From a virus (Duplodnaviria; Caudoviricetes), in the IMG/VR virus record IMGVR_UViG_3300048997_000104, positions 1 to 53,952 of that record: a stretch of 53,952 nucleotides of DNA; one strand, 5' to 3'. Positions 1 to 53,952 of this stretch are shown here, piece after piece. The stretch's first letter is position 1. Each line of letters begins with the position of its first letter. The notes under the pieces are model-generated. The model saw only the letters and a program-made list of their open reading frames with translations. It searched no databases and was not told the DNA's origin. The translations under genes and the position numbers were made by a program.

Positions 1-154
1 GCTGGCCGACGTATTGGCGCGTTACACACCCATCGCGGACTTGGTAGGATCAGGCCCCTACAACGTGTCCTCGGTGAATGTGAACTCGGTGTATATCTCA
101 GACGCCGAGAGTTACATTGACGCTTTCCTGAGCGTCAAGTATGTGACGCCCATT
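1..154. repeat. Terminal direct repeat, copy 1 (assembly overlap of a circular/permuted genome)
   Basis: Matches 53799-53952 except C127 vs T53925 (synonymous TTC/TTT). Confidence 0.95.
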
Positions 155-499
155 ACGCCGGTCAGCCCGCTGATCACTATGATTGCCAGCGATCTTGCCA
201 TCTTCCACCTGCTGAGTGAGAAGCTACCGACTGTCCCTGAGTTCATGGACAAGCGGTTCGCGCGGGCAAACGACATTCTGACCAAGCTCCGCGATGGCAA
301 GATGCAGCTGGTTGCCAGCGTCCAGGTGTCGTCGCACGGCGACAGCTTTGCCTGGTCCAGCACCCAGCAGTATCATCCCATCTTCTCGCCTGTCTTGCCG
401 GAGACCATGCAGCGGCCTGACAGCATTCGCGTCAGCGATGATGAGGGTGTTCGCGCCAACGACATTCCGCCGCTTGACGGAAACGAACTGATCGGCTGA
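2..499 (+). CDS. Mu gp36-like (DUF1320) head-tail connector; true start ATG is at 53785, across the junction
   Basis: Joined N-terminus MSYATLADVLARY; A..YID.FL..KY..P and 'L.KLRDGKMQL' pattern; neck position. Confidence 0.75.
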   Translation: MADVLARYTPIADLVGSGPYNVSSVNVNSVYISDAESYIDAFLSVKYVTPITPVSPLITMIASDLAIFHLLSEKLPTVPEFMDKRFARANDILTKLRDGKMQLVASVQVSSHGDSFAWSSTQQYHPIFSPVLPETMQRPDSIRVSDDEGVRANDIPPLDGNELIG

Positions 500-1008
500 T
501 GCCAGTCACCATCGATGACGATAACCTGAAGCGGTCCATCAGGGACTTGTCGGCCATCATTGGCGAGACGGCACCCATCTACCTTGAGATTGGGCGTTAC
601 CTGAAAGGGTATGTCCAGCAGACCATCGAGCGCGGCGGGCGCAGCGAGCCATGGGCTCCGCTGTCGGTCTGGACTTCCCTGCGTACGGGTCGGACCCAGC
701 CGCTCATCACCTTGGCTCAAGGGATAGACTTTGGCGCGTCTGAGAACGGCGTTGAGGTGTTCTTCCGCTCGCCGTCGCCTGCCTGGAACCTGACGCAACA
801 CCATGAGGGATACATCACCCGCGAGCGATGGGGTCGCCCGGTAATGGTCGTCCCCACCCAGGGCTTTGGCAAGATATTCTTCAGGCACGCGAAGCAGTCG
901 GTGATACCGGCAAGACCCGTCTGGCCGACAGCCGAGGAGATCACTCCTATGGTATCGCAGATGGTCGCTGATTGGATTCAAAAGGGAGCTGTCAGCACAT
1001 GGCGCTAG
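499..1008 (+). CDS. Mu gpG-like virion morphogenesis / neck protein
   Basis: WAPLS motif, C-terminal IPARP; follows gp36-like gene. Confidence 0.7.
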   Translation: MPVTIDDDNLKRSIRDLSAIIGETAPIYLEIGRYLKGYVQQTIERGGRSEPWAPLSVWTSLRTGRTQPLITLAQGIDFGASENGVEVFFRSPSPAWNLTQHHEGYITRERWGRPVMVVPTQGFGKIFFRHAKQSVIPARPVWPTAEEITPMVSQMVADWIQKGAVSTWR

Positions 1009-1448
1009 ACTACTCTGGCATCCAGCAGGCTCTGGCCGACTTGCTGACGCCTGCCACGATCCCAGGCCTGCGCAAGACGTTCATCGAGGCCATGGAGCGC
1101 GACATGCTCCTGGACAACTCGCCATTCGTCAACGTGCGGTTGGTCGAGGAAGATTGGGAGATGGTTTCTCTCCCGAATGGGTACTACAGCAAGATGCTTT
1201 TCGAGGTAGATGTCGTCGCATTTCACTTTACGAAGTACGGCGATGCGGCTACACTACGCGATCAGCTGGTTGGGGTTATCAAAGACGTGTTGCGGACTAC
1301 GGCAAATCGACGGTTCCACGCGTCCTTGTCCACGTCCATGCTTGTAGGGCGTACCAAGTTCGGGGCACTAGTTCCACCTCACGGCGGCGGGCACGTCGCT
1401 CTGGCGACATTCCAAGTGCGTTGCGAAGCAGACATCGACGCACTGTAA
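999..1448 (+). CDS. Putative tail terminator / tail completion protein
   Basis: Size and position between neck and tail tube genes; ATG at 999. Confidence 0.5.
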   Translation: MALDYSGIQQALADLLTPATIPGLRKTFIEAMERDMLLDNSPFVNVRLVEEDWEMVSLPNGYYSKMLFEVDVVAFHFTKYGDAATLRDQLVGVIKDVLRTTANRRFHASLSTSMLVGRTKFGALVPPHGGGHVALATFQVRCEADIDAL

Positions 1449-1463
1449 CCGGGAGTTCAGAGA

Positions 1464-2546
1464 ATGCCTTCAGGCAGCGGCGGTCAAATCGGCGTCACTC
1501 GCTCGGACAGCCTGTACCTCTCGGTGCAGTCGGTCAATCAGTGGACCAACTTCGTGTCGGAGTCACTGGAGCACTCCATCGGCACCTTGATCGAAGGCGC
1601 CATCACTGGCTACAAGGATGAGCCGCCAGCGTACAAGGGCACCGAGGAGGGCAAGGGCGACATCAAGCTGGAGCCCAATCCCAATGCCTTCGGCCACTTC
1701 CTGCGCGGCGTCTTTGGCCAGTCCAGCGGCACCATTCTGATCGCTGCCGGCTCCTGGGGCGTCAACAGCGGCAATGCGCTGAACATCGGGCCTGATGGCC
1801 TCGCGCGGCCTGTCGCGATGCACCGCTTCCTCCCCGTCAACTCGGGCTGGGATGACCGGACGTTCCTGCCGCCGTACACGGCCATGGTCTACAAGGACGT
1901 TGGCTCGGCGTTCTTCTTCCAGGGCACTGTGTTCACCGCCATCGACCTGAACATCCAAGCGGGCAAGTTGGTCGAAGCGACCGCCACAGTCATGGCGCGC
2001 AAGGTCGAGCGGTATGCTCGTACCACGTCCATCTCGGCGCTCAAGAACCCTGGCGGCAAGCCATGGATTTTCGACATGACGTCGGTCCAGGTCAGCAGCG
2101 GCGGCACCGGCTTCGCCAGCCTCCTGGCGGACACCCATTATGAGCAACTCCAGGTCAAGCTGGAAGTCCCCATCCAGGGCGTCCTGCTTCTGGACGGCAA
2201 TCGCCAGTATGGCGAGTTCCAGATCAACGGCTTCCGCAAGCTGACGGTCAGCGGCACCGTTTCGTTCCGCGACCAGACGCAGTATGACGCCTTCACCGCC
2301 TATCTGGCGCGGTCTATGCGCATCACGCTGTACAATACCAACTCGGACCAGATCATCGGCAACCCGAGCAGCCAGCAGCTCTTTGGGCTTGAGATCGACA
2401 TCCCTCAGCTCAAGTACCTGACATGGAGCACGCCGATCAGCGGCCCGAACCGTCTCACGACCAAGTTCACCGCCAAGGGGGAGCTGGATCAGAACTCGCT
2501 GTACATCTGCGAGATGCGCCTGATCAACACCACCTCGGCCTACTGA
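1464..2546 (+). CDS. Major tail tube protein
   Basis: 360 aa, beta-rich, 'FVSESL' and 'GFRKLTVSGTVSF'; upstream of chaperone and tape measure. Confidence 0.7.
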   Translation: MPSGSGGQIGVTRSDSLYLSVQSVNQWTNFVSESLEHSIGTLIEGAITGYKDEPPAYKGTEEGKGDIKLEPNPNAFGHFLRGVFGQSSGTILIAAGSWGVNSGNALNIGPDGLARPVAMHRFLPVNSGWDDRTFLPPYTAMVYKDVGSAFFFQGTVFTAIDLNIQAGKLVEATATVMARKVERYARTTSISALKNPGGKPWIFDMTSVQVSSGGTGFASLLADTHYEQLQVKLEVPIQGVLLLDGNRQYGEFQINGFRKLTVSGTVSFRDQTQYDAFTAYLARSMRITLYNTNSDQIIGNPSSQQLFGLEIDIPQLKYLTWSTPISGPNRLTTKFTAKGELDQNSLYICEMRLINTTSAY

Positions 2547-2555
2547 GGAGAGCAA

Positions 2556-2777
2556 ATGAGCTTCAGTTTCTCGTGTCGGTTCGCCAAGGCAACGGCCAAG
2601 CAAGAGGTTGACTTGGCCGCTCTGCCGAAGCCGATCAAGGACTATATCCAGCTGGCCATCGACCAGTATGGCGATGACGTCATCCTCGATGTCTATGTGT
2701 ACGGTCATCTGTACGATGGCACGGTCAACAACTACAACGTGTCGAGCGCGACCATCTCAGTCAAGCCCGCCGTCTAA
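2556..2777 (+). CDS. Hypothetical protein
   Basis: GAGGAG RBS, typical codon use. Confidence 0.6.
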   Translation: MSFSFSCRFAKATAKQEVDLAALPKPIKDYIQLAIDQYGDDVILDVYVYGHLYDGTVNNYNVSSATISVKPAV

Positions 2778-2888
2778 GAGATGACTGGCGCGGAGTGCTC
2801 GCCGAGCCGGGGACCACAGGAGATGCCCTGCCCTGCGCGCCAGTCACTTAATCGTCATCAACGCCGTGCATTAACAAAGGGGCACAAG

Positions 2889-3260
2889 ATGAAGTACGCA
2901 TTCTCTCGGTCGGTGAAGTTCGTTCCCACCTGGAATGAAAACGAGAAGCTGCCCGAGAAGGACCAAGTGTCTTTCATGCTGAAGCCGTTGGAGCTTGAAG
3001 ACCTGTTCCTCCTGATGGATGCCACGCAAAGCGGCGATGGCAGCCAGGCTGGCAACCTGCAGCGCGTCAAGGGCGTGGTCGTGAACGTCGGCCATCTGCT
3101 GCCCAAGTACGCAACCATGAGCGGCTTGACCGATCCCGATGGGAGCGATATCACCATCGCTGATCTGGTCGTCTATCCGACATTCCTGAACCTGGCGTCG
3201 GAAGTGCTCATGAAGCTCGCCAACATTTCCATGCCCTCGGAGGCAACCTCGGGAAACTAA
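2889..3260 (+). CDS. Tail assembly chaperone (gpG-like)
   Basis: Between tube and tape measure; ends in slippery G GGA AAC TAA; start after AAAGGGGCAC. Confidence 0.75.
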   Translation: MKYAFSRSVKFVPTWNENEKLPEKDQVSFMLKPLELEDLFLLMDATQSGDGSQAGNLQRVKGVVVNVGHLLPKYATMSGLTDPDGSDITIADLVVYPTFLNLASEVLMKLANISMPSEATSGN

Positions 3261-3520
3261 GGCAGGCAACTCGGTTTGCTGCGCATCACTCCTCGCAGCA
3301 TTTGCTCTCCGAGTTGCCGACTGAGCAAAGGTCAGCCCACTTCTACCTTGCTTGGTTCTTTCGGATTTTTCAGCCAAATGACACCGGATGGTGGCCAGTG
3401 GAGTTGCCTAATGGGCGCCCCATTGGCCGCCAAGATGCCTACTTCTGGCGCTGCCTTGAGACCATCGCATCGACCATGAATGAGATGCGGATCGAGGAAA
3501 TGGAGAAGCTGAGGAGATAG
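3251..3520 (+). CDS. Tail assembly chaperone -1 frameshift extension (gpT-like)
   Basis: X XXY YYZ heptamer GGGAAAC at 3251-3257; the -1 frame stays open to 3520. Confidence 0.75.
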   Translation, partial: GKLRQATRFAAHHSSQHLLSELPTEQRSAHFYLAWFFRIFQPNDTGWWPVELPNGRPIGRQDAYFWRCLETIASTMNEMRIEEMEKLRR

Positions 3521-3522
3521 GT

Positions 3523-6500
3523 ATGGCCGGATCATTGATTCCTTCCTCCAACGTCGGCATCACGGTCACAGTAAACAACGCGCAGGCCCAGCAAGCCTTC
3601 GCGGCGATGGCGCCTGCCATCCAGCAGCTTGAGCAGCGGATCAATAGCCTCAGCTCCGGCTTCCTGTCATTGGAGAACGTCCTCAAGGCGTTTGCCATTG
3701 GCACTCTGTTTGAGATGGGCAAGCAATTCATCGAGATGGCTGCCTCGATGGAGCGGCTGCAAACGTCGCTGGGGATTTTGGACGGCAGCACTCAGCAGGC
3801 GGCGAGTACGATCACTCAGCTTGTGAGTGTTGCCGGCAAAGCGCCGTTCTCGCTCAATGCCATCACCGACGCCTTCATGAAGATGAAGAGCGCCGGCATC
3901 GACCCGATCACCGGCGCGGACGGCAGCGGCCCGCTCCAAGACCTGATCGATGCCGTCGCGGCCTTCGGCGGCAGCGAGCAGAAGTTCCACAACGCCGCGT
4001 TCGCCATTCAGGAAATTGGCGGCAAGGGCGTGGTGCAGATGAAGGAATTGCGTCGCCAGCTGGGCGATGCGATCCCGTCTGCCATCCAGTTGATGGCCGA
4101 GGGAATGGGCATCTCCATTTCCGAATTGACGGCCCGCGTCACCAAAGGCTCTGTGAGCGCTGAGGAGGGCCTCACTGCCCTGTTCGAGCAATTCCATGCC
4201 AAGTATGCCGGCGCGGCCGATCTTCTGTCGCTCACCTTCACCGGCTCGATTGGCCGCATCAAGACAGAGATCAACAACCTCGCCCTATCGTTCAATTCAG
4301 CGGGCGGGCTTGACATATTCACAGCTGCGCTCCAGTTCATCATCGACAAGCTGAAGGAGCTGAACACCTACCTGTCAAGCAGTGACGGGCAGGCGATGCT
4401 GCACAGCTTCATCAATGCCATCGCCAGCGGCCTCGATGTTGTTGTGCCGATCATCGGCAACGTCATCACCGTCATCGAGAATATCGGCAAGGTCATCCTC
4501 GGCGTCCTTGGCGCTCTCCCACCGGCGATGGTTGCTGGCGGCGTCGTCGGCTACATGATGTTCGGCAGCGCAGGCCTTGTCATCGGCGCGCTCGTGGCGC
4601 AGTTCTCTGGCGGCATCGCCGAGCTGTCTGGCCAAATTCAAGGCTTCATCACCAGCACGCTTTCCTTCCTCCATTCCTTTGGTGGCGACTACATTCTTGA
4701 GGCCGGTTTGATCGGCTATATGCTGTTTGGCACGACCGGGCTGGTTGTGTTTGCGGCGGCAGAGCTACTTGACCAGTTGGCTGGATCGCTGGTGGCAGTG
4801 GTTGGCTACGCCGCAGCCTCGGCGGCTGCCGTGGTCATTATGGCGGTCGATGCCGCTCACTTCAAGATGACCAGCTTCGCCGACGCGCAGAAGGATGCTT
4901 TCAATAAGATCGGCGGCAAGAACAGCTTTGACCAGATGGGCGACAAGGGCCTCATCCGAGGCCTGAGTGCCGGCAACACGCCGCTCGATACGTCGCCAGC
5001 GGCGGCGGAAGGTGATGCGGCTGCGACCGCCACGCCTAAGTTGAACTCGGCAGGCGATGCCTTCAAGGCGATGATTGACAAGATCGTCAGCGCCCGCAAG
5101 CAGTATGACGATCAGTTCGGCAAGAAGCCTGACGCCTTTGGCGGCCCGACCGACGCGCAAGCCAAGCAGATCGAGAAGTTCACCGAGCTGTCCATGGCAG
5201 CCTCGGACAAGCTCGACAGCATGCAGACGAACAACAACCCGCTTGCCAAGATGGAGGATAAGGCAGGGCGCGGCTTTGATCAGATGCAGGCCATCCTCGA
5301 TGACATGACCGCGAAGCTGGAGAAGTTCGCGGCGGCAGGCGATGCCAACAAGGTTGCCGGTTACACGAAGGAAATTGCCTCACTGACGGTGCAGATGCAG
5401 GCGCTCCGCGAGACGCTTGGCCAGTTGGAGCAGACCAGCAACGACAAGATCACGACCGATGTGCAAGCCAAGGTCGCGCAGATGCGGTCGATGCTGGATG
5501 CGTCGTCCGCCAAGACCGACCAAGGCACGGTGGACTTTGCCGGCGCGGAAGCGTCCAAGAAGTTCCAGAGCAGCTACACCGAACTTGGGAAGCTGCGCCA
5601 AGAGATTGATGGATACATCGGTGATCTGGGAAAGCTGCACATCACCGAAGATGATCTGAATAAGCTGGAGAAAGACCTCAACACTACGCGTGACCGGGCC
5701 ATCGTCGTTGCCAGGGATTTGGCGCAGATCAAGCTGCAAGAGCGCGACTTAGCGATGCAGAGCCACCTTGCCGATACGGCAAGCAAGGGCAATGATCTGG
5801 AGTTTGCCAACAAATACGACAAGGCAGGTGAGGCCGTCGCCAAGGTCAACGACCAATATCGCCATATGTTTGAACAAATCAACAAGGAGATTTTGGACGC
5901 CCAGGCGGCGATGGAGCAGAACCCTGCCCAGGCCGATATGTACCAAGGCATCATCGACAGCCTCAAGGCATCGCGCGATCAGATTGCCGCGACCCAGGCT
6001 GACACCGTCAACCGCACGCTGTATGAGACCAGTCTCGTCGGCCAAGCTTGGAAGTCAGTCGGCGCAACCATCGACAGCAGCCTCTCGACTGTCCTCCAGG
6101 GTCTGGCGAACAACACGCTCAACCTCAAAGACGTCATGACGAAGATGTACGCCGACATCACCAAGGCGGCGGCGGATTACATCGTCAAGGCAGCCGAGGC
6201 GGCGATGTTTGGCAACATGGGCGGCTCTGGCTTCAATCTGTTCGGAGCGACGGGCGGCGCCAGCGGCGCCAACTCCGACAGCGCGCTTATGAGCATGGGC
6301 TCCACGTTGATGAGCTTCTTCGCCGCCAACGGCGGTGCCTTCAACGGCTCTGTCAAGATGTTTGCCAATGGCGGATTGATTGGCGGCCCGACGATGTTTG
6401 GCATCGCGGGTGAGGCCGGTAAAGAGGCAATTCTGCCGCTTGAGACGGTGGGTGGTAAGCTGGGCGTGCGCTCTGTCGGTGGCCAGTCCGGTGATACCCA

Positions 6501-6621
6501 CTTCCATATCAATGCGCTAGACGCCCCATCTGTCCGCGAGCTACTATTGCGTGAAGCGCCGACCATTGTGGCTGCTCACCAATCGCGCCAGCGGCTCAAT
6601 AGTGGAGTGGGCAGAGTATGA
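3523..6621 (+). CDS. Tape measure protein
   Basis: 1032 aa, helical, Ala-rich; 'KGVVQMKELRRQLGDAIP'; C-terminal 'FANGG..GEAGKEAILPL'. Confidence 0.92.
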   Translation: MAGSLIPSSNVGITVTVNNAQAQQAFAAMAPAIQQLEQRINSLSSGFLSLENVLKAFAIGTLFEMGKQFIEMAASMERLQTSLGILDGSTQQAASTITQLVSVAGKAPFSLNAITDAFMKMKSAGIDPITGADGSGPLQDLIDAVAAFGGSEQKFHNAAFAIQEIGGKGVVQMKELRRQLGDAIPSAIQLMAEGMGISISELTARVTKGSVSAEEGLTALFEQFHAKYAGAADLLSLTFTGSIGRIKTEINNLALSFNSAGGLDIFTAALQFIIDKLKELNTYLSSSDGQAMLHSFINAIASGLDVVVPIIGNVITVIENIGKVILGVLGALPPAMVAGGVVGYMMFGSAGLVIGALVAQFSGGIAELSGQIQGFITSTLSFLHSFGGDYILEAGLIGYMLFGTTGLVVFAAAELLDQLAGSLVAVVGYAAASAAAVVIMAVDAAHFKMTSFADAQKDAFNKIGGKNSFDQMGDKGLIRGLSAGNTPLDTSPAAAEGDAAATATPKLNSAGDAFKAMIDKIVSARKQYDDQFGKKPDAFGGPTDAQAKQIEKFTELSMAASDKLDSMQTNNNPLAKMEDKAGRGFDQMQAILDDMTAKLEKFAAAGDANKVAGYTKEIASLTVQMQALRETLGQLEQTSNDKITTDVQAKVAQMRSMLDASSAKTDQGTVDFAGAEASKKFQSSYTELGKLRQEIDGYIGDLGKLHITEDDLNKLEKDLNTTRDRAIVVARDLAQIKLQERDLAMQSHLADTASKGNDLEFANKYDKAGEAVAKVNDQYRHMFEQINKEILDAQAAMEQNPAQADMYQGIIDSLKASRDQIAATQADTVNRTLYETSLVGQAWKSVGATIDSSLSTVLQGLANNTLNLKDVMTKMYADITKAAADYIVKAAEAAMFGNMGGSGFNLFGATGGASGANSDSALMSMGSTLMSFFAANGGAFNGSVKMFANGGLIGGPTMFGIAGEAGKEAILPLETVGGKLGVRSVGGQSGDTHFHINALDAPSVRELLLREAPTIVAAHQSRQRLNSGVGRV

Positions 6622-7196
6622 CATCGCTTCCCACTTGGCCGCTGTCCCCGATGCCGGCAGACTTGCTGCGTGAGCCGATGTGGGGCGAGAACATCAACAT
6701 CTTCGATAGCGGCCAACGGCAGAACAGCTCTCCGTACGCCAAGCCGCTCTACCGATACACGCTCAACCTTACCAATCTGCCGCAGTCCAAGCAGCAGAGC
6801 CTCCACGCTTTCTGGAACAAGGTCAAGGGCCAGACGCAGCCTTGGCTGATCCAAGACCCGTATGATCTTCCCGTCAATGGTGTGATATGCGTGAGAACCG
6901 GGACAGCCCCAACCAGCTTCTTCGTGGTTACTGCGGATGGGTGGAAGGTGATCCCGGTGAGCGGGACATGTCTGATCACGAGCGCCAAATCTGGGCCTCT
7001 GACGGCTGGGTCCCATTATCTGATCGACTTCTCGACCGGCTTCATCACACCGCTGCTTTTGCCAAGCTCAGCGGATGTCTGGACGGCTTCGACGCAGTAC
7101 TACAAGAAGTGCGTGTTCAGCGCCCAATTCGGTGAGCAGTCGGTGATTTGGCAGCAGTTCTCGGGACAGATGCAGTTCACGGAGATTGCGCTTTGA
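6618..7196 (+). CDS. Distal tail protein (DUF2460 / GTA-like)
   Basis: 'SGQRQ', 'F...KGQ...W.IQDP'; directly after tape measure. Confidence 0.65.
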   Translation: MTSLPTWPLSPMPADLLREPMWGENINIFDSGQRQNSSPYAKPLYRYTLNLTNLPQSKQQSLHAFWNKVKGQTQPWLIQDPYDLPVNGVICVRTGTAPTSFFVVTADGWKVIPVSGTCLITSAKSGPLTAGSHYLIDFSTGFITPLLLPSSADVWTASTQYYKKCVFSAQFGEQSVIWQQFSGQMQFTEIAL

Positions 7197-8029
7197 GCCG
7201 AGCCGTCAACAGCCTGTACTTTGCGCGCCTCCAGCTCGATGCCATCAACATCGCTGAGCTGGTCGAGCTGACAACGCACGGCAAGACGTTCCGCTGGACG
7301 ACATGCAACCAGACGCTCGTTTCCAGCGGCAACGTCTTTGACCCGCTCCCTGGTGGCACGCAAAGCGGTCCTGACGAGGACACGTCGCTCAGCGTGTCGG
7401 CGATGCACTTCACGGTCGTGAACTCTGGTGAGATGCGCCAGTTGATCGACGGCATTGACCTGGATATGGCCAACGTTGTTATCCGCCGCGTGTACATCGA
7501 CACGCCCGACCTTGGCTCCATGGAGATGTTCCGCGGTCAGATCGGAGACTACACGTACACGCGCGACACCATCGACGGCCAGATCAGAAACGTCTTTGGC
7601 GGCGTCAATGGTAGCTTCCCTTGGCTGACCTACAAGGATACCTGCGCCTGGCAGTTCGGCAAGAAGGGCTGCGGCTTCGACACCAGCTCGATTACATTCA
7701 GTACAGCCCTAGTTGGTGCCAGCACGCCGCTAACAGTGCAGGCCACGAGCGGGACAATCACCAACAGCTTCGGCCCCGGCGCGCTGGAGCGCGGGCGGGT
7801 CACGCTTATAACTGGTGCTAACAGCGGACAGGTTCGCAGCGTGCGCGCTAATAGTGGCGATGCAATCGACCTGTCGCACGGATTGCCGTTCGCCGTCTCG
7901 TCTGGGGATCAGTTCCAGTGCTACCCTGGATGCCGGAAGCGGATGATCATTGACTGCGTTTCCAAGTACAACAACGTCCAACACTATCTCGGGTTCCCAT
8001 GGTTCCCCCGTCAAGAGCAAGTATTCTAG
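7193..8029 (+). CDS. Baseplate hub protein (DUF2163 / BR0599, GTA-like)
   Basis: C-x8-C plus C-terminal 'GDQF..YPGC......C..KYNN...YLGFP'; TTG start overlaps previous stop. Confidence 0.8.
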   Translation: MSRAVNSLYFARLQLDAINIAELVELTTHGKTFRWTTCNQTLVSSGNVFDPLPGGTQSGPDEDTSLSVSAMHFTVVNSGEMRQLIDGIDLDMANVVIRRVYIDTPDLGSMEMFRGQIGDYTYTRDTIDGQIRNVFGGVNGSFPWLTYKDTCAWQFGKKGCGFDTSSITFSTALVGASTPLTVQATSGTITNSFGPGALERGRVTLITGANSGQVRSVRANSGDAIDLSHGLPFAVSSGDQFQCYPGCRKRMIIDCVSKYNNVQHYLGFPWFPRQEQVF

Positions 8030-8433
8030 CCGAGGCCAGAGAATGGATCGGCACGCCGTATCACCACAAGGGCCGCGTCAAGCGCGTCGGCGTGGACTGC
8101 GGCGGCTTGCTGTACTGCGTGTATGGCAAGTTCTTCAATCTCAAGCCATTCCCGACCGACTACCCGGCAGACTGGGCCTGCCACAACGCGGATGACGGGA
8201 GATACCTTGACTTCATTGCTGAGTACGTCACACCGAGCAAGGTTCCCACGCCTGGAGGCGTCGCCGTGTTCAGGTGGGGTGTGGCTTACAGTCACGGCGC
8301 AATCTGTACTGAGCGAGCCACTTTCATCCATGCTTTTGGCCGCACTGCGTTTGGCACTGTCAAAGAGGACAGCATACGCGCCTTCCACGGCGTGCCAGTC
8401 AAATACTTTGACCTGAAGGTGCCCCTGCTATGA
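7999..8433 (+). CDS. NlpC/P60 tail peptidase
   Basis: 'WIGTPYHH..R...GVDCGG', 'HGAI', 'FIHA'. Confidence 0.9.
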   Translation: MVPPSRASILAEAREWIGTPYHHKGRVKRVGVDCGGLLYCVYGKFFNLKPFPTDYPADWACHNADDGRYLDFIAEYVTPSKVPTPGGVAVFRWGVAYSHGAICTERATFIHAFGRTAFGTVKEDSIRAFHGVPVKYFDLKVPLL

Positions 8434-11400
8434 TGGCAATTCCTGTCGTAATGGCGCTGGGAGCCGGTTGGGCGACCGGCACCATGGCTGGCGCGGCGAT
8501 TGGCTGGATGATCGGCTCGTGGATTTATTCCAGCCAGACCAAGGACAAGAACAACACCGCCGATCCGGCCATTGCGCAGGCTCCCAAATTCAACAGCGCC
8601 ATTCGCGGGATGGTCATCCCTGTTCTGTTCGGAACCAACCGAGTTGCCGCGCAAATCCCCTGGCAGAATAACTTTCAGGCGATCCGCAGCGACGGCAAGA
8701 GCGGCGGCGGCGGCAAGTTCGGCGGCTCTGGCATGGGCGGCAAGGGCAGCTCGACTTCTGCCGCCGCGTCCTACACCTACAAGATGGACGCCATCTACCA
8801 TCTGGGCATGCCTGATATGCCAGTCAATCTCCTGGCTGCCTGGATCGGCTCCGACCGCGTTGACCCGCAATCGTTGCTCAACATCACCTATGCGCCGATC
8901 AATCCAAACAATGGCGATGCCAGCTCTGGTGTCCCAACGTCGGTTGATTTCACCGGCACCATCAGCTCGCTGCTCTCGACCGCCGCTCAGTCGCTGCGGA
9001 GCGATACCACGTCGCCAAATACGGTCAGCCTCACGTATGATGGCGCCATATTCTTCCCCGGTAACTCGCCTGACGAGGCGGCGACGTGGCCATACTTCAC
9101 GTCCGTGATCGGGCAACCAGTCCGCTTCCCGAGCACGTGCTGGGTCGGGTTCCAAGGGCTGAACCTAGGCTCCACGCCGTCGATGCCGCAGATCAGCTGG
9201 GAGATTGGCCCTGGCGCGGAAGGATTTGACTTCCAATCCGCGTTCATATCCAAGTCAGTCGATGCCAACGGTCCATACCTCAACTATGGCCATCAGGCTC
9301 TGGACAACTCTGGAACGCACGTTGTCTTCAATTCCAGTAGCATTGTTGGCTATAACCGGGATAGCACGATCGCATGGACGTGGAGCATTGCCGATTTCGC
9401 CACCGCGCTTGAGACTAATCGCGGTCTGGTTGGGTGGCTCGGCGCGGGCAACCTTGGCCTAGGCTTCAATGCCGTGGGGAGTTTCTTCAACGGCAAGTAT
9501 ATCATCATCAACGTCAACGGTCAGTCGGCGGACATTGGCTTTGTCAATGCCACAGTCGTCTGCGGCCCGAGGGCTGGGCTGGTCCCGACCATCCTCGGCG
9601 CGGTGCGCTATGAGCGCGACGCAACCGGCATCCCGTACCTGGCCTGCTTCCAGTTTGACATCTGCAATGCGCAGACTGAGAGCGATCCCATGTTCGTCCG
9701 AGGCAGCCTGGACATTGCCGGCGCTGATATGGGCATTGCTTTCATTCCGTCAGTCAGCGACATCATCACCGGCGTCTACAATAGCCCGCGCGTGGTCAAT
9801 GGCACGACGTTTGTCCAGGACGAGATTGTATACGCCAGCTACATTTTGCCTGGACTAAACTATGACAACCCAGAGGCGTTCTACTCCACCAACACCAGCT
9901 CCAAGGGCTTTGCGCTGCCGTCGTTTGGCCTGCTGGCAACGCCCAATACCTGCCTGCATTTCTATCTGGGTCGAGGCATTATGGAGAATGCCGACACCTA
10001 CACAGCTGCCAACATCAAGCCGGACAATCCACTCGGCGCGATGATCCGATTCAACATCGGCGAGATTTTCTTTGCTTCGTTCCATCCGCCGGTCGGCTCC
10101 AAGATGGTGCAGTCGTTCATCGACATCAGCACGCTTGAGATCGTCAATGAGAGCTTCATCGAGGTCACCGGCGGCAGCGACACCGGCATCACCACGCTCC
10201 CCTGGAAGGAGGAGTTCCAGAGCCAGGACGGAACGCCGAACACGCGCAACCAATATGGCTTGAGCCCATACGTCTATCGCTTCGACAATGGCGCATATCT
10301 GGTTGTCTTCACCCAGCTCAACCAGTTCGATGATTCGGTGACCAGCGACGGCCTGTATCCTCTCCAAATTCGCGCCTTTGTCTACAACCCGCTCAAGAGC
10401 ATCTTCCAGCAGATTGCTCATCAGGCTGGGTTCCTCTTCAGCATCGCCGACTGGGGCAGCTCAACCAAGGGCCTTGGCGTATCCAACGCGACCGTCGATG
10501 TCGACGTCAATCAAGACACGCAAGTGCTCACCATCTGGGGCGACAACGGCTTCACCGGCCTCGACAGCGGCATGGGCAACGGCCATCACTGGGTGGCGCA
10601 AGCCGGCACGCTCACCCTGACGGGCGGCGCTGACGTCTACCCGCCTTACATCATCAAGCAAATCCTGACCAATGCCATCTACTCGCCGTTTGGCTCGCTG
10701 ATCACCGTCGACACGCTCGACCTGGACAGCTATAACTTTGCCGTCGACTACTGCGCAGCCCAGGACATCAAAGTGTCCACGCAGTATCGGAATGAAGAGA
10801 ACGTGCTGACGACCATCGAGCTACTGCTGGCACTGTACGGCGGCTACTTGACGATCAGCGGCGGCAAGATCAAGTTTGGCGTCATCGAGGCGACGGCACA
10901 GCCGATCCGCGTCATCGACAACAGCCACCTTCTGGTCGACAGCGTCGGCGATCCGCCGGTGACATCGACGCGCGGAGCCAAGCAAGACACCTTCAATTTG
11001 ATTCGCGTCAACTACATTGACCGCACCCTTGACTACAATCAAGAACAGATCGAGGAAGGGGATGAGGTTGACCAGGATTTGTACGGCATCCGTCTGAAGG
11101 AGTTTCCGCCGCAGTTCGTTATGACCGAGACACTGGCGCGCACCTTGGCGCTGCGCACGCTCTGGTCCAACTTGTTCGTACGTGACAGCCACTCCTTCAA
11201 GCTTGGCTGGAAGGACGCGGACCTGGAGCCGGGCGACGTCATCACCTTGGTCGACAGCATCTCTGTCCCGCCGCTCAACCAGAATGTCCGCATCGTCAAA
11301 TGGCAGGAGGAGAAGCGCGGCAGGTTCACCGTCCAGGCAGTCCAGGAGCTTGGCTACGCGATGACTGCTGTTGGCTCGCTCTTCAATCAGAGCAGTATGT

Positions 11401-12440
11401 CGATCATCAGCAACCTTGGCCCGCAGCCCAAGACCAAATTTGCGACCATCTATGAACTGCCCGGTACAATGGGCGCTGACCCGACCGTCTTTGTCGGCTG
11501 GGTGCCGGACGCATTCGCGGCGGGTGCTACTCTGTACGCGAGCGCGGATGATACCACCTATGCGCCTGTGGCGCGCGCCTCGCCATACCCGATTGGCGGA
11601 ACGCTGCTGTCAACTCTGGGCAGCAACCCTGACGAGATTTGGGCACCCAACATCAGCATCGCTCTGTTCCCATCGAGCAGCTACACCGTCAACACGCCGA
11701 CGTTTGATATCAACCAGACGCTCAACGACGTTGGCTATGTCGACATGCACTACGGCGCTGGCCTGCTCTGGGTTGGCTCTGAGATGATCGCTTACACCGG
11801 CGTCAATCTCGTCGGCCAGAACGTCTACCAGCTCAGCAAGGTGTTCCGCGGCTGGGGCGGGACCAAGATTCAGAACCACAACTCTGGCGACTTCTTCATC
11901 CAGCAGGGCGGCGGCATCTTCTCGCAGACCTACACCGAAGATCGAATTGGAACCAAGCTCTGGTTCAAGGTCGCGCCATTCGGCCAGAATGGCGTCGAAT
12001 ATCCTGTATCTTCAATCGCAGCCACTGCCTATACTATTCAGGGTGCCTGGTTTAAGCCGCAAAACCCTAGCGCGATTCAGTTCCAGGGCAATCGCGGCAT
12101 CACCAAGCTCTCTGTCGGCTCGACCATTGATATCGGCATTGCCTGGCAGGACACGGCGCGTCGTGCCGGATACGGGATGGGCGGATATGGAACGGGACCG
12201 CAGGGCTTTGGCGCGTTCATTACCGACACGCTCTCGCATTCTTGGCGGCTTGAGGTCGTCGGCTCGTCTGGCTTGGTGGTACGGTCAACTGTGGTCACTA
12301 CAACGGCTTTCACTTACACCTCAAGCCAGAATGCGTCTGACAATGGCGCTTGGAGCGGGCGTGTTGCTTTCAAAGTCACCCCCTTCTCTCCATACGGCGA
12401 CTCACCGCGAACCTCTGTCATTAGCATGAGCTTGTTCTAA
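8430..12440 (+). CDS. Tail tip / megatron-like central tail protein
   Basis: 1336 aa; 'G.VIPVLFGT.R', 'LEPGDVI'; follows NlpC/P60 as in GTA-like tails. Confidence 0.8.
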   Translation: MMAIPVVMALGAGWATGTMAGAAIGWMIGSWIYSSQTKDKNNTADPAIAQAPKFNSAIRGMVIPVLFGTNRVAAQIPWQNNFQAIRSDGKSGGGGKFGGSGMGGKGSSTSAAASYTYKMDAIYHLGMPDMPVNLLAAWIGSDRVDPQSLLNITYAPINPNNGDASSGVPTSVDFTGTISSLLSTAAQSLRSDTTSPNTVSLTYDGAIFFPGNSPDEAATWPYFTSVIGQPVRFPSTCWVGFQGLNLGSTPSMPQISWEIGPGAEGFDFQSAFISKSVDANGPYLNYGHQALDNSGTHVVFNSSSIVGYNRDSTIAWTWSIADFATALETNRGLVGWLGAGNLGLGFNAVGSFFNGKYIIINVNGQSADIGFVNATVVCGPRAGLVPTILGAVRYERDATGIPYLACFQFDICNAQTESDPMFVRGSLDIAGADMGIAFIPSVSDIITGVYNSPRVVNGTTFVQDEIVYASYILPGLNYDNPEAFYSTNTSSKGFALPSFGLLATPNTCLHFYLGRGIMENADTYTAANIKPDNPLGAMIRFNIGEIFFASFHPPVGSKMVQSFIDISTLEIVNESFIEVTGGSDTGITTLPWKEEFQSQDGTPNTRNQYGLSPYVYRFDNGAYLVVFTQLNQFDDSVTSDGLYPLQIRAFVYNPLKSIFQQIAHQAGFLFSIADWGSSTKGLGVSNATVDVDVNQDTQVLTIWGDNGFTGLDSGMGNGHHWVAQAGTLTLTGGADVYPPYIIKQILTNAIYSPFGSLITVDTLDLDSYNFAVDYCAAQDIKVSTQYRNEENVLTTIELLLALYGGYLTISGGKIKFGVIEATAQPIRVIDNSHLLVDSVGDPPVTSTRGAKQDTFNLIRVNYIDRTLDYNQEQIEEGDEVDQDLYGIRLKEFPPQFVMTETLARTLALRTLWSNLFVRDSHSFKLGWKDADLEPGDVITLVDSISVPPLNQNVRIVKWQEEKRGRFTVQAVQELGYAMTAVGSLFNQSSMSIISNLGPQPKTKFATIYELPGTMGADPTVFVGWVPDAFAAGATLYASADDTTYAPVARASPYPIGGTLLSTLGSNPDEIWAPNISIALFPSSSYTVNTPTFDINQTLNDVGYVDMHYGAGLLWVGSEMIAYTGVNLVGQNVYQLSKVFRGWGGTKIQNHNSGDFFIQQGGGIFSQTYTEDRIGTKLWFKVAPFGQNGVEYPVSSIAATAYTIQGAWFKPQNPSAIQFQGNRGITKLSVGSTIDIGIAWQDTARRAGYGMGGYGTGPQGFGAFITDTLSHSWRLEVVGSSGLVVRSTVVTTTAFTYTSSQNASDNGAWSGRVAFKVTPFSPYGDSPRTSVISMSLF

Positions 12441-12441
12441 C

Positions 12442-13269
12442 ATGGGCTTCACAAACGACAACCAGCTTGCGACTGACACCAGCGGCCAAGCGGTCTGGGA
12501 CGTAGACCTCAACAGCAACTGGCAGATTGTCGAGCGCGGCTTCCACGCAGTGCTGACGGCAGCGCAGGCCATCAACTCCGGTGACGTTTGCCTCGTAAAC
12601 TCAGCAGGGTTTGCGACGCAGTACGACAGCCGCTCACTTGGGAACAAAGACGCGCATTGCTTGTCGTTCGGCAGCGTTGCCAGCGGCGCCAATGGGCAGT
12701 TCCTGATGCACGGCACGGTGCGGAGCCTCAGCATCTGGTCAGGGCAGATCGTTCCAGGCCAGCCGGTCTATGTCTCTCCCACCACGCCCGGCCTCCTGGT
12801 GTCCAGCTATGCTGGGGCTGCCTACTCCCCAGGCATCGCACTCCGGGCAGATGCTGTGCACTTTCGCCCCGGTATGATCGAACAATTCCCAGAGCGCAAC
12901 GTCAACTCAATCAGCGTTGGCGCCACCATCGTCGGGTCATTCTCGGACTTTTCATTCGCCCCTGGTAACCGGGGCATCGTACGCAACTTGCAAGTGAACG
13001 CCCAGAGCGCGAGCGCCTACAAGGTGCGCTTCTGGTCCAGCTCCGCGCGCACGGCAGGGACGCTGATGTATGAGACGTTGACATCGAGCCACAGCGTCGG
13101 CTCTGTTGACGTGACAACCTTGAATTTCACCGATGCGGCAATGTTCCCTTGGTTGAACAGTGATACGTCGTCGCTGGCGTTGATGTTCGGGCGCATCGAC
13201 CATCAGACAGGATCGGCGGTGAACTCGTCCACTTTCTCTGTCATTGTTGAGATGGAAAGGTTCCGTTAA
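12442..13269 (+). CDS. Putative tail fibre / minor structural protein
   Basis: N-terminal 'W...LNSNW..VE'; Ser/Gly-rich beta sequence. Confidence 0.55.
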   Translation: MGFTNDNQLATDTSGQAVWDVDLNSNWQIVERGFHAVLTAAQAINSGDVCLVNSAGFATQYDSRSLGNKDAHCLSFGSVASGANGQFLMHGTVRSLSIWSGQIVPGQPVYVSPTTPGLLVSSYAGAAYSPGIALRADAVHFRPGMIEQFPERNVNSISVGATIVGSFSDFSFAPGNRGIVRNLQVNAQSASAYKVRFWSSSARTAGTLMYETLTSSHSVGSVDVTTLNFTDAAMFPWLNSDTSSLALMFGRIDHQTGSAVNSSTFSVIVEMERFR

Positions 13270-13739
13270 TGACTTCCCCGTTCATCTGGGCCGTAGGCTC
13301 AAACGGCTACACCAGCGGTCCATTCAACGTTCTTACCACTGAGCTCACCAGCCTCTCGGTAGGCTCATCGGCGGTGAGCTCCGTGGCTAACGTTGGCGGA
13401 GTGTTCTCTCAAAGCGACACCGCGAACGCTGTGCTGGGCGAGCTGTGGTTCGTATCTGGCGGAGCTTTCGTGTCAGCGGCTGGCGCCTATCTGTCTGGTT
13501 ACTATCTCAAGTCAGGCGAGGGCAGCGCCTTTGAGCGGGCAGTGCCGCCGTCGCGCAGCCCAGACTTCACAATCAACCTGCCCACGTCGCTGTCCATTGT
13601 TTCCGGCGACATCTTCTACGCTGGTGGCCCTGTCAAGCTCTGGGCGCCAAAGGTCAAGGTGCTGCTCACCAACAACGTCGGCGCCACCATTCCTGGCGGC
13701 TCCAAACTGATCTGTGGTGCGATCGAACTGGTGTTCTAA
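13269..13739 (+). CDS. Putative minor structural protein
   Basis: Coupled ORF in tail operon; beta-rich. Confidence 0.5.
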   Translation: MTSPFIWAVGSNGYTSGPFNVLTTELTSLSVGSSAVSSVANVGGVFSQSDTANAVLGELWFVSGGAFVSAAGAYLSGYYLKSGEGSAFERAVPPSRSPDFTINLPTSLSIVSGDIFYAGGPVKLWAPKVKVLLTNNVGATIPGGSKLICGAIELVF

Positions 13740-14606
13740 ATGACTCGCCTGATCTTCCCCCGTCGCGGCATCATCAAGCCGTCTGGTCGAGCCGTTATTG
13801 ACGCAGAGCATCCGCTCTCTCAGCGCCTGTCATTCCTGCATTTGTTCGAAAGCGCCGCGCCCAAGTTCATTCGCGGCGCGGCTCCATTTACACTGAACGG
13901 CAACGTCGATGTCCTGCCAGGGCGCGACGGGATGGGACTGACCAAGGGCGGCTATATCGGCTCCACCACCACGCTCCTGAACCAGTTCAGCCTCGGCTTG
14001 ACCTCGGGCAGTTTCTTTGCCTGGGTTGTCGGGTCATTCACGCCTGCTGACGGCCAAAAGCATTACATTGCGTCGTTTGGAACCGGCGCTGGCCTGTTCG
14101 AGATACTCAAGTTCAGCGACAACAATTGGTACGCTGGCTGGACCGCCGGCACCCGCAATAGCTTTGCCGCGACCGGGACATTCACTCCTGGCGTGCCGTT
14201 CCTCGTCGGCTGCACCTGGGGGCGCGGCGGCAACAATCTTTGGGTCAACGGCAAGTTACTCCAGACGCTCGCTGGCCCTGGCACCACCGGCTCGACCGCC
14301 AATGCGCCATTCATCCTCGGGAATGACAGCGCGGCAGAAGCCAACCCTTGGTCGTTCACATCGATCAAGGATATGATCTATATGCTCGCTGCCTGGGACC
14401 GGGAGCTGTCGGCTGGTGAGATTGCCCAGCTGTCGGTCAGCCCATACAGCTTCTTGATCTACCCAGACGATGAGATGCTCAACATGATCAAGGGCGTGGC
14501 AAGCGCCGTTGTCGCATCTCCTGGCGCTCAATTCAATCGCGGCTACCCCACCCCGAATTTCCGATCATTCCCAGTCGAAACCGCTCGATCATATCCGCGT
14601 TATTGA
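13740..14606 (+). CDS. LamG / concanavalin-like lectin domain protein (candidate receptor binding)
   Basis: 'LWVNGK' and 'WDRELSAGEIAQL' LamG-type motifs. Confidence 0.7.
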   Translation: MTRLIFPRRGIIKPSGRAVIDAEHPLSQRLSFLHLFESAAPKFIRGAAPFTLNGNVDVLPGRDGMGLTKGGYIGSTTTLLNQFSLGLTSGSFFAWVVGSFTPADGQKHYIASFGTGAGLFEILKFSDNNWYAGWTAGTRNSFAATGTFTPGVPFLVGCTWGRGGNNLWVNGKLLQTLAGPGTTGSTANAPFILGNDSAAEANPWSFTSIKDMIYMLAAWDRELSAGEIAQLSVSPYSFLIYPDDEMLNMIKGVASAVVASPGAQFNRGYPTPNFRSFPVETARSYPRY

Positions 14607-14629
14607 TTATGATATATTGGGGGCGCAAA

Positions 14630-14818
14630 GTGGAACAGGTGAAAGGACTGGTGGGTGACGTCGTGGTGACATCTCCTGCATGGACGATGCCGCTTTGGCT
14701 TCAACAGCTCACGGCATATGGTCAAGCGGTCGCGGTTGGTTTGACCATCCTCATTCTGCTCGCTCGGCTGTACTTTATCTGCCGAACGGGCAAAGACCCG
14801 GAAGGTGACGACGAATGA
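14630..14818 (+). CDS. Small membrane protein (holin/antiholin-like)
   Basis: One hydrophobic helix; upstream of endolysin; start uncertain. Confidence 0.5.
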   Translation: MEQVKGLVGDVVVTSPAWTMPLWLQQLTAYGQAVAVGLTILILLARLYFICRTGKDPEGDDE

Positions 14819-15348
14819 GCTTCGATCCCAAGAAGATCATTCCAGCGGTCGCGGCGATTGCTCCTACCATTGCTGGCTTGCTCGGTGGGCCGCTCGCCTC
14901 AATGGGCGTCCAGGCGCTGGAGGGCGTGTTCGGCCTCGCGGCAGGAACCGCCGACAGCGATCCGCAACAGCTGATCAAAGCTGTTGCCAACATCAGCCCA
15001 GACACGGCAATCAAGCTGGCGCAGATCGACAGCGATCTCAAGACCAAGCTCGCCCAAGCCGGCATCGACATGGAGGCTCTCCAGGTCAAGGATCGTGACA
15101 GCGCACGCACGCGCGAAGCTGCCACCAAGGATTGGACGCCGCGCGTTCTGGCCCTGGTCATCATCTGCGGCTATGCTATGGTCCAGTGGTACATCATGTC
15201 GCACGTCCTTGCCGCCGAGATGCGCGAGGTCGTCATGCGTTCGCTCGGCGTGCTGGATGCGGCCGTCGGCATGGTGTTGACGTACTACTATGGCAGCTCA
15301 TCGTCCAGCAAGACCAAGGACGAAACGATCAGCAAGCTCTCATCCTAG
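14815..15348 (+). CDS. Putative holin (GTA 3TM-holin-like)
   Basis: 'DRDSAR.RE', two TM segments, 'YYYGSS'. Confidence 0.6.
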   Translation: MSFDPKKIIPAVAAIAPTIAGLLGGPLASMGVQALEGVFGLAAGTADSDPQQLIKAVANISPDTAIKLAQIDSDLKTKLAQAGIDMEALQVKDRDSARTREAATKDWTPRVLALVIICGYAMVQWYIMSHVLAAEMREVVMRSLGVLDAAVGMVLTYYYGSSSSSKTKDETISKLSS

Positions 15349-15409
15349 CAGCTTGGTAGAAGGGCTGTAAGCTAGGGGCACATCGACCTACTGTAACTAG
15401 GAGGGGCAC

Positions 15410-15976
15410 ATGCCTACCACGCTCGCAATCGTCCCGCAAGATGTTCTACTCTGTATCAACCGCCTCATCGTCCGCGAGGGCGGTGTAGCCGATCGAGGCC
15501 CTGTTGACCGGGGCGGATTCACTAAAGCGGGCATCACCATCCCGACTTGGGCCCGGTACATCGGCGCTCCGTGTACGCCGAAGGACTTGCAGGCAGCAAC
15601 TCCTGACCAAATCGTGGACTGCTACTACAAGTTGTTCTGGATCGGCGAGAACGCAGATGCGGTGTACCGGGCGCACAAGGCCATTGGTGAGTTCATGTTC
15701 GATTGGATCGTCAACAGCGACCGATCTGGCATAAAGCACTTCCAGACGTTCTTGAAGGTGATGCCAGATGGGGTGATTGGTCAGGGAACGATCACCCGCC
15801 TCGCTGAGATGGTCAGGCTCAGCTCTGACGCTGACCGTTTCATCCTCAATGCGCTGGTGGACTACCGCATCGAGTTCTATCTGCACCTGTGCGTCGGCGA
15901 TCCCACCCAGCTCGGCAACATCGTGGGCTGGTTCCGCCGCGCCAACAGCTTCCGCGCCTACAACTCGTCAAAGTAG
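15410..15976 (+). CDS. Endolysin, glycoside hydrolase family 108 with peptidoglycan-binding domain
   Basis: 'REGG....P.DRGG.TK.GIT', 'DGVIG..T', 'GW..R'. Confidence 0.88.
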   Translation: MPTTLAIVPQDVLLCINRLIVREGGVADRGPVDRGGFTKAGITIPTWARYIGAPCTPKDLQAATPDQIVDCYYKLFWIGENADAVYRAHKAIGEFMFDWIVNSDRSGIKHFQTFLKVMPDGVIGQGTITRLAEMVRLSSDADRFILNALVDYRIEFYLHLCVGDPTQLGNIVGWFRRANSFRAYNSSK

Positions 15977-16159
15977 ACCAGTACCGCCTTACGCGGGGGA
16001 ATTCAATTGCCCTGTGTGAGTATAGACATGATTCATAGCGGTAGCGGTAGCTGGTAGCTTTTGTAGGAGCCCATCTGTAACTGACTGTAGTCTTTACGGA
16101 TTGTTAATCCCTCCGCGTAAGGCTTCAACGCTACCGCTGTCTGCCCGGAAAGGTGCATT

Positions 16160-16459
16160 ATGATATTTAGTTTGGTTGTCGTGGTTGGAACGAGCGTAAC
16201 CACATTTATCTTCGATGACGAGTCAATGTTCGATGAGGCCGTTAGGGCGCTCGACTTGGCAATGGATCACAACGAACCCGCCAAGTTCTGCGTGGTAGGA
16301 GGCAAAGCGCGCTTCGCCAAAGGCATTACGTGCTTCCATACGCAGGTTCTCGAACAGAGCCTGCCGGTTTCCACCAAGCTGAATATATGGAACAAGCGCG
16401 CCGAGAAGTCAATCAGAGAGGCGGTTGACGCCGACCAAGAGAAGCCAGTCGGGTTCTAA
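16160..16459 (+). CDS. Hypothetical protein
   Basis: ORF heading the replication operon, AAGGT RBS. Confidence 0.55.
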   Translation: MIFSLVVVVGTSVTTFIFDDESMFDEAVRALDLAMDHNEPAKFCVVGGKARFAKGITCFHTQVLEQSLPVSTKLNIWNKRAEKSIREAVDADQEKPVGF

Positions 16460-16462
16460 TTC

Positions 16463-18193
16463 ATGAAAGTATATAAGTGGGATGTCCATCTTGCCTTACA
16501 GCTTCCGTATGACCCAATTCACATCGAGATGGCGCGATCATTACCAAAGCGCCGCTATGAGAAAGCTCACGGTCACTGGGTGTTCCCCGCAGTGCTTGAG
16601 GTCATGGATCACGTCAAGTCGCTGTTCAATCAGGCTCCTTGGTCTGACGAAGCGCAAGCCATCTATGACCAGAAGGCCGCTGAAGCGGCGCATCGCACCA
16701 TTGTGGCAGAAGGACGGTTTGACGCCTCCGATCAACTTGTCGGAGTGCCGATGCGGCTCCCGCCTTACGAACATCAACGCCACGCCCTTGTACTTGGCCG
16801 CGACCAAGCTGTCTTTGCGTACCTCATGGAACAGGGCACTGGCAAGTCCAAGGTTCTGCTTGACGACGCAGCCCACAATTATCGTGCCGGACTTATTGAT
16901 TCACTTCTCATTCTCTGCCCGAACTCGGTGAAGACAAACTGGGTCAACATCGACGGCGAGGATGAGATAACCAAACACCTCGCGCCGGACATCCCCCACA
17001 TCAAGGCTGCATGGTTCGCAAGCATGCGCCAGAACAACCTCAAGGCGTGGAACAATATCCAGGGCGCGATCAAGTACAATGAGAAGGCCCTCAAGATACT
17101 CGCCGTCAACATCGAGGGCGTGGCATCGCCGCGCGCCTTCAAAGAGGCAGACCAGTTTGTCAAGCAGACAAGGTGCATGATCGCGGTCGATGAGTCCACG
17201 CGCATCAAGAAGCACACCACCAAGCGCGCCAAGGCAGCCAAGAATTTGCGTCAGCATTGCGGCCGCGCTCGGATCATGTCTGGCACGCCGCTGATCAAGT
17301 CACCGCTTGACGCGTACTCGCAATTTGACTTCCTCGATCCGAACATCATCAACATCCCAACCTACACCGAGTTCCAATCCCGGTATGCTGTGATGGGCGG
17401 TGAACACGGTCGGCAGGTGTTCCGATACGTCAACGTCGATGACCTGTCCAAGAAGATTGCCGGTTGTAGTTACCGGGTGACAAAGGATCAGTGCCTCGAT
17501 CTTCCTGAGAAGGTCTACAGCAAGCGCATTGTGGAGTTGACGCCGGAGCAGCGCAAGCACTACGATGATATGCGCACTGAGCTGATCACTTGGCTCGACG
17601 CGCAACACCACGTAGCGGCGACCACTGTACTAGCGCAAATGGCTCGGCTCCAGCAGATCACCGCCGGGTATCTGCCGCTGATCGACGCGGAGACTGGAGA
17701 GAAATATGGTGAGAAGCGAATTGCCTGCCCCAAGATCGATGAAGCAATGGACATCATTGCTGAGTGTTCAAACAAAGTTATTGTCTGGTGCCGATACAAA
17801 TTTGAAGTTAGAGAAATGGTCGATGCTCTGTCGGCTGCCGGGATTGGCCACGTCAAGTTTGACGGAGACACTTCGGAAGCAGATCGCATTACAGCTAGAA
17901 CTGGCTTTAACCAAGATGATTTCATCAGGGTTTTTGTCGGGCAAATTAGAACAGGAGGTATCGGTCTCACGCTTAATGCGGCGTCCACAGTTATCTATCT
18001 TTCCAATACGTTTGGCACGGAGGATCGAGTTCAATCTGAAGATCGGTGCCACCGCATTGGACAGACCAGATCAGTGCAGTACATCGACTTGGTTGCTCCA
18101 AAGACCATTGATGAGCGGGTGATCCAAGTCCTGCGGGCAAACAAGCGTTTGTCCGATGAGATCATGCGCGACGGGTACAAGGCATGGATTTAA
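16463..18193 (+). CDS. SNF2-family (SF2) helicase
   Basis: 'MEQGTGKS', 'DES', 'SGTP', 'QSEDRCHRIGQ'. Confidence 0.92.
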   Translation: MKVYKWDVHLALQLPYDPIHIEMARSLPKRRYEKAHGHWVFPAVLEVMDHVKSLFNQAPWSDEAQAIYDQKAAEAAHRTIVAEGRFDASDQLVGVPMRLPPYEHQRHALVLGRDQAVFAYLMEQGTGKSKVLLDDAAHNYRAGLIDSLLILCPNSVKTNWVNIDGEDEITKHLAPDIPHIKAAWFASMRQNNLKAWNNIQGAIKYNEKALKILAVNIEGVASPRAFKEADQFVKQTRCMIAVDESTRIKKHTTKRAKAAKNLRQHCGRARIMSGTPLIKSPLDAYSQFDFLDPNIINIPTYTEFQSRYAVMGGEHGRQVFRYVNVDDLSKKIAGCSYRVTKDQCLDLPEKVYSKRIVELTPEQRKHYDDMRTELITWLDAQHHVAATTVLAQMARLQQITAGYLPLIDAETGEKYGEKRIACPKIDEAMDIIAECSNKVIVWCRYKFEVREMVDALSAAGIGHVKFDGDTSEADRITARTGFNQDDFIRVFVGQIRTGGIGLTLNAASTVIYLSNTFGTEDRVQSEDRCHRIGQTRSVQYIDLVAPKTIDERVIQVLRANKRLSDEIMRDGYKAWI

Positions 18194-18212
18194 TGAATTA
18201 CAAACATCGCGG

Positions 18213-18240
18213 TTTACTCTACACCTAGCAAGCCTATACT
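18213..18240 (+). promoter_or_regulatory. Putative sigma70-type promoter
   Basis: TTTACT-N16-TATACT; same spacing recurs at 30475, 32082, 33583, 34248, 36682. Confidence 0.55.
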
Positions 18241-18270
18241 TGAAGGTTCTGCATAAAAGGGGCACTCTGA

Positions 18271-18678
18271 ATGACGACAAATCCAAAGCTGGCCGCGCTT
18301 GGCCAACGGTTGCGGTTCTTGAAAGACCGCAAAGACTATCTTGAGGAGGAACTCAAGGAAGTCAACAAGGAAGCCAAAGAGCTTCAGGAGCGGACAATCC
18401 CCAAAGTGATGGAAGATGCCGAGATTGAGAAGGCAACCATCGAGGGCGCGGGCACGATGTACATTAAGCAAGTCGTGTTTGCTTCGCTCATCAAGGACGA
18501 GAGCGACGAGCCTCCATTCTACGATTGGGCGCGGTCAAATGCGCCTGATCTGATAAAGCCGTTCATCCATCCGAAGCGGCTCCAATCCTGGGCAAAGGAA
18601 AGGCTGGAGGGCGGCGAGCCTTTGCCAAATTCAATCAATGCCGTCTTTGTTCCAACAGCAACGCTATTGAGGAAGTAA
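18271..18678 (+). CDS. Conserved-looking phage replication-region protein
   Basis: Coiled coil plus 'IHPKRLQSW.KE..E.G..LP'. Confidence 0.65.
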   Translation: MTTNPKLAALGQRLRFLKDRKDYLEEELKEVNKEAKELQERTIPKVMEDAEIEKATIEGAGTMYIKQVVFASLIKDESDEPPFYDWARSNAPDLIKPFIHPKRLQSWAKERLEGGEPLPNSINAVFVPTATLLRK

Positions 18679-18684
18679 GCACAC

Positions 18685-19560
18685 ATGGCCAAGACCACAA
18701 CGCCTGCGCAGGCCGAGCCGAGCACGTCAGTCGCGCTCCGCAATGAAGCGGTGCCGGACTATTTGCGCGAGTATCAGGGACCGACCGGCACCGAGAACAT
18801 CGACAGCAAAGACGTCAACATCCCGCGCCTCAAGCTCGGGCAGTCGATGAACCCTGAAGTCAAGGACAAGCTCGTGGAGGAAGGCGATTTCTTCCACAAC
18901 ATCACCAAGCAGGTTCTGATCAAGAAGGGCGCCACCGGCATCATCATACCCATTTGCTTCTCCAAGCAATATCTCCTCTGGCGTGATCGCAACGACGGCG
19001 GCGGCATCATGGCCCGCGCCAACCGCGTCATCCTGCCGGGCGGCGAGGTGCGGCACAAATGGGACAAGCCCAATTCGGAATTCACCCACAAGCTCGGCGG
19101 CAAGACCAAGGTGACGTGGAAGACAGGCACATTTGTCGAGGATGATGGCCTGAGCGAGTTCGGCTCGGAAGTGCCTGGCGACAGCGAGAGCGGCCCGGCA
19201 GCGACGGCTCACTACAACTACGTCATCATGCTGCCGGAACATGAGCACATCATGCTCGCCGTTTCGTTGTCGCGGTCGTCGGCCAAGAAGGCCAAAGACC
19301 TCAACGCCTTGCTGAAAATGGGCAACGCGCCCATGTTCGCTCGGCAGATCGCCATCGCCTCGATCCCTGACGCCAACGCGGCAGGCGACACGTTCTTCAA
19401 CTATGCCTTCCAGCCGGCTGGTTTCGTCAAGGACCGCGTTCTGTTCGAGGGCCTGGCGAAGATGCACATGGAGCTCAAAGAGAAGGGCATCAATGTGGAC
19501 TTCTCCGACGAGGAGAGCACCAAGCCTGCCGGCGACAAGGACGAGGCCGAACGCTTCTGA
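18685..19560 (+). CDS. Putative single-stranded DNA-binding protein
   Basis: 'D..IPRLKL.Q..PEV'; acidic tail ending in Phe; next to primase. Confidence 0.55.
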   Translation: MAKTTTPAQAEPSTSVALRNEAVPDYLREYQGPTGTENIDSKDVNIPRLKLGQSMNPEVKDKLVEEGDFFHNITKQVLIKKGATGIIIPICFSKQYLLWRDRNDGGGIMARANRVILPGGEVRHKWDKPNSEFTHKLGGKTKVTWKTGTFVEDDGLSEFGSEVPGDSESGPAATAHYNYVIMLPEHEHIMLAVSLSRSSAKKAKDLNALLKMGNAPMFARQIAIASIPDANAAGDTFFNYAFQPAGFVKDRVLFEGLAKMHMELKEKGINVDFSDEESTKPAGDKDEAERF

Positions 19561-21053
19561 TGCGCCAATTCGCTCAGCTATTCGCTGGGCGAACAGACTG
19601 TTACGGCACCTACGTTGTCCGAGAGAAGCGTGATGATGGTAAGCAGAAGGGTAAGGGTACCACTCACGAGAAGCCGCTCACAGAGGAAGTGTGGGCGGCT
19701 CATCTCTCGGGCAAGCGGATGCTGGGGGTTGTCCCTATCCGCACCGATGGGACCGTATGCTGGTTCGCGGGCGACATAGACGTTTACACCATAGACCTTG
19801 CTAAGCTCAACAAGGTCTGTCAAGACAAGAACATTCCGGTAGTTCTCTGCCGGTCAAAATCGGGAGGCGCGCACCTTTACTGCTTCGTGGACGGAGCGAT
19901 CCCCGCAGCAACTGGCATAAAGCTGATGCGCAAGTGGCTGGCCATGCTAGGCCATCCGCGCTGCGAAGTGTTCCCAAAGCAGGAGCATATTGCCGAGGGC
20001 GCGACAGGCAACTGGATCAACCTGCCGTATTTTGGCGGCGACCTCACCGACCGCTGGGCCTTTGGCCTCGGCGGCGAGAAGCTGAAGCTGGGTGAGTTCG
20101 AGCAACTGGCGTCAGCCCGGTCAATCCGTCCATCGGACGTTCCTGAGCTGCTTGCCGAGGAAAAGGCATCTAAGTCGCCTTATGCCGATGCGCCGCCCTG
20201 CATCGAGAAGATGAGCGCCGAGGGCGTCCATGAGGGTGGACGTAACCGGGCGGCATTCCACTGGGCGGTGTACTTCTACAAGAGCGACCCTGACAATTGG
20301 CGGGACAAACTAGCCGCCGCCAACTACCAGATATTTGACCCGCCGCTCACCCATGAAGAAATCACGCAGGTGATGAAGAACGTGGGCGGCGGCAAGTACC
20401 AGTACTTGTGCAAAGAGGAGCCGATGTGCTCTATTTGCGACAAGGATGCCTGCCTGACGCGCAAATGGGGCGTGGGGCCGCAGCAAGGGATTAGCTACGC
20501 TGAGGTGGTGATTGATCGACTGATCAAGATCGCCTCTGATCCGCCGATCTTCTACCTTGTCTGCAACGGCAAGAGCGTCAAGATGGCAACCGAGCAGTTG
20601 CTCAGCAACGAGAAATGTCGGCGGCGCATCTATGAGATGATTGGGATGCTGATGCCCAAGCTGCCTGCGCCGAAGTGGGAGGAATTCATCCAGAAGCTGC
20701 CGGTGGACGTGCAGGAAGCGCCGGATGAGGTTAGCCTTGATGGACAGGTTCTTGAATCGTTCCGCGAGTGGGCGTTCAACATGTGCCCCAAGACCAAGGA
20801 CGTTGACGACGTTGCGCGCGGCTTCCCATTCTACAACCCGGAGACGCAGCGCATTATCTTCCGGGGCACGGACTTTATCTCAATGTTCAAGCGCACGCGG
20901 CGCAAAGAGGCATCCGACCGCGACATCTGGGCGGCACTCAACGATATTGGCTGCTACCGAGACAATGTAAGGGTGAAATCCAAGCAGACCAAATGCTGGC
21001 TGTTCCCTGTGGACGAACCGTGGTTTGACATTCCTGGATCGGAGAAATTCTGA
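19560..21053 (+). CDS. Primase (AEP/prim-pol type with PriCT-like domain)
   Basis: 'DID', 'RSKSGGAHLY', 'GNWINLPY', 'EGGRN'. Confidence 0.82.
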   Translation: MRQFAQLFAGRTDCYGTYVVREKRDDGKQKGKGTTHEKPLTEEVWAAHLSGKRMLGVVPIRTDGTVCWFAGDIDVYTIDLAKLNKVCQDKNIPVVLCRSKSGGAHLYCFVDGAIPAATGIKLMRKWLAMLGHPRCEVFPKQEHIAEGATGNWINLPYFGGDLTDRWAFGLGGEKLKLGEFEQLASARSIRPSDVPELLAEEKASKSPYADAPPCIEKMSAEGVHEGGRNRAAFHWAVYFYKSDPDNWRDKLAAANYQIFDPPLTHEEITQVMKNVGGGKYQYLCKEEPMCSICDKDACLTRKWGVGPQQGISYAEVVIDRLIKIASDPPIFYLVCNGKSVKMATEQLLSNEKCRRRIYEMIGMLMPKLPAPKWEEFIQKLPVDVQEAPDEVSLDGQVLESFREWAFNMCPKTKDVDDVARGFPFYNPETQRIIFRGTDFISMFKRTRRKEASDRDIWAALNDIGCYRDNVRVKSKQTKCWLFPVDEPWFDIPGSEKF

Positions 21054-21238
21054 TGAGCAGGCGTAAGCCCAAGTCTACTCCATACGGGATGGATGATCGC
21101 CTCCCAATTGGCAAGTACAAAGATGAACTGGTCAGCACCGTAGTCAAGGATGATCCGCAGTATTTGTGCTGGATGTGGGGGCAAGACATCCTCGACTTTG
21201 ACGAGGAAGTGGCGCAGCTTTTGGAGATAAAACGGTGA
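21053..21238 (+). CDS. Small protein, DUF3820 / ExoX C-terminal-like
   Basis: 'P.GKYK......DPQYL.W'. Confidence 0.55.
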   Translation: MSRRKPKSTPYGMDDRLPIGKYKDELVSTVVKDDPQYLCWMWGQDILDFDEEVAQLLEIKR

Positions 21239-21465
21239 CGCAAACCGACTTGTTCCCGGCGACCTTGAAGCGCCGCCGCAAAGAGCCTTGCCCATACACC
21301 ATCGAGCGCGTTGGCCGATGGTGCGCTCGCCGCAAGGTGACGCTGTACTATCGCGTCAGGCTGGGCAAGACTGTGGTCAACAACTTCCTGACCAAGAAGG
21401 CTGCCAAGTCTTGGATACACCGGCAGCTCCATCCGCGCGGCATCCACCCTAGCTGGCTCCCTTGA
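21235..21465 (+). CDS. Hypothetical basic protein
   Basis: Overlapping start/stop with both neighbours. Confidence 0.5.
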   Translation: MTQTDLFPATLKRRRKEPCPYTIERVGRWCARRKVTLYYRVRLGKTVVNNFLTKKAAKSWIHRQLHPRGIHPSWLP

Positions 21466-23003
21466 GAACAACCAAAATCTTCGGCGCTCCAGGCTGCGGC
21501 AAGACGACCGACATGTTGGCGCGCCTGGAGGCAGAGATCAAGGCCGGGACCAGGCTCGACCGCATTTGCTTCGTTACGGCAACTGTGGCCGCGCGTGATG
21601 AGGCGAGGAAACGGGCGCAGCGGCTCCTGCCGTCTGCGACTGATCGAGACTTCAGATATTTCAGAACGATACACGGCATCTGCTTCGGTGAGCTGCATCT
21701 CGGCAGAGATAATGTGATGCAGACCGATGATTACCTCGACTTCGGGCGAAAAGCCTGTATCCTATTCTCGGAAGCATTTACTGAAGAGTTGGATGACGAT
21801 GGCCTACCTCAAGGGTTCGCTCACAGCGCAGGAAATGAAATACTTGCTGTGCGCCAGTTTGCAGCCGCCTGCCTGGCAGATATCAATTCTCCAGACGTTA
21901 TTCGACGCTGCCCGCCGGACATCCCCGTCAGCGAGTTCCGAGCGGTTATTCAAAAATTTGAAGAATACAAACGCAAGCACACCAAATTCGATTTCGTGGA
22001 CATGCTCCTCCTCTATCTTGGAAGTGAGTTTAGACCACTTGACATTGACACAATATTCATTGACGAGGCCCAAGACCTGTCCAAGCTTCAATGGCGCGTC
22101 GTTGACAAATTTGCTGCAGAGGCATTACGACGATATGTTGCGGGCGATGATGACCAGAGCATATACGGGTTTATCGGTGCAGACCCTCTTGGCTTCTATT
22201 CGCTCCCAGCCGAAGAAACCGTCATCCTCCCAAGGACGTACCGGCTCAAGAGGAACATCTGGGATTTTGCAAGACGAATCATAGAGGAGGTGCGTGACCG
22301 GGTTCCCAAGCAGATCGAGGTGGTTGGCGAGGGCGGGACTGTCGGCTACTGGAACCTTGACCCGGAGTATCTGGACTATGACGGCGAGCAGGTCATGCTC
22401 ATCGCTCGACATCATTCGCAGCTGGCATCTATCGCCAGGAGCCTGGAGAAGCGCGGCACGCCTTTCCTTCACCGCGGATACAGCCTGACAGGAACCGAGA
22501 GGTCCAAAGCCGTCTTTTGGTTCCTGGAACTGAAATCTGGACAGAAAGTGAGGGTCAAGGATGCAGCCCGTATCGTCAAGCTCGCAGCCCGAAACCATTA
22601 CAAGAACTTTGCTGAGGTGGCACGAACAAGGCCTGATGAGCTTATCGGAAGCGACGGACTGGCTCAATACGGCGTGGATTTACAAAAACCATGGCAAGCT
22701 CAGTTCGGGACCGCAAGACGAGATCACAACCAAAATGAGGGCATCGCTTCCATCCTGCGCGAAAATCACCGAACGGCTCTCATTAACGCTCCCAGGGTGG
22801 AGCTTACCACCTATCACGCATCCAAAGGCCGCGAGGCAAAGCGGGTTGTCCTCTTCACGAACTGCTACCAAGCAGCCTGGGACAATGCCCAACTTTACCC
22901 CGATCAAGAACGTAGACTTGCGTACGTCGGCGCTACACGCGCCATGGATGACCTCACCATCGTCGCCCCCACCAGTGGACTGTACATGAGGAGTTTGATT
23001 TGA
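21462..23003 (+). CDS. UvrD/Rep-family (SF1) helicase
   Basis: 'GAPGCGKT', 'DEAQD', 'GDDDQSIY', 'YVGATRA'. Confidence 0.92.
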   Translation: MRTTKIFGAPGCGKTTDMLARLEAEIKAGTRLDRICFVTATVAARDEARKRAQRLLPSATDRDFRYFRTIHGICFGELHLGRDNVMQTDDYLDFGRKACILFSEAFTEELDDDGLPQGFAHSAGNEILAVRQFAAACLADINSPDVIRRCPPDIPVSEFRAVIQKFEEYKRKHTKFDFVDMLLLYLGSEFRPLDIDTIFIDEAQDLSKLQWRVVDKFAAEALRRYVAGDDDQSIYGFIGADPLGFYSLPAEETVILPRTYRLKRNIWDFARRIIEEVRDRVPKQIEVVGEGGTVGYWNLDPEYLDYDGEQVMLIARHHSQLASIARSLEKRGTPFLHRGYSLTGTERSKAVFWFLELKSGQKVRVKDAARIVKLAARNHYKNFAEVARTRPDELIGSDGLAQYGVDLQKPWQAQFGTARRDHNQNEGIASILRENHRTALINAPRVELTTYHASKGREAKRVVLFTNCYQAAWDNAQLYPDQERRLAYVGATRAMDDLTIVAPTSGLYMRSLI

Positions 23004-23168
23004 AGTGGAGGGGCACAGAGATAGCAGACCTACCAGACAAGGAGTTGAATGAGGCTTTCGACGCCACTTGCAGGATCAGCTCCCAAATACGTGACGAGCT
23101 GCAACGGCGCGGACAGTTTAGCGATTCATTAAGGCAATCACAGTACTCTCAGGAAAAGGGGCAAGCAC

Positions 23169-24107
23169 ATGATAATCGTCGGCGCAGGGATGGCAGGTCT
23201 ACTGGCAGGGCACGCCTTCCGCGCATCTAAGCCAACCATCTGCGAGATGCAGGACCGGCTGCCGAACAACCACGACGCGCTGCTGCGATTTCGGACTGAC
23301 AAGGTAGCCAGAGCCACCGGGATCGAGTTCAAGAAGGTTCTGGTTCGCAAGGCTGTCGTCGCAGATGGCACATTCGTGGACCGTCCCAACCCGTTTGTCT
23401 GCAATAACTACAGCCTCAAGGTGACGGGCGAGGTGCTGGACCGCAGCATCTGGAACTTCGGCGACGCAGAGCGGTACATCGCGCCGCGCAACTTCATCGC
23501 CCAGTTGGCCCGGCCATTCACCATTTCCTACAGCGTGCCGTTCGATGCTGGCGACCTGCGGGGCACCCCGGCAATCAGCACCATTCCGATGCCGACGCTT
23601 ATGGATCAAGTCGCTTGGCGCCATAAGCCGACGTTCAAGTGGATGCCGGTCTGGGCCATCACGACTGACCTGACCATCCCGACCGTTGATGTGTATCAGA
23701 CTATCCACTTCGCGGACCTGAGCGACCCTGTTTACCGGGCGAGCCTCACCGGCGGCCATCTCACCATCGAGCTGGTTGCAGACCCAGGCTCCAAAACCAA
23801 TCAGGGCCGCATTCTGGAACAAGTGCTGGCGTTCTTCGGCTTGCTGGGCGTGAAACACACAGAGCCAGACTGCAAGCGCCAGGAATTTGGGAAGATCAAT
23901 CCCATCCCTGAAGAAATCCGGCAGGACTTCATCTACACGATGACGCGCAAGTACAGCATCTACAGCCTCGGGCGGTTCGCCACTTGGCGCCAAATCCTGC
24001 TGGATGACGTTGTCAACGACTGCGAGGTCATCCGCAGCCTGATCAACGCCGAGGGCAAGCTGAATAACTACCGGCAAGCACTATCGAGCCACGGCCCGCG
24101 ACCCTAG
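23169..24107 (+). CDS. FAD/NAD-binding oxidoreductase or mutase-like protein
   Basis: Rossmann 'IIVGAGMAGL'; C-terminal 'LGRFATW'. Confidence 0.75.
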   Translation: MIIVGAGMAGLLAGHAFRASKPTICEMQDRLPNNHDALLRFRTDKVARATGIEFKKVLVRKAVVADGTFVDRPNPFVCNNYSLKVTGEVLDRSIWNFGDAERYIAPRNFIAQLARPFTISYSVPFDAGDLRGTPAISTIPMPTLMDQVAWRHKPTFKWMPVWAITTDLTIPTVDVYQTIHFADLSDPVYRASLTGGHLTIELVADPGSKTNQGRILEQVLAFFGLLGVKHTEPDCKRQEFGKINPIPEEIRQDFIYTMTRKYSIYSLGRFATWRQILLDDVVNDCEVIRSLINAEGKLNNYRQALSSHGPRP

Positions 24108-24167
24108 CGGAGTACAGCCCCCGCTAACGAACACCATGGTACGCCCAGTTTTGAACAGGAGAAAACG

Positions 24168-25007
24168 ATGAAAGTGAGCCTTCTCAGCTATACGCCGGAT
24201 GCCCTTGAGCTTCTGCTGTTTACGAAGCAGACCCGGCTCAAGATGAGCCCTGGCGGCCTCGACGCGATCAAGGCTTGGCCAGTCGCGGAGAAAATCAAGC
24301 AGCTCGAATACATGCGCAACACGATCCAGTCCAGCTGGGAGTTTGTCGATTACGTCTTCATTGTCGAAGATGTGACGCGAGCTTTCACACACCAGATCGT
24401 GCGTCATAGGCACAACAGCTATGCCCAGCAGGCGCAGCGCGCCGTGGACATGTCTGGCTTCGAGTTCGTGACGCCGCAGTCGGTGCGCGATTTCGATGAC
24501 AAGTTTGGCGGCAGCAATGCCCAGATCGTCTGGGACGATGCTATGGCAGCAATCGACTACGCATACACCAAGCTGGTCGATGTCGGCATTCCGGCGCAGG
24601 ATGCGCGCGGCGTCTTGCCCACCAACATCTGCACCAACATCGTCATCAAGGCCAATCTCCGGTCCATGCATGATATGGCCCTCAAGCGGCTCTGCGTTAA
24701 GGCGCAGGGCGAGGCGCAGGACGTGTTCCGGGCCATGCGTGATGCTGTGATCGAGGTACACCCCTGGGCCGATCCCTTCATCCGCGTCCACTGCGCTACG
24801 TATGGGACGTGCATGTTCCCGACCTACCCGGTGGACAAGTGCCCGGCGAAGCCGCACGTATATGATCCAAACACCGGCAACGCATATGGCGGCGGTCGCC
24901 CTGCGAGCCTTGCCGGCATCCATAAGGTCTGGGCCAACAACCGCGCCGAGGCCCAGCCTGACCTGCCGCTCGATCTCAAAGTCACCCATCCAGGTGAGGT
25001 GCTCTGA
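24168..25007 (+). CDS. thyX: ThyX-like flavin-dependent thymidylate synthase (variant active site)
   Basis: 'TRAFTHQIVRHRHNSYAQQAQR', 'QDARGVLP', 'RLC..AQ.E'. Confidence 0.8.
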   Translation: MKVSLLSYTPDALELLLFTKQTRLKMSPGGLDAIKAWPVAEKIKQLEYMRNTIQSSWEFVDYVFIVEDVTRAFTHQIVRHRHNSYAQQAQRAVDMSGFEFVTPQSVRDFDDKFGGSNAQIVWDDAMAAIDYAYTKLVDVGIPAQDARGVLPTNICTNIVIKANLRSMHDMALKRLCVKAQGEAQDVFRAMRDAVIEVHPWADPFIRVHCATYGTCMFPTYPVDKCPAKPHVYDPNTGNAYGGGRPASLAGIHKVWANNRAEAQPDLPLDLKVTHPGEVL

Positions 25008-25438
25008 TGGACGAGGACAAGCGCAAAGAGGCAATACGCCACTACGCCGAGCTGATCAAGGGCGATAATGCCTGGAGATACATGGACCTACAAGATGTCA
25101 TCCAGGCATACCAGGCATTTCACTCCCTGGTCGAGAACACCCCCAGATACAGGCTGGAGATGGAGACAGGCCAGCCGTGTCTGCCGCCCAAGCACAATCG
25201 CTCATTCTGGCGCCAACTGCACGGCGCCATGGGGCTGGCGGGCGAGGGCGCTGAGGTGCTCGAACTCTACAAGAAACGTCTGTTTGGTAAAGAACAGGCG
25301 CTCGACCGTGATAAAGTTAAGAAAGAGTTAGGTGACATTTTGTTCTACCTGTTTCTTTCTTTGGACGCCAACGATTTTTCGCTCCGTGAGGTCTTGGAAG
25401 CGAATATACTCAAGCTGGCTGAGAGGTATGGAACTTGA
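25007..25438 (+). CDS. MazG-like nucleotide pyrophosphohydrolase
   Basis: 'GLAGEGAEV...KK', 'ELGDILFY', 'NI.KL..RY'. Confidence 0.85.
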   Translation: MDEDKRKEAIRHYAELIKGDNAWRYMDLQDVIQAYQAFHSLVENTPRYRLEMETGQPCLPPKHNRSFWRQLHGAMGLAGEGAEVLELYKKRLFGKEQALDRDKVKKELGDILFYLFLSLDANDFSLREVLEANILKLAERYGT

Positions 25439-25845
25439 CCAAGACGCTCACCACCCGCGAACTTCTCCTCAAGCGCGCTGGCCTGACGCCCGCAATGGTA
25501 CAGCGCGGCAAGACCGACGAATTTTTCACAGTTGTCATGGATGCTTTGAGCGACATCTACAAGGGCAAGCAAGTGCTCTATGGCAACTACCTTGAGACGC
25601 ACGGCGGCGACCCAACGCAGTTCGCGCTCATGGAGCACTTCTCAGACATCAAGCGCAAATATGTGCGCGCGCAGGCGTTTATGAAAGAATACTTCAACGG
25701 CAGCCACGATATGCCGCTTGATGAGCTACTGGACACCTACTCCGACCTGGCAGTGTACGGAGCGATAGGTGTCCAGCTCGTGCTACACCTTATTGCGAGG
25801 GAACAACGTGGAACATCTGGATCAATCGGCGGTGGTGCTGGCTGA
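25435..25845 (+). CDS. DUF1599 / nucleotide-modification-associated domain 1-like protein
   Basis: 'K...YG' .. 'K..R' .. 'DTYSDLAVYG'. Confidence 0.6.
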   Translation: MTKTLTTRELLLKRAGLTPAMVQRGKTDEFFTVVMDALSDIYKGKQVLYGNYLETHGGDPTQFALMEHFSDIKRKYVRAQAFMKEYFNGSHDMPLDELLDTYSDLAVYGAIGVQLVLHLIAREQRGTSGSIGGGAG

Positions 25846-26080
25846 CGCTTGCGAGGGCAATGCTGTCAGTGCGATGATCGTGCACGGCGACGGCCTGCCA
25901 AGCGTCTTTGCGCGGGGCGACGTCAGCGGCATGCTGGCGATGGCCCTCGACAGCCACCCGGAATTGATCCAGTCATTCATCAACGCGCTGACGGTGGTAC
26001 GGCTCTGGGGTGAGAACCGCGATCACCCAGCCTTCGCCGCCGTCATCTTCGCCAAGGAAAGAGAGAAGCACAGTTCATGA
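25808..26080 (+). CDS. Hypothetical protein
   Basis: GTG after GAGG; stop overlaps next ATG. Confidence 0.5.
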   Translation: MEHLDQSAVVLADACEGNAVSAMIVHGDGLPSVFARGDVSGMLAMALDSHPELIQSFINALTVVRLWGENRDHPAFAAVIFAKEREKHSS

Positions 26081-26631
26081 TAGCCATCGACTTTGAAACC
26101 ACCGGGTTGCTCAAGGGCGACACGGACGATCCCAAGCGCCAGCCCGGTATTTGCCAGATCGGCCTCGTGATCCTCAACTCCGATTGGACCGTCGTTGGCG
26201 AGTATGAGACGCTCGTCAATCCCGAGATGGCCATCGAACCGGGCGCAGCCGCAGCCCATGGGATCACCGACGCGATGCTCCGTGGAGCGCCAACGTTTGC
26301 CGAGGCGTTCTGGGACCTGATCGGATTTGCGCGGTCGCGGCGCTACTGGGTGGGTTACAACAACGAGTTTGACCGCAAGGTTCTGTACCACCAACTGCGG
26401 CGCTATGGCCTGGAGATGAAGTATCCCTGGCCTTGCAGCGACATCGACGTCATGAAGGTCGGTGGCGACTTGATGCAAATGCAGGGGAAGCGCGGCGCCA
26501 AGTTCCCCAAGCTCATCGAGCTGCATCAGGCGCTCTTTGGCGAGGCATTCGGCGGCGCGCACAACGCTTTGAAAGATATCAAGGCGACGGTGCGTTGTGG
26601 CCGGGAGCTGAAGGAAAGGGGCCTGCTCTGA
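26077..26631 (+). CDS. DEDDh 3'-5' exonuclease (DNA Pol III epsilon-like)
   Basis: 'DFETTG', 'HGIT', 'N..FD', 'AHNAL.D'. Confidence 0.9.
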   Translation: MIAIDFETTGLLKGDTDDPKRQPGICQIGLVILNSDWTVVGEYETLVNPEMAIEPGAAAAHGITDAMLRGAPTFAEAFWDLIGFARSRRYWVGYNNEFDRKVLYHQLRRYGLEMKYPWPCSDIDVMKVGGDLMQMQGKRGAKFPKLIELHQALFGEAFGGAHNALKDIKATVRCGRELKERGLL

Positions 26632-27329
26632 TGTTTCCTCTCAGGACCATCCACCAGATCGAGATCACCAGCCGCTGCAACCTGCGGTGCCGCTACTGCC
26701 CGTCGCCAAATCTCCAGCGGCCCAAGATCGACATGAATTTCTTCACATTCGAGCGGGCGATGTGGATGGTCCGCAAGCTGATGGCGCAAGGGACCCAGCA
26801 GCCAGACCTCAATCTTGCCGGGATCGGCGAGAGCACCATCCACCCACAGTTCTTGGAGTTCGTCACTCACGCCCGCGTCTTTCTGGGCAAGAACATCAAG
26901 CTGGTTCTAGCCACCAACGGCTTGACGATGAACGAGCAAATCGCGGAGCGGCTCAAATGGGCCAAGGTCGATGTCTACGTGTCGATGCATCGGCCCGAGA
27001 AGGCAGGGCCAGCCATCGAGCTATGCCGCAAGATGGGCATCCTCAAGGGCGCGTCGGCAGACCCTAGCCTCGCCGCCATCAATTGGGCGGGGCAGGTAGA
27101 GTGGCACAACTCTGCGCCGCCGATGGATTGCGCCTGGGTCAAGAATGGCTGGGCCATGGTGATGTCGGACGGTCGCCTGACATCCTGCTCGATGGACGCT
27201 TCAGGCATCGGCGTCTTTGGCACGGTCGATGACCGGATCGCAGACCTATTCACCAAGCCGTATGGCCTGTGCAAGACCTGCCACCAGGAACTGAAGATAC
27301 CCGGCTATGACCAGAGGAACCCAAAGTGA
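26631..27329 (+). CDS. Radical SAM protein with C-terminal SPASM/Twitch-like Cys cluster
   Basis: CNLRCRYC, 'GES..HP', 'ATNG', C..DG...C..D..CxxC; ATG overlaps exonuclease stop. Confidence 0.85.
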   Translation: MFPLRTIHQIEITSRCNLRCRYCPSPNLQRPKIDMNFFTFERAMWMVRKLMAQGTQQPDLNLAGIGESTIHPQFLEFVTHARVFLGKNIKLVLATNGLTMNEQIAERLKWAKVDVYVSMHRPEKAGPAIELCRKMGILKGASADPSLAAINWAGQVEWHNSAPPMDCAWVKNGWAMVMSDGRLTSCSMDASGIGVFGTVDDRIADLFTKPYGLCKTCHQELKIPGYDQRNPK

Positions 27330-30190
27330 TCCATCTTGACGTCAAGACGGACTACAGCTTCCTCAAGTCATACGGGTCGCCTGCCCAAATTCTTGCGCGC
27401 GTCAAGGAGCTGGAAGCTGACGTTGTCGGCATAGCCGACTTTTGCAGCACTTGGGGGCACATCCCATTTTGGAAAGCTGCGAAGAAAGAGAAAATCAAAC
27501 CACTCCTCGGCGTTCAGCTCCCAGTTGTGAAGAGCCTGGACAAAGACCCGCGCCATGACTTGGTTACTCTCATCGCAATGTCGCAGGACGGCCTGCGAGC
27601 CCAGTACGAAGCACTCAGCCTGGCTACTAAGCAGTTTTACTACCGGCCACGGCTCACGTATGATCAGTTGCATGATATCACCGGAAATGTTATTATCTCC
27701 AATAGGATAACGCTGGGGGCCGTTGATAAGTTCCTGTGTCTGCCACGGTCTTTCCTGGGGCTGGGGGTAGGTAGCGCAGCCCTCGTCGCCGCAGCTAAGG
27801 CACGCTGCGGAAGCGTGGCTATAACCTGTTCTCCGGTCTACCCGACCCCAGCCGACAAGGAAGCCTACCAGCTCGTGAATGCGATTGGATCGGCCCGCAA
27901 GACATTCGATATTGACGGCCTCGATCAGTGGATGTTCCGCCTGGGTGAGTGCTCCAGCCGGTTCTACTCCATGGGAGTGACCAAAGAGGAGTTCAATGCC
28001 TGGTATGCGCAGACGCTTGAGATAGCCAGTATCTGCTCGGCTGAGCTGCCGCAAGCTCAGAACGTCAAGCCCGCTATCAACATCACGTTGGAGCAATGGT
28101 GCGAAGATGGAGCACGAGGCAGAAATATTGATCTTTCCAAAGACCCCTGGCGCACCCGTTTGGCGTATGAGCTCAAGCTCATACACGAGAAGGGCTTTGT
28201 GGACTACTTTCTGCTCATCGGCGACCTCATCCAATGGGCTAAGGATCGAATGTTTGTGGGCCCAGCACGCGGCTCTAGCGCAGGAAGCCTGGTTTGCTAT
28301 CTTATGGGCATCGTTGAAGTGGATCCAATTGCCCATAACCTTATGTTCGAGCGGTTCATAGATGTCACGCGAACTGACCTGCCCGACGTTGATATTGATT
28401 TTCCAGACGAGCGGCGTGACGAGGTGTATGGTTACTTGGCCGACAAATACGGCGCTGACCGTGTTGCCCGCCTTGGCACAGTATCGCTATTCAAAGCAAA
28501 GTCGTCACTTGGAGATGTCGCCAAGTGTTATAGTATTCCCAAATGGGAAGTGGATTCACTCACCGACGTGCTTGTCGAACGATCAGGGGGTGACGCCCGC
28601 GCCAACATGACCATCATGGATACGATCAACCAGTTTGAGAAGGCCAAGGCGCTGGTTGACAAGTATCCAAAGATCAGGATGGCTGAGGTGCTGGAGGGCC
28701 ACGCGCGGCATACCGGGAAGCACGCGGCGGGCGTCTGTATCTCAAACGACCCCATCGCCCGGTATTGTTCGATCGACCACAATAAGGGCGGCATCGGCGA
28801 GCTGACCAAGTACGATGCCGAGGCAATCGGCCTGATGAAGATTGACGCGCTCGGCCTCAAGACCCTGAGCGTGATCCAAGATGCCTGTGACATGGCTGGG
28901 ATCAACCCACGCAGCCTGTACACTCTCCCGCTCGACCGGCAGGACGCATTTGACATCTTCCAGAAGGATAAGGTCGCTGGCGTGTTCCAGTTTGAAGGAT
29001 ACGCCGTGCGTTCATTGATGCGACAAATGGGTGTGGAGAATTTCGATGACATCGTGGCTCTCACTTCCTTGGCTCGTCCTGGCCCTCTCCATTGCGGCGG
29101 TGCTAACGAGTTTATTGCTCGTCGTACGGGACAGAAAGATTGGGACTATCAGCACCCTCTGCTTAGCTCTCACACTGGTCATACTTTCGGCACAATTGTA
29201 TACCAAGAACAAGTCATGTCCATCACACGTGATCTTGGAGGCATGGACTGGCAAGACGTCAATGCTCTTCGGCGAGCTATGTCTAAGTCCTTGGGCGAGG
29301 AGTTCTTCAACAAGTATCGAGACAAATTCCTGGTTGGAACTCGGGCCAAGTCAATCCCAGATGAAATCGCCCTCACAATTTGGGCTGATATGTGCACCTT
29401 CGGCTCTTGGGCGTTTAACCTGTCGCACGCTGTATCTTACGCCCTGATCAGCTACTGGTGCGCCTATCTCAAAGCTGTCCACCCTGCCGAGTTCGCGGTG
29501 GCCAGCTTGCGCCGAGCAGCGTCGGACGATCACATCTTCCGGCTCTTGCGCGAACTCAAGAAGGAAGGCTATGAGATTGTGCCTTTCGATCCAAACAAGT
29601 CCGACATCAATTGGTCGGCCAAAGAGGGCAAAATCTATGGAGGATTTACAGGCGTCAAGGGAGTTGGCGAGGTCACGGCTGCGCGCTTTCTTGAACAACG
29701 AAAGCAAAATCCTGCGGGATGGCTTTCTGGCCTCACTCTTGCGCAAAGGTCTAAAGTACTCGCACCAAACAATACTCCGTGGCACAACCTCACACGTCTG
29801 CACGGTGCATATGGCGCCTATTACGATGATCCTGAATCCCAAAAGGTGAAGGGGCCGATCCTAAACATCGAGGACATCCCAGAGAAAAAGGGTGAATATT
29901 GCTTCATCGCCACCCTCAAGGTCCGAAATCTGCGCGACTTGAATGAGACGCAGAGCCTTGCCAAGCGCGATGGAAAACTCATACACCACAACAACCTGTT
30001 CCTCAACCTTCAGGTCGAGGATGATACCGGCTCCATCCTTGCCACTATCAATCGCTTCAAATATCAGGAGCTAGGCAAGCCGCTGATGGAGGAGGAGAGC
30101 GACGGCCATGACTTCCTGATCCGAGGGCGGATCATGGAAGATGGTCGACGTAAGATCAACATTGACAAAATCAAGAGGCTCAGCACATGA
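27326..30190 (+). CDS. dnaE: DNA polymerase III alpha subunit (family C)
   Basis: PHP-like N-terminus, 'GPARGSSAGSL', 'FERF', 'PDVDID', 'KHAAG', 'KIDALGL', 'AFNLSHA'. Confidence 0.95.
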   Translation: MIHLDVKTDYSFLKSYGSPAQILARVKELEADVVGIADFCSTWGHIPFWKAAKKEKIKPLLGVQLPVVKSLDKDPRHDLVTLIAMSQDGLRAQYEALSLATKQFYYRPRLTYDQLHDITGNVIISNRITLGAVDKFLCLPRSFLGLGVGSAALVAAAKARCGSVAITCSPVYPTPADKEAYQLVNAIGSARKTFDIDGLDQWMFRLGECSSRFYSMGVTKEEFNAWYAQTLEIASICSAELPQAQNVKPAINITLEQWCEDGARGRNIDLSKDPWRTRLAYELKLIHEKGFVDYFLLIGDLIQWAKDRMFVGPARGSSAGSLVCYLMGIVEVDPIAHNLMFERFIDVTRTDLPDVDIDFPDERRDEVYGYLADKYGADRVARLGTVSLFKAKSSLGDVAKCYSIPKWEVDSLTDVLVERSGGDARANMTIMDTINQFEKAKALVDKYPKIRMAEVLEGHARHTGKHAAGVCISNDPIARYCSIDHNKGGIGELTKYDAEAIGLMKIDALGLKTLSVIQDACDMAGINPRSLYTLPLDRQDAFDIFQKDKVAGVFQFEGYAVRSLMRQMGVENFDDIVALTSLARPGPLHCGGANEFIARRTGQKDWDYQHPLLSSHTGHTFGTIVYQEQVMSITRDLGGMDWQDVNALRRAMSKSLGEEFFNKYRDKFLVGTRAKSIPDEIALTIWADMCTFGSWAFNLSHAVSYALISYWCAYLKAVHPAEFAVASLRRAASDDHIFRLLRELKKEGYEIVPFDPNKSDINWSAKEGKIYGGFTGVKGVGEVTAARFLEQRKQNPAGWLSGLTLAQRSKVLAPNNTPWHNLTRLHGAYGAYYDDPESQKVKGPILNIEDIPEKKGEYCFIATLKVRNLRDLNETQSLAKRDGKLIHHNNLFLNLQVEDDTGSILATINRFKYQELGKPLMEEESDGHDFLIRGRIMEDGRRKINIDKIKRLST

Positions 30191-30504
30191 CGCGTACAGA
30201 CAATGTCGGGGCGTTCCCGGCCCCCACTCAGATCACCGAGAGCCAGCACAAGGCGCTCTTGGACATCAATGCCAAAATTCAAGCCAACCAAGCAGTGGTG
30301 CGGCAGTTCCAGGAGACCATGCAGACGCGAATGCAGGAACTCCAAGCCAGGACCGCCGCGATCTGGAAGGACATCGAGGCTACATCCGGCGCCAGCATGG
30401 AAGGCATCAACTGGGAGCCACACCCTCAGCTGCCTATGATCATTCCAACTGAGATGTCACTCAGAGGCCGCGCTTTGCCTTCCAGTGGCGATAAGCTAGG
30501 CTAA
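30187..30504 (+). CDS. Hypothetical coiled-coil protein
   Basis: ATGA overlap with dnaE. Confidence 0.6.
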   Translation: MTRTDNVGAFPAPTQITESQHKALLDINAKIQANQAVVRQFQETMQTRMQELQARTAAIWKDIEATSGASMEGINWEPHPQLPMIIPTEMSLRGRALPSSGDKLG

Positions 30505-30537
30505 CGGGGTCGAGTACAACTTCCCCCTGTACCGGCG

Positions 30538-30584
30538 GGCAGGCGCACTAAGATCATGGCTGGTCGGGTGCGCCTGCCTCTTTT
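30538..30584 (+). terminator. Hairpin terminator/attenuator
   Basis: GGCAGGCGCAC / GTGCGCCTGCC followed by TCTTTT. Confidence 0.6.
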
Positions 30585-30599
30585 AACCAGGAGCGTGCG

Positions 30600-31018
30600 A
30601 TGGCAAAGAAAGAGATGGGATTTGTACTATACTGCAACGTCGATCCAATCAGCGGCCCTGAGATCGATGAATTGACCAAGTCTGGGTCAGTCGACACCGA
30701 TGGGCTTGATGGCATTGAAGGGGTCGTGATGGCGACGCCTCGCGCGGCGAGAAGGTGGCGTACAACTTCCACTTCGGCAAACACGCCGTACGCGGCAACT
30801 GGATTATGGCGCTCGGCGACTCATCCGGCTTCTCTTGGCCGTTCCCAACGGCGCACGATGCCGAGTCAATGCTGAGCGTCTGCATGGAGAAGCAACTCGA
30901 CTGGTGCAAGTTGTACTGCCCTGGACGCGAAGGCGACCATAATCCAGTACACGACAAGGTTGAAGTTGACCTCAAGTCCACATTCAGCCAAATGCTGGAC
31001 AAGCATCGTGGTCGCTGA
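30600..31018 (+). CDS. Hypothetical gene(s), possibly one frameshifted gene
   Basis: Overlapping ORFs 30600-30875 and 30755-31018. Confidence 0.35.
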
Positions 31019-31601
31019 GTCGCCGTACAACCAAGACCTCAAGAAAGCCATCCGGCGTCTGGGCATATTTGCCTACAAGGCGTCGGATCGCTTCCAGGGC
31101 GGCATCCCTGACATCTATATGGCGCGCGGCAACTGGATCGAGGGCAAGGCGATCCCAATGCCCAAGCGCAACAACGTCAGCATCCTCGTGCATGTGGACC
31201 CTGCCCAGAAGATATTGCTCAACCAGCTGACCCATTTTGGCGACCAATGCTTCCTCGCCGTCTACTGGGTCGATGAGCGCGGCATTCGTTATTTCACATT
31301 CATCCCCTGGATGGACGCCAGGTCAATCACGACCTGGGGATACAAGACCATCGGCCAGCTGTCGATCCCGATGGATCGCACCAAGCTCTGGAAGATGGAC
31401 CGTTTCTTTCACCCCAAGGCACCGCGCCGCTGGCTCGGCTCTGAGCCCGGTACATGGTGGGGAGACAGATTGAATGAATGGAAACGAGACAATCCCGACT
31501 ACTGGCGGCCCCCAGATACCGGGCGCGACGTTGGCATCCAACTCGACGGTGGAGTGGGAGAGGATCACAGTCACAGTCCGAGTGCCGAAGGGGACGGCTG
31601 A
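31008..31601 (+). CDS. PD-(D/E)xK nuclease (VRR-NUC / resolvase-like)
   Basis: 'E..', 'GIPD', 'WIEGK', 'Q'. Confidence 0.7.
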   Translation: MVAESPYNQDLKKAIRRLGIFAYKASDRFQGGIPDIYMARGNWIEGKAIPMPKRNNVSILVHVDPAQKILLNQLTHFGDQCFLAVYWVDERGIRYFTFIPWMDARSITTWGYKTIGQLSIPMDRTKLWKMDRFFHPKAPRRWLGSEPGTWWGDRLNEWKRDNPDYWRPPDTGRDVGIQLDGGVGEDHSHSPSAEGDG

Positions 31602-31735
31602 CTGGTACCGCGAGCGCGCAGAATACTTTGGCGATGGGACGCTGGACAAGGTCGTCCAGTTCTTCGTGCGCCACGCACCATCGTGGTATCTACAGCGCAT
31701 CGGATTAGCTGATTGCACATGTGCGAGGTGTAAAT

Positions 31736-32065
31736 ATGGATTGCAAAGGTGAAGGATGTAAGCGCACCGCAGTATGCGCGATGGCGATAAATGTTCCTGC
31801 GACCGGCGTGCCTATCGACATGCACCAGCCTTTGAAAATCATCTTTGGCATAGAATTGTGCGCGCGACATTATGGCGAGATCAATATCAAAGACTGGCTT
31901 GGTGATGAGAAGCTGCGCGAGTTGTTTCGTATCCAGGCTCGCATATCTGCCGGGAACCTGGCTGTGCCGCCAGATTTTGACCGAGCATTCATCAGCAAGG
32001 TTAATTTGAAGGACCCAGCATATCTCTCTATGAAGAACAGCCGCGAACCTCAATCCGGTGGATAA
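31736..32065 (+). CDS. Hypothetical protein with C-x4-C / CxxH
   Basis: GAGG RBS; possible Zn ligands. Confidence 0.55.
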   Translation: MDCKGEGCKRTAVCAMAINVPATGVPIDMHQPLKIIFGIELCARHYGEINIKDWLGDEKLRELFRIQARISAGNLAVPPDFDRAFISKVNLKDPAYLSMKNSREPQSGG

Positions 32066-32167
32066 GTCTACAACTTTATTATTGCGCGTCCGCATCTTCG
32101 CGCTTTACTCCACCGCTGCCATGGCCTAGTCTCGGGCCTTCGTTCAACCCAAACCCCAAGGGGCACT

Positions 32168-32827
32168 ATGACAGCATATCGCAAGGCAGCCGACGCTGCC
32201 GTCACTCACTATCCAACCAAATACGATCTTTGCACGATCCACGGCACCGGCAAGCCCTACAAGTTCCAGGCCGGCAGCGGTCGCGCTCGCATCCTGAACG
32301 AATTTGGCGCGGAAGGCCGCACCATCGGCGAGATCACCAAGCTGGCTGCGGAAGTGGGCTTCGATCCCAACTTCACCGTCAGCGCCATTCTCAAGCAGCA
32401 CGACACCAAGGACGGCGGCTGGACGGTCAAGGCACCGGAAGGCAAGACCCTGGAGACGATCAAGGCCGAGCGCCAAGAGCGGCGTGTCGACCCCGAGACA
32501 GCGGCCAAGAAGGCCGAGAAGGAAGCGGCCAAGAAGGCACGCGCGGATGCGCGCGAAGCCAAGAAAGCCGACAAGGATCGCAGCGCCCAGGAGAAGGCGG
32601 CGCTGAAGGCTACCCAGAAGGCCGAGAAGGACGCGGCCAAGGAAGCCAAGAAAGCCGCCAAGAAAGCCGCCAAGGACGCGGCCGCAGTCGAAGCAACAGC
32701 CAAGGCAGCGGAGCAGCCGGCGACGGATGCGCCTGCCGCCGAGCAGACGGAGGCGACGGAAGCCACCGAAGCAGCCCCGGCTCCCAAACAGAGCCGTCGG
32801 CAAGTTCGCCGTGGTGCGGTAGCCTAG
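32168..32827 (+). CDS. Lys/Ala-rich histone H1-like protein
   Basis: AAKK repeats; own promoter (32082-32109) and terminator. Confidence 0.7.
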   Translation: MTAYRKAADAAVTHYPTKYDLCTIHGTGKPYKFQAGSGRARILNEFGAEGRTIGEITKLAAEVGFDPNFTVSAILKQHDTKDGGWTVKAPEGKTLETIKAERQERRVDPETAAKKAEKEAAKKARADAREAKKADKDRSAQEKAALKATQKAEKDAAKEAKKAAKKAAKDAAAVEATAKAAEQPATDAPAAEQTEATEATEAAPAPKQSRRQVRRGAVA

Positions 32828-32862
32828 CGCGCGGTCCAGCTAGGCCACTTTCCGAGCCTCCA

Positions 32863-32894
32863 GGGGCCCAGGTTGCTTCGACAGCCTGGGCCCC
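32863..32894. terminator. Strong hairpin between convergent genes
   Basis: GGGGCCCAGGTTG / CAGCCTGGGCCCC. Confidence 0.65.
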
Positions 32895-32903
32895 ACGCAC
32901 ATT

Positions 32904-33242
32904 CTACCAATTGCGTTGCGCCCACCGAGGGTGATGTCCAATGGGCATGATGTGCGTCGGTCGCACGCAGGCATCCTCGCAGCAAGTCCGCTCCGGTCCA
33001 TTGACCACATAGAACTTGTCTGGGAAATCCCAGAACAACTTGGCGATAAACCGCTTGGCGTTTAGCAGTTTGCGCGTCTCTGTATGGTACAGCATTGGAT
33101 AGCGGCCCTTGTCAATGGTTCCTCTCCAATACCAGTGCTCGCCCATCCGCAAGATATTGTGCTCGATGTATCTGAGCCAATCGGCTGGTATGTCGCGCAG
33201 CCGCGTGTCCATGTCAACGAGTGGTCGAATCAAGACGATCAT
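32904..33242 (-). CDS. HNH-like (Zn-binding loop) endonuclease, possibly degenerate
   Basis: 'W.W.G....G.YP', 'C...CV.P.H'; lone antisense gene. Confidence 0.55.
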   Translation of the reverse strand: MIVLIRPLVDMDTRLRDIPADWLRYIEHNILRMGEHWYWRGTIDKGRYPMLYHTETRKLLNAKRFIAKLFWDFPDKFYVVNGPERTCCEDACVRPTHIMPIGHHPRWAQRNW

Positions 33243-33339
33243 CTTTGCTCCTTTCAAGCTCCCGACTTTGAAAACATCTGACTATATTCTAAGATACCGT
33301 TCCCGCTCTCAGCTGAGAGCCAAGAGTGGAGCTGTTGTT

Positions 33340-33528
33340 ATGGAAGTCGAAACTGCTACCCCGTTGATCGAGGACTTTATGGCCGTCATGAAGAAACACC
33401 TTCGTGACAAACCTCTGGGCAAGCGCAATGCCCACGAGTATCGTCTGCTGGTGCTGCACATGCGCCAAGAGGCCGATGTTCTGGAGGAAAAGGTCAACAA
33501 AAAGCTCGGCAGCGACAGCCACTCCTGA
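33340..33528 (+). CDS. Hypothetical protein
   Basis: GGAG RBS; followed by hairpin 33538-33573. Confidence 0.55.
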   Translation: MEVETATPLIEDFMAVMKKHLRDKPLGKRNAHEYRLLVLHMRQEADVLEEKVNKKLGSDSHS

Positions 33529-33654
33529 TTCCAACCAGTTGGGAGAGCGGGCGAACAAGCCCGCTCTTTCAACCCGCGAGTTTTGAAATTCTCGCAGGTC
33601 ACGCTATACTCTAGTCTAGCTTCCGACGCATGTGGAAGTAAACAGGAGAGCATC

Positions 33655-34236
33655 TTGCCAAACAACAGAGAGTTTCGAGACTGGATGCTCAAGGCTAATG
33701 ACTCGCTCAAAGAGGCGGGCTTGGCGAGTGCATCAATCCTCAGCGGCAATTACTGGGAAGTGGCGTACGCCGAGGGCAAGACGCCGCAGCAGGCCGTCCA
33801 TGACCATCCCACGTACGTCGCTGGGTTGACCAAGGTCGAGCCGGGTGTGAAGAGAACGCCCCGTGGCTACTATTTGCAGCAAGACAACGCCATGCGCTGG
33901 TGGACAGAGAAGGTGCCCAAGATCGGAAATGACGGGAAACCGATCAAGCTGTTCTGGGATTGCTCAGATACAGCAGACAACTACTCCATAATGCCAGTAA
34001 TGGCCGAGGCCCAGGCGTTTGGCGCCAACAAGGATTGGGTCCAGAAGGTGCTTGCCTTCAACAAGCTGGCGAATGAGACAATGCTGCGCTTGGCCTGCAA
34101 AGGCAACGGCTTCAACGCGCGCAAGATCGGCGACGATTGGGTGGTCACCGAGGAAGGCACCCACGGCGCTGGGCGCGACAAAGACCTGTGGACGGCCATC
34201 GTCAATCTGATCAAGAAGTCAGAGGGGATAAGCTAG
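33655..34236 (+). CDS. Hypothetical protein
   Basis: Promoter TTGAAA-N16-TATACT (33583-33610), AGGAG RBS, TTG start. Confidence 0.6.
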   Translation: MPNNREFRDWMLKANDSLKEAGLASASILSGNYWEVAYAEGKTPQQAVHDHPTYVAGLTKVEPGVKRTPRGYYLQQDNAMRWWTEKVPKIGNDGKPIKLFWDCSDTADNYSIMPVMAEAQAFGANKDWVQKVLAFNKLANETMLRLACKGNGFNARKIGDDWVVTEEGTHGAGRDKDLWTAIVNLIKKSEGIS

Positions 34237-34392
34237 TGCCGGCCATTTTGCCCCTCAGATCGCCCGCGCTATACTCCTCTATCGGCTCAACGGCAGCGTA
34301 GCACGCCTAGGGCGGGTGGTACGGTTGGGAGCGTATCCCAGCCGCTACCTGGGCACTGGACTGTACCAGGGCCTTGGCTTAACGGAGGAAAC

Positions 34393-34674
34393 ATGGCTGA
34401 CGATCCTGTTGATAAGGGCAATACTCTCGTACAAGAGACCATGGACGAGATCAACGCCAAGTTCAGCAAATGGGGGACGGACCTGGAGCCTATGGCTCGC
34501 AGGCTCTGTGAGGGCATTCGCACTGCCGACCCGAATGACGACAAATCGACGCCTCAGCGCGAAATCATCTATGCTGGCGTTGGGTTCGTCAAGTTCCTTT
34601 GGACGACGTACGCCATGAACCTTACGGCTGCACAAGTCAGGGAGATGATCAGCGAGGTAGTCACAGACGAATAA
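34393..34674 (+). CDS. Hypothetical protein
   Basis: GGAGG RBS; promoter 34248-34275; hairpin 34682-34710. Confidence 0.65.
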   Translation: MADDPVDKGNTLVQETMDEINAKFSKWGTDLEPMARRLCEGIRTADPNDDKSTPQREIIYAGVGFVKFLWTTYAMNLTAAQVREMISEVVTDE

Positions 34675-34778
34675 ACTTGGGGCGGGCAACCTGCGCTTGC
34701 GGTTGCCCGCTTCTCTCTATCCACTTTCTGCCTCATTGCCCTCGGCGTAGACTAAGAGGGTAGCGCGAGTCAAACACA

Positions 34779-36661
34779 ATGGGGGATTCAATGAGTCTTG
34801 TACTTTGCGGTGTTTGTCAGCAGACCGTTATCTCAGGAGACGCTTACATTCTCCACGATATCATCCAGCACGGCGGGATGGAGCGCATCTTGATCCATCA
34901 CGATACGATCTGTAACCGCGGCGGAAGGCAGCATTGCTTCTGCTTGATACTCGACTATGAGCGCATCTACAGAGCGCATATGCAACGTCAGCAAAACGGG
35001 AGCGCGGCGTAATGAAATGGCAGCAAATTGACGACAAGACGATCATGGTTAGCTTCAACACGGGCAACCTGTTCATCACGGTCGATGAAGCAAATGAGGG
35101 GCAGCCAGGGGTGTCTGTCGAGTTTGCTGCCACTCCCAACAACGTCATCATAATGCGCGGAAACGTGAAGGTGAGTGATGGTAGCGTCTCGTAAGACGAT
35201 CAATGAGGCGCTCGATGCCATGTTCATGTGGAGCGAGATTGAAGGCATCGAGCGCGACAAGCTCGGCCTCTTGCTGGCATCTTTGTGCGACGTTCGCGGC
35301 AATGCCAGCTGGTACTGGACGACACGCCAGATGATGGCTGAATATAATAGCCGCATCGGGCGCGAGATTGCTCAACAGAAACCCGGAGTACATCGTGATG
35401 GCTGATGATCAATTGCCAAAGCCTGGAGCTACACCATTCGTCATCGAGTCAATACGGATGCTCGCGCCCAATAGCATCGGCATCCGTAACTACAGCGATG
35501 ACGACATCAATCGCGCGGTGCTCGCGTACAATCCCGACTGGCACAAGCCGTTCGACTGGATCGGCTTCAACATCTTCCTGAAAGCAGCCAAAGAGGACAG
35601 CTTCACATGACGTCAATTCTGTATCCATGGGTGATGGAACTTGGTCTGCGTCACCAAGGCGCGCTGATGTCTGCTATGCGGAGTTGCGACACAGCACCGC
35701 GCCACGACCCGAGCAAAATGCTCTCCCGCGTGATGCGCGCGAGCGTCTTGACACCTCATTCTGGGCGTTTCCCTGAAGAGCGCGCCAGCTACATCGTCTG
35801 GGTCAAGGACGAGCGCCAATGGTGGGATGAATACACCTCGCCATTCTTGCGATCATACGATCAATATCCAAACCACTTCGTCGTGCACATTCTCCAGGCA
35901 GCGGAGATTATTGGCTATTGCGCGCCGCTGTTTGAGTGCCCATTCTTTGGCGCTCGCTGGCGCGAGTTCTACGACAGGATGTGCCTGTCTCTGCACGTCA
36001 ATCCAGAAACTCCTGGGCAAATGCACACCCGGCTCAATGCTGATGGCGAGACATTTGTCCGCAACCAAGACGAGATGCGTGGAGTATGCTGATGGTTGAC
36101 AAGGTCGATGTGTTCGTGCCGCCTGCGGACTGGCGCATGGGCAACAAAGAGCGAGTGCTGTGGCAAGCAACCGGCTTAGTCTTTGAAGGCGGCAAGATAA
36201 GTGTTGGCTTCGACATGGCCATAAGCATAATGCTATCCCGGCTGTCGACTGAGCTGCGCCGCGAGAAAGGCCTGGACATGGCAATGGAGGCATTCCGCAA
36301 GATCGCTGAGACAATGCCGGTCGCGGCGACAATGGACGTCAAAGATGTTTAGCGACAAAGAGCGCACGCTGATTTGGATGGCTATCTGCGCTCTGGTCAT
36401 CATCTGCCTCTGCGTTATTGGGAGCAAACTATGAGCGACAACCCTGGCACCGTTCTATGGGAATGGGTAGTCCAAGAGCCTGATGGCAGCGTCGGGCGGG
36501 TTCCTGCTCATATACCAACAATTGGAATGGCTGCGCTATCTGCGCGGTCGCGCTATTACGCAGAGAAGCTGCGCCCGCTTGCTAAGGATTACGCAATGCG
36601 CACAGGCAAGCGCGTCTGGCTGCGCGAGTTCCGAATGTTTGCCGACCATGAAGATGCCTAA
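34779..36661 (+). other. Run of small coupled hypothetical genes (34779-35012, 35012-35194, 35178-35405, 35398-35610, 35607-36092, 36086-36352, 36431-36661)
   Basis: Overlapping start/stop codons; no recognisable motifs. Confidence 0.55.
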
Positions 36662-36681
36662 ACCATAACATGCGGAGGATT

Positions 36682-36709
36682 TTGCCGTACAGCGTGCCTA
36701 GGCTATACT
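36682..36709 (+). promoter_or_regulatory. Putative sigma70-type promoter
   Basis: TTGCCG-N16-TATACT. Confidence 0.6.
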
Positions 36710-37009
36710 ATAGGGGTTGAGGCACGAATGGAGCGAGCAAATATGCCACCTCGCATCTTCAATCTCCTCTACTGGTACATGGAGCAGAGCATGGACATTG
36801 TCATCCGGTATACATCAATCGATGGTGCCAGCGAGAAGCGCAAATACAAGACGCTATTTGCCGCGCGAGAATGGGCCCGCAAACTGGTCGGTGCGCATCC
36901 CGACTGCGGCTCATACTATGCTGTCAGCGATGATGGCATCGGCAAAGTGACGGTCGAGGGCGCCAAGCTCGCCGAAATCTTCCCAGACGCCTCGTAATTG
37001 GAGGAGCAA

Positions 37010-37933
37010 ATGTCGATGGTAGCAGAACCTTTGGGCATTATCACCAAGCATCGGGTGATACGCCGCAAGACAGTCAAATGGAAGCCCAAGTACACTCGTC
37101 CCTTGACGCGCGAGGAACAGGAGCAAATTCGCGCGTTTGAAACGAAAGTCGAGGATGCCGAGAACTACATCTCAATGGTTGGTCGCGGCCAACTGACCGG
37201 CTTCGTCTGGGCCGGTAATCACGGCATCGGAAAGACCACGCGTGCGAAACAGGTGTTGCATCGAACATCTACCAGTTTCGTCGAGCATCGCGGTCGCTTG
37301 ACCGCATATCGCATGTACATCGAGGGCTGGAACAATCGTGATGTTGTCAACATCGGCGACGACTGCGACGATTTGTTTACAGCCAAACCCAGCATCGAGC
37401 TGGTCAAAGAGGCCACCGATCATAATGAGCCTCGCATCATAAGCTGGAACACAGCAAGATCGCCCGAGGCTCTCATCCGGCATAAAACGCTGGATGAAGA
37501 CGATATTGCTATTCTCAGCGAGGACAATGGTGGTGAGATACCAGCTATTGTCGATCTGAAGCGTTACAAGTTTCGCGGCGCTTGGATCATGATGACCAAT
37601 CTCCCGGTCATCCAACTCGCCAATGTGGATCGCCAATCTGGCAACAAAAAGGGCCTCGCAGGCATCATCGACCGCCTGCCTGTTGTCGATTGTTTCTTGG
37701 ACAGCCGGCAGCATGAGATGCTCTGGATCGAGCGCTGCGTCGCCAAAGATGCGATCCTGTGGCAATATGGCCTAAGCTTCGATGATGAAGTTAAGATCAT
37801 CGAGTTTATGCGCGCGCGTATGATGATGACCAAATCTCCATTGTCATTGCGCACTCTCAACTTGATAGCCTTCGCTTACATCGACAGCCGCGCCAGCTGG
37901 CAGCGTTTGGCTGAACATATCATGAGGAAGTGA
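37010..37933 (+). CDS. P-loop NTPase (AAA+-like)
   Basis: Walker A 'GNHGIGKT', Walker B-like 'DDCD', 'TN', 'DR', 'SLR'. Confidence 0.75.
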   Translation: MSMVAEPLGIITKHRVIRRKTVKWKPKYTRPLTREEQEQIRAFETKVEDAENYISMVGRGQLTGFVWAGNHGIGKTTRAKQVLHRTSTSFVEHRGRLTAYRMYIEGWNNRDVVNIGDDCDDLFTAKPSIELVKEATDHNEPRIISWNTARSPEALIRHKTLDEDDIAILSEDNGGEIPAIVDLKRYKFRGAWIMMTNLPVIQLANVDRQSGNKKGLAGIIDRLPVVDCFLDSRQHEMLWIERCVAKDAILWQYGLSFDDEVKIIEFMRARMMMTKSPLSLRTLNLIAFAYIDSRASWQRLAEHIMRK

Positions 37934-37936
37934 ATC

Positions 37937-39455
37937 ATGTTATTCCTCACAATGACATGGCCTGATGGATACTCCGAGGATGTCTCTGTTTGCGACTTTG
38001 ACTTTTCTGACAAGGCAACGGCCACCCTTGCTTTGGCAATAGAGCATATCACCGTGCGCGTCGGAGCATCCCATCGAGCCCATCCTGACGTTGAGTCAGC
38101 AATACGGTGCGATTGGAAGCTAGTGGAGTAAATCATGAGCAACGCAACTATCATAGCGCAAAGCGTGCGCATTCGCCAGCTTCAAACGAAGCTAACATCT
38201 GCGTCAAGCGCGCTCGACCGCGTTTGGGAAGCCATCTGGATCATAGACCATAATCTGCTGCCCGGTCTTGACGAAGCGCCAGATGATACGGCTGAGCAGG
38301 CCAAGATGATGATCGAGGCCGTCAACAAGATGGGCAGCACATGGGAGCAAAGGCCATGATCACGCTCAAAGAGTTGTTGGACATAAGCGAGAAGGGCGCG
38401 CGCAAGAACATCAAGAACCAGCCACGCGGCCAGTTAATGCCTACATTCATCGGCGTACCCGAATCAGGCGAAGTGCTCATCATCGGCGCTCCATTCAACG
38501 GCGACTTGGAAAAGCAAATGGTGATTGCTACAGTACGCGCCAAATTCCGCGAATGCAACATCAAGGCATATGCTATGGTCAGCGAGTGCTGGCTGTCTAT
38601 TCGCGCAAACATGGATGAAGTGCGTCGCGGCCCGAGGCCTGGCCTAGACCCAGATCGTCAAGAGGCAGTCGCCATCGTCGCATCTGATGGCTTCAACAGC
38701 CTCGCCCGGTATCTGCGCATGGAGCGAGATTCAATCGGCAACGTCATCAAACTGATCAAAGACCCGCCAGAAGATGTGGCTGATTCATCTGGTCGGTTTC
38801 TTAACATCCTCAGCAACGAGGCATAACATGAAACTTACACCAGCGCAGATCGAATTGCTCGAAGCGTTACGCGACAAAAGCGAGGCGCACATCCTCAACA
38901 TGAGCGAGCTCATCGGCCTCGCCGCCGCCGCTGCTCGCAATCCAGAGTCAGCCGCGTCGCATCGCGTCGAAATCGCGCCATACAAATTCATGTACACCGT
39001 CCAGCGCCATGAGACCGCGCTCACCAGGCATTTCTCAGTCAGCGTGCGAGGCCGCACATTCACCATTCAAGACGAGCACGACATCCAGCCAGTCCTGCGC
39101 ATCTTCGACCTAGATGCTCAAGCACGCGTTCGCGCCAATCGCGCCATCACCACACTCAAATGGCGCGACGACCAGTGGCAATACGTCGAGCTGATCCCAT
39201 TCAAACCGCACAGCCCATGATGTGCACCATACCGGGATTCATCGGGTGAAATCGAGCGAGGGTATTATGGCAAAAGGCAAAAGACAGTTCTTGGTTACAT
39301 TGACTGACGCGGCGAGTTATGACACTGTTTCGAGTTCCAGCGCGAGTTCTACTCTGGAAAACGTTACTGCGCAAATAATGGCTCAACATCTTCGCAAATT
39401 GTTCAACCCTGATGTCGTTACCGCTGTCGAGGTTACGTACATTCAGGCAAGCTGA
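37937..39455 (+). other. Small hypothetical genes (37937-38131, 38135-38359, 38356-38826, 38828-39220, 39267-39455)
   Basis: Closely packed ORFs with RBS-like sites. Confidence 0.5.
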
Positions 39456-40331
39456 AACATCTATGGAAAACATCTGATCAAAAACATCTGCCAAAATTAC
39501 AGTACGAGGATTTAGCGTATCAGCGTACGCTTCCATAAGTTAGTGCACCGGGGTACGCGCTGATATCAACAACTTACGAGAGGGGTATGTTCCCGCTACT
39601 TACTAGGAGAATTCAATTGCCTGTTGTATGTATAGAAGTGATTTTGTGAGGTATGAGGTAGCGGTAGCTATGGAGTGGAAGATGAAGAGATATATGTTCT
39701 GGGTGTTATATGGTATCGTGCTTGGATTATTGGTAGCTGATATTGTAATCAGCATAACCGGGTTAAGTGTTAGGTGGAGCGTAGGTGAGTGATCTTTAGT
39801 GCTTGCTGCTTCAATTGCCTGTACGGACAGTAGAGATACGAATGTTCTATATAGCTGATGAGGGAGCGAGCGCGCCTGCCCGGTATAGTGTGGTGGAGGC
39901 TGAATGAATAATGGTGATGGCGGAGACGATCCCAATGTCGCTGGCTGAAGGCCGTAACCAGTCATGAAATCCACACCAGTCACACGCCACGATGAACTTC
40001 AGGCCCTTCAAAACCAGTTCGCGTCGCGCTATGTGGCGACCTGTATTACACATGCATTGTGGCGTGCTGAAATTCACATGCTGAAAAACAAAACAGCATT
40101 TTCGCTGATTACCCATAAAATTCAATACATTAAGGTTAACAACTAAAATGTTTGACTAATCAGAGACGATTGTTTGTTCGCTCCGTTGACTCTATATCTA
40201 GGCGCTCGGGCAAACTGTAGATGGCTGAATTGCCTAAAACTTTATGCGATAGTTGTTTGCTCGGGCATGGTTTGGGCGTACGATACTTGGGTTGGCGCGG
40301 ATAGTCCGGGCCACGAGAGATGGAGAGAAAT

Positions 40332-40862
40332 ATGAATCGCGTTGGTTTCAAAGGTTTCCGCCGTCCTGAGCCGATCACTGCCGATGCCTTCACGAAGGCG
40401 GTGGATCGTCTCGAAATCTCCAACCTGTTTGTCTACTGGACAGGTTCGCCCTACAAGAGCCGGGCTGCGTCGCTTCGGTCGAATGCTCTGAAGACCATCA
40501 CCGAAGTGAAGACGCCCGTTCCGGTCAGCACGTTGCTCGACCGCGCCGCGCACTTGGATGGCGAAATCGGCTACAAGCCGGAAGTGGTGAAGTCTGGTCT
40601 GTACCTTCACCGCAATTCCAAGCCGGCAGTCTACTTTGCGCTGGAGCGCAAGGAAGATGGTTCCTTCGTCGCCGCCACGGATGTCCCGTACGCGGATGGC
40701 TTCCCCGGTGGCCTGAAGAAAGGCGCCACAGTTATCGCGGCTGGTACTGCTACCAAGCAGATCGCTTCGCCCAAGAAGCCAGCGCAGATCGCGGCACCGG
40801 CGACCGACCAGCCCAAACTCGTAAAGGGCAACCGCCGTAAGGCGCAACAGCCGACTGCTTAA
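40332..40862 (+). CDS. Hypothetical basic protein
   Basis: GAGAGATGGAGAG leader; hairpin terminator 40885-40913. Confidence 0.7.
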   Translation: MNRVGFKGFRRPEPITADAFTKAVDRLEISNLFVYWTGSPYKSRAASLRSNALKTITEVKTPVPVSTLLDRAAHLDGEIGYKPEVVKSGLYLHRNSKPAVYFALERKEDGSFVAATDVPYADGFPGGLKKGATVIAAGTATKQIASPKKPAQIAAPATDQPKLVKGNRRKAQQPTA

Positions 40863-40997
40863 TGCGCCTTTAACCAAAAAGCCTAGGGGCCAGAAAAACT
40901 GGCCCTTCCTTTTGCCTAAACGTTTATGCGAAGATTGTAGCCAAAGCCGAGGATGTGGCCTATATTCTTCTGTATAAACTGAGAGATGGAGAGTGAG

Positions 40998-41162
40998 ATG
41001 AACAAAGTGACCCCGATGAAACTGGCGAATGACCGTTCTTTCTCTTGGACTAAGGAACAGGTGAAGACCTTCATCGCAAAGACCCACCTGACGGACAATA
41101 CTGAGTCTTGGCGCCGCTTCTACAACGACACTTTCGGCGCTCCCACTTCCTTCCCTGCTTAA
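40998..41162 (+). CDS. 54-aa hypothetical protein (MNKVTPMKLAND...), absent from ORF track
   Basis: Same leader as the 40332 gene; hairpin 41179-41202. Confidence 0.6.
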   Translation: MNKVTPMKLANDRSFSWTKEQVKTFIAKTHLTDNTESWRRFYNDTFGAPTSFPA

Positions 41163-41377
41163 CTAAATCCATAGCATAGGCCCCAGTTGAAAAGCTGGGG
41201 CTTGTGTTATGACTAATACGTGTTATGAGTCGCCGGACCTCCTGTCACCTATTGACAAGCATGCAGGCCGAATTTCCAGGAATGGGCCACACACGTTCAT
41301 ATATTTTGCAAAAATGTAATTCACAAATCGGCCTAGACCGCTACACGCGCAAGCAGTATACTATGAGGTTTTGTTCC

Positions 41378-43394
41378 TCATATCCTGTGAATGATAGCGA
41401 TACCGGGCATCATACAGATGTTGAACTTATTCCCACAGCCATGACACTGGACGTTCTGGCAAGCACCGCCGCGCGGCCCATAGTGGAATTCGTCATCGCC
41501 GCAATCAGGGCACTTGCCAGGATTTGCCCAGTTCACAAACCTGTCGTAACGCAGAGGCTCCTGCTTAGCCTTCTTCACGCGGATCGGCCTGATTGCCCAC
41601 AGCAGGAGGCCAACCATCGCTGCTGCGCCGACAAATGCGGCCAGGAACTTGAGCAGAATGTCAATGGTCGTGTGCATCGCGCTTCTCCATCTTCACCTCC
41701 AGATCGAGCCGGATGCGCCTGAGCCTGCGCCATCTCCAGTAGCTCAGGGCGCACATGCAGATGGCCACGAGGAAGCCGAGTTTGGCGAGCATGTAGATAA
41801 ATGTGTCCATCGTCAGCACTCGCACTCTGTACCAACGGCGGCGAACCAGCCATGGTGCTCGCCGGATTTGGGAGCCTGCCCAGGCTTGTGGACGTAGGCA
41901 TGGACGCCGCGCTCAAATCCAGCCAATGGCTCTGGCACCAGCGTGACCTCCATGCCCCGCTTGGCTGCGCGACGTTTGATGTCTTCAACTGTATGCCAGT
42001 TGCAGCGCGTGAACTCGCTCATGAGTCGCGCCCGGTAATGGTGGTGTGCGCAGACCGGACTAGCACGCGCTTGTCGGTGCCCTCCAGTTTGGAGAGCAGG
42101 TCTTGCGCCAGGGCGATGACGCCATCGTTGTTGACGCCTTCGGCGCGGAATATCCAGGCACCGAGGAGGCCGCAGAGCCACCATCGCTGCTCGTCGCTGA
42201 CGGAGATGTAGTCTGCTTGAGATGTCCGATTGTAGTCCATGTCGAGCGTCTCTGGCTTGATGCCGACGATGCGCAGGCGGCAGAGGCCATCGACGTTGAC
42301 CCAGAGCGTGTCGCCCTCGGTCGAGTTCGCTGAGTGGATCGACAACTGTACGCCGTGCTCTGGCTTGTTGATGTCGATCATTCTGATCTCGCGTTCCATG
42401 CTTGTTCTCCTGAGTGACATCAATGCTGATCCATAATCAGCTTGTGGAAGTGCCAGGTCTTGTAGCCACCGCTCTCGATATGGTTCTGGGCGAACCGGAT
42501 GGCATTGTCAGCTGTGCCCATGGCCTCGGCGGAAGTGAAGATGCCCTGGTGGGCGACGATGACGAGCGGGCGGAACATCCCGATGGCTGTGCGTGTGCAT
42601 CCTGCTGATTCCATTATTCGTACCCCTGTAGATCGTGATATGCCCCCAGGCATGTGATGGCGTCGTTACTGCCCGCCGCGCGGAAGGCATTTTCGAGTGA
42701 AGCGTCGATGATAGCCAGCAAAGGCTTCAAATTGCCGGGGCTATCATCTTCCATGGCGATGCGCGCCCGCATAGAGGCGACACGGGCAATCTCCCGTGCC
42801 AACCCCTCTGCGAGATTGACGATGCGCTCAGGCACTCGCCGCACTCGCAATGCGAATGCCAGTGACCATGTAGATAAACTGCGAGCGCGCCTGCGGGTCT
42901 GCCTGCTCCCAGGACCGCATCATCGCATTGACCTGAGTGGCGATATTCCCAGTCAGGTTAGACTGATCGCGCAACTTGGTGATCGGCACCACCTTGGTGC
43001 CATTGTCGATGGCCTTGCTGAGACCGCTGCCCAGCTTGCGCATCTTTTCGTCGCGGCGCTTGGCTTTGCGCGCTGAGTCAACGATGAGCTTCTCAGGATT
43101 TGCCGAGAAGCCGACGCTGATGTAAGAGAGCAGGGTGCCGCGCGTGTACCGCTTCCCAGTTGCGCTCTGGATGTTGGTGGTGCACCACTTGACAAATTTC
43201 GCGGCATCACCGTTTGCTTTGCGCCCCTGCCGTGGCCGTTGCCCGACTATGATCATGTAGACCACCGCGAGCCTTTTGCAAAAGGCTACGCGGGAGCCTT
43301 GTCGAAGCCTGGCCAGCTCATTAAGCTCGCCCTTGAGCTCGTCCAGCGACGCATCGCTTGACGGGTCAAGTAGCAGGGACTCAATGCGCGTCAT
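41378..43394 (-). other. Minus-strand operon of hypothetical genes (41378-41677, 41661-41810, 41813-42022, 42019-42423, 42420-42614, 42614-42850, 42828-43394)
   Basis: Coupled ORFs; 41378-41677 has a TM segment plus CxxC..CxxC; 41661-41810 is a TM peptide. Confidence 0.55.
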
Positions 43395-43395
43395 A

Positions 43396-43746
43396 TTACT
43401 TATGGACAATTTCCATCTCCTGGGATTGGGTTGTGAGTTGTTTGGTGCGGATGATGTCTTCGATGTACGCCCGCTTGCGTTCAATTCCTTCGGCGCTGAA
43501 AATGAAGCAAAGTTCTGTTTCATTGACGCCGAAGAACTTGCCCAGCATGTCGTATAGCCCGCAAGGCGAGCCGTAATGGGCGGCAGGGAAGCCCATGTCG
43601 ATAAGCAGCTGGTCGTGGCGAGCCTCATTCCAGAGGCAGGTGCTCCACTCGCTTTGCTGGCCTGGCCTCATCGCATTGGCCAGTTTGTGGAGCTGGTTGA
43701 GCCGCTCGAATTGTGAGGCCATAGGCGAGACGATGCTGCCGTCCAT
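43396..43746 (-). CDS. Hypothetical protein, paralog B
   Basis: Shares SPMASQFERLN, W..CLW.EA.HD.L, FFGV with neighbour. Confidence 0.75.
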   Translation of the reverse strand: MDGSIVSPMASQFERLNQLHKLANAMRPGQQSEWSTCLWNEARHDQLLIDMGFPAAHYGSPCGLYDMLGKFFGVNETELCFIFSAEGIERKRAYIEDIIRTKQLTTQSQEMEIVHK

Positions 43747-44087
43747 CAGACAACCTCCTCGATGCGGGATTGTTGCCTGAGAGCCAGCAGCTTCGCTGCC
43801 AGATAGTTGCGCTTGACCAGCATGTCTTGACCACTGAAGATATGGTCAATTTCCACGGAGCTGACGCCAAAGAACTCCCTCAGCGGTTCATATGCCACAG
43901 GACCGCCGATATTGTCGCACCGCGTCGGCAGTCCCATGCTCACGAGCAGCTTGTCGTGAACGGCCTCAGCCCAGAGGCAGCTTCCCCACTCCCTTTGGTC
44001 AGCGTTTGATTTTTTGGACAGCTCATAGAGCCGGTTGAGCCGCTCGAATTGAGAGGCCATTGGCGAGACTAGGACATTTCCATCCAT
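43746..44087 (-). CDS. Hypothetical protein, paralog A
   Basis: As above; GGAGG RBS. Confidence 0.75.
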   Translation of the reverse strand: MDGNVLVSPMASQFERLNRLYELSKKSNADQREWGSCLWAEAVHDKLLVSMGLPTRCDNIGGPVAYEPLREFFGVSSVEIDHIFSGQDMLVKRNYLAAKLLALRQQSRIEEVV

Positions 44088-44213
44088 TTCCACCTCCAAA
44101 TTGCCGCCTACCCCTTATTATCGCGTGATTACAAGTCTGAAGCAAGTGATAAGATTGAGGAACAAGCCAATATATCCACTTTTTGGCGCATTTTATTCAG
44201 GATATACTTAATA

Positions 44214-44277
44214 AGTTGGAATTAGGCACTTGACCGGCAGCGTATTGATCTCCATCTCTCCGCTGCCGGTCTTTTTT
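44214..44277 (+). ncRNA. Candidate small RNA (hairpin with anti-RBS loop plus U-tract)
   Basis: TATACT at 44203-44208; 11-bp stem 44232-44242 / 44261-44271; T6. Confidence 0.45.
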
Positions 44278-44318
44278 CTGCTAGACGTTTGTAGGCCTGC
44301 TGGAGTATGCTATGCAGC

Positions 44319-44819
44319 ATGGCCGCGAAAACCGACTTCAAACTTGGTCAGGCGATTGACTCCGCACTCGGCGGCGGCACAAACACACCACTTGTGTATC
44401 TGCCGCCCGGTCAACGCACTCAGACGCGAGTGAACAAGCCAACCAAGTTGGACGTCAAGGACCAATTGATCCGCATCCAGCACGAGGCTGACCCGGTGGG
44501 GTTCCTCATTGCCGCGATGAATGGCGAGGCATTCCAAGTCCACATCATCACCGAGGGCGGCGAGCAAATCTCCGTGCCGATGCAAGCCTCCATGAAGGAT
44601 CGCATCAAGATCGCAATGCATCTGGCTGACAAGCTGATGCCGAACCTCAACCTCCACAAGCACATCACCCCGCCTGGCGGCGACGGCAATAGTGGCCAGC
44701 TACCGGGCGCGAGCGGCATGACGTTCGCTCAGATGGTGGCAAAGGCATCCAGCAACGCTGATCACGCGCCGAAGGCCAAAGTCACCACCGTGGATGAGCA
44801 AGGGAACGTGGAAGAATGA
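44319..44819 (+). CDS. Putative terminase small subunit
   Basis: 'DPVGFL..AM.....RI..A..L'; upstream of TerL. Confidence 0.5.
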   Translation: MAAKTDFKLGQAIDSALGGGTNTPLVYLPPGQRTQTRVNKPTKLDVKDQLIRIQHEADPVGFLIAAMNGEAFQVHIITEGGEQISVPMQASMKDRIKIAMHLADKLMPNLNLHKHITPPGGDGNSGQLPGASGMTFAQMVAKASSNADHAPKAKVTTVDEQGNVEE

Positions 44820-44895
44820 TCAGCTGGATGGCGGTCGGCGGCGTGACCGTATTCGTGCTCGTCTGCACACACATCTTTATCAGGAGCCTTGACCA

Positions 44896-45189
44896 ATGTT
44901 GAGAATTTTGGCTATGCTGATCGAGCGAGTGCCCTACAACGCATTCTGGGCAATCGACTGCTTCTTCTCTGCCATCACCGGCGGCGACAAGGGCGAGACC
45001 ATCAGCGCGCGGCTCTGGGGCCAACAGCTGAAAGTGGGCATCTACGGCTGGCCCGCGCGGATCGCCCAGAAGGCCCTGGACGGAGTTGTCCTTCTGTTCT
45101 TCGGCCAGAAAGATCACACCAAGTCGTCTTATGACGAGTTCTTGCTGGTCAAGGCGGCTCGCGCCGCTGCCGCCGCACTCGTCAAGTAG
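44896..45189 (+). CDS. Hypothetical phage protein
   Basis: 'D......GGD..ETISAR' motif. Confidence 0.6.
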   Translation: MLRILAMLIERVPYNAFWAIDCFFSAITGGDKGETISARLWGQQLKVGIYGWPARIAQKALDGVVLLFFGQKDHTKSSYDEFLLVKAARAAAAALVK

Positions 45190-45205
45190 CCCTGGCGGCC
45201 TCGAT

Positions 45206-46786
45206 ATGAGCGAAACAATGATCAAGGCGCTGTCCTATTGGCGCGCCAATCCTGTCGAGGCCGTTAAGGACTGGTTCAATGTCACGCCTGAAGATTACCA
45301 AGGGGACATGCTGAATGACCTATTCGGATTGCACCATCGTGTCGCAGCCAAGAGCGCGCACGGTGTTGGCAAAACAACGGTTGAGTCGTGGGCTGCTTGG
45401 CTTTTTCTCACTACTCGTCCTCACCCCCGTGTTGTTGCTACTGCTCCCACCCAGAGTCAGCTCAAAGACATTCTATGGCCAGAAATGGCAAAGTGGGCAG
45501 AGAAATTTCCTCAAGAACTCCGATCAATGTGGGAAATCTCTGAAACTCATGTTCGCCACAAAGAATTCCCCAAAACATGGTTCGCCGTGGCACGTACGTC
45601 GAACAAGCAGGAGAACCTCCAAGGGTTCCACAACGATCACGTTCTAGTGCTGGTTGACGAGGCATCAGGCGTCCCTCAGCCAGTATTCGAGGTGATCGAA
45701 GGAATCATGACCAACGCGGATGAGCACGGGCTTGAAGCCAAGTTGCTCATGTGCGGGAACCCCACCCAGATTGCTGGGGAGTTCTACAATGCGTTCCACA
45801 AGAACCGCATATTGTATGGTCGTTACACTATCTCCGGCGACGTTGAGAAGCCAAAAGACCCGAACGGCGGCAAGATATACCTGTCTAAGCGTGTATCGTC
45901 GTCCTATCGGCAGACTATGGCGCGTAAGTATGGCGCAGCCTCGTCTGTATATGACGTGCGTGTGCGCGGAGTGTTCCCGCTCGCGGCGGATGGCGCAGTC
46001 ATCCCGATCGCATGGGCTGAAGCGGCGCAATACCTCAATGTGCCTGTCTTTGATCCGATTGCCGATCCTCTGGTGCTGGTCATGGACGTGGCTCGGTTCG
46101 GCGGCGATGAAACGGTCCTGGCATGGTTCCGTAGAAATCACTGCGTCAGAATGCAGGCGTGGCCGAAGACATCCATTAACGAATGTGTTGATATCTTGTG
46201 GGACGCAACAAAACAGAGTAGCGTTCAAGTATCTCGCATTGTCGTTGATGAGCCCGGTATCGGCGGCGGTGTGGTCGATGTCGCGCGTCGTGCTGGACTT
46301 GCGATTAGCCCATACAACGGCGGTGCTGCGCTCAAGGTCGAGAATGGTGACCCGGAGGAAGATGTAAGAATGTTCGCAAACCGGCGCAGCCGCGATTGGT
46401 GGCGCGTTCGGCGGTATCTGGAAAAATCTCTGACCAAGCTTCCAGTGGATGAGGTGCTCATTAACCAGCTCGCCTCTGTGAAGTATGTTTACAACCAGAA
46501 AGAGAAGATTCAGGTTGAGTCCAAGAGCGATATGCGCGAGCGACTTGGCGAGGAAGCATCGCCTGACCGCGCTGACGTGATCGTTATGGGCCTAGCCCCT
46601 TTCTACAGCTTGGAAAACGCGGTCCCGCTTGAACTGCTAGACTGGGCAAACGGAACAGTCTACGGTTCAAACCGGCCCACAGCAGAGATGGATTTTGGCG
46701 ATGGCACGAAAGAACCAGGCCTCGGCAACCACTGGTCAGAGCACCCCTTCGACCGGAGCGGCGGCGGCAGCCCCGGCGGCTTCTAA
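45206..46786 (+). CDS. terL: Terminase large subunit
   Basis: 'AHGVGKT', 'APT..Q', 'DEASG', 'GNP', 'DVARFGGD', 'SPDRAD'. Confidence 0.93.
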   Translation: MSETMIKALSYWRANPVEAVKDWFNVTPEDYQGDMLNDLFGLHHRVAAKSAHGVGKTTVESWAAWLFLTTRPHPRVVATAPTQSQLKDILWPEMAKWAEKFPQELRSMWEISETHVRHKEFPKTWFAVARTSNKQENLQGFHNDHVLVLVDEASGVPQPVFEVIEGIMTNADEHGLEAKLLMCGNPTQIAGEFYNAFHKNRILYGRYTISGDVEKPKDPNGGKIYLSKRVSSSYRQTMARKYGAASSVYDVRVRGVFPLAADGAVIPIAWAEAAQYLNVPVFDPIADPLVLVMDVARFGGDETVLAWFRRNHCVRMQAWPKTSINECVDILWDATKQSSVQVSRIVVDEPGIGGGVVDVARRAGLAISPYNGGAALKVENGDPEEDVRMFANRRSRDWWRVRRYLEKSLTKLPVDEVLINQLASVKYVYNQKEKIQVESKSDMRERLGEEASPDRADVIVMGLAPFYSLENAVPLELLDWANGTVYGSNRPTAEMDFGDGTKEPGLGNHWSEHPFDRSGGGSPGGF

Positions 46787-48185
46787 GGGTGTAAAGCCAC
46801 GCGGGCCAGGGCGTCCGCGCAACATCGAGAAGGACGTTACAGTAATTACTGGGGGTCAGCTGGTCGCGTGGCCTAGCCCTCTCCCTGGTGTGCGGGGGAA
46901 CTATGAGCAGTACCGCCCTGATGATTTGATGGGGCGTTATGGCTTCCGCATCTATCGTGAGATGCTTCACGATGATACGGTCAAGGCCTGCCTCAAATTC
47001 AAGAAGGTTCTTGTCCACGGGCGCTCCTGGGATGTGACGCCTTTTGGCGGCAAGGACGCGACTGACCAGGACACGAAGATTGCTGAGTTCGTGTATGACG
47101 CGCTCGCGGCCACGAATTGGAACCGCATCCAACGTGAAATCCTGACCTGCCTCGATTTTGGCTTCTCCATCGGCGAAATCATCTGGGAAGTCAGGCCGTA
47201 TGAGGACCAGGGCCTCAAGGTCATGCTCAAGGACGTGCACCACCGCGACCCGGAGTACATGCGCGTCAACGTCGATATTCACGGCAACATCAACGAGTTC
47301 CGGCAGCTGAGTTCATACATTCCGCCGTACCACATCGACATCGACCCAAACAAGGTGCTGCACGTCGCCTATCAGAACGAATTCATGAACCACTACGGCT
47401 GGAGCGATCTGCGCGCTGCCTATCGCGCCTGGTGGTCCAAGAAATTCGTCACGCAGTTCTGGAACGTCTTTCTGGAACGGTTCGGCTCGCCGCTGATGGC
47501 GATGAAGTACCCGCAGGGTGCATCCGACCAGCTCAAGACGGCGCTCCAGCAAATCCTGACCGGCCTCCAATCCAAAACCGACATCTTGGTGCCGGAAGGT
47601 GTCGAGATTGATCTGATCGAGGCCACGCGCGCTGGACAGGGCAATTACCTGGAGGCGCTCACTTACTTTGACGTGGGCATCTCGCGGGCGATCCTCGTGC
47701 CGGCTTTGCTGGGCATGGGAGTCGATGTCAAGCGCGGCTCTGACTCGCAGTCGCGGCTCCATCTGCGCGTGCTCATGAAGATCGCCAACGATTTGGCCAG
47801 CGACGTATCCTGGGAAGTTAACCAGAAAATCGTCAAGCAGATCGTGGACATGAACTTTGCCGGGGTGACGAATTACCCCATCTACGGCTATGGCGATTAT
47901 GGCGAGTATGAAGCGGCTGAGATCGCCGACTCAATCGCCCAGCTGTTCAACGCCGGCATGCTCGATATGGACCAAGCTGACGTGAATTATGCCCGGTCCA
48001 TCCTTGGTCTGCCGATCCGCGAGCCTGGCGACGAGGATGAGGTGAACCGGCCGCAACCGACGCCGCTGGGCAATCCTGGCCAGGGGATGGGCGGTCCAGG
48101 CGGTGCCGCAGGTGGCGCTGGCCCAACTGCTGGCAATCAACGTGCCAAAAAGCCTGCCGGTGCAAAAAAGAACAAGAACGCATAA
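46701..48185 (+). CDS. Portal protein (DUF935 / Mu gp29-like)
   Basis: 'GFS..EIIW', 'G.S.LR..Y..W..K', 'W..F.ERFG.P'; overlaps terL by 86 nt. Confidence 0.85.
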   Translation: MARKNQASATTGQSTPSTGAAAAAPAASKGVKPRGPGRPRNIEKDVTVITGGQLVAWPSPLPGVRGNYEQYRPDDLMGRYGFRIYREMLHDDTVKACLKFKKVLVHGRSWDVTPFGGKDATDQDTKIAEFVYDALAATNWNRIQREILTCLDFGFSIGEIIWEVRPYEDQGLKVMLKDVHHRDPEYMRVNVDIHGNINEFRQLSSYIPPYHIDIDPNKVLHVAYQNEFMNHYGWSDLRAAYRAWWSKKFVTQFWNVFLERFGSPLMAMKYPQGASDQLKTALQQILTGLQSKTDILVPEGVEIDLIEATRAGQGNYLEALTYFDVGISRAILVPALLGMGVDVKRGSDSQSRLHLRVLMKIANDLASDVSWEVNQKIVKQIVDMNFAGVTNYPIYGYGDYGEYEAAEIADSIAQLFNAGMLDMDQADVNYARSILGLPIREPGDEDEVNRPQPTPLGNPGQGMGGPGGAAGGAGPTAGNQRAKKPAGAKKNKNA

Positions 48186-48227
48186 TTTCACTTTACGATC
48201 CCGAAACTATGATCTAGGATCACATTT

Positions 48228-49298
48228 ATGCCTGGCGAAATCAAGAACTTGGAAATCTTCTCGGCTGGTCGTCACCGCTCCGGTGACGGCTCGGTGATCA
48301 CCGCCACCGAGACGGACCTGGACACTTTGGTGTCCGCGTTCACTGCTTTCCAAGGCACCAACATCGTCAAGCCGCATTTGAAGCTTGGACACGGCGACGC
48401 CCAAAAGTGGTTCGGCCAAGACAAGGGCATTCCGACCCTTGGCTGGATTGCCAAGGTCTATCGCAACGGCAAGAAGCTGCTCGCCGATGTGGAGAACGTT
48501 CCTGACGCGTTGATCGAGATGATCCGCCAGAAGCGTTACCACAATGTGTCCGCCGAGATTTTCTGGGACGGCCTTGAGGTTTCGGGCAAGAAGTTCGCCC
48601 GTGTCCTGTCCGCCGTCGCGCTACTGGGCACTGAAATGCCCGCAGTCAAGGATTTGGCTGGATTGGCTCAGGCGCTGTTTGCCCAGCCATTCTCCAGCGA
48701 GGTCACCACGCTGCCCGTCACATTCTCCGCTGAAAAGGAACGCGGCATGTTCACGCAGGACCAGGTTGACTCTCTGATCGCCGCGGCCGTCGCCAAGGCG
48801 CGCAAGGAGTTCGAGGACGCCAACAAGACGGCGCTTGCCGATCTCACCAAGCAGGTCGAGGTCATCACGGCTCGCGCCACCGGCGCGGAGACCAAGATCG
48901 CAAAGCTGGAAGGCGATCACGCGACTGCCGAGGCGGTTCGCATCGTCGACACGGCGATCAAGGACGGCAAGCTGCTGCCCAAGCAGAAGGATTTTGCCCT
49001 CGCGTTCTTGACGAACGCCAAGGGCATGGTCAAGTTCGGCGATGGCGAGAAGACACTCGCCAAGCTGTTCGAGGATTTCCTGGGCGCGGGCGGCAAGCAG
49101 GTCGAGCTGGGCTCCAAGGGCAAGGGCGACGAGAACAGCCGCGGCGGCAACTTCGCCACCGCTGCGCAGGAAGTCGACGTCAAGTCCAAGAAGCTCATGT
49201 CGGACAACCCCGGCGCCAAGCTGACCTACGCCAAGGCGATGGAGCTGGTGTTCGAGGCCGAGCCGGAACTCAAGCAGCGTTACGCCACCGGCGAGTAA
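48228..49298 (+). CDS. Mu-like prohead protease / scaffold
   Basis: 'LGH', 'GWI', 'VSAE', 'L.AVALLG...PAVK.L'; coiled C-terminal half. Confidence 0.8.
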   Translation: MPGEIKNLEIFSAGRHRSGDGSVITATETDLDTLVSAFTAFQGTNIVKPHLKLGHGDAQKWFGQDKGIPTLGWIAKVYRNGKKLLADVENVPDALIEMIRQKRYHNVSAEIFWDGLEVSGKKFARVLSAVALLGTEMPAVKDLAGLAQALFAQPFSSEVTTLPVTFSAEKERGMFTQDQVDSLIAAAVAKARKEFEDANKTALADLTKQVEVITARATGAETKIAKLEGDHATAEAVRIVDTAIKDGKLLPKQKDFALAFLTNAKGMVKFGDGEKTLAKLFEDFLGAGGKQVELGSKGKGDENSRGGNFATAAQEVDVKSKKLMSDNPGAKLTYAKAMELVFEAEPELKQRYATGE

Positions 49299-49337
49299 TC
49301 CTTCACGATCGGCGCCATTCCCTAGGGGAGTCACGAA

Positions 49338-49745
49338 ATGTCTTGGTCAATGCATCAGCGGAATGTCCCTCTCAAGGCAGCCGCCGATCTGTCCGCCAGT
49401 CAGTACCTCATTGTCGAGCTGACCGGCAACATCAACGAAATCAACCTGCCGAGCCAGGATCGCGGCTACGGCGTCCTGCAGAACCACCCCAAGCTGGGCG
49501 AGTTCGGCACGGTCTGCGTCGAGGGCCAGAGCCGCGTTCGCGCCGGCAGCGCCGTCGCCATCGGCGACTTCATCACCGCCAGCTCCCTCGGCTTCGCGCT
49601 GTCTGTCACCAGCGGCGCGGCACGCGCGCTCCCTGGGCGCACTTCGGTCCTTGGCCGGGCACTGTCGGCCGCAGCCTCTGGCTCCGTCTTCACCGCCGAT
49701 CTGGATGTCTTCCAGACCACTGTGGTGAGCGGCGGGGCCTGGTAG
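49338..49745 (+). CDS. Capsid decoration / cement protein (DUF2190-like)
   Basis: 'GVLQN.P..GE', 'AG.AV..GD.I', 'GRAL.AA'. Confidence 0.7.
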   Translation: MSWSMHQRNVPLKAAADLSASQYLIVELTGNINEINLPSQDRGYGVLQNHPKLGEFGTVCVEGQSRVRAGSAVAIGDFITASSLGFALSVTSGAARALPGRTSVLGRALSAAASGSVFTADLDVFQTTVVSGGAW

Positions 49746-49777
49746 TCAACGAGTCACGCTGAGAGGAGCACGCCACT

Positions 49778-50755
49778 ATGCCGGCACCGTCAACTGGCCG
49801 TGACCTTCACGTCGATGTCCCCCTATCCAATGTGGTGGTGGGTCGTCGGCCGGAAGGCTTCATTGCCGACCGCTTCATCCCCATCACGAATGTGGATAAG
49901 CAGTCGAACATGTACTACAAGTTCTTCCACGGCGAGTGGCGGCGTTTCGAGGCCGGTCTCACCTACCGTGCACCGTCGACCAATGCCCGCAAGGTCCACA
50001 TGCGGGTGTCCTCGGACAACTACTTCGCGCCCAACTATGCGCTGGGCACGGACTGGCCCGTGGAAGATGAGGTCAATGCCGACGCCGTGCTCAACTGGGC
50101 GCAGTCGCAGGCTCTGTTCCTCACCGATCGCCTGGCGATGGACTACGAGGTGCGGCTGGCTCAGCTCGCCGTCAACTCCTCCAACGTCCGCACCGTCACC
50201 TACTGCGGCTCCGCCATGTGGTGGACCGGCAGCGCCAATATCATCTCGGACCTGCTGACGCTCAAGGAGAATTTCCGTCAAGCGACGGGCTTGCTCCCGA
50301 ACCGTCTGATCATTCCCGAGAACGCGCGCCGCTACATCACGATCAACACCCAAGTCCGCCAAATCATCTTCGGCAACAACAATCCGGGCATGGCGACCCT
50401 GGAGCAGATCGCCGCGCTCATCGGCATCAGCGATGTCCTCAACCCGTCGGTGCTCGTGAACACCTTCGGCGAGACGGACACCGAGAACAACAGCTTCTCG
50501 CTGTTCGATGTCTGGGGCCGCGACAGCATCTGGATGGCCAAGGTCGACACCCTGGCCGGCCAATTCACCGACACCTGGATCAATGCCTTCCGCTGGACCA
50601 ATCCGGCGCTCGGCGTTCCGATGGCGGTTCAGCGCTATCCGTTCGATCCACGCCGGAAGTGCTACGAGCTGGAAGTGGGCTACTACCAGGCCGAGAAGGT
50701 CGTCAGCTCGGACTTGGCGGTGCGCATCATCGTCAACAGCGGAAACGCTGGCTAA
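49778..50755 (+). CDS. Major capsid protein
   Basis: 'HVD.PLSN.......FIA...P...V.KQS'; position after scaffold and decoration; terminator 50767-50794. Confidence 0.85.
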   Translation: MPAPSTGRDLHVDVPLSNVVVGRRPEGFIADRFIPITNVDKQSNMYYKFFHGEWRRFEAGLTYRAPSTNARKVHMRVSSDNYFAPNYALGTDWPVEDEVNADAVLNWAQSQALFLTDRLAMDYEVRLAQLAVNSSNVRTVTYCGSAMWWTGSANIISDLLTLKENFRQATGLLPNRLIIPENARRYITINTQVRQIIFGNNNPGMATLEQIAALIGISDVLNPSVLVNTFGETDTENNSFSLFDVWGRDSIWMAKVDTLAGQFTDTWINAFRWTNPALGVPMAVQRYPFDPRRKCYELEVGYYQAEKVVSSDLAVRIIVNSGNAG

Positions 50756-50884
50756 TCGAATCAGTCGCCGGGGTTGGGCACGACCCTGGCTTCTGTCCCT
50801 ACCACCGGCGCGCGTATGGTGTAGAGGGCGACTTCTGGTTGGTGCCCCTTCCAGTCGTCGCCCTCGCCACATAAGGGGCACATT

Positions 50885-53788
50885 ATGGAAATCGCAATCG
50901 TCGCTGGAGGAATGCCCTTCAGCAATCTCACGCTCGACAAGTTCTCGCTTGGCGGCTCCGAGACAGCCGTCATTGCCGTAGCCCGCGAGCTACGCAAACG
51001 CAAGCACATCGTGAACGTGTTCTGCCCGTTGCCTCCCGAGGGCCGCGCTGATTTCGTGCACCCCGGTAGCATCGATGATTTGGGCATCCGCTGGATGGCG
51101 CTGGAGCAATATCCCGCTTTCATCCAACACACCGAGGTTGACCTGCTCGTGGTCAGCCGCCAGCCTGAGCTGATGGCCGTCAACCACCAGGCGCGCAAGG
51201 CGGTGCTCTGGGTCCACGATCTGGCGACCCACACCTATACGGTGCCGACGCTCACGCCGGTGGGCTTCAATTTCGATGAAGTCTGGACGGTGTCCGAGTA
51301 TCATCGCCAGCAGTACCACAAGGTGACCGGCTATCCGCTGGAGAACATCCGTGCAACGCGGAATGGCGCGCTGCCGTACGAGACGCTGGACATGGAACTG
51401 CGCAATGACAAGCAGCTGCTCTATGCAGCGCGGCCCGAGCGCGGCCTGGAGAGCTTGGTCAGACCGGGCGGGATTATGTCGCGCCTGCCGGAGTTCAAGT
51501 TGCTCATCACTATGTATGACAACTTCCCAGAGCAGCTGCGTGATTATTACGGCCAGCTGTTCCAGTGGGCGCAGGAGCGCGGCAACTGCGAAGTGCTTGG
51601 CCCTAAGAGCCAGAGCGAACTGCGCCAACTGATGAAGGACAGCAAGCTCTATGTCTACCCGACCAATTTCGAGGAGGTCAGCTGCATCATTGCGCGGGAG
51701 TGCATGTCGGCAGGGTTGCCGATGGTCACGACGGGCCATGGCGCGCTCACCGAAACTCTCGCTGGCTGTGGTCACATTGTGGACAATGGCGACTATGGCA
51801 GCGACGAGTTCTGCGAACGGTTCGCCGAACAAGTGCGTGCCCTCTCCGAAGATGACGCGCGATGCGCCTGGTACCAGGAGCGTGCAGCCGAGCGCACCGA
51901 CCTTGGCTGGGAAGGTGTGGCGGAACAATGGGAAAGCTGGGCTGATCCTGCCCCTGTCAAGCCGTTTTCCCGCATCTGGTCGTTGATCGAGGACAGCGAC
52001 GTTGTTCCTGCCATTGCTTTCGCTCAGGCTATCCCCCTTGAGGAGCGGACGCGGGGCGTGGCTCACATGATCTCGGAGCTGGAAAGGCTGTATCCTTACC
52101 TGTACGGGCGCGAAACCTTTGCCGCGTACTATGAAAGGTACTTCAAGGACAACCAAGACCCCAGGGAAGCGCGCAAAAAGCCCAATATGGAGGGCAATCC
52201 ACGCTTCGAGGCCATTGCCCAGTTCGTTTCCGAGCTGCCGGATGAGTCGTCAATCCTCGACTATGGCTGCGCGGAGGGCGTGATCATCCTCGGCCTGGCC
52301 AAGCGGTTCCCGAACAAGCACTTCAGCGGCGTCGATTTCGCCCAGAGCAACATCGATCTGTGCCGTAAGTACGCAGCTGAGGACGGTCTCACGAACGTCG
52401 AGTTCAGTTGCGAGCATACAGAGAACATCGGCGTATTCCTCACGCCCTATGAGGGCTACGATGCGGTTATCTGCTCTGAGGTCTTGGAGCACGTTGCCGA
52501 GCCGTGGTACCTGCTGGCCTTCCTTGAGGCCCGCGTCGAGAAGGGTGGGATGGTAATCACGACCGTGCCGCAAGGCCCCTGGGAGGCCATCGGCTTGTAC
52601 GAGGAGAACCAGTATGAGTGGCGCGCTCATATCTGGCATATCAACAAATGGATGCTGCGCAAGATGCTCGCGGACAAAGAGAACCCGCGCATGACCAGTC
52701 TCACGAACGGCCACTCGCGTGACGGTCGCATCCTCGGCCACCTCTGCTTCGTCTACAAGGCAGACCACAAGACGGTCCACGCCATCGACCCGGTGGAGAA
52801 GGCGCTACAGCATCGCTCGCGGCAGAGCGTCGCCGCAGCAATCATCGCCAAGGACAGCGCCGAGACCATCCTCAAGATGCTTAACAGCCTGGGGGATCAA
52901 GTCCAGCAAGTCCAGGTGGCGCTCGCCGACAGCTCCGACGACACCGCCCAGATCATCCATCAGTGGGCGTCGCACAAGCCCTGGATCAAGACCCAGGTCA
53001 TCAACGTGCCTGCCGTGGAGCCAAAGCAGTTCGGGTTCGATGACGCGCGCAACGCGAGCATCCTCGGCCTCGACACGGACTGGATCGTGTGGATCGACAC
53101 GGACGAATATCTGTCTGGCGACATCCGCAAGTACGCGCGTGGCAATGCCTTCCACAGCTACGCGATCCATCAGCACCACTTCACTGTGGAGCCGCGCGGC
53201 GGCGCAGTCCAGCTCGACAAGCCTGCGCGTATGTTCCGCAACAATGGCCGGTTCCAGTTCTTTGGAAAGGTCCACGAGCATGCTGAACTCGGTGAGAATG
53301 GCGGCCCTGGTTTTTGCTTTATCCTTCCTGATGTGGACCTGGGTCACATCGGGTATGTCAATGAAGACGTGCGAAGGGGGCGTTTCAATCGGAACTTCCC
53401 ACTCCTGGTTTGGGATCGTGAGGTATACCCAGAGCGTCGCCTGGGGAAATTCCTGTGGCTGAGGGACATCATCCACCGGATGCGCTATGCGGCGATGCAG
53501 CGCGATATTGGTTCCGCTCGACTTCTCGCTGAAGAGGCACTATCCTTCTACAAGGAACATTGCTCGGCAGAGGGCGGCATTGGCGTCGGCGATGGCAACG
53601 ACATCGGCTATGTGACCGAGGCCCGCGAACTGCTCGGGCGCGGCGTGAAGGTCGAGATGATGGTGCGCATCGACGGCTCTGAGGCGCTGGTGTCCGGCAT
53701 CTTTGAGGATGAAGAGGAGGCAGCCAAGATCATCAAGAAGATGGTCAAAGCTCCTCTCGACAAGCGCAGGAGTGGCTATTACCAATGA
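50885..53788 (+). CDS. Fusion of GT4 (GT-B) glycosyltransferase, class I SAM methyltransferase and GT2 (GT-A) glycosyltransferase
   Basis: 'LGGSE' and E-x7-E 'EVSCIIARE'; 'ILDYGCAEG' and 'SEVLEHV'; 'FDDARN', 'IDTDE', 'GKVHE'. Confidence 0.85.
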   Translation: MEIAIVAGGMPFSNLTLDKFSLGGSETAVIAVARELRKRKHIVNVFCPLPPEGRADFVHPGSIDDLGIRWMALEQYPAFIQHTEVDLLVVSRQPELMAVNHQARKAVLWVHDLATHTYTVPTLTPVGFNFDEVWTVSEYHRQQYHKVTGYPLENIRATRNGALPYETLDMELRNDKQLLYAARPERGLESLVRPGGIMSRLPEFKLLITMYDNFPEQLRDYYGQLFQWAQERGNCEVLGPKSQSELRQLMKDSKLYVYPTNFEEVSCIIARECMSAGLPMVTTGHGALTETLAGCGHIVDNGDYGSDEFCERFAEQVRALSEDDARCAWYQERAAERTDLGWEGVAEQWESWADPAPVKPFSRIWSLIEDSDVVPAIAFAQAIPLEERTRGVAHMISELERLYPYLYGRETFAAYYERYFKDNQDPREARKKPNMEGNPRFEAIAQFVSELPDESSILDYGCAEGVIILGLAKRFPNKHFSGVDFAQSNIDLCRKYAAEDGLTNVEFSCEHTENIGVFLTPYEGYDAVICSEVLEHVAEPWYLLAFLEARVEKGGMVITTVPQGPWEAIGLYEENQYEWRAHIWHINKWMLRKMLADKENPRMTSLTNGHSRDGRILGHLCFVYKADHKTVHAIDPVEKALQHRSRQSVAAAIIAKDSAETILKMLNSLGDQVQQVQVALADSSDDTAQIIHQWASHKPWIKTQVINVPAVEPKQFGFDDARNASILGLDTDWIVWIDTDEYLSGDIRKYARGNAFHSYAIHQHHFTVEPRGGAVQLDKPARMFRNNGRFQFFGKVHEHAELGENGGPGFCFILPDVDLGHIGYVNEDVRRGRFNRNFPLLVWDREVYPERRLGKFLWLRDIIHRMRYAAMQRDIGSARLLAEEALSFYKEHCSAEGGIGVGDGNDIGYVTEARELLGRGVKVEMMVRIDGSEALVSGIFEDEEEAAKIIKKMVKAPLDKRRSGYYQ

Positions 53789-53798
53789 GCTATGCGAC

Positions 53799-53952
53799 GC
53801 TGGCCGACGTATTGGCGCGTTACACACCCATCGCGGACTTGGTAGGATCAGGCCCCTACAACGTGTCCTCGGTGAATGTGAACTCGGTGTATATCTCAGA
53901 CGCCGAGAGTTACATTGACGCTTTTCTGAGCGTCAAGTATGTGACGCCCATT
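53799..53952. repeat. Terminal direct repeat, copy 2
   Basis: Matches 1-154 with one mismatch. Confidence 0.95.

Follow-up and report, generated by a model that had tools for sequence, protein, structure and literature searches.

Base-pairing small RNAs (sRNAs) usually carry a hairpin followed by a U-tail as their 3′ module. RepG of Helicobacter pylori, a chromosomal example, measures about 87 nt, and the c4 RNA of the phages P1 and P7 is a small antisense RNA released by processing from the operon to which its target belongs. In lambdoid phages the late leader follows the PR′-tR′ (6S RNA) scheme, i.e. a terminator is located after the late promoter and before all late genes. StxS, the terminated late-leader RNA of Stx phages, is described as a by-product that can pair with mRNAs (PMC7547250). 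[quoted passage not shown] A review presents P22 sar and lambda OOP as phage antisense RNAs that block phage genes by base pairing (PMC12197685).

Here we analysed a window of 53,952 bp, which is a complete phage genome assembled from a soil metagenome. Ahead of its late operon we found a terminator-like hairpin with a loop that is complementary to two ribosome-binding sites (RBSs) of the same phage. The layout resembles PR′-tR′ and StxS in that the terminator would follow a late promoter and precede all late genes, although the promoter is putative here. In contrast to both systems, no Q-type antiterminator was found in the 50 proteins scanned, and there is no sequence or Rfam similarity. A further difference is that the candidate RNA described here would act on genes of its own phage and would carry its seed in the terminator loop. 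The latter feature is shared with RepG; however, RepG is chromosomal, targets a G-repeat rather than the region from the Shine-Dalgarno (SD) sequence to the AUG, and lacks homology to the candidate sRNA of this phage. While sar and OOP are cis-antisense RNAs transcribed opposite their targets and c4 shares an operon with its target, the sites considered here are 3.3-3.9 kb away. Type I antitoxin RNAs likewise pair at an mRNA RBS, as predicted here, but neither of our targets encodes a small hydrophobic toxin, and RNA and target loci are neither overlapping nor next to each other. No Rfam family, including the C4 antisense RNA, reaches its gathering score in the whole genome. A search of positions 39100-44400 at E<=1 gave one sub-threshold match, to an unrelated lncRNA family (19.7 bits vs a cut-off of 38).

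If the pairing is real, a lytic-type environmental phage would control genes of its own with the by-product of termination at its late promoter, the terminator loop being the seed. A leader sRNA of the StxS type and a loop seed of the RepG type, each known so far from a different system, would be joined. With one RNA of 63 nt and two targets of 12 nt, the model would be very small and simple to test. The conserved, unannotated family of gene 40332, found beside the late operon in related phages, would moreover stand out as regulated and possibly regulatory. If the pairing is not real, an ordinary leader terminator remains.

Genome organization and late operon

The first and last 154 nt of the record (1-154 and 53799-53952) are identical except for a single mismatch (127 C / 53925 T), and the contig in the one run that contains the phage comprises 53,798 nt. 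Therefore, the assembled genome is either circular or terminally redundant. The plus strand carries nearly all genes, the single exception being a minus-strand ORFan cassette at 41378-44099. The late operon spans ~25 kb, from 44.3 kb round to 16.0 kb, with just three gaps >55 nt, and has the order terS, terL, portal, protease/scaffold, capsid, tail, endolysin. Its first gene (44319-44819, plus strand) was assigned as terS by its position and by the occurrence of the same gene beside terL in relatives. terL (45086-46786) matches phrog_2 and was the sole match when ten neighbouring genes were submitted to family searches. The portal protein is of the Mu type (Portal_Mu), and the other matches among the late genes are a Mu-like protease/scaffold, a tail tube, a tape measure, tail proteins and a GH108 lysin. 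The late operon is followed by a replication module (SNF2 helicase, AEP primase, UvrD helicase, ThyX, MazG, RNase T-like exonuclease and DnaE-type polymerase) and then by small-gene units, each with its own promoter-like box. Most of the small proteins are ORFans. No RNA polymerase or antiterminator family was detected among 50 proteins scanned with Pfam (of ~72 predicted), and no antiterminator family among 10 proteins scanned with PHROGs. There is no sign of lysogeny, and no relative was found in 185,579 species genomes when these were searched with the family of gene 40332 (see below).

The first gene of the minus-strand cassette (43746-44087) has a promoter-like site, TTGCTT-17-GATAAT, at 44145-44117 and no homologue outside its own genome among 5.8 billion proteins. 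It is a paralogue of the second gene (43396-43746), the two sharing DNA repeats of 65 nt and 56 nt that are 75-86% identical. With regard to the promoter-like boxes, a long repeat of the form GAATTCAATTGCC...TATAGA...GGTAGC occurs at the head of the replication module (15985-16070) and before a small-gene unit (39594-39680). A shorter third variant of the GAATTCAATTGCC-type repeat is located at 39808-39835, and all three may belong to one promoter class. In the low-G+C small-gene region, a 36-codon ORF (39682-39792, plus strand) encodes a strongly hydrophobic product that could be a membrane peptide.

A terminator-like hairpin precedes the first late gene

Between the minus-strand cassette and terS lies a divergent gap of 231 nt, in which no plus-strand gene ends. 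Within this gap the initial annotation had described a TATACT box followed by an 11-bp stem, an 18-nt loop and a T6 tail, and on re-reading the sequence we found every one of these elements where it had been placed. The 5′ stem arm GACCGGCAGCG (44232-44242) and the 3′ stem arm CGCTGCCGGTC (44261-44271) form 11 uninterrupted base pairs, nine of them G-C, and enclose the loop TATTGATCTCCATCTCTC (44243-44260). The T6 tail (44272-44277) follows the G+C-rich stem directly, with no spacer, and ends 42 nt upstream of terS. When folded as RNA, the region 44203-44290 reaches -26.6 kcal/mol (z -3.06), a value equalled by 1 of 200 shuffled sequences. In the centroid fold the 11-bp stem is kept and a 3-bp helix forms within the loop, leaving a 4-nt apical loop.

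Stem and T tract thus have the arrangement of an intrinsic terminator, while the loop of 18 nt exceeds the 3-8 nt in the definition of the scan tool. The terminator scan missed the hairpin because its loop is far larger than in typical terminators. In a whole-genome scan for hairpins plus T-runs, it is the sole uninterrupted stem of at least 10 bp that abuts a T-run among the 8 candidates listed. The hairpin very probably terminates transcription. Since no plus-strand gene ends in the gap, a terminator at this position would act only on a transcript started within the gap. The predicted terminated leader RNA, which is also the candidate sRNA, has ~63 nt (44215-44277, plus strand); its 5′ end is placed by the position of the -10 hexamer and its 3′ end by T6. 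This RNA folds with -24.5 kcal/mol and retains the 11-bp stem.

The putative late-leader promoter element is weak. The -10-like hexamer TATACT (44203-44208, plus strand) lacks a -35 partner, since no pair that includes it reaches 8/12 against the sigma-70 hexamers, and the promoter scan did not list TATACT. A weak sigma-70-like match of 8/12, TAGACG-18-TATGCT (44282/44306), is situated downstream of T6 and could yield a near-leaderless terS mRNA that bypasses the hairpin.

Only distant relatives of the phage are available, with TerL identities of 57-69%. In three of the eight distinct lineages inspected, a terminator-like hairpin is present 14-21 nt before the first late gene (L001, L003 and L021; TerL 57-66% identical to that of the window), a layout like that of the window, where the hairpin comes before terS and the gap has no plus-strand gene on its upstream side. 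The L001 hairpin has the stem and loop dimensions of ours, i.e. an 11-bp stem and an 18-nt loop, followed by T5 and located 21 nt before the ATG. In L003 the distance to the first late gene is likewise 21 nt, and in L021 it is 14 nt with the SD sequence inside the gap. It is important to note that L001 and L021 have no room for a promoter after the T-run and that the ribosome-binding site lies inside the short gap. In these phages late transcription must therefore read through the hairpin, which is the main support for the hairpin being a gate. Such a hairpin is absent from the other five lineages (L004, L005, L012, L013 and L014, the last identical to L011).

Closer relatives were sought at several levels. 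A blastn search with 43700-45100 gave no match, and neither terS nor gene 40332 found a match by tblastn in the phage isolate collection. Viral contigs contained neither an exact copy of the hairpin nor a relative of terS, and among 5.8 billion proteins terS has one relative only, with 41% identity. A search for population variants in the contigs of X1-X3 returned the source contig and short unrelated pieces only.

The loop is complementary to two ribosome-binding sites

The 12-nt segment TCTCCATCTCTC of the loop (44249-44260) had been reported by the initial annotation to be the exact reverse complement of two RBS sites. This is correct, with 12 of 12 positions complementary to GAGAGATGGAGA in the SD regions of gene 40332 (site 1, 40315-40326) and gene 40998 (site 2, 40981-40992). 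Exactly three copies of GAGAGATGGAGA are present in the whole genome (53,952 bp), two at the plus-strand sites and one, on the minus strand, at 44249-44260; shuffled genomes contain 0.02 copies on average, and none of 100 reaches three. All three copies are in non-coding DNA. With 2 mismatches allowed, one extra site appears, in a coding region (25155), giving 4 matches vs 5.2 expected. Both plus-strand copies end 5 nt before the ATG and supply the GGAGA Shine-Dalgarno sequence. Toward site 1 the complementarity extends to 16 of the 18 loop positions (40315-40332); its two ends coincide with those of the loop, and the first base of the ATG takes part in it. The minus-strand copy, for its part, resembles an RBS followed by ACG at the position of the start codon.

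When the loop was paired with all 69 RBSs of the phage, the duplexes with gene 40332 (-23.9 kcal/mol) and gene 40998 (-21.8 kcal/mol) were the strongest, the next best reaching -16.8 kcal/mol. None of 300 shuffled loops attained -23.9 kcal/mol. After subtraction of the opening costs (2.8 kcal/mol for the loop and about 5 per target), the predicted net pairing is about -15 kcal/mol for 40332 and about -13 kcal/mol for 40998, and by this model it is in the range of real sRNA targets. No extended homology between the inverted copy and the upstream regions of the two genes was found beyond the 18 nt, and lenient alignment gave scores of 72, within the range of shuffled sequences (means 58-65, maxima 77-82). 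The partial matches that had been noted elsewhere are all weak: 9 nt before 41677, 8 nt near 43394 and 9 nt before the portal start (46684-46692) could be retrieved, but at 44087 there are about 6 contiguous nt only.

How far chance may account for the match depends on the background chosen. The match is very unusual relative to base composition and less unusual relative to the real genome. Among 107,870 windows of 18 nt, 117 (0.11%) contain a perfect antisense match of at least 12 nt to an RBS region. They fall into 15 clusters, 3 of which are the hairpin's own sites and 12 other places. Eighteen canonical 12-mers are present at least three times in the genome, and the complementarity was found post hoc. 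Moreover, the octamer GAGATGGA is the commonest 8-mer in the RBS regions of this phage (5 of 69, including those of the portal and of a tail-region gene) and occurs at 8 places in the genome. Due to this recurrence, a CU-rich loop matches RBSs more easily, and the loop mirrors a class of RBSs, with late genes as extra members, rather than a unique sequence. A second RBS class, A(A/G)GGGGCA(C), is found 0-6 nt before the ATG of at least 6 genes (2878, 15402, 18258, 23157, 32159 and 50874), most of which are the first gene after an intergenic gap.

The genes behind the complementary sites

Gene 40332 (40332-40862, plus strand) encodes a protein of 176 aa that belongs to a conserved phage family of 25 members with no function assigned. 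Homologues P0004-P0007 are 60-82% identical (82% for P0004, 60-67% for P0005-P0007), and no member was found in 185,579 species genomes. In L001, L011/L014, L012 and L013 the homologue adjoins the late operon and is divergent from it. The structure of the 40332 protein was predicted with a pLDDT of 79. Foldseek gave no match at E<=0.001, and VIA-align returned a best Z of 4.3 and many winged-helix domains at Z 3-4, which is too weak to name the fold. Gene 40998 (40998-41162, plus strand) encodes a hydrophilic protein of 54 aa without a family.

Upstream of both genes we recognized the box TTGCCTAAA-nn-TTTATGCGA-nnn-TTG, at 40230-40255 for gene 40332 and at 40912-40937 for gene 40998 (both plus strand). 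The box has 2 matches, where 0 are expected. Owing to this common box the two genes look co-regulated, and the two targets are paralogous modules. The target sites are therefore not independent and count as roughly one event. Both targets keep the same 13-mer, while the 42-59 nt between it and the upstream box are unrelated. With respect to the relatives, 40332 homologues were examined at 5 further loci, and the antisense matches to their RBSs are just 8-11 nt long, the 11-nt one being a same-strand repeat in a coding region. Antisense copies of these RBSs did not rise above chance in the relatives, which have no 12-mer in common. The loop of the L001 hairpin, paired with RBSs, reaches -15.8 kcal/mol at best, and 81% of 300 shuffles were as good.

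As a side observation, GGGCTTGTGTT is present at 41198-41208, after a hairpin that follows gene 40998. It occurs once each in L001 (6790-6800), L011/L014 (8860-8870) and L012 (2267-2277), where it is located upstream of the late operon.

Possible roles of the hairpin and its loop

The reading that accommodates most of these observations is that the hairpin is a Rho-independent leader terminator from which an RNA of ~63 nt is released and which polymerase has to pass for late transcription. We regard this reading as evenly balanced between right and wrong. RNA polymerase that started in the 231-nt gap would pass the hairpin before reaching terS, so that the hairpin would be a gate. Without read-through, transcription would stop at T6 and the ~63-nt RNA would be released, and with it, by leakiness or by a phage antitermination factor, the long late mRNA would be made. 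The promoter, termination itself and the control of read-through we infer; the anatomy and position of the hairpin, the lack of incoming plus-strand genes and the similar hairpins of three distant relatives are observed, and the lambdoid PR′-tR′ late leader offers a precedent. On the other hand, TATACT has no -35 element, the TAGACG-18-TATGCT site downstream of T6 may bypass the hairpin, and the Pfam scan of 50 proteins (of ~72) and the PHROGs scan of 10 revealed no antiterminator family. The loop is also far larger than is typical, and five of the eight related lineages do without such a hairpin. An extension that would dispense with a protein antiterminator is a timing switch made of RNA only, in which one and the same pairing of 12-18 nt would let the late leader control the 40332 and 40998 mRNAs and be controlled by them. 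The terminated leader RNA would block translation of the regulator-like 40332 and its neighbour. Conversely, abundant 40332 and 40998 mRNAs would pair with the nascent loop abutting the 3′ arm and hinder closure of the terminator, thereby licensing read-through into the 25-kb late operon in trans. We consider such a switch highly improbable.

Whether the complementarity itself has a function is a separate claim, compatible with the leader terminator. As the loop displays an exact anti-RBS sequence, the terminated RNA may act in trans on genes 40332 and 40998. With the terminator loop as seed it would pair from the SD sequence to the start codon and block the 30S subunit at both genes, which would be turned down once the late promoter fires. 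The initial annotation had predicted a trans-acting sRNA of this kind. Its terminator anatomy, its place at the head of the late operon, a complementarity beyond what composition explains and the predicted net energies of about -15 and -13 kcal/mol hold up; less favourable are the promoter, which is recognized by its -10 hexamer without a -35 element, and the analogous loop of L001, which has no RBS complementarity and pairs no better than shuffles. We tentatively keep the sRNA as a possibility that is rather doubtful. It is favoured by the 12/12 complementarity to both RBSs (16/18 for 40332), by duplexes (-23.9 and -21.8 kcal/mol) that stand well apart from the next best (-16.8) and were matched by 0 of 300 shuffled loops against a genomic background of 0.11%, by the non-coding location of all three copies, and by the 13-mer kept at both targets amid unrelated sequence of 42-59 nt. 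The hairpin with its U-tail also has the form of the usual sRNA 3′ module. StxS, a late-leader RNA that went from by-product to sRNA, sets a precedent, as do the antisense RNAs sar of P22 and OOP of lambda. However, the match was a post hoc find, 12 other places have antisense matches of at least 12 nt to an RBS region, and the 40332 homologues in 5 further loci show just 8-11 nt. A duplex of 12 bp within a closed loop of 18 nt would presumably be sterically demanding. Furthermore, because GAGATGGA recurs in 5 of 69 RBS regions and the weaker matches include the portal and a tail-region gene, i.e. late genes, the earlier suggestion that the RNA silences early genes fits poorly. A type I toxin-antitoxin pair, which had also been suggested, was dismissed. 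The targets encode a 176-aa protein of a conserved family and a hydrophilic 54-aa protein instead of small hydrophobic toxins, they are 3.3-3.9 kb off, and no gene next to the RNA is encoded opposite it. The complementarity may also lack any function, an explanation that falls only a little short of an even balance. The CU-rich loop would then mirror a recurrent RBS motif, in line with the 18 12-mers that recur at least three times and the 12 other antisense matches to RBS regions, or it would be the short footprint of a rearrangement that moved 40332 away from the late operon. The inverted copy occupies the place that the 40332 gene has in the relatives, next to the late operon and in the opposite orientation, and this copy resembles an RBS plus ACG. 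Yet a given 18-nt window has a chance of 0.11%, 0 of 300 shuffled loops match, and homology is limited to 18 nt in both directions, so that a relic would need to have eroded precisely to the loop; similarity that ends at the loop borders is more in keeping with selection acting on an exposed loop than with a relic of duplication. Improbable in our view is that the 12-mer is a double-stranded DNA operator and its position in the loop incidental. The regulator, which may be the winged-helix-like product of 40332, would then bind upstream of 40332 and of 40998 as well as within the late leader. Three exact, intergenic, orientation-independent copies would suit such an operator, the 40332 homologues that adjoin and diverge from the late operon in L001, L011/L014, L012 and L013 present a classic regulator-target layout, and the fold comparison (best Z 4.3) points weakly to winged-helix types. 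But the motif lacks palindromic symmetry and does not belong to any array of repeats, the relatives share no 12-mer, and the fold evidence is below any reliable threshold. The match at site 1, moreover, covers exactly the loop and not the stem, a border that a DNA site has no reason to respect.

Other elements beside the late operons

The hairpin is abutted by the 17-mer CAAGTGCCTAATTCCAA (44216-44232, minus strand), which is conserved as CAAGTRCCTAATYYCAA upstream of the late genes in L004 (334-350), L005 (855-871) and L021 (9328-9344). In these three lineages it has the sense of terS, whereas the window carries it in the reverse orientation. A search of viral contigs for CAAGTRCCTAATYYCAA retrieved 15 stretches, in which L005, L027 (identical to L004) and L021 were the only relatives and the other 12 were unrelated. 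A packaging site and a sigma-70 promoter were weighed by eye as readings of the 17-mer and dropped.

Beside the late operon, L003 (1-1150), L012 (2330-2800) and L014 (8900-9990) contain CTAG-rich stretches of odd composition with repeated RBS complements of the TAGCCTCCTATCT type. L014 also has, downstream of its 40332 homologue (10900-11200), an iteron-like array of GGTCT repeats and repeated GGGTCGTCATGCA units, which may be a replication origin.
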